DNA of 32,691 nucleotides, taken from positions 1 through 32,691 of IMG/VR virus record IMGVR_UViG_3300005805_000014. One strand, 5' to 3'. Each line of letters begins with the position of its first letter. Positions within the stretch are counted from its first letter, which is position 1. The notes under the pieces were generated by a model, which saw nothing but the letters and a program-made list of their open reading frames with translations, had not been told where the DNA came from and ran no database searches. This stretch comes from a virus (taxonomy: Duplodnaviria > Caudoviricetes). Shown in pieces: positions 1-32,691 of this stretch. Both the position numbers and the translations under genes were made by a program.

Positions 1-99
1 ATTCTGGGAGGCAGGTTTCAAAAAGAATATTGACTACTCTAATATCATAAAAGAGAGGGCAATTATTTGCATTTGTTACAAATGGGAGGATGAAAAGGA
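1..99. repeat. Terminal direct repeat, left copy (assembly circularity overlap)
   Basis: 1-99 is identical to 32593-32691, and an ORF reads through the join. Confidence 0.97.
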
Positions 100-673
100 T
101 GTTTACGGACTCCATTGGGACAAGAAACAGAATGACAAAAAAATGCTTGAGGAATTTATCAAGGTTGCAGATCAATCACATGAAATGGTTGGGCACAATG
201 GAGATAAATTTGATTTGGCATGGATCAGAACCAGATGTCTGTTTCATGGAATTAATATGTTCCCAAAGTACACAACCATAGATACTCTCAAGGTTGCGAG
301 GAGTAAATTTAGATTTAACTCAAACAGGCTCAATTACATAGCTAATTATTTAGGCATTGGCAGTAAGATAAAAACAGAGTTTGATCTCTGGAAAGCAATA
401 CTATTGGAGAGTGATCAGGCAGCAATGGAAAAAATGATTAAGTATTGCAAAAATGATGTAATTTTATTGGAGAAAGTTTTCAAGCATTTGAATAATCATA
501 TTGAACCGAAAACTCACTATGGTGTTTTATTTGGTCAATATCGGGGAACTTGCCCTGAGTGTGGTAGTGATGATATAACGAGAAATGGGGTGAGGACTAC
601 TGCAACAGGGGTTATTAAGGTTATGTACAAATGTAAAACTTGCAATAAAATGCATCAAAAGACTGACAAATGA
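2..673 (+). CDS. DnaQ-like DEDDy 3'-5' exonuclease (RNase_H_2-like) with C-terminal zinc ribbon; 3' part of a 243-aa gene starting at 32534
   Basis: The joined ORF has ExoI FFDIET, ExoII GHNGDKFD, ExoIII YCKNDV and CPECG...CKTC. Confidence 0.88.
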   Translation, partial: FWEAGFKKNIDYSNIIKERAIICICYKWEDEKDVYGLHWDKKQNDKKMLEEFIKVADQSHEMVGHNGDKFDLAWIRTRCLFHGINMFPKYTTIDTLKVARSKFRFNSNRLNYIANYLGIGSKIKTEFDLWKAILLESDQAAMEKMIKYCKNDVILLEKVFKHLNNHIEPKTHYGVLFGQYRGTCPECGSDDITRNGVRTTATGVIKVMYKCKTCNKMHQKTDK

Positions 674-867
674 TACCTAAAAAAATTAACAAAATGAGCA
701 TTGAAGAACAGGAGGTTTTTCTGGTTAAAAAGATACAAGAGTTACATATCAAGGAAACTATTTACAGGAGGGCATTAGCACAGGTTAGGGGAAAACATAA
801 ATTAGAAGTTTCAGATTTGGAAAGACCTGATCTGTTAGAAATGAAAGATGAAACTAAAGCTGCATGA
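670..867 (+). CDS. Hypothetical protein
   Basis: 65 aa, with an ATGA overlap onto the upstream stop. Confidence 0.65.
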   Translation: MIPKKINKMSIEEQEVFLVKKIQELHIKETIYRRALAQVRGKHKLEVSDLERPDLLEMKDETKAA

Positions 868-1147
868 TAGAGTAGAGCCTAAGATTAGGATAAAATACCG
901 AAAACTCGGTAAAGAGAGGGTATGGGGTATAGCTCACTCTGATGGGTTAATCGAAATTGATCCATCTATCAAAGGGAAAAAGCATCTTGAGATAATTATT
1001 CATGAAATTCTGCATTTATTATGGTTTGAGGCGAGTGAGGAGGAGATTGAAAGAAAATCCATCATCCTGACAAAGGCTCTCTGGAAAGAGAATTATCGGA
1101 GGGTGGAAATAAACGAGGATTTGCCTCTGCAAGATGGAACGATATGA
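848..1147 (+). CDS. Small zincin-type metallopeptidase-domain protein
   Basis: HEILH (HExxH) preceded by WG...IEID. Confidence 0.65.
   Translation: MKLKLHDRVEPKIRIKYRKLGKERVWGIAHSDGLIEIDPSIKGKKHLEIIIHEILHLLWFEASEEEIERKSIILTKALWKENYRRVEINEDLPLQDGTI
991..1022 (+). promoter_or_regulatory. Possible late-promoter motif copy (intragenic)
   Basis: GATAA(991)-N17-CATTTATTA(1013), upstream of the HNH, methyltransferase and terminase genes. Confidence 0.4.
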
Positions 1148-1410
1148 AACCTCACACGAAAACATACATGAAATATTTCGGTTATGGAATTGATGATTTC
1201 ATTGGGTGTGAAGTATGCGGTAATAAAGCTGTTGACATTCATCATATTGATTGCAGGGGTATGGGTAGCTCAAAAGATAAAGACACGATCCAAAATCTGA
1301 TGGCAGTATGTCGGATGTGCCATGAGAGATATGGGGACAAGAAAGAGCACACAGAGTGGTTAAAACAACAGCATCAACTTTTTATAGATAGATATGGGAA
1401 AATATACTGA
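1144..1410 (+). CDS. HNH endonuclease-like protein
   Basis: CEVCG..AVDIHHI...NLMAVCRMCH; located near the terminase. Confidence 0.8.
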   Translation: MKPHTKTYMKYFGYGIDDFIGCEVCGNKAVDIHHIDCRGMGSSKDKDTIQNLMAVCRMCHERYGDKKEHTEWLKQQHQLFIDRYGKIY

Positions 1411-1924
1411 TAAGGAATTTCTGAAAGTAGAATTAGAGAGAGGCATTAGTCTGGATAATCTGCAGTTTCTGGATTTGGCTAAAAATACTGTAGCTCAAAT
1501 GCAAGGCTATGGGCAGAAAATCATTGATTACGGATGTGGGGTTGGAGCATATTCTAAGGCTGCTATGGAATTAGGGTTTCAGGTAGAGGCTATTGAGAAA
1601 TTCAAGGCTCACAGGGATTATCTAAAACAAAGGTTACCAGAGCTAAAAATCATCAATAAGTTAAAGAATGTTGACATCATGCTATTTATCGAAGTAGCGG
1701 AGCACATGACAGATAATGAGATATTTGCCCTATTTGAACAGGCTGCTCCTATCTGGATATTATTCAGCAGCACTCCTCATAAATCTGCAAATGATGAGCA
1801 ATGGGGGCATATAAACATAAAACAACCTCAGGAATGGGATGCATTTTTTGCAACAGTTGGCTACAGGAAACACAAAGATTTAACCCTCCCTACAGAATGG
1901 AGTAAAATATATCAGTTAATATGA
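1394..1924 (+). CDS. Class I SAM-dependent methyltransferase
   Basis: IIDYGCGVG motif I, EVAEH, FSSTP and HIN motifs. Confidence 0.85.
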   Translation: MGKYTDKEFLKVELERGISLDNLQFLDLAKNTVAQMQGYGQKIIDYGCGVGAYSKAAMELGFQVEAIEKFKAHRDYLKQRLPELKIINKLKNVDIMLFIEVAEHMTDNEIFALFEQAAPIWILFSSTPHKSANDEQWGHINIKQPQEWDAFFATVGYRKHKDLTLPTEWSKIYQLI

Positions 1925-2040
1925 AAAAGGGTGCAGATAAAGTAAAAGTTACATTTGGCAAAAGAAAGAAAGGAAAGGCTCAAAAATCATTTAATAAACA
2001 TGACAGAAAAGAAAGAACCTATAGGGGGCAAGGTAGGTAG
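1921..2040 (+). CDS. 39-aa highly basic protein ending YRGQGR (not in the ORF track)
   Basis: ATGA-coupled to the methyltransferase stop; translates to MKKGADKVKVTFGKRKKGKAQKSFNKHDRKERTYRGQGR. Confidence 0.7.
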   Translation: MKKGADKVKVTFGKRKKGKAQKSFNKHDRKERTYRGQGR

Positions 2041-2449
2041 ACCTACAGAATACAAAGAGGAGTTCTGCCAGATGCTCATTGAGCATATGAGTGAGGGATA
2101 TTCATTCGAGAGTTTTGGTGGAATTGTCGGGGTTTCTGAGAGGGTTTTGTATGATTGGGAAAAAAAATTTCCTGAATTTCTGCACTCCAAAGAGATAGGA
2201 ACGCAAAAAAGTATGATCTGGTGGGAGAAAATAGGGCGAATGGGTATGATCAATGAGATACCATTTTTCAATGATAGAATCTGGAGGCTCAACATGATCA
2301 ACAGGTTCAGGAGCAAATGGTCAGATGGGACTAAGAACGAAAACAACGATAAAGTAAAAACTGAAATAGTTGTCAGATACGGAAATAAAACAGATAGACC
2401 TGTGGCTACCGATAGCTCATCAGACTCAGCAGAAAGTTCTGGACTGTGA
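2000..2449 (+). CDS. terS: Terminase small subunit
   Basis: GRPTEY followed by an HTH (GYSFESFGGIVGVSERVLYDW), directly upstream of terL. ATG 2000 preferred over TTG 1955. Confidence 0.85.
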   Translation: MTEKKEPIGGKVGRPTEYKEEFCQMLIEHMSEGYSFESFGGIVGVSERVLYDWEKKFPEFLHSKEIGTQKSMIWWEKIGRMGMINEIPFFNDRIWRLNMINRFRSKWSDGTKNENNDKVKTEIVVRYGNKTDRPVATDSSSDSAESSGL

Positions 2450-3554
2450 TGCGAGGTTTATAGTTCTGATGTGTGGAAGGCGGTGGGGGAAAAGTGTAAT
2501 CAGTCAATCCCTTGCTATTGACAATGCCCTGAATGGAAAACTTGTTGCATACATTACTCCTACCTACCAATTAGCGAAAATATTCTATGAGGAGATCGGC
2601 AGCAGATTGGATGCTGAATATGTAACAGGAAACAAATCTGATCTGGTATTTAATTTTTTCTCTGGGGGATCAATCAGGTTTTTTACAGGTGAAAGGTTGG
2701 ACAATCTCAGGGGACAGAAATTCCATCTGGCTATCATAGATGAGGCATCCTATATCCCGAACCTTGAGAATGGGTGGCTCAATGCTATCAGACCAACTCT
2801 CACAGACTTTAGGGGAAAAGCCATCTTTCTGTCAACTCCAAAAGGGCAGAACTACTTCTACTCTCTTTACATGAAATCAGGAGAGCATGGATGGCAGAGT
2901 TTCAAGTTTACAACATACGATAATCCCCATATTGCTCCTGAGGAAATAGATGATGCGAGAAGCCAACTGCCTATAGCGGTATTTGAGCAGGAATACATGG
3001 CTAACCCTATGGAAAATGCCTCCAATCCATTTGGCAGTCAGTTCATCAAAATGTGCACCAAACCTCAGAGCCTCTCAGAACCCCTTTATTTTGGCATAGA
3101 TGTCGCTAAATCGGTGGATTGGACTGTTATCATAGGATTGGATCAAAACGGAAATGTGAGCTATTTAAAGAGGTTTCAAAAGGATTGGGGCAGCACTAAA
3201 CAGGAAATCCTGAACCTGCCCAGAAAACCGATAGTCATAGACAGTACAGGAGTTGGCGATCCAATTTATGAGGATTTGCTGAGGCAAGGGATTCAAATTC
3301 AAGGACTTAAGTTCACATCTCAGTCAAAGCAGCAATTAATGATGGGTTTGCAGACAGCAATCCAGACAGGGAAAATAGGATTCCCTCAGGGGGTAATCAC
3401 AGAGGAGTTAGAAGTGTTTGAATATCAATACACTCCAACAGGGGTGAAATACTCAGCTCCCTCTGGTTTCCATGATGATGCAGTTATGGCTCTGGCTCTT
3501 GCTTACCATAACATGACCATGAAGGCAGGATCAGGTAGGTACAATTTCCTTTAA
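2370..3554 (+). CDS. terL: Terminase large subunit
   Basis: Walker A CGRRWGKS, Walker B IIDEA, STP motif, nuclease motifs GIDVA, IDSTG and HDDAV. Start codon uncertain (TTG). Confidence 0.95.
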   Translation: MSDTEIKQIDLWLPIAHQTQQKVLDCDARFIVLMCGRRWGKSVISQSLAIDNALNGKLVAYITPTYQLAKIFYEEIGSRLDAEYVTGNKSDLVFNFFSGGSIRFFTGERLDNLRGQKFHLAIIDEASYIPNLENGWLNAIRPTLTDFRGKAIFLSTPKGQNYFYSLYMKSGEHGWQSFKFTTYDNPHIAPEEIDDARSQLPIAVFEQEYMANPMENASNPFGSQFIKMCTKPQSLSEPLYFGIDVAKSVDWTVIIGLDQNGNVSYLKRFQKDWGSTKQEILNLPRKPIVIDSTGVGDPIYEDLLRQGIQIQGLKFTSQSKQQLMMGLQTAIQTGKIGFPQGVITEELEVFEYQYTPTGVKYSAPSGFHDDAVMALALAYHNMTMKAGSGRYNFL

Positions 3555-3570
3555 AAAAAAGTTTATCTCT

Positions 3571-3604
3571 TTTGCACTTTGTATTAAAGAAAGGTTTATC
3601 TTTG
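3571..3604 (+). promoter_or_regulatory. Bacteroidota sigma-A type early promoter
   Basis: -7 TATCTTTG (3597-3604) with upstream TTTG at 3571 or 3578. Confidence 0.7.
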
Positions 3605-3623
3605 ACAGACAAAACCAATTATT

Positions 3624-3821
3624 ATGTCAAAACAAGAACAAATCAAAGATTTAAGAGATCAATTGGATCGTCTTTATTCAGAAATGCCTGAAACATTTTT
3701 TGAATTAGAGCAGAGAAACAAAACTGCTTTTTTAGTTACTATGCAATTGGAGAAATTAGAGAATCCAGAATCTTATTATCAAAACATTAACCATTGGGAA
3801 AATTACGAAATTAGATTTTAA
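3624..3821 (+). CDS. Hypothetical early protein
   Basis: 65 aa; leader AAACCAATTATTATG. Confidence 0.75.
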   Translation: MSKQEQIKDLRDQLDRLYSEMPETFFELEQRNKTAFLVTMQLEKLENPESYYQNINHWENYEIRF

Positions 3822-3825
3822 AACA

Positions 3826-3841
3826 GGGGCAGCAATGCCCC
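3826..3841 (+). promoter_or_regulatory. Intergenic GNRA-tetraloop hairpin
   Basis: GGGGCA-GCAA-TGCCCC with no U-tract. Confidence 0.7.
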
Positions 3842-3855
3842 ACAAACCAACTATT

Positions 3856-4236
3856 ATGAACACAGAAACAAAACACTACGAAAACAAATGGGTAAATGTT
3901 AGCTCTTATTACAAATTACCCATGAGCAATGCAACATTTAATCTTTATGATTTAATTAAAAATTGGGAAACTTTCAGCCATTTGAATAAATTGGAAAAAG
4001 TTAATGTAAAGCAGTTTTATTTCAACACAGGTAATACTGCATATTCAAGAGCAGAAAGTTATAAATTGATTAACAGGAGCAATGTTGAAAGTATTTATAT
4101 TGTTAGATTCAGAAACGATGGATTTGGAACACAAATATTTAAATGGGATGGAACAGTTGAAGAATGGGAAAATTATTCAATTGAGAATGATAGAAAAGAA
4201 TTTATGATCTCAATGGACAGATATAATAGAATATAA
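3856..4236 (+). CDS. Hypothetical early protein
   Basis: Start moved to ATG 3856, after the leader AAACCAACTATT; very AT-rich. Confidence 0.75.
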   Translation: MNTETKHYENKWVNVSSYYKLPMSNATFNLYDLIKNWETFSHLNKLEKVNVKQFYFNTGNTAYSRAESYKLINRSNVESIYIVRFRNDGFGTQIFKWDGTVEEWENYSIENDRKEFMISMDRYNRI

Positions 4237-4243
4237 AAATCAT

Positions 4244-4259
4244 GGGGGAGAAATCCCCC
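4244..4259 (+). promoter_or_regulatory. Intergenic GNRA-tetraloop hairpin
   Basis: GGGGGA-GAAA-TCCCCC followed by only TTT. Confidence 0.7.
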
Positions 4260-4273
4260 TTTAAAACCATGTT

Positions 4274-4360
4274 ATGAAAAAGGAAACATTAAACTTAATT
4301 TTAGCCTTAATTATCGGATCAATTATTATCGGATTACTTCAAGACAACTACTGTTTATGA
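4274..4360 (+). CDS. 28-aa single-TM peptide (not in the ORF track)
   Basis: MKKETLNLILALIIGSIIIGLLQDNYCL; leader AAAACCATGTT; ATGA-coupled to the next gene. Confidence 0.6.
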   Translation: MKKETLNLILALIIGSIIIGLLQDNYCL

Positions 4361-4710
4361 TTACGAATTTTGAAAACGAAACCTGCCCTTTATCGGATGA
4401 TGAGAAACATTTCATCCCTCTGATCATTCAGGGACTATCAACCAAGACAAAAGAGAATCCTATTAAATCGGATGACATCTGCGAGAAGTTAAATGCTAAG
4501 TATGATTTCGGCTGCAAGATGACAGGAGCAAGGCTTAGAAAGATTACCAACTTTATCAGGAGTGAGGGCATCCTACCTGTGATTGCAACCTCAAATGGTT
4601 ACTATTGCAGCTATGACAAAAGAGAGATTGAGAGCCAGATAAAGAGCCTGTATGAGAGAGCAGAGGCAATAACCAAAAGTGCAGATGGATTAAAAAAGTT
4701 TTTATATTAG
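4357..4710 (+). CDS. Putative winged-helix DNA-binding protein
   Basis: Pattern PIKSDDICEKLN...GARLRKITNFIRSEG..PVIATSNGYY. Confidence 0.6.
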   Translation: MITNFENETCPLSDDEKHFIPLIIQGLSTKTKENPIKSDDICEKLNAKYDFGCKMTGARLRKITNFIRSEGILPVIATSNGYYCSYDKREIESQIKSLYERAEAITKSADGLKKFLY

Positions 4711-4745
4711 TGAAATATTATTTACATTTACAAAAATCAACTATT

Positions 4746-4943
4746 ATGGTACTTGAAATCGAAAAAAGAACAGACATTTTTGGCAAGGTAGAATTTTTAG
4801 TATGGCTTAAAGATGCTCCTACATTTAATTTCAAATGTATGGCAGTATGCGACACAGAGGAACAGGCAGAGCAGGAGGTGGCTAATTTATTAGATAAACT
4901 GACTGAGCCAAAATCAGATATTATAAAACAAATACAAATATGA
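4746..4943 (+). CDS. Hypothetical protein
   Basis: Start moved to ATG 4746 after AAATCAACTATT; near-consensus -7 TACATTTA at 4723. Confidence 0.65.
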   Translation: MVLEIEKRTDIFGKVEFLVWLKDAPTFNFKCMAVCDTEEQAEQEVANLLDKLTEPKSDIIKQIQI

Positions 4944-5161
4944 TCGGTGAACTATTGAAAGCAGAAAGACAAAAACAAAACCTAACCCAGAAACAACTTG
5001 CTGAGAAATCAGGCATCAGTTTTGTTTCTATAAGCAGATTTGAAAATGGCACTCAACCAAGATTATCAATTATTACAAAAATCTTTGATGCGATGGGCAA
5101 GACGTTGCAAATTGAGGTCAAGGATAAAGCATCTGATGTATTGGATGTGGTTTCCAATTAG
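4940..5161 (+). CDS. XRE/Cro-family HTH regulator
   Basis: LKAERQKQNLTQKQLAEKSGISFVSISRFENGTQPRL. Confidence 0.92.
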   Translation: MIGELLKAERQKQNLTQKQLAEKSGISFVSISRFENGTQPRLSIITKIFDAMGKTLQIEVKDKASDVLDVVSN

Positions 5162-5237
5162 TTGCATCCTTTGTTTTCCTATTGTTCTATTAGCTATTTA
5201 TTTTTTCATTGAGCAGAGATGGAGTGGAAAGATTTAA
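5136..5237 (+). CDS. Possible 33-aa membrane peptide
   Basis: MYWMWFPISCILCFPIVLLAIYFFIEQRWSGKI bridges the gap between flanking genes. Confidence 0.4.
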   Translation: MYWMWFPISCILCFPIVLLAIYFFIEQRWSGKI

Positions 5238-5929
5238 ACGTATTCCAATATCAGCAGCTTGAGCCTATCCTGACAGGTGGGGATATTATCGGTAATGCTA
5301 CCAAGATAATAGCTATCATTAACAATGATACTGAGGCTGCTGTTGAGAGATATGCTCCTGAAAGACTGAGCAAGGAAATAAAGAAAATGAATTTCTTGTT
5401 GACTGAGATCAAAGGCTATCCTGTAAAATATATCAGGACTGCTAAAAATAAATACATCTGTAATTACGATATTAGCCAGATTAACACAGCCAGATATATA
5501 GAAACCAAAGTATTTGCAAAGGATGTAATTCAGAACCTACATAAATTAGCAGCCTCAATGGTTCATCCTACTAAATATTTTGGATTTGTTAAAGATAACT
5601 TTAATGCAGCCAAGCACTCAGACTATGCAGATGATATTCAGAGTGCTAAATTCTTGGATGTTTATTATAGTGTCAGTAAATTTATCAAGGTTATAAGTGA
5701 ATTAGATTCCAATTTTAAGGGACTTTATGAGGAGGTTGATGAGCAGATGGAGGAGCAGAGTGTGCGAGGAGGGAGCAGATTTGTGGAGTTTTATGGTTGG
5801 CACTATTGCGTAAAAATAGTGGCAGAGCATGAAATGATACCTTTAGACCAAGCCTATGAGCTACCATGTATGCAGTTCCTAAATGATCTGTCATATTTGA
5901 AGGCAGAAAGGGACTATTTAAAAAGATAA
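5219..5929 (+). CDS. Hypothetical protein, possibly a tail assembly chaperone
   Basis: 236 aa, acidic and helical, with C-terminal FVEFYGW...FLNDLSYLK; lies upstream of the tail block. Function is an inference. Confidence 0.5.
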   Translation: MEWKDLNVFQYQQLEPILTGGDIIGNATKIIAIINNDTEAAVERYAPERLSKEIKKMNFLLTEIKGYPVKYIRTAKNKYICNYDISQINTARYIETKVFAKDVIQNLHKLAASMVHPTKYFGFVKDNFNAAKHSDYADDIQSAKFLDVYYSVSKFIKVISELDSNFKGLYEEVDEQMEEQSVRGGSRFVEFYGWHYCVKIVAEHEMIPLDQAYELPCMQFLNDLSYLKAERDYLKR

Positions 5930-6165
5930 TGGAGATTGAAATTTTATATCATACGGACACTACCAGAATGCTCAAAGATTTGGACATGGAGTTCAATTGG
6001 GAGGATTTAGACAGGAGGATGGCTTATTTTAATACTGTGGATGTGATCATCCCATATGAGAGAGATGGGGTAGAATACACAGAGATTCATGTAGGGCATG
6101 GGACATATATCAGTCCATTGCCATACCATTTACTCAAAGAGATTTTATTGCAGCATTTATTTTAA
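5929..6165 (+). CDS. Hypothetical protein
   Basis: 78 aa, TAATG-coupled. Confidence 0.7.
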   Translation: MEIEILYHTDTTRMLKDLDMEFNWEDLDRRMAYFNTVDVIIPYERDGVEYTEIHVGHGTYISPLPYHLLKEILLQHLF

Positions 6166-6191
6166 GAGTTTTTCATAGCGGTTGTTTTGAT

Positions 6192-6220
6192 CCCCTTGCA
6201 TTTCTATGCAGGGGTTTTTT
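6192..6220 (+). terminator. Intrinsic terminator
   Basis: CCCCTTGCAT-TTCT-ATGCAGGGG followed by TTTTTT. Confidence 0.8.
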
Positions 6221-6224
6221 CTGA

Positions 6225-6255
6225 GATAATATCCTCAATTTGCCTCATTTATTAG
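6225..6255 (+). promoter_or_regulatory. Putative late promoter
   Basis: GATAA-N16-CATTTATTAG directly before ATG 6257. Confidence 0.65.
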
Positions 6256-6256
6256 T

Positions 6257-6946
6257 ATGAGGAAAGAACAGGCTGCCTTCATAGCTGAGAAGTTTCTGGA
6301 CAGATTTAAAGATGGCTACGATATTGTAGATGAGAATAATCTGCCTGTACTTCAAGCATTTTTGAATGCAGCAGGTCGGCAGTTTCAGACATTAGTAAAA
6401 CAGAATCTGGATACTGATGGCTCAATCTCTACAGGTGCTCTTTATGATATTCCTTTTAAACTTGCCTATGGAGATTCTGGGCAGACTACTTTGGAGGTAG
6501 GTTATGCCAAAGGCAGCAAACAGATCAAATACTATGATTTTGTAAATCAGGGTGTAAGGGGTGTTGGAGGCAAGAATGCAAAGCCTAAACCAAACACAGG
6601 GAAGTACAAGTTCAAGAGCAAAAAGGCAGGGTATTTCATGGCTAATGCGATAATTAAATGGTTAGCCAATGCCAAAATAAGTACAAAGACTGAGCAAGTA
6701 ACATTGAGTGCATCTACCAAGAAAAAGAGAAGTTTGTCTGCAATGTCTGATGCTGCTGCGAGTAGGCGAAAACTTTCTTTCCAGATAGCTACTGCAATTA
6801 AACGAGATGGATTGAGGGGAACAGGATTTTTTGATAAAGCATTTAAACAGACATTTGATCAGGATTTCCTGAATGGGGTGGCTACTGCAGTAGTAACTGA
6901 TTTACAATTAACAATAAGAACATATGGCAATAACGATAACAGATAG
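6257..6946 (+). CDS. Putative tail completion/neck protein
   Basis: Basic protein with STGALY..., YYDFVNQGV and IKRDGLRGTGFF, resembling HK97 gp10-type proteins; first gene of the tail block. Confidence 0.5.
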   Translation: MRKEQAAFIAEKFLDRFKDGYDIVDENNLPVLQAFLNAAGRQFQTLVKQNLDTDGSISTGALYDIPFKLAYGDSGQTTLEVGYAKGSKQIKYYDFVNQGVRGVGGKNAKPKPNTGKYKFKSKKAGYFMANAIIKWLANAKISTKTEQVTLSASTKKKRSLSAMSDAAASRRKLSFQIATAIKRDGLRGTGFFDKAFKQTFDQDFLNGVATAVVTDLQLTIRTYGNNDNR

Positions 6947-8132
6947 TCCTGCTACATATGCATCCTTGCATGATGATTTATGGTTTGTTTCGAGTTCAAC
7001 AAACTCAGGAACTACCAATTTCAAATTTGTTTACGATGTAAGGGTAAACGGAAACATAGTATCAACTGTGAAGGTTTTCCCTGATCCATCAGGCAGCTAT
7101 GGGATATTTAATGCGAGTCCAATAGTAAGGGCATATGTTACTAACTATTTTGAGCCTTCAGGGAACTCTGTTCTGGTTGCCTCTAATGACAAATTAAAGG
7201 TAACTTATAATGTGGCTGTGGGTGAGGAGGTAACAGGTACAATTACTCGAAATATGGCATCTGGAGAGTTTAGCTCTTATAACTATTATCCTCCTCTGTT
7301 TGCCGATATTTTGGCAGTCAATGATAATACTCCATTAGTCCTTTCAAACTACTATGATAATCTACTGATTGAGAATTTCTCAGATGATTGGCTGACTGAA
7401 AGGGACACAGATAATATAGGCATAGAATACGGAGATAATTTCTATGCTACCTACTTCAAGAAAACAGGTGGAACATACTCTGCATGGGTTGAGGTTGTAA
7501 ACTCTGCAGAACAGGTGCTGACTACAGTAAGTGCTAATATAAGCCTTGCAGGAGAGATGAATTTGTTCAATCTACAGGCAGAGCACGTTAACACATGGGC
7601 AGGATCAACTATCATAACAGATTCTACCTATGGATATAATTTCTATCTGAAAAGAGGAGTAGCAGTTTCCAGAGTTCTAAAGATTAGGCAGAAATGCTAT
7701 CCTAAATACAAACAATATAACCTGCATTTCCTGAATAGGTTAGGCGGTTGGGACACTATGAAATTTGCTCTGGTCAATCGGAGGAGTTCAGAGTTTCAGA
7801 GGAGCTCATACAGGAGAAATGATTGGCAGTTATCTGGCAACCAGATGAAAAATGTGGATAGCTATAACCGATACAATGAAACAGCTTTGAACTATGCGAT
7901 CCAACATAAAGACAGATTCCATTTGATTAGTGATTGGGTTAGTGAGCAAGATTACACATGGTTGGCTCAGTTGGTCAGTTCAAGTATCTGCTACATTGAG
8001 GTTTTGGGTGCATATTTCCCTGTAACAGTCCAGAGCTCAAACTATACATATAAAGTACAGGCTGCAGACAAGTTATTTAATTTTGAAATTGACATTGAGG
8101 TAAGTAAATACATTAACTCACAATTCAGATGA
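6924..8132 (+). CDS. Virion structural protein (putative distal tail/baseplate)
   Basis: 402 aa, beta-rich, with LHFLNRLGGWD motif; tail context. Confidence 0.6.
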   Translation: MAITITDSPATYASLHDDLWFVSSSTNSGTTNFKFVYDVRVNGNIVSTVKVFPDPSGSYGIFNASPIVRAYVTNYFEPSGNSVLVASNDKLKVTYNVAVGEEVTGTITRNMASGEFSSYNYYPPLFADILAVNDNTPLVLSNYYDNLLIENFSDDWLTERDTDNIGIEYGDNFYATYFKKTGGTYSAWVEVVNSAEQVLTTVSANISLAGEMNLFNLQAEHVNTWAGSTIITDSTYGYNFYLKRGVAVSRVLKIRQKCYPKYKQYNLHFLNRLGGWDTMKFALVNRRSSEFQRSSYRRNDWQLSGNQMKNVDSYNRYNETALNYAIQHKDRFHLISDWVSEQDYTWLAQLVSSSICYIEVLGAYFPVTVQSSNYTYKVQAADKLFNFEIDIEVSKYINSQFR

Positions 8133-10372
8133 TTAGTACAGAGATTTATGTTGAGGATAATAGGTTGGACTTGGTTGATGAAATATCAACTGAGTTCAGC
8201 TATGCCATTGATGACATTCAGGACTTTGGTTCGAGAAATACAAGTTTCAGCAAAACCATTAACATTACAGGTACTGCTAATAACAACAAAATATTTGGCT
8301 TTGTCTTTGATCTTGGAAACGCAAATATCACAGATGATACTGAGCCTAATGTAGGGTATAATTTCAATGCCTCTAAGGTTGCCAACTGCAGAATCTTTAT
8401 TGACAAAATACAGATTTTTAAAGGGGTTTTAAGGCTATTAGAGATCGTTAAAGATGGATCAGCCATAGAGTACCAATGTGCAGTTTTCGGTGAATTGGGA
8501 GGATTTATTTCAGCTCTGGGGAACAATAGGCTTGAGGATTTAGCAACTGTATCTGGAGGAGGTTATTCTGCATATTCTGCATACAATAAGGCATGGACTT
8601 CTGCAAACATTACAGATCAGACTACAAGTGTGGCAAATAGCCATGTTTTATTTGGGTTAATTGATATAGGAAATGTGAGCACAAATAAAGTAGATTTTGA
8701 TTTTAGGGCATTTAGACCATGTTTTAAGGTAAAGGAAATGCTTGAAAAAATCAGGATTCAATCTGGTTACACATGGGATTTCCCATACTTGAGTAATTCA
8801 TTATTTGACAGATTGGTAATCCCTGCAAACTCAAAGACTCTATCTAATACATCAACTCAGGCATTTTATGCAACAGCTAATGCTGCGAGTTATTCAACAG
8901 ATAATTACCCTGATTTTACAGTAGTAACTGCAGGTAATTTTACACTAACAGGAAACTCCTATTATTATAATTCTGCAACTGCATTGGGATGCACTATCTC
9001 AGCTCAGTTGAGTTTGGAGATCACAGATGTTTACCCTGCTGCTCCTCAAGATGTAACAATATCTTTAAGAGTTAATGGAGCTGTTGTAGATTCAGAAACA
9101 TTTCCTATTAATTCAGTTCCAACTCCATTAAATACACAGTTAGAATATACAACAACTCTGAATCAAAATGATTACATTGATGTTTTCATTTCATCAACTG
9201 CTAATACTTATGATGTTGATAGTGGTTATTTGAGGGTTGATTCTACAACTGCAACAGATGTACCTATCAACTATGGTGAAACTATCCAGATGGACAAACA
9301 GTTGCCAAGAGGTATTTTCCAGAGGGACTTTTTCCTGTCAATTTGCAAAATGCTAAATCTTTATGTTTATGATGATCCTGTCAATGAGAAAAAGATTATA
9401 ATAAAACCTTACATAGATTTTTATAAGCCTTCAAATTATCAGGGTACATGGAATGCTGCAACAAATACTCCTACCTTATCTGATACAACAGGAACTCAAA
9501 ATTATGTTTACCAGATTAGCACAGGAGGGACAAGAGATTTGGGGCATGGAAATGTAACATATGTTGCAGGTCAATATGTTTATTATGATAATGGAATATG
9601 GAATGTTTCAGATGATAAAGATGCATTGACTCAAGATTGGACTAATAAGATTGACAGAGGCAGACCTATGAGCATTAAACCAATGAGTGAAATTAATGCC
9701 AGATATTATCAGTTCAAGTATAAACAAGATAATGATGTTTACAATGAGAACTATAGAAAGAAATATGCAGAGGGTTATGGGGATAATATATTTGATACTA
9801 CATTTGATTTTGTTAAAGATACTGACACAACTGAAGTAATTTTTTCATCATCTGTATTATATAGAAAAACAGGAACAGATAAAATCTATCCTGCTATTTA
9901 CAAGGTAGGATCAGGAGGGATAGAGGAATCAATGGATTTCAATATTAGGATATTTCAGGCAAAATATATAACAGGCATGACAGGTTATGCCATTAAAGAT
10001 GGATCAACAAATAAACAGAGCAATGTAACTACTTACACTTATGTTGGACATCTGGATGATCCATTTAATCCAACTAATGACATAAACTTTGGAGCTCCTA
10101 AAGAGGTATATTTTCAGGCAACAACATATCCAACTACTAACCTGTTCAATGCATTCTATTCAGATTATATGGCAGAGATAACAGACAAGGATTCTAAACT
10201 CCTTACCTGCAATGCCCTCCTTAATACTATAGATATTTATAATCTGGATTTTGGAAAGCTGATCTGGATAGATGGGGTTCTGTTCAGGCTGAATACTATA
10301 GAAGGTTATAACCCTATGGATTATACAACAACAAAAGTTAGTTTATTAAAGGCAATTGAAAAAACATTCTAA
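8129..10372 (+). CDS. Tail tip/baseplate hub-like structural protein
   Basis: 747 aa with N-terminal RNTSFSKTINI..T.NNNKIF; carries a domain shared with the tail fibre. Confidence 0.6.
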   Translation: MISTEIYVEDNRLDLVDEISTEFSYAIDDIQDFGSRNTSFSKTINITGTANNNKIFGFVFDLGNANITDDTEPNVGYNFNASKVANCRIFIDKIQIFKGVLRLLEIVKDGSAIEYQCAVFGELGGFISALGNNRLEDLATVSGGGYSAYSAYNKAWTSANITDQTTSVANSHVLFGLIDIGNVSTNKVDFDFRAFRPCFKVKEMLEKIRIQSGYTWDFPYLSNSLFDRLVIPANSKTLSNTSTQAFYATANAASYSTDNYPDFTVVTAGNFTLTGNSYYYNSATALGCTISAQLSLEITDVYPAAPQDVTISLRVNGAVVDSETFPINSVPTPLNTQLEYTTTLNQNDYIDVFISSTANTYDVDSGYLRVDSTTATDVPINYGETIQMDKQLPRGIFQRDFFLSICKMLNLYVYDDPVNEKKIIIKPYIDFYKPSNYQGTWNAATNTPTLSDTTGTQNYVYQISTGGTRDLGHGNVTYVAGQYVYYDNGIWNVSDDKDALTQDWTNKIDRGRPMSIKPMSEINARYYQFKYKQDNDVYNENYRKKYAEGYGDNIFDTTFDFVKDTDTTEVIFSSSVLYRKTGTDKIYPAIYKVGSGGIEESMDFNIRIFQAKYITGMTGYAIKDGSTNKQSNVTTYTYVGHLDDPFNPTNDINFGAPKEVYFQATTYPTTNLFNAFYSDYMAEITDKDSKLLTCNALLNTIDIYNLDFGKLIWIDGVLFRLNTIEGYNPMDYTTTKVSLLKAIEKTF

Positions 10373-12363
10373 TGGCTAATCAGAATTTAGATATTAAAGT
10401 AAATGTTACTACAGGGGATGCTACCAAACAGGTTAATGATCTGGGTAAAGGTGTAGAGAATATTGGTACTAATGCCAAGAAAGCTGAAGCTGCAGCGAGT
10501 TCCTCATTTGGAAAGATAGGCAGTCTTTTAAAGAGTCTGGGAATTATAACTCTTGTAGCAAAAGGCTTTGAGTTTTTTAAAGATGTTTTGGGAAAGAATC
10601 AAAAGGTAGCTGATGCATTTAGCACAGCATTAAACTTTTTGACAAGTGTTTTCTCTGATCTGGTCAAACTCATAGTTGATAACACAGATAAAGTAGTTGG
10701 TTTCATAAAGGATGTTTTTGAAAGACCTCAGGAGTATGTTAAACAGCTCGGAAATCTGATCAAAGAAAATGTCATTGAGAGATTTGAATCAATGATTCAG
10801 GCTGCAGGTTTATTAGGTCAGACATTAAAAAATCTTTTAACAGGTAATTTTAAGGAGGCAGCAGAATCTGGAAAGAAATTTGGAAAAGAATTGGTTGATG
10901 TTGTTACAGGTGTAAACAATACATTCGACAGATCAGCTCAGGCTGTTAATGAATTGGCTGATGCTACAGGTAATTATTTTGGTAAAAAATTTGAAGAGGC
11001 AAAAGCCTTAACTAATGCAACCAATAATCAGATCATTGCTGAGGCTAAGTTATTAAATGCGATCAAACAGAATGAGATTCAGGCTGAGAAACTCAGACAG
11101 ATCAGAGATGATGATCAGAGGAGCATAGAGGAAAGAATTGAGGCAAATAATCAATTGGCTAAAGTTCTGGATGAAGGCGAGAAGGCAGAGAGGGCATTGA
11201 TAGGTCAGAAACTAAACAGGATTGATGCAGAGATAAAACTAAATGGAGCTAATAATGAACTTATAGCTGAAAGAATTAGAGTTCAGGGTGAACTTGCAGA
11301 TGTTGAGGAGAAATACACAGGGAAAAGGACAGAGCAATTAATCAACGTAAATGCCCTACTCAGAGAACAGCAAGAGATCACTAAAATTCAGGTAGCTAAC
11401 CAGAATAAACTTTTGTTTGATCAGAGAAAAGCTACTGCTGAAGGTATAAAAGATGAGATAGAGAAATTACAGGCTAAAAAACAGATATTCATTGAGGAGA
11501 ATGTTCTTGAGGTAAAGAGATTAGAGGATAATGTAAACCTTTACAAGAAAGGAACTCTGGCAAGAGCACAGGCAGAGATTGAATTAGCTAATAAAAAAGC
11601 AGAGGTTGCTGCACAGCTACAACAATATGACAGGGACATAACTCAATCATTCCTCAATAGAAATCTAACCAATCTGGAAACTCTTGCAAATAATCAAAGG
11701 GAAACTTTTGCAGTTAGGAAACAGGCTCTGGATGCTGAGGAGATTTTGATAAATGATGCATTTAACAAGAGATTAATATCTGAGCAAGAATATAATCAAA
11801 AATTAAAAAAACTATCAGAGGATAGAATAGCTACTGAAGTTGCAGAAAAGGAATATAAAACAGCCATTACTATGGCTTATATTGATATTGGTATTCAGGC
11901 TGCACAATTGGCGAGGCAAGTATTTGAAAAAAGTAAGGCAGTACAGATTGCAGGATTGGTAGTTGAACAGGCAGGAGCTATAGGTAAAGTAATTGCAAAT
12001 TTAAGTGCTGCAAACTTTAAATCAATTGCAGCGAGTCCAACAACATTTGGTCAACCATGGGTTGGAATTAATACAGCTACTGCAGCTCTTAATATTGCCT
12101 CAATTGTAGCAACTACAGCAAAACAAATTGCAACAATGAAAAATCCTGAGGGTAGTTCAGGAGGTGGAGGAGTAAGTGTTCCAAAAATTGCAGGAGGTGC
12201 TCCTATTGCTCCTGCTATTCCAGAGGCTCAGTTGACACAGTTAAACCAATCTACTATCAATGCTCTGGGCAATCAGGCAGTTAGGGCATATGTTGTAGAA
12301 ACAGACATGACTACTAATCAACAGAGAATACAGGCTATCAAACAAAGGGCAAGATTTGGCTAA
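10372..12363 (+). CDS. Tape measure protein
   Basis: 663 aa, Ala/Glu/Lys-rich helical and coiled-coil, with hydrophobic segments near both ends. Confidence 0.8.
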   Translation: MANQNLDIKVNVTTGDATKQVNDLGKGVENIGTNAKKAEAAASSSFGKIGSLLKSLGIITLVAKGFEFFKDVLGKNQKVADAFSTALNFLTSVFSDLVKLIVDNTDKVVGFIKDVFERPQEYVKQLGNLIKENVIERFESMIQAAGLLGQTLKNLLTGNFKEAAESGKKFGKELVDVVTGVNNTFDRSAQAVNELADATGNYFGKKFEEAKALTNATNNQIIAEAKLLNAIKQNEIQAEKLRQIRDDDQRSIEERIEANNQLAKVLDEGEKAERALIGQKLNRIDAEIKLNGANNELIAERIRVQGELADVEEKYTGKRTEQLINVNALLREQQEITKIQVANQNKLLFDQRKATAEGIKDEIEKLQAKKQIFIEENVLEVKRLEDNVNLYKKGTLARAQAEIELANKKAEVAAQLQQYDRDITQSFLNRNLTNLETLANNQRETFAVRKQALDAEEILINDAFNKRLISEQEYNQKLKKLSEDRIATEVAEKEYKTAITMAYIDIGIQAAQLARQVFEKSKAVQIAGLVVEQAGAIGKVIANLSAANFKSIAASPTTFGQPWVGINTATAALNIASIVATTAKQIATMKNPEGSSGGGGVSVPKIAGGAPIAPAIPEAQLTQLNQSTINALGNQAVRAYVVETDMTTNQQRIQAIKQRARFG

Positions 12364-12366
12364 GTT

Positions 12367-12396
12367 GATATTATTTAAACTATTTAACATTTATAG
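12367..12396 (+). promoter_or_regulatory. Putative late promoter
   Basis: GATAT-N16-CATTTATAG before ATG 12399. Confidence 0.65.
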
Positions 12397-12398
12397 AC

Positions 12399-12989
12399 AT
12401 GGAATTACCAATATTTGAATTAATGATCTCAGATGATCTGAATGATGATGCTGAGGTTAATTTTGTTGCATTGGTTGACAGACCTGCAATCCAAAAGAAT
12501 TGGAATGCTTTTAAAGAAAACGCTAAATTTGAAATCGTTTCTGAGGATAAACGTATTATTAGTGGAGCTCTCATGTTGGCTGATACTCCTATTTTTAGGA
12601 GTGATGATACTCATGGGGATTACTACGTTATGTTTAGCAAGGATACTATTTTTAAAATTGCTCAAAAGTTTTTCAAGAAAGGTTATCAGGCTAATGTAAA
12701 CATAGATCACGATCCATCTAAAAAAGTAGATGGAGTTGTTATGTTTGAATCATTCATCTCAGACAAAGACAGAGGAGTAGCTCCTATGAAAGGTTTTGAA
12801 GATGCTCCAGATGGATCATGGTTTGGCTCTTTCAAGGTTGAGGATGATGCAACATGGCAAAAGGTTAAAAACGGAGAAGTTAAAGGATTTTCTGTAGAGG
12901 GAATTTTTGAATATAGCAAATCAAAATCTAAGGATCAAAAGATGCTTGAGGAGATAAAGAAAATTTTATCAGCCTTAAGTGATAACTAA
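12399..12989 (+). CDS. Prohead serine protease (XkdF-like)
   Basis: VALVDRPAI, NIDH, PDGSWF and VKGFSVEG; upstream of scaffold and MCP. Confidence 0.85.
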   Translation: MELPIFELMISDDLNDDAEVNFVALVDRPAIQKNWNAFKENAKFEIVSEDKRIISGALMLADTPIFRSDDTHGDYYVMFSKDTIFKIAQKFFKKGYQANVNIDHDPSKKVDGVVMFESFISDKDRGVAPMKGFEDAPDGSWFGSFKVEDDATWQKVKNGEVKGFSVEGIFEYSKSKSKDQKMLEEIKKILSALSDN

Positions 12990-13011
12990 TTCATTTATTA
13001 ATCATTTAAAC
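12981..13011 (+). promoter_or_regulatory. Putative late promoter
   Basis: GATAA-N17-CATTTAAAC, with a second CATTTATTA at 12992. Confidence 0.55.
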
Positions 13012-13018
13012 ATAAAGT

Positions 13019-13600
13019 ATGAACGCAAAAGACGCAATACTAAAAATTAAGGCATTATTCGAGGATATGCCTGAAGCTGCTCCTGCACAGGAGGAGGCTA
13101 AACTTGAGTTTGCTGAATACCAATTGGCAGATGGAACTAAGGTTATGATTTCTGCTCTTGAAGTTGGTGGGGAGGTTAAACTTGAGGATGGCTCATTCGC
13201 TCCTGATGGAGATCATCAGTTGGCTGATGGAACTCAAATCTCAACTCTTGAAGGTAAAATTGTAGAAATCGAAGCTGCAGAAAAACCAGAGCAAGAAAAT
13301 GTAGATGTAGAGATTGAGGCAGAAAAAGACAAAAAGATGCAAGAAATGGCAGATCAATTTTCTGCTAAGATTGCTGAATTTAACGGACTAATTGAAGCTC
13401 TGACAGCTAAGGTTGAAGCTCTTGAGGCTAAATCTAAAGCAGGGTTTTCTCAGGTTGTAGATTTGATTGATGAGATGGCTAAAGTACCAAGTGCTGATCC
13501 AATCCAAAAACCTCAATCATTCAAGTTTGAACCTACAAAAGACATTAAGTTTGATAGACTTAATAAATACAGAAACGCAATTTTAAACAATAAAAATTAA
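13019..13600 (+). CDS. Putative capsid scaffolding protein
   Basis: Acidic, LADGT repeats plus coiled coil; between protease and MCP. Confidence 0.7.
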   Translation: MNAKDAILKIKALFEDMPEAAPAQEEAKLEFAEYQLADGTKVMISALEVGGEVKLEDGSFAPDGDHQLADGTQISTLEGKIVEIEAAEKPEQENVDVEIEAEKDKKMQEMADQFSAKIAEFNGLIEALTAKVEALEAKSKAGFSQVVDLIDEMAKVPSADPIQKPQSFKFEPTKDIKFDRLNKYRNAILNNKN

Positions 13601-13605
13601 CAAAA

Positions 13606-14559
13606 ATGGCTTTTAATGTTGCTGCTCTTGCAGACTACACAGAACAAAACGAGGCATTGCTTGTAACTTCAAGTGTGCTTGGTGCTAAGACTGCATCTTT
13701 GATAAAGAGTGCAGGTAATGTAATGGTTGGTGTTAAATCATCTGAAACCATTAACATTATGGATACTGATGCAATTTTCCAAAGTGGTGCATCATGCGGT
13801 TTTACTGCATCTGGTTCAACTACTTTTTCTCAGAGAACTGTAACAGTAGGTAAAATTAAAGTGAACGAGGCTCTTTGCCCTAAAGATTTGGAGGCTAAAT
13901 ATCTCCAAAAGGCATTGCCAACAGGTTCAATGTATGATTCAATCCCATTTGAGCAAGAATTTTCTGAGAAGAAAGCTAAGAGAATTGCTGCTCAACTCGA
14001 AACTGCTTTGTGGCAGGGCGATACCGATAGCGGTAATGCTAACCTTTCTCGCTTTGATGGCTTGGTTAAGTTGATTGGAGCTGCATCTGGAGTAGTTGCT
14101 GCAAACAGTTCAACTTACATCTCTGGTGCTCCTTTGAGCTCAATTACTGCAGCTAACGTAATCTCTATTTTTGATGGAGTTTACAAGGCTATCCCTGCAC
14201 AGGTTGTAGCTGCTGATGACATGACTATCTTCTGTGGTCAAGATGTTTTCAGAACTTACACTATTGCATTGAAAGATGCAAACCAATTCCATTACTCAAT
14301 TGATGTTAAAGCTGATAGCGAGTTCATTTTGCCAGGCACTACTATCAAAGTTGTAGCTGTTGCAGGTTTGAACGGAACTAACAAGGTTTATGCAATGAGA
14401 TTGAGTAATATGTTCTTGGGAACAGACCTCTTGAATGAGGAGGAGAAATTTGAGATTTTCTACGCAAAAGAAGCAGACCAAGTACGTTTTGTTTCTGAGT
14501 TCAAAATGGGTGTGAACATTGCATTCCCTGATGAAGTAGTGAAATTTATCCTTGCATAA
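13606..14559 (+). CDS. Major capsid protein
   Basis: 317 aa with strong codon bias and LWQGD...FDGL; follows protease and scaffold and precedes a terminator. Confidence 0.85.
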   Translation: MAFNVAALADYTEQNEALLVTSSVLGAKTASLIKSAGNVMVGVKSSETINIMDTDAIFQSGASCGFTASGSTTFSQRTVTVGKIKVNEALCPKDLEAKYLQKALPTGSMYDSIPFEQEFSEKKAKRIAAQLETALWQGDTDSGNANLSRFDGLVKLIGAASGVVAANSSTYISGAPLSSITAANVISIFDGVYKAIPAQVVAADDMTIFCGQDVFRTYTIALKDANQFHYSIDVKADSEFILPGTTIKVVAVAGLNGTNKVYAMRLSNMFLGTDLLNEEEKFEIFYAKEADQVRFVSEFKMGVNIAFPDEVVKFILA

Positions 14560-14564
14560 TATAT

Positions 14565-14587
14565 GGGGAGATAAAACTCCCCTTTTT
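14565..14587 (+). terminator. Intrinsic terminator
   Basis: GGGGAG-ATAAAA-CTCCCC followed by TTTTT. Confidence 0.8.
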
Positions 14588-14609
14588 ATAATTTTAAAAA
14601 CTCAATAAC

Positions 14610-15131
14610 ATGGCTTGTGCACTTACGCAAGGCTACACATTAGACTGTAAAGATTCCTTAGGTGGTATAACAGAGGTGTACTTCATGGCAAAACAAGATG
14701 TTGCCTCTTATACTGTTTCTGGTGGAGTTATGACTGCTCTGACTAAAGACTCTGGAAAGAGATTTTACAAGTATGAGTTGGTTAAGGCTACATCTGGAGT
14801 TGTTGAGAACATTAATGCATCTGTTGAAAACGGAACTATTTTCTATCAGCAGGAGCTCACTATTGTTCTGAACAAACTACAAGCTAATACAAGAAATGAA
14901 ATCTTGTTGTTGGCTAAGAATCTGTTGGTCGCAGTAGCTAAAGATAACAACGGAAAATATTGGTACTTTGGATTGACAAGAGGACTTGACATCACAGCAG
15001 GTTCATCTGCAACAGGTACTGCAGAGGGTGATCGTTCTGGTTATACTCTGACATTCACAGGTAAAGAGCCTGAACTCGCTCCTGAGGTTAACTCAACTGT
15101 AGCGGGTCAGCTCGAAACTGCAGGATCATAA
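14610..15131 (+). CDS. Probable major tail tube protein
   Basis: 173 aa, beta-rich: MAC..GY.LDCKDSLGGI...GYTLTFTG.E; has its own terminator. Confidence 0.7.
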   Translation: MACALTQGYTLDCKDSLGGITEVYFMAKQDVASYTVSGGVMTALTKDSGKRFYKYELVKATSGVVENINASVENGTIFYQQELTIVLNKLQANTRNEILLLAKNLLVAVAKDNNGKYWYFGLTRGLDITAGSSATGTAEGDRSGYTLTFTGKEPELAPEVNSTVAGQLETAGS

Positions 15132-15157
15132 TCAATATACAGTGCGGATTTTTCATG

Positions 15158-15185
15158 TGCCCTGCCTTTTAGGTGGGGCATTTTT
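15158..15185 (+). terminator. Intrinsic terminator
   Basis: TGCCCTGCCT-TTT-AGGTGGGGCA followed by TTTTT. Confidence 0.75.
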
Positions 15186-15215
15186 GTTAAATGCCAGAGT
15201 TTTCTGCATTTATAG
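15186..15215 (+). promoter_or_regulatory. Putative late promoter
   Basis: GTTAA-N16-CATTTATAG before ATG 15219. Confidence 0.65.
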
Positions 15216-15218
15216 TAG

Positions 15219-15593
15219 ATGATACAGTTAACAAAAGGGCAGACTCAATATATTTATTTAACTTTAACTGAAAAACAGTTATTGCAGAGTCCTAATTATT
15301 TGTTTGTATTTACGAATAGGAGTAGCAATCAACAGGTTAAATTTGTCAAGCTAAATAATACGGATGTTAGTCAGTATAAGGATAGGTATAATAAATTTGA
15401 AATAGTGGTAAATACTTATTTTGGCAGCAGTCTGAATGGTCAATGGGATTATCAGGTGTATGAGCAGACGAGTCCAACAAACACTAATCCTGCAGGTTTA
15501 AATCTGTTGGAGAGTGGAATTATGATGTTAAACCAATCGGCTACCATATTTACGGAATACACAACAACAGACACTTATAAAATAAGAGAATGA
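15219..15593 (+). CDS. Hypothetical virion protein
   Basis: 124 aa, beta-rich, coupled to the portal gene. Confidence 0.7.
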   Translation: MIQLTKGQTQYIYLTLTEKQLLQSPNYLFVFTNRSSNQQVKFVKLNNTDVSQYKDRYNKFEIVVNTYFGSSLNGQWDYQVYEQTSPTNTNPAGLNLLESGIMMLNQSATIFTEYTTTDTYKIRE

Positions 15594-17392
15594 ATTACGT
15601 TTTAGTACAATTTGCGGAAGCCAAACAACCTGAATACAGGGAGAAAAAGGGCGAAGGCTATATCCAATATGGGGACAGGAATGACTATCCTAATTACCTT
15701 GTTGAACTTTTTAACAAATCTGCTAAACATAATGCCATTGTTAGAAACAAGGTGCATTATATCACAGGAAATGGTTGGGCAGGTACAGGTGAAGGATTCA
15801 TTAAGAGTCCTAATAGGAGCGAATCTCTGGATGATCTAACCAGAAAGGTATCAATGGATATGGAGCTTTTTGGAGGAGCATTTATTGAGGTTATTTGGGG
15901 CATAGGAAAGGTGAGCGAGATTTGGCATTGTGATTATACCAAGTTCAGAACTAATAAAGACAATACTCAGTTCTGGTATAAGGAGGATTGGAAAGATTCT
16001 AAGGAGAAATATGAGGTTTATCCTGCATTCAATCCTAAGAATCCACAGGGCAAACAAATCCTTTACCTAAAGGAATACAGACCAAACGGAGGAGTTTATA
16101 CTCTGCCCTCATACTTTGGAGCTCTTAACTATATTGAGAGTGATATTGAGGTTTCTAAGCACGTTTTAGGAAATGCCAAAACAGGGTTTTCTGCAAGTAA
16201 ACTTATTACCCTCCCTAATGGAGAGCCTTCTCCTGAGGAGCAGAGAGTTGTACACAATAAATTTAAAAATACCTACACAGGAGCTGATGGGATTAAATAT
16301 ATGTTGGCTTTTGTCAACGATGCATCCAGAAAACCAATTGTAGATGATTTGGGGCAGTCAGATTTGACTAAAGAGGATTTTGGGCAGGTAGATCAGCTCA
16401 TTCAGACAAACATATTCTCAGGGCATCAGGTAACTACTCCATCCATTTTCGGTATTGCGGTTGCAGGTCAATTAGGGACAAGAACAGAGATGAAAGATGG
16501 ATATGAGATTTTCAAGAATACATATGTAAACGGAAAACAAATGTTTCTTGAGTCTGCATTTAATATGTTGGCAGGATATGCAGGTTATCCAGAGGATTTA
16601 AAGATCATACCTACTGAGCCTATAGGAATTGAGTTCAGCGAGGCTGCACTTTTGCAGTTTGCTCCTAAAGAATGGATCATTGAAAAGCTCGGTATTGATA
16701 TGAGCAAGTATCAGCCTCAGGTAAATCCAGAGGTGAACACAGCTCAATTTGAGGAGCAAGATTTTGATTTCTCTATTCTGGATGATTTGGGAGAGGATGA
16801 GGATAATTTCAATGTCTGGAGAAAAAAGAGTGTATTTGATGAGCAGGTTTTGTTTGCTGATGTCAGTCAATTACAGGCTAATGTTTTGGATTTGATTGCA
16901 AAAGACAAGAGGATTACTCCAGAGATTATTGCTGAGGTTCTGAAAGAGGAAATAGGAGTAATCAAAAGAATAATGAATCTCCTTGCTGAGAAAGGCTACA
17001 TAGCTGTTAAAGATATTGTTATTGGAGAGGGCATAGATTCCAACATTGTTACAGAAAGGAATCTGACAGAGCCTTTGAAAGACATAGTGGAGAAAATCAA
17101 ACCTCAAACAACTGAGTTTTTGATTAGATATACCTACGAATGGAGAAAAGGATTTAACGATAGTGATAAACCAACGAGCAGACCATTCTGCCAATATCTA
17201 ATGAGCCAGAAACAATCTAATGGCAGAAAGAAAATGTACAGCAGATCAGAGATTGAGCAAATGACTGCCAGACTCGGCTATTCTGTATGGGATAGAGGAG
17301 GCGGTTGGTACACAGTCAAAGGTTCTAAACCTGCAAAACATACTCCTTTCTGCAGACATGAATGGAAAGAAAACCTTGTAACAAGAAAATAA
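15590..17392 (+). CDS. Portal protein with C-terminal extension (wHTH-like and MuF-like)
   Basis: YGDRNDYP..L..LFNKSAKHNAIV, YTLPSY.GAL and I.SGHQVT.P.IFG; C-terminus has SRPFC...CRHEW. Confidence 0.8.
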   Translation: MNYVLVQFAEAKQPEYREKKGEGYIQYGDRNDYPNYLVELFNKSAKHNAIVRNKVHYITGNGWAGTGEGFIKSPNRSESLDDLTRKVSMDMELFGGAFIEVIWGIGKVSEIWHCDYTKFRTNKDNTQFWYKEDWKDSKEKYEVYPAFNPKNPQGKQILYLKEYRPNGGVYTLPSYFGALNYIESDIEVSKHVLGNAKTGFSASKLITLPNGEPSPEEQRVVHNKFKNTYTGADGIKYMLAFVNDASRKPIVDDLGQSDLTKEDFGQVDQLIQTNIFSGHQVTTPSIFGIAVAGQLGTRTEMKDGYEIFKNTYVNGKQMFLESAFNMLAGYAGYPEDLKIIPTEPIGIEFSEAALLQFAPKEWIIEKLGIDMSKYQPQVNPEVNTAQFEEQDFDFSILDDLGEDEDNFNVWRKKSVFDEQVLFADVSQLQANVLDLIAKDKRITPEIIAEVLKEEIGVIKRIMNLLAEKGYIAVKDIVIGEGIDSNIVTERNLTEPLKDIVEKIKPQTTEFLIRYTYEWRKGFNDSDKPTSRPFCQYLMSQKQSNGRKKMYSRSEIEQMTARLGYSVWDRGGGWYTVKGSKPAKHTPFCRHEWKENLVTRK

Positions 17393-17393
17393 G

Positions 17394-17996
17394 ATGAGTT
17401 TAAACGTATTATTCATATCAGTTGATACTATCAAGGATAGGACAGGACTGCATAACAATGTAGATGAGAAATTGATCCTGCCAGAAATTAAAGCTGCTCA
17501 GGACATTTATATTCTACCTGCTTTGGGTAGTGCTCTTTACAACAGATTACAGGCAGGGATTCAGGCTAATGATCTAACACAGGGTGAAGTAACTCTGTTG
17601 AATGATTACATAGTTGATACTCTTGTAAACTTTGTTTTAAGTGAGTTGCCACAGGGACTCAGTTTCCAATATTACAACAAGGGACTGCTGAGAAAAACAG
17701 GAGATAATTTTGAGAGTCCATCTATGCAGGACATGATAGATGTAGCTAATAGGTATAAATCCAGAGCTGAGTTTTATAAACAAAGGCTCATTAAATATCT
17801 AAAGCAGCAATCATCAATAGGAAACTTTCCTCTGTATCTCAATTGGGGATCAGGCATTGATGTGGTCAGACCAGAGCATGATGGATATAATTCAACTATA
17901 TATCTGGGAGATGATACCTGTTGCGGAGGCAAACCTGTAGAGAAAAACTTTAAATATATTTATCAGGGAAATAATCCACCTTGCTGTTATGAGTAA
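17394..17996 (+). CDS. Putative head-tail adaptor
   Basis: 200 aa, helical, AQDIYILPALGSALY; follows the portal. Confidence 0.6.
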   Translation: MSLNVLFISVDTIKDRTGLHNNVDEKLILPEIKAAQDIYILPALGSALYNRLQAGIQANDLTQGEVTLLNDYIVDTLVNFVLSELPQGLSFQYYNKGLLRKTGDNFESPSMQDMIDVANRYKSRAEFYKQRLIKYLKQQSSIGNFPLYLNWGSGIDVVRPEHDGYNSTIYLGDDTCCGGKPVEKNFKYIYQGNNPPCCYE

Positions 17997-18120
17997 ACAA
18001 GCTAACTTAAAAAATCAACAGAAATTAAAGATTTATCTGCAGAAAAATGGCAACAACACTAACACTAAACCAAACAATAAAACAACTAACAGACTACGGA
18101 AACCAACACGCACAAATTAA
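17989..18120 (+). CDS. Possible 43-aa basic peptide (not in the ORF track)
   Basis: MSKQANLKNQQKLKIYLQKNGNN...; overlaps both neighbours. Confidence 0.35.
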   Translation: MSKQANLKNQQKLKIYLQKNGNNTNTKPNNKTTNRLRKPTRTN

Positions 18121-18484
18121 CTTTGTGTATTTTGGCGAGGTGTACAATAGGTTGAGCCAAGAGGATGTAACATATCCTGCCATGTTTATAACTCTGGAGA
18201 GTTCTAATATTCTGGCTAAACAGATTGAGTTCAGATTCAGCCTTTACTTTATGGACAGGCAGTTGCAAGAAACTGAAGGACAGGAGGTGTTATCTGATAT
18301 GACTCAGGTTTGCGGAGATATTGTTGCACAGATTAGAAATCAGACAAATATTTGGGATGCTCCTGATACAATAGCTCTGGAGTATTTCACAGAGAGTGAT
18401 CCAGATTATTTGGCAGGTGTGAGAGCAGATGTAACTTTAACTTTACCATTAATTAATGACAGGTGTCAAGTTCCAACTAAATAA
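18047..18484 (+). CDS. Putative tail terminator protein
   Basis: 145 aa, acidic, with YPAMFI...F.FSLYFMD alpha/beta pattern. Confidence 0.6.
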   Translation: MATTLTLNQTIKQLTDYGNQHAQINFVYFGEVYNRLSQEDVTYPAMFITLESSNILAKQIEFRFSLYFMDRQLQETEGQEVLSDMTQVCGDIVAQIRNQTNIWDAPDTIALEYFTESDPDYLAGVRADVTLTLPLINDRCQVPTK

Positions 18485-18486
18485 CT

Positions 18487-21400
18487 ATGGAGTCTAAAAA
18501 AATAAATCAATTAGCTACTAACGTAAATCCTCAGACAAGTGATTTAACTACTATTGGTGATCCTGTAACAGGTCAGCTAAAGAAAATCACATGGTTGCAG
18601 GTTGCTCATTTGATTGGTGCTCAGGCAGCAGTTACATTGCAGCAGGTTACTGACAACGGAAACACTACAACTGATCCAATAACTACAGGAGGATTAACTC
18701 TTACGAATTTGGGAACAGGTGTTCCTCAGGTAACTAATGGAGAGTTTGTTAGCACTTATGGTTATGGATTGGCAAATGGTGTTGCAACATTGGACTCAGG
18801 AGGTAAGATTCCTGCCTCTCAATTGCCTTCATCAGTCATGGAATATAAGGGCACATGGAATGCCTCAACTAATACTCCAACTCTGGCAGATGGAACAGGA
18901 GATAATGGAGATGTTTATTTGGTTAGTGTTGCAGGAACTCAGAATCTGGGTTCAGGAAATATCACATTTGCGGTTGGGGATTGGGTTGTTTATAACGGAA
19001 CTATTTGGCAAAAATCTCTGAACAGCAATGCGGTTGCGAGTGTATTCGGAAGAACAGGAACGATAGTAGCTCAGGAGGGAGATTATAATATTGATCAGCT
19101 TGGGGATGTGGCAATCACATCTGCAGCTACAAATGATTATTTAAGATATAACGGATCAGCTTGGGTAAATACTCAGTTCCCTACATTCGTTTCATCTGAT
19201 AAATTAGTTCTACAGGTTAGAAATACATCAGGTGCAACCATAAATAAAGGAACTGTAGTTTATGTTAATGGTGCATCAGGAGGGTATCCTACAATCGCAA
19301 AGGCTCTTGCAGATGCAGATAATACATCAGCTCAGACTCTTGGTTTAGTTCAGGATAATATCTCAAATAACTCTAATGGAGTTGTAGTTATTGTCGGACA
19401 GATTTCAGGTATTGATACTTCAGCTTATGCTGCAGGAACTCAGCTATATTTGTCAGGAACTACTGCAGGAGCATTTACAAGCACTAAAACTCTGGCTCCT
19501 ACTCACTTGGTTTATGTTGGTATCGTTACAACACAGAATGCAGTTAATGGTGTTATTGAGGTTAAGATTCAAAACGGATATGAGCTTGAGGAAATCCATG
19601 ATGTTGCCATTTCAAGTGTAGCAAATAATCAGGGGCTTTTTTATGATAGTGCGACAAGCCTCTGGAAAAATAAATCTATAGCAACTGTTTTGGGTTATAC
19701 TCCAGAGCAGCCTTTGACATTCTCAGCTCCTTTGAGCAGATCAACTAACACAGTTTCAATACCTGCAGCAACAGGATCAGTTAACGGATATTTGACATCA
19801 ACAGATTGGACAACTTTCAATAACAAGATAACTAATCCAATGACTACTCTGGGAGATATAATCTTTGGGGGTACATCTGGAAATCCAAACAGACTCGCAG
19901 GAAATACAACAACTACTAAACAATATCTAAGCCAGACAGGAACAGGAACAGAATCTGCATCTCCTACATGGGCAACAATTACAGGATCAGACATTACAGG
20001 TGCAGCTCTGACTAAAACCGATGACACTAACGTAACATTAACATTGGGAGGAACTCCTGCAACTGCCTTACTTAGGGCAGCAAGTTTGACTCTTGGTTGG
20101 ACAGGTGAGTTATCAGTAGCAAGAGGTGGAACAGGGCTTTCTGCATTAGGAACTGCAGGTCAACTTTTGCGAGTAAATACAGGAGCTACTGCTCTGGAGT
20201 ATTTTACTCCTACTTATATAAGTGCTGCAATTACTTCTCTAAATGGATTGACTGCTGCAACACAGACTTTTGCAAATGATACCAATGTTACAATAACCTC
20301 AGCAACTGCTACTCATACAATAGGATGGAGTGGTGAGCTTTCAATTGCAAGAGGTGGAACAGGTGCATCTACAAAATCAGCAGCTTTCAATGCTCTTTCT
20401 CCTATGACAACTTTAGGAGATATTATTTATGGTGGAGCAAGTGGAACAGGAACAAGATTAGCAGGTAGCACATCAGCATCTAAAAGATTTTTAACTCAAA
20501 CAGGAGATGGAACTATTAGTGCAGCTCCTGCATGGGGTGCATTGGCATCTACAGATATACCTAATAATGCTGCTGATACAACAGGAAATGCTGCAACTGC
20601 TACCAAACTTGCCACTGCAAGAACGCTGACAATCGGTGTAACAGGTAAAACATTTGATGGATCGGCAAACGTATCATGGTCATTGGCAGAGATAGGAGCA
20701 GAGCCAACTCTTACAAAAGGCAATTTAACAGAAACTACAAGTTCTGTATTAACAATAACAGGAGGAACAGGTGCAGTAATTGGTAGTGGAACTACTATTG
20801 CGGTTGCAAGTGCAGGAGCTGCTCAGAATGGTGTGGTTACAACAGGAGCGCAGACTCTTGCAGGTGCTAAAACCTTGACTGATTTATTGACGGGTACAAG
20901 GGTTGCAATGACTGCAAGTGTTACATCTGGTGCAGCAAATTCATTCGCAGTTACACAAACCCAAAGGAATGGCACTGACACAGGAGATATAGCAATGAGC
21001 GTATCTCATACAATTACTGCAAGTTCTGCAAGTAATCAGCTTGTCATTAGAGCAATGTCTTTTGGTACAAATAATAACTTGACAGGTGGAGGTGCAGTAA
21101 CCAATTATAGAGGTTGGAACGTAGCGAGTAGCACACAAACAGGAACTACAACAACACATCTGGATCAAATATATATTGAGAGAGGAACTGCTGACGGAAC
21201 CGTAACCAACAATAGAGCCATCCGCATAAACAATATGCAAGGCACTAATAGAGCAGCATTCTTTGTATTGGACATTGGAGATGGCGGAACAAACAATAGC
21301 TACATGGTTTTGGGTTCTGATGCAAGTGCTACCATTCCTACGGGCAATTGGGGTATCTATCAAATCCAAAGCACATACAATAACTATTTCAATGGTAAAG

Positions 21401-22962
21401 TACTCATTAAAACAACAACCGATGCTGGATATGCACTTGATGTAAACGGTACGGCAAGGCTTGGCGCACTAACCGGAACGAGTGCTACGTTTAGTGGGGA
21501 TGTTGCAATAGGACTTGCAACTGCTTTAAGAAGATTACATGTAAAAAGTGGAGCTGGCATTGCACAATTTGAATCTAATACAACAAGTGGTACAATATAT
21601 GTTGCAGATACTGGGACTACTACAATAGACAATCAGGGTATTGGTTCGAGAGGTAATAACATTGCTATAATGACTGGAGGTGCTGATAGACTCACAATCG
21701 CCTCAACTGGCGCAGCTACTTTCGCAGCTCCTTCTGGTGCTGGTACAAATACCGCAGTAACTTATAATTATGCAACTGATAATAACTATGCTTTAAACTA
21801 TAAGCAAATTGTATCTGCTGGTTTAGTTAAACATACATTTGATGTAACAAATGCTGGTACTGCTTATGCTAATAATTTAGTTTTGGATAGGGGGAATGTG
21901 GGAATTGGAACGAGTCCAAGTTACAAATTGCATATCATAGAATCAACAGCTAATGGAAGAGCGATTCAAGCAGTTGCAACTGCAACATCAGGTACAAACT
22001 ATGGTGCAGTATTTGCCGCAGAAGGTTCAGGTGCAACAAAAAATATTGGTTTATATGCAAGTGCTGAAGGAGCAACGACTAATGTTGCTGCTCATTTTGA
22101 TAAAGGCAATGTGGGAATTGGGACGAGCAGCCCGAGTGTTAGATTGGATGTAAATGAAACAACATCAAATACTTATGGAATAATAGCAGCAAGAGGAAAT
22201 AGCAGAGGTGGGGCATTAGAATTGTATAACGGAACAACTTTAACTGCTGCAATATATTCATTAACAACAAATGATTTAATTTTTTATAATGGCACTGGAT
22301 ATACCGAAAGAATGCGCATAACGAGTGGCGGCAATGTGGGGATTGGGACGAGCAGCCCATTTGGTAAATTAGACGTAAGAGGAACACCTGATTCTAATTT
22401 TGGAAATATAACTGCATTTGATGATAGAACTGCTGCAATAGATCAAGGAGGTATGATTGTATTTGGTGGTTATAAAACTACTACATCTGCTGCTGCATTA
22501 TTTGGTCAAATTGCAGGAAGAAAAGAAAATAGTACTGCTGGAAATGAAGCTGGATATTTAACATTTTTAACAAACAATAATGGTTCTTATGTAGAAAGAA
22601 TGCGCATAACGAGTGGGGGAGAGTTGTTAATTAACACTATAACTGATGCTGGAGCATATTATTTGCAAGTAAACGGATCAGTTTATGCAACTGCATATTA
22701 CGAATCATCCGACATCCGCCTAAAAGATGTGATCACAAACACATATAGCGATACCTTTAGTGCGATTGAGTTCATGTGGAAAGATAAGAGAGATGATAAG
22801 AAACATTGGGGATATGCAGCGCAAGATGTGATGAAATACATCCCAGATGCAATTGAGGTGAACAATGATGGCATGATGACCGTGAACTACAACGAGGCAC
22901 ATACTTGGAAGATAGCGCAACTTGAGAAAGAGATTCTTGAACTAAAAGCAAAGATTAAATAA
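18487..22962 (+). CDS. Long modular tail fibre with C-terminal intramolecular chaperone (Peptidase_S74)
   Basis: 1491 aa, Thr/Gly/Ala-rich, with GNVGIGT and ERMRITSGG repeats; C-terminal YESSDIRLK...GYAAQDV...VNY plus coiled coil. Confidence 0.9.
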   Translation: MESKKINQLATNVNPQTSDLTTIGDPVTGQLKKITWLQVAHLIGAQAAVTLQQVTDNGNTTTDPITTGGLTLTNLGTGVPQVTNGEFVSTYGYGLANGVATLDSGGKIPASQLPSSVMEYKGTWNASTNTPTLADGTGDNGDVYLVSVAGTQNLGSGNITFAVGDWVVYNGTIWQKSLNSNAVASVFGRTGTIVAQEGDYNIDQLGDVAITSAATNDYLRYNGSAWVNTQFPTFVSSDKLVLQVRNTSGATINKGTVVYVNGASGGYPTIAKALADADNTSAQTLGLVQDNISNNSNGVVVIVGQISGIDTSAYAAGTQLYLSGTTAGAFTSTKTLAPTHLVYVGIVTTQNAVNGVIEVKIQNGYELEEIHDVAISSVANNQGLFYDSATSLWKNKSIATVLGYTPEQPLTFSAPLSRSTNTVSIPAATGSVNGYLTSTDWTTFNNKITNPMTTLGDIIFGGTSGNPNRLAGNTTTTKQYLSQTGTGTESASPTWATITGSDITGAALTKTDDTNVTLTLGGTPATALLRAASLTLGWTGELSVARGGTGLSALGTAGQLLRVNTGATALEYFTPTYISAAITSLNGLTAATQTFANDTNVTITSATATHTIGWSGELSIARGGTGASTKSAAFNALSPMTTLGDIIYGGASGTGTRLAGSTSASKRFLTQTGDGTISAAPAWGALASTDIPNNAADTTGNAATATKLATARTLTIGVTGKTFDGSANVSWSLAEIGAEPTLTKGNLTETTSSVLTITGGTGAVIGSGTTIAVASAGAAQNGVVTTGAQTLAGAKTLTDLLTGTRVAMTASVTSGAANSFAVTQTQRNGTDTGDIAMSVSHTITASSASNQLVIRAMSFGTNNNLTGGGAVTNYRGWNVASSTQTGTTTTHLDQIYIERGTADGTVTNNRAIRINNMQGTNRAAFFVLDIGDGGTNNSYMVLGSDASATIPTGNWGIYQIQSTYNNYFNGKVLIKTTTDAGYALDVNGTARLGALTGTSATFSGDVAIGLATALRRLHVKSGAGIAQFESNTTSGTIYVADTGTTTIDNQGIGSRGNNIAIMTGGADRLTIASTGAATFAAPSGAGTNTAVTYNYATDNNYALNYKQIVSAGLVKHTFDVTNAGTAYANNLVLDRGNVGIGTSPSYKLHIIESTANGRAIQAVATATSGTNYGAVFAAEGSGATKNIGLYASAEGATTNVAAHFDKGNVGIGTSSPSVRLDVNETTSNTYGIIAARGNSRGGALELYNGTTLTAAIYSLTTNDLIFYNGTGYTERMRITSGGNVGIGTSSPFGKLDVRGTPDSNFGNITAFDDRTAAIDQGGMIVFGGYKTTTSAAALFGQIAGRKENSTAGNEAGYLTFLTNNNGSYVERMRITSGGELLINTITDAGAYYLQVNGSVYATAYYESSDIRLKDVITNTYSDTFSAIEFMWKDKRDDKKHWGYAAQDVMKYIPDAIEVNNDGMMTVNYNEAHTWKIAQLEKEILELKAKIK
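21892..22616 (+). repeat. Junction repeats in the tail fibre
   Basis: 29-bp repeat at 22105 and 22330 (28/29 identical; degenerate copy at 21892); 23-bp repeat at 22306 and 22594 (identical). Confidence 0.9.
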
Positions 22963-23555
22963 TGGCTACAACTTGGGCAGGAACAACGGATAACCAACTC
23001 ATCACAAGAGCTGCACTTCAAAATGGTGTAGACAATGGGTATTTAAATCCTATTGCTGGAACCACTATTACTGATCTCACTAAAATATGTACAAAAGAAT
23101 ACATAGAGAGTGTAATAGAGGAAATAGATACAACAAGAGCAGATTGGTCAAATCTAACTGCCAAGCAATGCCCAACTAAAGATGACTTGCAAAATTCAAC
23201 AAAGAGAATGGTAAGAAGATATGTAAGAGTGCCAAGCGGTTACTCTGCAACTCTTACCGTAAAAAGAAAAAGATATAATTCATCAACTATCACAACCGTT
23301 TCTACCGATACAATTACCGCAGATGCTTGCTCTGGAATTGGAGGTAATACCGATTGGTATGTAGGAGATACGGTATATTTTGAATGGAGTACTGGGCTAT
23401 ATAGCTCAATAGAATCCAAGGCAACCAAGGACACAACAGATTGCGCTGCTGGCTCATTTGCTTGCGGCCCATTCTCTTGGGTTATTGGCAAAGCTGAGAA
23501 ATTAGATGTAAACTTCGGAACAAGCATTAAGACCCCTATCAATCCATGTGTATAA
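22962..23555 (+). CDS. Hypothetical fibre-associated protein
   Basis: 197 aa, TAATG-coupled to the fibre gene; several cysteines. Confidence 0.7.
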   Translation: MATTWAGTTDNQLITRAALQNGVDNGYLNPIAGTTITDLTKICTKEYIESVIEEIDTTRADWSNLTAKQCPTKDDLQNSTKRMVRRYVRVPSGYSATLTVKRKRYNSSTITTVSTDTITADACSGIGGNTDWYVGDTVYFEWSTGLYSSIESKATKDTTDCAAGSFACGPFSWVIGKAEKLDVNFGTSIKTPINPCV

Positions 23556-23567
23556 AAAATAAATAAA

Positions 23568-23891
23568 ATGAAAACAATACAAGACGTACAAATTTGGGAC
23601 AACGGACAAGTAAAAGTAGCTAAGGTTTTGAATGCTTATGCGGTAAATGTATCGCTCAATCAAAACGCTAAATTTTATTATGAATTATTGCCTCTTGATG
23701 ATCAAGGCAATATTGGTGGCAGAATTGCTTATGGCAATGTATTTATGCCAATGGAGCAGTACCTACAATGGTCTCAAGATGAGTTTGCTTGGGATTTTGT
23801 AGCTAATAGTTTAAACTTAGTTATAACAGGAGATTATACTCCTCCAGAAATTATTGATCAACCTATTGAAAATAATCCAGAAAGTTTGTAA
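23568..23891 (+). CDS. Hypothetical protein (possible fibre assembly factor)
   Basis: 107 aa, acidic, downstream of the fibre. Confidence 0.65.
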   Translation: MKTIQDVQIWDNGQVKVAKVLNAYAVNVSLNQNAKFYYELLPLDDQGNIGGRIAYGNVFMPMEQYLQWSQDEFAWDFVANSLNLVITGDYTPPEIIDQPIENNPESL

Positions 23892-23911
23892 ATTAGCATA
23901 AATTTTATTTT

Positions 23912-24304
23912 ATGACTAACAACGAATTAATCAAAGTTGCAAACTTAATTGGAGCTTACATGGGTGAGCAAAAAACAAAAGGTCAGAAAAAGCTGTTTAA
24001 AATCTATGAGAAGTTAAAACCTGCCATAGATAAATATCAGGCTGATCTGGAGGATTTGAGATTGGATAATGCCTCTGTGGATGATAAAGGAAATCTCATA
24101 TTAGATGAGAAGGGGAACTATAAGTTTAATAAAGATGGAATTAAAAAGCTCAATAAAGAGATTAAAGAACTCGGAGAGAAAGAAATTGAGTTTAAGGTTA
24201 TCGAAGTTGTTAACCCTGAAGGCTTAGAGGATTATTGGTTCTTGGAAGGTTGGATCAATGGTGTAACATTAAATAAACCAGATGAGGAAATTATTGATCT
24301 GTAG
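23912..24304 (+). CDS. Hypothetical protein
   Basis: 130 aa, charged and helical. Confidence 0.7.
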   Translation: MTNNELIKVANLIGAYMGEQKTKGQKKLFKIYEKLKPAIDKYQADLEDLRLDNASVDDKGNLILDEKGNYKFNKDGIKKLNKEIKELGEKEIEFKVIEVVNPEGLEDYWFLEGWINGVTLNKPDEEIIDL

Positions 24305-24764
24305 TCTGTTCTTAACAGGATGCCTTTCTGAGCGAAAACTTGCAGAAACCTGTGCTGAAAAATTCCCTATTAAAGAGGAAATAAAAGAGGTTTTAGTAGT
24401 AGATACCATTCAGGCAGCTCCTGATACCATTCTGGTACATTTTAAGGACTCTATTTTGCCTGTAATTTGCCCACCAAGCAAAACCATTACCTTAACAAAA
24501 GAGGTCATTAAAACGCAGGAAAATACTGCTAAAATCGAAGCCTTGAAAATGAGGCATCAAAAAGAGATGGAAACTCTGCACATGGACTACCAAAACCATG
24601 AGGCTGCCCATATCAAAGAGATGGACAAATTAAAGAAAGAGTTAAACGATGTGGAAACCAAGTTGCAAAGAGTGAGGAAATTTAAACTTTGGTTTTACTT
24701 ACTCGTATCTGGTTTAATAGCTATTTTTGCAATTCGTAATAGTTGGTTAAAGTTCCCTCTGTAA
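24282..24764 (+). CDS. Lipoprotein with C-terminal TM helix (unimolecular-spanin topology)
   Basis: MRKLLICSLFLTG-C lipobox, coiled coil, and TM segment LWFYLLVSGLIAIFAI. Confidence 0.65.
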   Translation: MRKLLICSLFLTGCLSERKLAETCAEKFPIKEEIKEVLVVDTIQAAPDTILVHFKDSILPVICPPSKTITLTKEVIKTQENTAKIEALKMRHQKEMETLHMDYQNHEAAHIKEMDKLKKELNDVETKLQRVRKFKLWFYLLVSGLIAIFAIRNSWLKFPL

Positions 24765-24785
24765 GTACAGGGGGAATTTTTTTTT
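24752..24785 (+). terminator. Intrinsic terminator ending the late operon
   Basis: TTCCCTCTGT-AAGT-ACAGGGGGAA followed by T9. Confidence 0.85.
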
Positions 24786-24796
24786 ATCTGCCAATT

Positions 24797-24972
24797 AATG
24801 TAACTAATTACATTTTAAAGTACTTAAAAGTGTTATCTATCGCACTTTTCGACACTTAACGGATCAGATATAGACCAAAAATCATATTATTTGGGCGATA
24901 TATTGCACATTGGTGAGCTGAATAATTTTACTAATCGGCTCAATTAGTCACATAAATTGAAATATTTGTGAC
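24797..24972. repeat. Array of abutting, mutually unrelated imperfect palindromes
   Basis: About eight inverted repeats in ~180 bp of non-coding DNA (see findings). Confidence 0.8.
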
Positions 24973-24982
24973 AAAAATAAAT

Positions 24983-25013
24983 TTTGATATTTAAAAAAGA
25001 GTTTATACATTTG
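24983..25013 (+). promoter_or_regulatory. Bacteroidota sigma-A type early promoter
   Basis: TTTG(24983)-N19-TACATTTG(25006-25013). Confidence 0.8.
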
Positions 25014-25031
25014 AACTCTAAACCAATTATT

Positions 25032-25637
25032 ATGCAAACAGTAAAAATCAAAGGCAAGGATTACGTTCCTGTACACGAAAGAATCAAATGGCTCAATGAA
25101 AATTACGAGTACAATATTGAAACAGACTATCAGTATTTCGCTGAGAGGCGGATGTGGGTAGTCAAAGCCAAACTCACAATTAGCGGAGCTGACAGAGATT
25201 ACATATACACAGGTCATGCTCAGGAAATCGAATCAGACAATTACAGAGAAGTAAATCACACATCAGCATTAGAGAACGCAGAAACCTCTGCAGTAGGTAG
25301 AGCCTGTGCTATGGCTAATATCGGAATTGACACAGGCATTGCATCTGCTGATGAAGTAGAGAAAGCCATTAATCGTACTAAAGAACCCATTGATGAAGTA
25401 GGCGAGGAAAATAGATTGTACTTACTAACCCTATTAGAGAATACAACCTATGAGGAAAGACAAAAGGAACAACTCGCAATCAGGATCGGAGCATTGGTGA
25501 AGAATGAGGATTTCCAAAAGGCTCTGCTGAATCTACAATCAAACCAGATAGAGGATAAAGACAGAATTGCAATGGGCATGAACTACTCTCAATCTGACAT
25601 TAAGAAAACTTTAAAACGCAAAGAGAATGTTGGATAA
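25032..25637 (+). CDS. Single-strand annealing protein (Rad52/Sak-like)
   Basis: KGKDYVPVHERI...GHAQE...SALENAETSAVGRA. Start moved to ATG 25032. Confidence 0.7.
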   Translation: MQTVKIKGKDYVPVHERIKWLNENYEYNIETDYQYFAERRMWVVKAKLTISGADRDYIYTGHAQEIESDNYREVNHTSALENAETSAVGRACAMANIGIDTGIASADEVEKAINRTKEPIDEVGEENRLYLLTLLENTTYEERQKEQLAIRIGALVKNEDFQKALLNLQSNQIEDKDRIAMGMNYSQSDIKKTLKRKENVG

Positions 25638-25992
25638 ATACAATGATCACTACCAAAGGATGATTAAATATCTTGAGCAGCCTCTCCCGAAAGAGCCAGA
25701 GGAGCTCATTGAAAGATTAAATAATCTATCCATCCTGATGACAAGAGCAGGTAACTACATGACTGAATGCCAATACAGAATTGATGAGGTTGTAGATATT
25801 GAATGCAAAGTGAATCTGGAGCTATTAGATAAATTCTCTGCCTCTACATTCAACATGATGATCAAAGCAAAGGCAAAGGATTGGAACAGGCTAAAAACAG
25901 GATTTGAAAGGTGCTGCTCTGCTGCAGTTCACCAGATAGATGCAATCAGAACATTAATTTCATTTGAAAAAGCAAAAATTCAGATATTATGA
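25627..25992 (+). CDS. Hypothetical helical protein in the recombination module
   Basis: 121 aa, overlapping operon arrangement. Confidence 0.7.
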   Translation: MLDKYNDHYQRMIKYLEQPLPKEPEELIERLNNLSILMTRAGNYMTECQYRIDEVVDIECKVNLELLDKFSASTFNMMIKAKAKDWNRLKTGFERCCSAAVHQIDAIRTLISFEKAKIQIL

Positions 25993-26189
25993 ACTCTTAC
26001 CAACTACTACCACCACAGGAAAGAATGCTCATTATGGCAAAGATTTATCATCACATTTGGTATAGCGAAGGCAGATATTTCGAGATGCTAAATATGTTAG
26101 ATGAATGGGACAAGAACCCAACCAAAGAGGCTAAATTTTTAAATCAAATAACAGATGGAACAGAACTCAACGAAACCGAACTTTGCTAA
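25989..26189 (+). CDS. Hypothetical protein
   Basis: 66 aa, ATGA-coupled. Confidence 0.65.
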   Translation: MNSYQLLPPQERMLIMAKIYHHIWYSEGRYFEMLNMLDEWDKNPTKEAKFLNQITDGTELNETELC

Positions 26190-26361
26190 AGGTATTTTTC
26201 TGACTAAGAAACAAGGAAAGAAAGGCGAATTTTTAGAACTCTCTATTAAGAATGGAGAAGGTTACGAAAAATACGTTTGTTTTTTAAGCCAGAAAAAAGA
26301 TAAATTTGGCAATGAGCAGTACACTATTTACGAAAAAACTAAAAACGATTTACCATTTTGA
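26155..26361 (+). CDS. Small putative ssDNA-binding protein
   Basis: 68 aa, beta-rich, with an SSB-like C-terminal DLPF tip. Confidence 0.6.
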   Translation: MEQNSTKPNFAKGIFLTKKQGKKGEFLELSIKNGEGYEKYVCFLSQKKDKFGNEQYTIYEKTKNDLPF

Positions 26362-26792
26362 AACAGACCGAATCAACTAAATCAATTACGAGAAATTTTA
26401 TCCAATCTATCATCAAGGATCATTACGAAATGATTGGTAAACTTGAGAAACTATTGGATCAATTCCCTGTAGTTGAGAGGATAGCAAGGCACAAACGCAG
26501 ACCTGCTGAGGAAATAATCAATGCAGTTAACGAGGTATTTAATACGGATTGCACAGAACATAGCAGGAGGCAGCGAGTGGCTGACGCTCGGCATTGTGCG
26601 GTATTTATGCTCAGGCAATATACTGATCTAACCCTAAAGGAGATCGGAGAACAGTTAGGCTCAAATGGGCATCATACAACAATTTTACACAGTATTAAGA
26701 CTTGTAAAAACCTGATTGATATTGATGAGCATTTCGCAGAGAAATACAGTCAGACTAAAATTTTATTGGATTCTAAATTGCAATTAATTTAG
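26358..26792 (+). CDS. Protein with a DnaA C-terminal (domain IV) HTH
   Basis: SRRQRVADARHCAVFMLRQYTDLTLKEIGEQLG..HHTTILHS. Confidence 0.8.
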   Translation: MKQTESTKSITRNFIQSIIKDHYEMIGKLEKLLDQFPVVERIARHKRRPAEEIINAVNEVFNTDCTEHSRRQRVADARHCAVFMLRQYTDLTLKEIGEQLGSNGHHTTILHSIKTCKNLIDIDEHFAEKYSQTKILLDSKLQLI

Positions 26793-26800
26793 TATATTTG
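26793..26800 (+). promoter_or_regulatory. -7 element of a probable promoter for the replication operon
   Basis: TATATTTG; the -33 element is not clear. Confidence 0.55.
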
Positions 26801-26801
26801 T

Positions 26802-26878
26802 TTTGAGGATGCAGCCTCAGATTAAAAACATTAATTTCCCTGATGGGTGCGGAACTGCATTTCCAATCCCTTCAGGGA
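26802..26878 (+). ncRNA. Putative cis-regulatory two-hairpin kissing-loop RNA
   Basis: Loop 1 ATGCAG (26809-14) is the reverse complement of loop 2 CTGCAT (26855-60). Confidence 0.65.
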
Positions 26879-26887
26879 TTCTTATTT

Positions 26888-27634
26888 ATGAACACAGGTC
26901 AAATAATAAAAAGTAGGTCAACTGAGCGGTTTACTACTTTGCCTAACGAGGTTTTAAAAAGTAAAAAACTATCTCTTGAGGAAAAGGGATTTTTAAGTTT
27001 TCTTTTGAGCCTTCCATGTGATTGGGTTATTTACAGGCAGAATCTCTACAATGAATTGCCAGACAAGAAAGGAACTATAGACAAGCTGTTTAGAAACCTA
27101 CAGCAGAAAGGCTATATTCTTAGTGTAAAAGTACATGATCCGAAAACAGGGAGATTTGTAGGGTGGAATCATGTTGTGTATGATATACCTGCCGAGATTG
27201 ACAAAAACCGACAGTCGGTTAACCCGATCTCGGAAATTCCCGATCTCGGTAAAAGTGCCCCTATACTAAATACTAATAATATACAAAAGACTGATATTAT
27301 ACAAAAGACTAAGAATATACAAAAGCCATCACTTTCTGAAGTTGAGGATTATTTCTTAGAAAAAGGCAGTACAGTAGAAAAAGCTAAACAGGCATTTGAA
27401 TATTATGAGGTTGCGGATTGGCATGATTCAAAAGGGAAACCTGTAAAAAATTGGAAACAAAAAATGTTGTCAGTTTGGATAAATAATTCTAATTTTAAAA
27501 CTAACTTTAACAAACCAACTAAAATGCAAATGTATGAGGACTTATTTAACAGAGTCGCAGCTAATCTCAAAAGCGAGGAAAACTCCGAAACTGATGGATT
27601 CGGATTCTCAGGATATATTGAAAATAATCACTAA
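26888..27634 (+). CDS. Phage replication initiator (N-terminal wHTH)
   Basis: FTTLPNEVLKSKKLSLEEKGFLSFLLSLPCDW...LQQKGY; internal iterons; C-terminal PSLSEV..YF...W.DSKGKPVKNWK. Confidence 0.8.
   Translation: MNTGQIIKSRSTERFTTLPNEVLKSKKLSLEEKGFLSFLLSLPCDWVIYRQNLYNELPDKKGTIDKLFRNLQQKGYILSVKVHDPKTGRFVGWNHVVYDIPAEIDKNRQSVNPISEIPDLGKSAPILNTNNIQKTDIIQKTKNIQKPSLSEVEDYFLEKGSTVEKAKQAFEYYEVADWHDSKGKPVKNWKQKMLSVWINNSNFKTNFNKPTKMQMYEDLFNRVAANLKSEENSETDGFGFSGYIENNH
27192..27327. other. Probable replication origin inside the initiator gene
   Basis: CCGA at 16-bp period (27192, 27208, 27224, 27240), then three TATACAAAAG at 18-bp period. Confidence 0.7.
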
Positions 27635-28205
27635 AGGGATGATCCTGTTAGGGGTAAAAGGTGAAAGGTTGCCTTCAGAGTTTGAGCTAAACTATATCTC
27701 AAAAATGATGAAGGTTGACTATGCTAACTTACCTATAGGAGAGTTTGATTTGGCATTCGAGTTATGTGCTAAAAACAAATTGGATGAGGTTGCGGAAACT
27801 TTCCAGAATTTCTCAGTCCTTTACCTAACGAGAATGATGGGCAGCTATGCCAGATGGGTAAGAGCTAATTATGTTCCTGAGCCTATACCAGAAACAAAGC
27901 AAATAGAAGCTCCAAAAGTTACTGATGATGAAATCCTGCAGACTTCATTTGAGATATACAAGAGAAATAAAGATTGGGAGCATATTTTCAATGGGTTAAG
28001 ATGTTTTAAAATTTTGCACAGCAGAGGATTAATAACAGACTTTGAGGGAACTCTGGAAAGAACAGAGAATGCTATCAGAGAGAAGTTCAGATATGCTGAC
28101 CATAAAGAGAAAAAGCAGATGAAAGAGATTCTGGAAGATGATGAGCAGATGGAATTAAATTGTCGCAGAATGGCAGTTGCTGAATATTTCAAAACTTTAA
28201 TGTAA
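27534..28205 (+). CDS. Hypothetical protein, possible helicase loader
   Basis: Directly follows the initiator, in the lambda-P position. Start may be ATG 27594. Confidence 0.55.
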   Translation: MRTYLTESQLISKARKTPKLMDSDSQDILKIITKGMILLGVKGERLPSEFELNYISKMMKVDYANLPIGEFDLAFELCAKNKLDEVAETFQNFSVLYLTRMMGSYARWVRANYVPEPIPETKQIEAPKVTDDEILQTSFEIYKRNKDWEHIFNGLRCFKILHSRGLITDFEGTLERTENAIREKFRYADHKEKKQMKEILEDDEQMELNCRRMAVAEYFKTLM

Positions 28206-28209
28206 CTTT

Positions 28210-28392
28210 ATGAGGTGTAAGATTTGTTTAAGAATTTATACTGTAACTGAATACAATGGCAAAACAGGTAGCAAAGAGTGCCCACATTGCAGGTTTAAGC
28301 CTGACATCCACAAAGGAACTGTCAGCCTCAGACCTTACAAAATGGGCAAAGCAGCATCTGGAAAAACAGGGGGTAAGGCTCAACAGGGTTAA
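28210..28392 (+). CDS. Possible small zinc-ribbon protein
   Basis: CKIC...CPHC; overlaps the next gene extensively. Confidence 0.35.
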   Translation: MRCKICLRIYTVTEYNGKTGSKECPHCRFKPDIHKGTVSLRPYKMGKAASGKTGGKAQQG

Positions 28393-28633
28393 TAATATCC
28401 CTGTCAGGAGGAGAAAGGGTACAATTGAGAAAGGATGGGCAGACCTTCAAGGCTATGATTCAAAAGGTATTTATGTTGCAGTTGAAGTTAAAAAAATCGG
28501 AGATACAGTAAAGCCAGAACAGGTCAGTAGGTTGCATGATGTTGCTACCTGTGGCGGTAAGGCTTACATCTGTACAGAGGATGAAGGCAAACCCATTTTA
28601 ATTGAGTTTGGTGAGTTTGGAGAGTTTGCGTAA
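28256..28633 (+). CDS. VRR-NUC / PD-(D/E)xK nuclease (resolvase-like)
   Basis: GWADL...VAVEVK...PEQ...GG.AYI. Confidence 0.8.
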   Translation: MAKQVAKSAHIAGLSLTSTKELSASDLTKWAKQHLEKQGVRLNRVNNIPVRRRKGTIEKGWADLQGYDSKGIYVAVEVKKIGDTVKPEQVSRLHDVATCGGKAYICTEDEGKPILIEFGEFGEFA

Positions 28634-29105
28634 TGAGATACTCACAGAGTTCTGGAGCAGTAGAGAAGTGAATGAGGCTATCTCTAAAATGAAACCTGTG
28701 GAATTGCAGGAGGATTTGAAAAGTGAGGTTTTCCTGATTTTGGCAGAGTTGGATCAGCAGAAATTAGTTGATCTGTACGATAGGAAACAATTAAGATTTT
28801 ACATAGTCAGAATAATGCTGAACTTGGTACAATCTACAGATAAAAAATTCTATAGAAAGTACAGGGATTTTGTGGAATGGGTTGAGATAGAAAAACCAGA
28901 TGTAAAAGAGGTTGACATAACAGAGGGATTATTAAATCATGTGGAGGGACTTTATTGGTATCAGAAAGAGATTCTCAGACTGTATGCCTTCGAGTTCAAC
29001 GGAAATGCAAGGGAGCTGAGTAGAAAGACAGGGATTCCGTACATGAGCATAATAAGAACTTTAAATCAAACTAAAAATGAGCTCAGAAAGAAAATTAGAG
29101 GATAG
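28602..29105 (+). CDS. ECF-like RNA polymerase sigma factor
   Basis: Region 2-like QEDLKSEVFLIL...LRFYIVRIMLN; region 4-like LYWYQKEILRLY...ARELSRKTGIPYMSIIRTLNQTKNELRK. TTG/GTG start uncertain. Confidence 0.75.
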   Translation: MSLVSLESLRNEILTEFWSSREVNEAISKMKPVELQEDLKSEVFLILAELDQQKLVDLYDRKQLRFYIVRIMLNLVQSTDKKFYRKYRDFVEWVEIEKPDVKEVDITEGLLNHVEGLYWYQKEILRLYAFEFNGNARELSRKTGIPYMSIIRTLNQTKNELRKKIRG

Positions 29106-29271
29106 CATAGTGCAGGAGGTTATAGATAAATTCTATAACAGGAGTGAGGCAGGAATAAAAAAGTATGGGACTACTCTGGACAGGGATGATCTGAATTTAA
29201 CTCAATGGCTTAACCATTTACAGGAGGAGTTAATGGATGCCATATTGTATATTGAAAAACTTAAAAAATGA
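29077..29271 (+). CDS. Small helical phage protein (possibly all-alpha NTP-PPase-like)
   Basis: GIKKYGTTLDR...WLNHLQEELMDAILY, with an EExxD acidic helix. Confidence 0.6.
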   Translation: MSSERKLEDSIVQEVIDKFYNRSEAGIKKYGTTLDRDDLNLTQWLNHLQEELMDAILYIEKLKK

Positions 29272-29510
29272 TATTAATAGCATCTGTAATGTTTGCTCTG
29301 TTTTTTACGGAGATACATATGTTCCATATGAAATGGAAACTAAATTTTAAACCATTTAACTGCTCCTCATGTCTGGCTGCATGGGTAGCACTTTTACTAC
29401 TTTTTCTGCCTGATATATTTACGCAGATTGCATTTTATATGTTTACTGCAGGAGTAGTAGCTCCATTGGCAAGAAATACAATGATTAAATTATATAAACT
29501 TTTAATATGA
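29268..29510 (+). CDS. Small membrane protein with CxxC (DUF1360-like)
   Basis: Hydrophobic, with KPFNCSSCLAAW. Confidence 0.6.
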   Translation: MILIASVMFALFFTEIHMFHMKWKLNFKPFNCSSCLAAWVALLLLFLPDIFTQIAFYMFTAGVVAPLARNTMIKLYKLLI

Positions 29511-29818
29511 AACAAGAACACAAAGATTATTTAGAAGAACACATTGGCAACTACCATACAGTTCAGAATGGGTATGTCAGAAATTTAGATATTCAACTAC
29601 TCAATATGTATGAGCATATCTACAAACTCTATCTTGATCCTCAGTTTGTTTTGACTAAATGGTGCAGCAGTTGCGTAATGGAAATGCTCCAAAGACTCTA
29701 CAGGTATTATCTCAGTTTGCCTCAGGAGGTAATTCAGGATTTGCCAATTGTACAAGAAACTGTACAAGAACCTGTACAGGAAAATGTACCTAAAAAAAGA
29801 GGCAGACCTAAGAAATGA
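29507..29818 (+). CDS. Hypothetical protein with CxxC and a KKRGRPKK tail
   Basis: WCSSCV; 12-bp tandem repeat at 29749-29789; AT-hook-like end. Confidence 0.7.
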   Translation: MKQEHKDYLEEHIGNYHTVQNGYVRNLDIQLLNMYEHIYKLYLDPQFVLTKWCSSCVMEMLQRLYRYYLSLPQEVIQDLPIVQETVQEPVQENVPKKRGRPKK

Positions 29819-30807
29819 GAATATTAGCCATAACAAGTAAATTCTCAGGGGTAGGTTATCATCGGATAATGCTGCCTTTGGTGCATATGCAGAAAGACTA
29901 CTGCCTGATCACAGATACTTTGAGTGAGGAAATAGTTGCAAAAGGTTGGGACATATTCCTGATGAATAGGTTTCTGGCTGATATAAATATTCAGGACATC
30001 ATAGATTGGCGAAAAAAATATGGATTCAAATTAGTAGTTGATAATGATGATTTCTGGCAGTTAGATGCATCTCATGTACTTTATCAGAGATATGAGGATA
30101 ATGGCATAACAGATAGGATTTTGCAATACATAAAACTCGCAGACCTAAATACCTGCACTCACGAAAGACTCGCAGAGGCAATATATCAATATAATCCTAA
30201 TGTAGATATTTTGCCTAATGCCCTGCCATATGGAGAGGAGCAGTTTCTGGACAATAAAATAGAATCAGATAAACTCAGGTTATTCTGGGCAGGTAGCGGA
30301 ACACATGAAAAGGATTTAAAGATTCTAAAAGAGCCTCTCAAAAGATTGATTGGCAAGAATGTTAAAATGATATTGGCAGGGTATAATGAGAGCGAGGGGG
30401 AGATTTGGAATTACATGGCTTATTATTTCTCTGCAGGTAGAAAATTAGATACTCACATTTACAGGTACACAGATGTAACGAGGTACATGGCAGCCTATGC
30501 AGATTCTGATGTGAGCCTGATTCCTCTGGTTGAATCTAAGTTCAACGGAATGAAATCAAATCTCAAGGTTCTGGAAACTGCTGCTAAAAAGAATCCTGCC
30601 ATAGTTTCAAATGTCCATCCTTATAAAGATTTGCCTGTACTTTATGTAAATAAGCAGTCAGATTGGAACAAACATATCAACTCATTACTCAGAGATCAGC
30701 AGATGAGGATAGGGTTAGGTCAGGAGCTTTTTGACTATTGCTCAAAACATTACAACTTTAAAGAGATAAATTCTAAAAGAAACAGCATTTATAGTAAACT
30801 ACTCTAA
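29815..30807 (+). CDS. GT-B fold glycosyltransferase
   Basis: SGVGYHRIMLP, VVDNDD, ILPNALP, WAGSGTHEKDL and PL..FNGMKSNLKVLE. Confidence 0.85.
   Translation: MRILAITSKFSGVGYHRIMLPLVHMQKDYCLITDTLSEEIVAKGWDIFLMNRFLADINIQDIIDWRKKYGFKLVVDNDDFWQLDASHVLYQRYEDNGITDRILQYIKLADLNTCTHERLAEAIYQYNPNVDILPNALPYGEEQFLDNKIESDKLRLFWAGSGTHEKDLKILKEPLKRLIGKNVKMILAGYNESEGEIWNYMAYYFSAGRKLDTHIYRYTDVTRYMAAYADSDVSLIPLVESKFNGMKSNLKVLETAAKKNPAIVSNVHPYKDLPVLYVNKQSDWNKHINSLLRDQQMRIGLGQELFDYCSKHYNFKEINSKRNSIYSKLL
30765..30794 (+). promoter_or_regulatory. Putative late promoter for the lysis region
   Basis: GATAA-N16-CATTTATAG before ATG 30808. Confidence 0.65.
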
Positions 30808-31221
30808 ATGCCTGTCATCAAATGCAGCAACGGAAAATACAGAATCGGAACAGGATCATGTATTTATGAAACTGAGGAGAAAGCTCACAAAGCATGGGCA
30901 GCCATCAGAGTTGCAATGGCAGACAGTTATAATGATTACCCTCAGGCAGCTAAAGTTAACGCACAAAGAGCCTTAAATATTAGGGATCAATACGGAACAA
31001 ATTGCGGAACTCCTGTAGGTTGGGCAAGAGCCAATCAACTTGCTAAAGGAGAAAACATTACCAGAGATACAATTGCGAGAATGGCAGCCTTTGAAAGGCA
31101 TAGGGAAAACTCTAAAGGAGATGCCAGAAAAGATTGCGGAGCATTAATGTGGTTAGCATGGGGTGGAGATGAAGGCATAGCATGGGCACAGAGAAAATTA
31201 AACGAAATTGACAATAAATGA
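30808..31221 (+). CDS. Phage protein of unknown function
   Basis: YNDYP...CGTPVGWARANQLA...RM...CGALMWLAWGG, a domain type seen in head-module genes. Confidence 0.7.
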   Translation: MPVIKCSNGKYRIGTGSCIYETEEKAHKAWAAIRVAMADSYNDYPQAAKVNAQRALNIRDQYGTNCGTPVGWARANQLAKGENITRDTIARMAAFERHRENSKGDARKDCGALMWLAWGGDEGIAWAQRKLNEIDNK

Positions 31222-31231
31222 TTTAGAAAAA

Positions 31232-31510
31232 ATGGAAACCAAAAACTCAATAATCCCCACTTTTAGCTTTGATCAGTTTACTAAAGAACCTGTCAAGGCT
31301 TTTTTATTGATTACCCTTGCAGGGATCAGCTATTTGTATGTAGATGGCAAAATGCAGTATAATGAGCAGATTGCAAAACAAGGTCAAAAAATTGAGCAAC
31401 TTGAGGCAAAGATTGATATGCTTTCTGCACAGCTAAAAAGATCGGACAGCCTTCTATCTGCTGCTGCATCTAAACTTTTGGTTTTGCAAGAATTAGGAAA
31501 AATCAAATGA
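31232..31510 (+). CDS. TM plus coiled-coil protein (i-spanin-like)
   Basis: AFLLITLAGISYLYV followed by a coiled coil. ATG 31232 preferred. Confidence 0.5.
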   Translation: METKNSIIPTFSFDQFTKEPVKAFLLITLAGISYLYVDGKMQYNEQIAKQGQKIEQLEAKIDMLSAQLKRSDSLLSAAASKLLVLQELGKIK

Positions 31511-31860
31511 GATACATATTAATGATATTATTAATGTCATGCAATACCGATAATAAAAAGATTATCGTAAATAAAGACATTGAAAAACCATTGTATGACT
31601 CTGTGATGAAAATGCTGCCAATTACTGAAAAAATAATTATTAAGAAAGAGAGGCAAATAGTATATAAATTTCAACAGGCAGAGAAAAAAATTGTAGAATT
31701 ACAAAAAGAAAACGAAAAATTAAATGAATTATCTAAAATAACAAAAACAGTTATTGTTAGAGATACCATTTACATAAAAGAGAAAACAAATTTTTGGGGT
31801 AAAAAACGTATCAGCACAGATAGTTCAAGCTCCATTGACTCAACAATAATAGAACAATGA
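31507..31860 (+). CDS. Putative lipoprotein (o-spanin-like)
   Basis: MRYILMILLMS-C signal; lysis context. Confidence 0.5.
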   Translation: MRYILMILLMSCNTDNKKIIVNKDIEKPLYDSVMKMLPITEKIIIKKERQIVYKFQQAEKKIVELQKENEKLNELSKITKTVIVRDTIYIKEKTNFWGKKRISTDSSSSIDSTIIEQ

Positions 31861-32093
31861 AAAAGCTAATAGATTGGGCAAAGGGTTTTTTATCAGACAA
31901 AGGAGAAGCATCAAGTAAAAGATTGGTAGGTTTAGTCTGTGCAGGTTTTTTGTGTTGGACTCTTTATGAGAATCATAACTCAGAGCATACTCCATCTGAT
32001 GCATTGGTATGGGCAGTTGCAGGATTAGCAGCAGCAGCCTTAGGATTTACTTCATATGAAAAAGCTATAAATAAAAAAGATGAAACTAAGTGA
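31857..32093 (+). CDS. Putative holin
   Basis: 78 aa, SSKR motif, two TM helices and a charged C-terminus; precedes the endolysin. Confidence 0.7.
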   Translation: MKKLIDWAKGFLSDKGEASSKRLVGLVCAGFLCWTLYENHNSEHTPSDALVWAVAGLAAAALGFTSYEKAINKKDETK

Positions 32094-32544
32094 GCATCTG
32101 GATTTAGTAGAAGTAACGAGGAGCGAATCAGCCAAGAGGAGAGGGATTTCTAATATGCCTACAGAGGAGCATACCAAAAATCTCAAACTCATAGCTGAGA
32201 AAGTTTTCGAGCCTATTAGAGCCAATTTCAGGCAGCCTATCCGTATTAGTAGTGGTTACAGATCACAGGCATTAAATGCTGCTATTGGCGGTGCAATGAA
32301 ATCTCAGCATAGTTCTGGAGAGGCACTTGATATTGATATGGATGGAACTGATATTAGTAATGCAGAAATCTTTAAATTTATAAAAGATAAATTGGACTTT
32401 GATCAATTGATCTGGGAGTTTGGGACAAAACAAAATCCTGATTGGGTTCATGTGAGTTATTCAGCCTCAGGAAAGCAGAGGAAACAGGTTTTGAGAGCTA
32501 TAAAGGAGCAAGGCAAAACCAAGTATATACCATATGCAGACTAA
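32080..32544 (+). CDS. Endolysin, peptidase M15 family
   Basis: SSGYRS..LN..IGGA.KSQH..GEALD...WVHVSY. Confidence 0.9.
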   Translation: MKLSEHLDLVEVTRSESAKRRGISNMPTEEHTKNLKLIAEKVFEPIRANFRQPIRISSGYRSQALNAAIGGAMKSQHSSGEALDIDMDGTDISNAEIFKFIKDKLDFDQLIWEFGTKQNPDWVHVSYSASGKQRKQVLRAIKEQGKTKYIPYAD

Positions 32545-32691
32545 ACGCAGGAGGTTATTTTTTGACATAGAAACGAGTCCTAACATTGGATTATTCTGGG
32601 AGGCAGGTTTCAAAAAGAATATTGACTACTCTAATATCATAAAAGAGAGGGCAATTATTTGCATTTGTTACAAATGGGAGGATGAAAAGGA
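32534..32691 (+). CDS. 5' part of the DEDDy exonuclease (continues across the join)
   Basis: MQTKRRRLFFDIETSPNIG..., in frame with 2..673. Confidence 0.88.
   Translation, partial: MQTKRRRLFFDIETSPNIGLFWEAGFKKNIDYSNIIKERAIICICYKWEDEK
32593..32691. repeat. Terminal direct repeat, right copy
   Basis: Identical to 1-99. Confidence 0.97.

Follow-up and report, generated by a model that had tools for sequence, protein, structure and literature searches.

The window, by which we mean the whole analysed stretch of 32,691 nucleotides, is a whole virus record (IMGVR_UViG_3300005805_000014, Caudoviricetes) with direct terminal repeats, the genome ends being formed by a 99-nt terminal repeat that lies inside a gene. 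Every called gene is located on the + strand, including terminase, portal, head and tail genes, a replication block and an endolysin, and PHROG and domain searches of these genes revealed neither an integrase nor a repressor-integrase module. The best DNA matches of the phage are lake metagenomes. The TTTG / TAnnTTTG shape of the promoter, which is that of the Bacteroidota consensus, suggests a Bacteroidota host. The largest non-coding gap of the genome measures 267 nt (24765–25031), the runner-up 120 nt, and lies, as a preliminary description of this DNA had stated, between a terminator and a promoter: a terminator-like hairpin and a promoter-like site flank an array of inverted repeats. The gap is bordered by the following features:

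24282–24764, + strand: last of the late genes, encoding 160 aa and forming the left anchor; ORF call and translation, no PHROG family.
24749–24780, + strand: hairpin resembling an intrinsic terminator, with a T run; conserved in all relatives.
24974–25031, + strand: promoter-like region and leader, with TTTG at 24983–24986 and TAnnTTTG at 25006–25013, kept in all relatives.
25032–25637, + strand: first early gene, 201 aa, right anchor; PHROG 11717, a family without assigned function.

The product of the left anchor gene, matched in 22 viral loci, has a lipoprotein-like N-terminus and a hydrophobic C-terminus and may be spanin-like. The product of the right anchor gene, for which no match was obtained in Pfam, NCBIfam or PDB, may be Rad52/Sak-like. 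Read from the sequence, the promoter-like site at 24983–25013 has the form TTTG-19-TAnnTTTG. A second copy of promoter and leader is found at 3578–3648, where it precedes a block of small genes; it is 77% identical to 24983–25053. The early-middle block further encodes a stand-alone DnaA C-terminal HTH protein (26358–26792) and a glycosyltransferase (29815–30807). Searching 23900–26400 by blastn against annotated phages gave no match. The array itself, at E values up to 10, returned 26 weak records, of which the one examined, from a T5-like phage, fell inside a CDS and was dismissed as chance; likewise, the array of another phage yielded only chance-level blastn matches to plasmids. Rfam and ARAGORN found nothing in the array region.

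All nine inverted repeats named in the preliminary description are present at the coordinates given there. Between 24797 and 24972 we counted 6 perfect-arm pairs (arms of at least 6 bp, spacers of up to 16 nt), compared with 1.17 ± 1.09 in 2000 dinucleotide shuffles (p = 0.0025), and no other 176-nt segment of the genome reaches this number. The earlier expectation of a density above shuffled sequence thus holds, more weakly when 5-bp arms are admitted (8 vs 4.1 in shuffles, p = 0.055) or when a wider segment not picked by eye is taken (24781–25030, 7 vs 2.5, p = 0.017). The repeats had been read as eight or nine separate units, a number that comparison with related phages lowers. CCAAA-n10-TTTGG, GCGATATATTGC and GGATC..GACC are parts of a single 32-bp unit, which forms a perfect palindrome in relative L006 (loci are cited by such numbers), and the interleaved AAGTGT..ACACTT is absent from the closest relatives, L001 and L002. 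We therefore distinguish six units, to none of which a strand is assigned:

Unit A, 24797–24814: 7-bp arms, 4-nt spacer; closest clade only, degenerate in L001, L002 and L005.
Unit B, 24813–24829: AT-rich palindrome that overlaps A and C; in L001 and L002 it is a perfect 16-mer.
Unit C, 24826–24849: 7-bp arms around a variable spacer of 8 nt; found in 12 of the 17 distinct gaps of relatives as well as in arrays of other phages.
Unit D, 24869–24900: 9-bp arms with one mismatch here, 14-nt spacer.
Unit E, 24914–24942: 8-bp arms with one mismatch here and none in L001, 13-nt spacer.
Unit F, 24946–24973: 7-bp arms separated by an AT-rich spacer of 14 nt; frequent in viral contigs, both in arrays and inside phage genes.

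The phage could have built these sites for regulators of its own, as its genome encodes an HTH_3 protein (4940–5161) besides the DnaA-type HTH protein. We find this hardly credible, because units B–F each occur once in the genome at up to one mismatch (A is matched at one other place, within a gene), because E and D lead to cellular genes, as described below, and because close relatives lack the array.

A search with the downstream gene produced 21 viral loci with a readable gap in all 21, amounting to 17 distinct sequences. In all relatives the terminator and the promoter-like site are constant, and between them lie none to seven recognisable units in changing order:

Window phage: A-B-C-D-E-F.
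L001 and L002: ABCDE.
L005: ACD.
L006: DEG.
L007: FDEPIHG.
L009 and L016: CICME.
L010, L011, L012 and L017: LCEH.
L021: LCE.
L020: E.
L019: CFLKEHJ.
L014, L015 and L018: none.

Where no unit is present, 10 nt separate terminator and promoter; the other gaps span 107–341 nt. Shuffled gaps contain 0.03 units per gap. The unit definitions were taken from these same gaps, so that J, K, M and P, which occur only once, are circular and the shared units alone count as evidence. Units are packed edge to edge, covering up to 73% of a gap, and the density of perfect palindromes is significant in 6 of the 11 gaps tested, the one of the window included. In a phylogeny built on the downstream gene, with 17 rows and without L021, whose gene is cut off, C, E and F are found on both sides of the best-supported split, and the phages devoid of an array form one clade. 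A DNA contig from run X1, possibly the source sample, joins 24787 to 24972, the array's own borders, meaning that the array is skipped or replaced. Gain, loss and reordering of individual units, as had been predicted for related phages, are therefore seen across the 17 distinct syntenic gaps. The array is modular: arm sequence and spacer length are fixed, spacer sequence, order and number are free, and the units are dispensable. Several further features of the relatives were noticed. L007 (2150–2232) and L008 carry a tRNA-like piece with a T-arm right after the terminator and before the array, which ARAGORN does not call and for which the Rfam match is limited to the 17-nt arm. The more distant relatives, L007–L021, possess two small extra ORFs between the promoter and the homologue of the gene at 25032, both missing from the window's clade. 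A tandem-repeat motif of the L010-type arrays gave one viral match and no host link and was set aside.

We then considered whether the units act as DNA or as RNA. A multi-hairpin non-coding RNA had been offered earlier as an alternative, to which a single-stranded DNA structure, possibly also a Racr-like RNA mimic, may be added. The + strand of the array folds better than its shuffles (z −2.33, compared with −1.61 for the − strand), and G-U-compatible arm mismatches are in excess on the + strand (18 vs 7 on the − strand in 53 unit copies; these copies are related to each other, and the + strand is rich in G). We compared 27 distinct copies of C, D, E and F from the syntenic gaps, chosen at no more than 2–3 mismatches from the consensus: 169 arm pairs show no change, 16 have lost their pairing, 3 are G-U, and not one is compensatory. 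The spacers of these copies are 51–57% alike at a length that is fixed for each unit. In contigs L421, L422 and L159 units E and D interleave in both orders, an arrangement in which they cannot both form simple hairpins. The lack of compensatory changes together with this interleaving argues for DNA sites rather than RNA, and the reordering of units likewise disfavours one multi-hairpin RNA. The array also sits after a terminator and before a promoter and has no Rfam match. RNA contigs of a relative in run X15 end at 24722 and resume at 25033 with none over the array; as X15 and X18 belong to one study and contigs cannot show transcript ends, this was given no weight. An RNA or single-stranded structure is a very improbable reading. 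The statement that the units do not look like a CRISPR array agrees with the lack of a direct repeat family in the gap and of any Rfam match. The units are very probably DNA sites at which proteins bind.

Such sites might be used by host or prophage proteins to tune the adjacent early promoter, the phage thereby sensing the state of its host. In every case the array runs right up to the AT tract upstream of the promoter, and sites of host regulators (Spo0A, CtrA) are said to have been described on lytic phages. Against this reading, the unit adjoining the promoter differs among relatives (F, E, G, H, J or none), distances between a unit and the promoter shift by up to about 200 nt, the second promoter copy at 3578–3648 stands without an array, F and other motifs also occur inside coding sequence, and the partner genes described below are patchy accessory genes rather than global regulators. 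We regard promoter tuning as rather improbable.

Unit E provided the clearest link to cellular genes. An exact scan of GTDB with the E pattern (185,579 genomes) listed 123 loci, with about 2900 stretches estimated in total; Bacteroidota, Pseudomonadota and Nitrospirota are among the sources. Downstream of E, a DUF4172-Fic gene begins at a distance of no more than 120 nt in 67 of the 123 listed cellular loci (41 of the 80 whose flanks are long and 26 of the 43 whose flanks are short), compared with 3 of 120 viral loci. In 13 of the 41 long-flank loci that have such a start the distance to it is 0 and E overlaps the start codon. Of the 60 nearest ORFs that were scanned, 39 contain Pfam DUF4172; the other 20 of the 80 loci have no ORF close enough. 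Cellular E is often paired, with a second copy 34 or 44 nt away. Viral E sites mostly stand alone, 117 of 120 having no Fic gene in the flank. At two spacer positions that the query did not specify, 90% of host arms and 83% of viral arms agree with the host logo; since these non-query positions agree, viral and host E are the same motif and not chance matches. The E of the window shares arms and spacer length with the site at the DUF4172-Fic start, apart from one arm mismatch, and is firmly tied to it as a putative orphan copy of the palindrome that lies over the start of DUF4172-Fic-wHTH genes. Orphan E sites are not peculiar to phages, since 51 of the 123 cellular loci show no Fic match in the fetched flank either.

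The E partner proteins match the PADLOC SoFic profile along their length in 7 of 7 cases tested, with E values of 1e-39 to 1e-52. At 68 bits the DUF4172 family stays below the SoFic equivalog cut-off of 550, and true homologues reach 1e-100 or better. As judged from these scores the family is not SoFic proper, and its full-length Fic-wHTH architecture is SoFic-like. Many of 70 Bacteroidota Fic loci (L674–L743) are closely preceded by a long palindrome that belongs to the locus itself and, as judged by eye, changes from one subfamily to the next; E itself is present in only two, both of the same subfamily. Pairs of orphan E at native spacing, with no Fic gene within 1.5 kb, were noticed in the chromosomal loci L169, L178, L185, L210, L230 and L244; gene loss, regulon targets or chromosomal decoys are candidate explanations. 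Single orphan E sites (many among L046–L165, and L174) are intergenic in seemingly lambdoid enterobacterial prophages, near tRNA genes and holins, L174 lying beside a holin; this lambdoid setting was judged by eye.

For unit D the picture is less clear. A scan of metagenome contigs listed 120 loci, most of which fall within ORFs and were discarded as due to chance; copies of a single carbamoyl-phosphate synthase gene account for many of these. At 11 of the 120 loci D is located at a constant 97 nt past the stop codon of a wHTH-tailed Fic or HATPase_c_4 gene, and these sites precede hsdR, hsdM or a RhuM-like ORF, beside type I restriction-modification (R-M) genes. The contigs concerned are cellular, GC-rich, apparently non-Bacteroidota and probably related to each other. 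In 301 Bacteroidota genomes D had no exact match; allowing one mismatch gave 18 genomes compared with 5 for controls, a result that was rejected because 13 of the 18 represent one GC-rich match in what its matched letters suggest to be a conserved coding stretch. The Fic partner of D was present in 1 of 151 Bacteroidota genomes. We also abandoned the idea of one wHTH type common to the two partner genes, the tails not being significantly alike (27%, E 1.5). The link of D to toxin-like host genes appears loose and weaker than that of E, because the contigs are GC-rich and probably related, the tails are unalike and an exact Bacteroidota match is lacking. What stands of a cellular source for D is its position beside wHTH-tailed Fic or HATPase genes and type I R-M genes; a source in Bacteroidota is not supported, as only GC-rich, apparently non-Bacteroidota contigs were obtained.

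The cellular D sites are part of a conserved non-coding module of about 130 nt with several half-sites, which links variable wHTH-tailed genes to type I R-M genes (L308, L310, L348, L350, L366, L372, L388) and starts at the stop codon of two unrelated genes. It includes an IHF-like word and could be the end of a cassette. This raises the alternative that the units are recombination or cassette-end sites, such as integrase arm or attC-like sites, or passive footprints at a recombination hot spot that are of little use to the phage. Besides the properties of the D module, the frequency of orphan E pairs in chromosomes and the dispensability of the array are in keeping with it. Its probability is nevertheless low: the phage copies keep the arms and none of the host flank, they have AT-rich spacers, edge-to-edge packing and interleaving, and E lies over start codons, where an operator is expected. 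No integrase was found in the phage, nor was a recombinase linked to the cellular D module.

Units A, B, C and F were examined for their occurrence in viruses and hosts. We estimate about 740 stretches with F and about 360 with C in viral contigs. Another unit lies within 200 nt of F in 13 of 109 distinct viral matches, compared with 0.2 expected from shuffled flanks; C stands beside another unit in 4 of 104 (0.1 in shuffled flanks) and E in 6 of 103 (0.2 in shuffled flanks), some of the cases for C and E being syntenic relatives. Recurrence of units in other phages, which had been put forward as a check, is thus found for C, E and F. F was also noticed in phage coding sequence, namely in an N-terminal peptide (L596, L625, L652), in a 359-aa gene (L556, L566, L568, L593) and in polymerase-like genes (L580, L592, L604); in L596 the full non-coding consensus is placed inside a hydrophobic leader. 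Within long phage ORFs the non-coding spacer profile is kept in 19 of 32 cases, several of which come from the same gene families, and an in-frame VT-x5-VT can yield the arms by chance.

Host searches with these units were largely negative. C was matched in 7 of 251 Bacteroidota genomes compared with 6 for controls, which is background, three of them being one conserved enzyme gene. F was matched in 1 of 67, 2 of 261, 0 of 201 and 1 of 4 genomes, in all cases weakly; one weak match (L744) follows an XRE and Abi_2 cassette. No C, F or A was present in 234 defence-type host loci, and the flanks of 70 Fic, 30 AlbA_2 and 9 AbiEi loci contained no C, F, A, D, G, H or J. A host source for A, B, C or F was not obtained in the genomes searched, nor was a mobile-element gene found as partner of C or F. 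Samples of 200–300 genomes can miss a rare partner, because the E pattern itself is estimated at only about 2900 stretches in 185,579 genomes. Of the earlier proposal that the units match host defence-gene regions, the part concerning E upstream of Fic genes is upheld and the part concerning A, B, C and F is left without a host counterpart in the genomes searched. C-like palindromes, some of them in tandem, were seen in L472, L504, L511, L512 and L529 on contigs that are GVMAG-labelled or very large, and are probably a different phenomenon. A 12-nt tandem repeat coding for TPQx was noticed in the linker before the wHTH of a host Schlafen-HATPase gene (L774:410–450). This type of repeat was found in 36 distinct viral contexts, 6 of them outside long ORFs (2 beside F) and 30 inside phage ORFs that are of several unrelated kinds, and it varies in copy number; viral examples are L611/L791, L814, L821, L827 and L829. 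From these occurrences the repeat is likely a second class of borrowed motif.

A further possibility is that the sites switch autorepressed toxin or defence genes on against competitors, or neutralise proteins of rival prophages or satellites. Autorepression is the sole tested function of such a palindrome, in the case of the toxin CccR; F and C are common in viral contigs and were not found in the sampled host genomes, and single orphan E sites occur in gaps of prophages that look lambdoid by eye. Since the phage shows no integrase or repressor-integrase module, more toxin would harm the lytic cycle of the phage itself, and for C and F a mobile-element partner gene was not found. We consider both variants improbable.

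In summary, the array is real, modular and dispensable and appears operator-like, and sequence comparison ties one of its units firmly, and a second one loosely, to host genes of toxin-like type. The operator-mimic reading of the preliminary description is backed by density, modularity, recurrence and the match between E and Fic genes, and is weakened by the four of six units for which a host source was not found.

We propose that the array could be a swappable library of double-stranded DNA decoys that serves as an anti-defence measure against host toxins with a wHTH tail, a reading to which we give equal chances of being right or wrong. According to PMC9755527, CccR, a Fic-HTH toxin of Yersinia pseudotuberculosis, represses its own gene as a dimer through a long-spacer palindrome. 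CbFic2, a DUF4172-Fic-wHTH protein, is described in PMC10628234 as an AMPylase when monomeric and a deAMPylase as a DNA-induced dimer, its specific site being given there as not known. SoFic causes abortive infection (PMC12249575) and bacterial Schlafens are anti-phage tRNases (PMC13434031). By analogy, each site of the array would be bound by the wHTH protein of its neighbouring gene in the cell, as for CccR, and the partner proteins would be anti-phage effectors, given how they resemble SoFic and Schlafen. If a repressor were simply titrated, the defence gene would be expressed more strongly, and the decoy reading thus needs the toxin to be held off by its DNA site. Binding to the palindrome might hold the enzyme as a dimer, the state in which CbFic2 removes AMP instead of adding it. 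A replicating phage would offer tens of copies of each site, compared with one or two in the host, so that the toxin would be parked; the phage copies would also lift autorepression, and the higher toxin level may in turn favour the dimer. Units would be acquired and dropped as hosts gain or lose the patchy partner genes, and for A, B, C and F we assume that they bind further proteins of this kind. That the DNA site locks the toxin as an off-state dimer seems to us less likely than not: toxicity of CccR is reported to be independent of dimerisation (PMC9755527), which counts against the dimer step. Titration of an autorepressor could also simply raise the toxin level, which counts against the decoy reading as a whole.

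In a wider sense, bacteria may possess a large class of toxins whose wHTH tail reads a private motif located beside or within the toxin's own gene, the DNA acting as antitoxin, and phages may answer with expandable, protein-free libraries of such motifs in gaps and genes; this generalisation we hold to be less likely than not. If true, every array would document which defences a phage lineage has encountered and would supply baits for the partners of A, B, C and F; indeed, any unit that lacks a partner would be a ready bait for unknown defence proteins. About 30 bp of plain DNA able to disarm a toxin would constitute a new class of counter-defence that is invisible to gene-based surveys and cheap to gain. 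Both the holding-off and the setting-off of DNA-binding Fic and Schlafen-type toxins would become testable. E is moreover a candidate specific site for the DUF4172-Fic-wHTH family, the kind of site given as not known for CbFic2 in PMC10628234.

Comparison with known systems shows several partial likenesses. The CccR operator resembles E in that a Fic-wHTH toxin gene carries a long-spacer palindrome at its own promoter, and differs in sequence, in dimensions (10-26-10 vs 8-13-8) and in being an in-place site rather than an orphan phage copy (PMC9755527). CbFic2 has the same domain order as the partner genes of E (PMC10628234), and SoFic resembles their products by the profile match along the length, with the E family far below the equivalog cut-off (PMC12249575). 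In the accessible portions of PMC10628234 and PMC12249575 neither a specific DNA site nor a phage DNA counter-measure is reported for CbFic2 or SoFic. Like D, the site of RptR is a palindrome upstream of type I R-M genes, according to PMC12255303; it is a 6-bp site of other sequence, whereas D comprises 32 bp and tracks the stop codon of the upstream gene, and D was rejected as an RptR site because the motifs are different. A natural phage array of orphan operators, or a natural DNA sponge, was not found in the largely subscription-free full-text literature searched. The phage counter-defences known so far comprise proteins, RNAs and base modifications. Synthetic DNA sponges are said to soak up a DNA-binding protein with extra sites, as the array might, but they are man-made, and in the reported orphan antitoxins of phages (DarG-like) a toxin is neutralised by an orphan copy of its partner, which unlike the array is a protein. 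Spo0A boxes on phi29 and Nf and CtrA boxes on alphaproteobacterial phages are likewise reported as binding sites of host proteins in phage genomes; each serves one global regulator at fixed promoter or origin places, whereas the array combines many accessory-gene motifs in any order and is dispensable. In our gaps motif identity and distance vary and three distinct gaps lack an array, and C, D and F, at background in 201–301 genomes each, do not mark a core regulon. A parallel in principle is offered by the Racrs, reportedly RNA anti-CRISPRs made from solitary repeat units: there, too, a phage carries an orphan copy of the nucleic-acid element of a host defence and jams the protein that binds it, but Racrs are transcribed RNAs directed at Cas proteins, whereas the units described here appear to be DNA-like, multi-specific and arranged in arrays.

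Follow-up and report, generated by a model that had tools for sequence, protein, structure and literature searches.

A kissing-loop leader of terminator form upstream of phage replication genes: a widespread, apparently undescribed RNA element with a predicted attenuator function

The replication initiator gene of a phage, the complete 32.7-kb record of which was analyzed (32,691 nucleotides, referred to as the window), is preceded by a leader with two hairpins, P1 and P2, whose loops L1 and L2 are complementary to each other. Sequence comparison of relatives confirms that this loop complementarity is real and beyond chance, and the leader seems to be a genuine, widespread, and apparently undescribed form of kissing-loop terminator switch with a predicted function. 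P2 and the U-rich tail that follows it have the form of an intrinsic terminator, a point absent from the earlier note on this DNA, and promoter, stable hairpin with U tract, and downstream gene are arranged as in an intrinsic-terminator attenuator. We propose, with a probability of roughly 55%, that the conserved two-hairpin leader attenuates transcription of the replication operon without a ligand, and that kissing of the loops would lead to read-through.

The leader and its replication module

The window carries direct terminal repeats, and genes for terminase, portal, tail, and endolysin functions are recognized, as is a glycosyltransferase gene (29815-30807; PHROG 7162, E 5e-63); no integrase family was found among the 47 window proteins scanned against PHROGs. 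A strong intrinsic terminator (24749-24788), the loop of which has an A/T-rich 7-nt match further downstream, follows the late genes; past it come a gap rich in A/T and, at 25006, a TAnnTTTG box. The replication module (about 24984-28633) consists, in this order, of a gene with a DnaA C-terminal-type HTH, the leader, the initiator, and a VRR-NUC gene (Table 1). As the stop codon of the first gene abuts the box of the leader, upstream transcripts would cross the leader too. The match of the initiator to HTH_36 is weak and below the cut-off. Its iteron-like repeats, two sets of direct repeats with 16-nt and 18-nt spacing, likely constitute the origin; lambda O-type initiators are the model for an origin role of repeats inside the initiator gene. 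Among cultured relatives of the C-terminal part of the initiator, 93 of 122 matches are Flavobacterium phage records, and from these relatives and the promoter type we infer a host belonging to the Bacteroidota. In other relatives, the N-terminal half (26888-27375 in the window) is replaced by unrelated domains, the exchange beginning precisely at the start codon and leaving leader and C-terminal half in place (record 8 of run X3; L024, L063, and L071), and the N-terminal domain behind the retained leader varies among HTH_36, DUF1376, and DUF6291 types.

Table 1. Features of the leader and of the adjacent genes in the window
Feature	Position	Strand	Basis
Upstream co-directional gene, DnaA C-terminal HTH	26358..26792	+	Pfam Bac_DnaA_C, E 1.8e-13
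Bacteroidota sigma-A -7 box TAnnTTTG (TATATTTG)	26793..26800	+	Sequence; columns nearly invariant in near-relative alignment
P1 hairpin, 4-bp core GAGG/CCUC	26805..26818	+	Fold; covariation in 4/6 pairs, with register noise
Loop L1 AUGCAG, 5' kiss partner	26809..26814	+	Sequence, covariation
Unstructured A/U-rich linker, 18 nt	26819..26836	+	Sequence
P2, long interrupted hairpin of terminator form	26837..26878	+	Fold, -20.9 kcal/mol
Loop L2 CUGCAU, 3' kiss partner at the tip of P2	26855..26860	+	Sequence, covariation
U-rich tail, 7/9 U, predicted termination site and rep initiation region	26879..26887	+	Sequence
Replication initiator, 248 aa, N-terminal HTH	26888..27634	+	PHROGs replication initiation/DnaD-like families, E 3e-12 to 4e-7
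Iteron-like repeats within the initiator gene	27223..27325	+	11-mers at 27223 and 27239; 10-mers at 27280, 27298, and 27316

The positions given in the earlier note for the box TATATTTG, for the hairpins (26802-26821 and 26837-26878), and for both loops are correct, as are the end of the structure 9 nt before ATG 26888 and the in-frame ATG at 26843. In a flavobacterium, TAnnTTTG occupies positions -12 to -5 according to the accessible text of PMC9723704, and transcription in the window is predicted to start at G26805 (+1), so that a transcript from the box promoter would contain only the inner 4 bp (GAGG/CCUC) of hairpin 1. The 7-bp stem described before would be reached on a longer upstream transcript (26802-26821); L001 and L293, the nearest relatives, do not keep its outer three pairs. 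P2 is composed of outer pairs (26837-43/26872-78; pairing probability 0.999 in the window), a middle GGG/CCC, and an inner GGAA/UUCC. The minimum free energy (MFE) fold of 26793-26900 contains both hairpins (-31.3 kcal/mol, z -2.95, with one of 200 shuffles as good). Taken alone, these features of the window are weak, since the box TAnnTTTG occurs 38 times with 40 occurrences expected and a 6-nt loop match has a chance of about 1 in 4096. A terminator scan of the window called only a small 3' hairpin (26865-26880) and not P2. This alternative hairpin was rejected as a conserved switch partner, as it occurs in 12 of 58 leaders and has a pairing probability of about 1e-4 in the window.

Conservation of the leader and its downstream genes

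Relatives of the initiator were collected from viral, metagenome, and genome collections (best 80 at most per search) and by one pattern scan, and 350 starts among the matches listed gave 190 distinct leaders, distant non-Bacteroidota rows included. The detector required at least 6 Watson-Crick loop pairs and closure of each loop by a stem; it replaced an earlier one working on MFE folds of split leaders, which missed weak P1 stems. Among the relatives listed, a kissing pair is detected in 107 of the 190 leaders, comprising 36 loop pairs, and 30 of these 107 belong to one near-identical group. Positives account for 102 of 127 leaders with a box 60-135 nt upstream versus 5 of 63 without one, and controls gave 25 positives in 1260 chimeras and 2 in 1080 shuffles. 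Six of the 83 negatives pass a relaxed test, and in seven the leader stands before another gene with rep coupled behind it (nine cases less the artefacts L282, a repeat array, and L293, a mis-called start). For 68 of the 190 leaders, no element was detected within the sequence examined, some being visible longer variants that the detector missed; in L025, L116, L150, L058, and L353, the leader is lengthened by an additional hairpin, placed either inside P2 (in one case with a GNRA-type loop) or within the linker. On the Anaerococcus scaffold L282, a CRISPR-like pair of identical palindromes of 32 nt, with a spacer (~1730-1850), precedes a distant initiator homologue by ~1.2 kb.

Covariation in 24 near relatives, chosen as the subfamily of the window and aligned by sequence only, settles the loop complementarity. 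The loop-loop kiss is 98.2% paired, and two-sided changes occur in seven of seven pairs; none of the refuting conditions of the earlier note that can be checked by computation came true. The covariation score of the kiss is 0.857 compared with at most 0.258 when slid, and none of 500 shuffles reaches it. P2 is 96-98% paired in these relatives, its outer and middle pairs 98.3% with two-sided change in 6 of 10. Where only one side of a pair changes, a G-U or U-G wobble on the + strand results, which is a signature of RNA. Together with the detection in 107 of 190 leaders, the loop covariation supports a conserved cis RNA switch before the initiator as proposed earlier, whereas the possible translation start at ATG 26843 is disfavored: in 55 leaders, its counterpart is missing from 27, lies out of frame or is closed in 19, and is both in frame and open in 9.

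With the model R1, which covers only the near subfamily, no second copy of the leader was found in the window. The same model gave no match in 151 genomes from the phylum of a Bacteroidetes MAG under strict filters and without a positive control, which does not imply absence. A blastn search with the window leader against cultured phages returned chance matches only. Ten sequencing runs contained 9-34% of the search words, and the four examined were contigs.

Two scans of viral contigs ignored the gene and required box, loop, and counter-loop, leaving some positions free (at least 120 loci in the first; 120 loci, about one third of an estimated 360, in the second). Among the matches listed, the free position is complementary in 75 of 82 distinct matches versus 25% by chance, and both free positions are complementary in 38 of 103 versus 6% by chance. 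A U tract is present in 33 of 38 complementary but in 8 of 65 other matches, and the fold around L2 amounts to -18.7 and -9.0 kcal/mol, respectively. The first genes after these leaders (45 representatives of 102 proteins) code for initiators of several unrelated families, BT4734/PriCT primases, and helicases, and further for NUMOD4-HNH and GIY-YIG homing endonucleases, for Mom and C5 methylases, and for small unknown proteins. Judged by these downstream genes, the element is not specific to initiators; from the switch of initiator levels postulated in the earlier note, the cis element is retained and the restriction to initiators is given up.

Eleven records were scanned whole, and four of them carry 2-5 leaders each, 14 in total, every loop being different. 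One reverse-strand duplicate in G157 and three doubtful matches (G155, G154, and G159) were excluded, and these counts are minima as the whole-genome detector missed the leaders of elemoA and G156. Homing endonuclease genes in G152, G157, and G158 (L617-L618, L627-L634) appear to form cassettes, each equipped with a promoter and a kissing leader of its own; a genome has several of them, with loops all different. Among cultured Flavobacterium phages, lillamy9-1, morran9-1, mumin6-1, and elemoA_7-9A possess the leader, which heads a replication or helicase operon and has a different matched loop pair in each of the four; in the first three, the different pairs are carried on a related scaffold. 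The lillamy9-1 leader occupies 14098-14216 of MN812212.1. LMO6/LMO9 phage isolates are described as virulent in the accessible text of PMC7077304.

Proposed mechanism and alternatives

According to the reading to which we commit ourselves, transcription would start near 26805 and P1 would fold first, so that L1 could capture L2 as it exits the polymerase about 40 nt later. The rod formed by P1, kiss, and P2 would have about the length that the linker is able to bridge; the kissed state would hinder the outer P2 pairs during the pause at the U tail, and the polymerase would enter rep. If P2 closed first, an RNA of about 80 nt would be released. In this attenuator the kiss is predicted, by analogy, to be the ON direction, and a kiss of 6-8 bp may need no input signal; the fraction of read-through would be set by a kinetic race depending on polymerase speed, pausing, and Mg2+, and this race would tune the switch. 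In read-through RNA, the start codon, 9 nt from P2, would moreover be crowded by P2 in its closed state. In the least certain step, released leader RNA might compete for L1 and lower read-through.

The geometry of the leaders is consistent with a kiss in cis. P1 begins 3-8 nt past the box in 49 of 58 leaders, linkers of relatives are mostly 12-19 nt long and 75-95% A/U, and L1 and L2 are spaced by 37-47 nt in 50 of 58 leaders although any spacing of at least 30 nt was permitted. A spacing of 38-42 nt is found in 85 of 113 complementary scan matches versus 30 of 72 non-complementary ones. A strut model predicts that P1 and P2 trade length against each other, and their lengths correlate with a rho of -0.79 (22 clusters), or of -0.88 when three misfolded rows are removed (20 clusters; over-extended folds of L062, L180, and L324 excluded). 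The sum of P1 and P2 is 25.0 +/- 2.1 bp versus a spread of 5.4 on permutation (0 of 10000), and the ratio of helix rod to linker length, calculated with customary rise values, has a median of 0.92 (range 0.56-1.56). The trade-off, which is driven by four long-P1 clusters, fits a cis kiss strained by full closure of P2, and a fixed leader length explains the numbers equally.

Whether the leader would act on transcription or on translation can be judged from its 3' end. A tail with at least 7 U in 8 nt is present in 46 of 58 relatives, and position -3 carries T in 48 of 72 starts with a leader versus 18 of 56 others. That U tracts displace the usual -3 A, and that the start codon lies 29, 51, and 52 nt past P2 in three cultured phages, favors termination; such distant start codons, and the different gene between leader and rep at seven loci, favor control at the level of the operon. 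The 3' end of P2 is 9-15 nt from the ATG in 50 of 58 leaders, so that occlusion of the start site may add to termination or even be the main effect. A translational switch, in which P2 would mask the region where translation of the first gene begins, the 3' arm of P2 would be kept open for the ribosome by the kiss, and termination would play a minor part, would agree with this short distance and with the U tail of the window, which is interrupted and weaker than most tails of relatives. It would also agree with the starts of Bacteroidota, which generally do without Shine-Dalgarno pairing and must be open. We nevertheless regard this switch as unlikely, as the distant start codons of the three cultured phages, those 44-68 nt past L2 in several scan matches, the conserved U tracts, and the absence of a leader peptide speak against it. 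With P2 so close to the ATG in most leaders, the translational control of rep suggested in the earlier note is a live rival still; the evidence points more to transcription attenuation.

Beyond the attenuator in cis, the released RNA might act in trans. We consider it possible, if rather doubtful, that Bacteroidota phages widely employ an antisense-free copy-number control, in which one promoter would give both target and inhibitor: the cis kiss would prop the terminator open, terminated 80-nt leaders, rising with genome copies, would take nascent L1 in trans, operons for initiator, primase, nuclease, and methylase would be shut, and the fast 7-nt loops would define incompatibility groups. Less likely than a translational switch is that such a self-made inhibitor, the loops of which could not kiss in cis with P2 closed and would pair with nascent L1 instead, would be the main control; copy number would feed back on itself and like phages would be excluded according to their loops, by the logic of P4 CI RNA and IsrK, for which the accessible text of PMC4825925 offers the precedent. 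Kiss columns require 4.3-5.3 parsimony steps, linker columns 4.9, and P2 outer pairs 2.4, counted on a short alignment with register noise. The kiss columns, in which every change takes two substitutions, thus vary at the pace of the linker and at about twice that of the outer pairs of P2. Such fast change would hint that distinct loops are selected for, and hence that the released RNA acts in trans; it is suggestive only. No loop is repeated among the 14 leaders of the four multi-leader genomes, but zero repeats among ~20 within-genome pairs is not significant. The controlled genes code for dosage-sensitive DNA enzymes, as an inhibitor of this kind would suit, and the conserved spacing speaks for a kiss in cis.

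More improbable again is a kiss that would stabilize the terminated state, or dock a structure-specific protein or a small ligand, such that the direction would be reversed or a factor needed. Rom, which acts on the kissing loops of ColE1, is a precedent for a protein of this type, and a kiss of 6-8 bp with a bias for GU...AC ends (82% G and 78% U at the first two positions) might be a recognized shape. Conservation near the kiss reaches at best 82% among 41 loop types and does not approach the 97% of a riboswitch pocket, however, and the leader accompanies unrelated first genes. That the element is an inverted operator at the DNA level (the loops are an inverted repeat in DNA), a plain leaky terminator whose loops match by chance, or a lone CRISPR repeat (CRISPR-DR66, 27.7 bits, E 0.004, at 26860-26893) is very improbable in view of 36 freely varying, mutually matched loop pairs and strand-specific wobbles. 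The likeness to DR66 covers the 3' half of P2 and the start codon with a small alternative hairpin in the nearest subfamily only; it was rejected with 27.7 bits against a cut-off of 45 and a small 3' hairpin of -4 kcal/mol or below in only 12 of 58 leaders, and is judged to be due to chance.

Comparison with known systems

Neither the window nor the leaders of 40 related loci matched an Rfam model at gathering score, and only tRNAs and one DUF805b motif were found in these loci, elsewhere than in the leaders; the earlier view of a possibly undescribed motif agrees with this result. The DUF805b cis-regulatory motif is located in an early-region intergenic gap of lillamy9-1 (L365:904-938; 52.1 bits, above the gathering score). 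No description of the leader element was found in the literature covered, from which subscription journals are mostly missing, and the accessible text of PMC5737381 contains no matching motif. The anonymous candidates DNAVirus_187, _4859, _4940, _8377, and _1203 of Fremin et al. 2023 (PMC10690425), compared by description only and from the accessible part of that paper, are 49-106 nt long, mostly from freshwater phages with Bacteroidetes hosts where given, and located no further than 25 nt from DUF1376/DUF4373/HTH_36 initiators, PriCT/VirE_N primases, or NUMOD4/HNH genes. They share size, habitat, host, and gene context with the leader, and no loop-loop pairing or mechanism is given for them in that part; judging from these descriptions, this catalogue may list pieces of the leader family anonymously and without the kiss. 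If our reading is true, a common regulatory RNA family of Bacteroidota phages is missing from Rfam, and the leader would control the commitment step of phage DNA replication as well as expression of mobile nucleases. It could also yield orthogonal, protein-free transcription switches for Bacteroidota.

In IncI/IncB plasmids, coupling to a leader peptide and an antisense RNA act on rep translation, and the rep attenuators of pT181 and pIP501 are driven by antisense RNA. Pairing of loops within the leader of an initiator gene is shared with the IncI/IncB rep leader (ColIb-P9 repZ pseudoknot, Inc RNA/RNAI; accessible text of PMC10724649), and in both the loop sequence could set specificity. An initiator lies downstream in both systems, though for part of the present family only, non-initiator genes being found downstream as well, and here the kiss partner is the loop of a terminator. 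The IncI/IncB analogy drawn in the earlier note fails, since neither a conserved leader peptide nor an antisense promoter was found: 26 of 55 leaders have no 5' ATG, the ORFs of the other 29 end before rep (17), overlap it (7), run into it (3), or fuse with it (2), and the sigma-A box, the only promoter type sought, occurs in antisense orientation in 8 of 58 leaders versus 12.8% expected. With pT181 and pIP501 the phage leader shares a terminator in the rep leader as output, but among 58 leaders no countertranscript promoter with a sigma-A box and no classical antiterminator strand were found. Like P4 CI RNA and Gifsy-1 IsrK (accessible text of PMC4825925), it would be a short phage-leader RNA with its own terminator ahead of a downstream operon (in P4, for replication) that such RNAs control; neither in the window nor in 40 related loci did the P4 CI/c4-type Rfam models reach the gathering score.

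The closest precedent is the guanidine-IV riboswitch (GGAM-1/mepA motif; Gd4v), as described in the accessible texts of PMC7736828, PMC11611296, and PMC9788692. Both RNAs consist of a 5' hairpin, a linker, and a terminator hairpin that carries a U tail, with a pseudoknot between the two loops, both are about 80-95 nt long, and both are found upstream of varied genes; two hairpins with a loop-loop pseudoknot, the 3' one of Rho-independent terminator form, are seen in the leader by form and covariation. In guanidine-IV, a short kiss is ringed by 97%-conserved nucleotides and guanidine is needed, and its genes are those of exporters and acetyltransferases, whereas the leader has 6-8 Watson-Crick kiss pairs of nearly free sequence and precedes phage genes for DNA replication, nucleases, and modification. 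The window lacks the 4-nt P1 loop and the second-loop motif of guanidine-IV, as read in two Table S1 constructs, and none of the 45 first-gene representatives is a sugE, MATE, GNAT, or transaminase gene. Lacking these conserved nucleotides and this gene context, the leader is not a member of the guanidine-IV family. In guanidine-IV the kiss hinders the terminator, giving read-through, and growth of P2 strains the linker (accessible texts of PMC7736828 and PMC11611296). The leader probably works in the same way without a ligand, and its family offers natural variation for the question posed by guanidine-IV, namely how a kiss with a terminator loop gives read-through.
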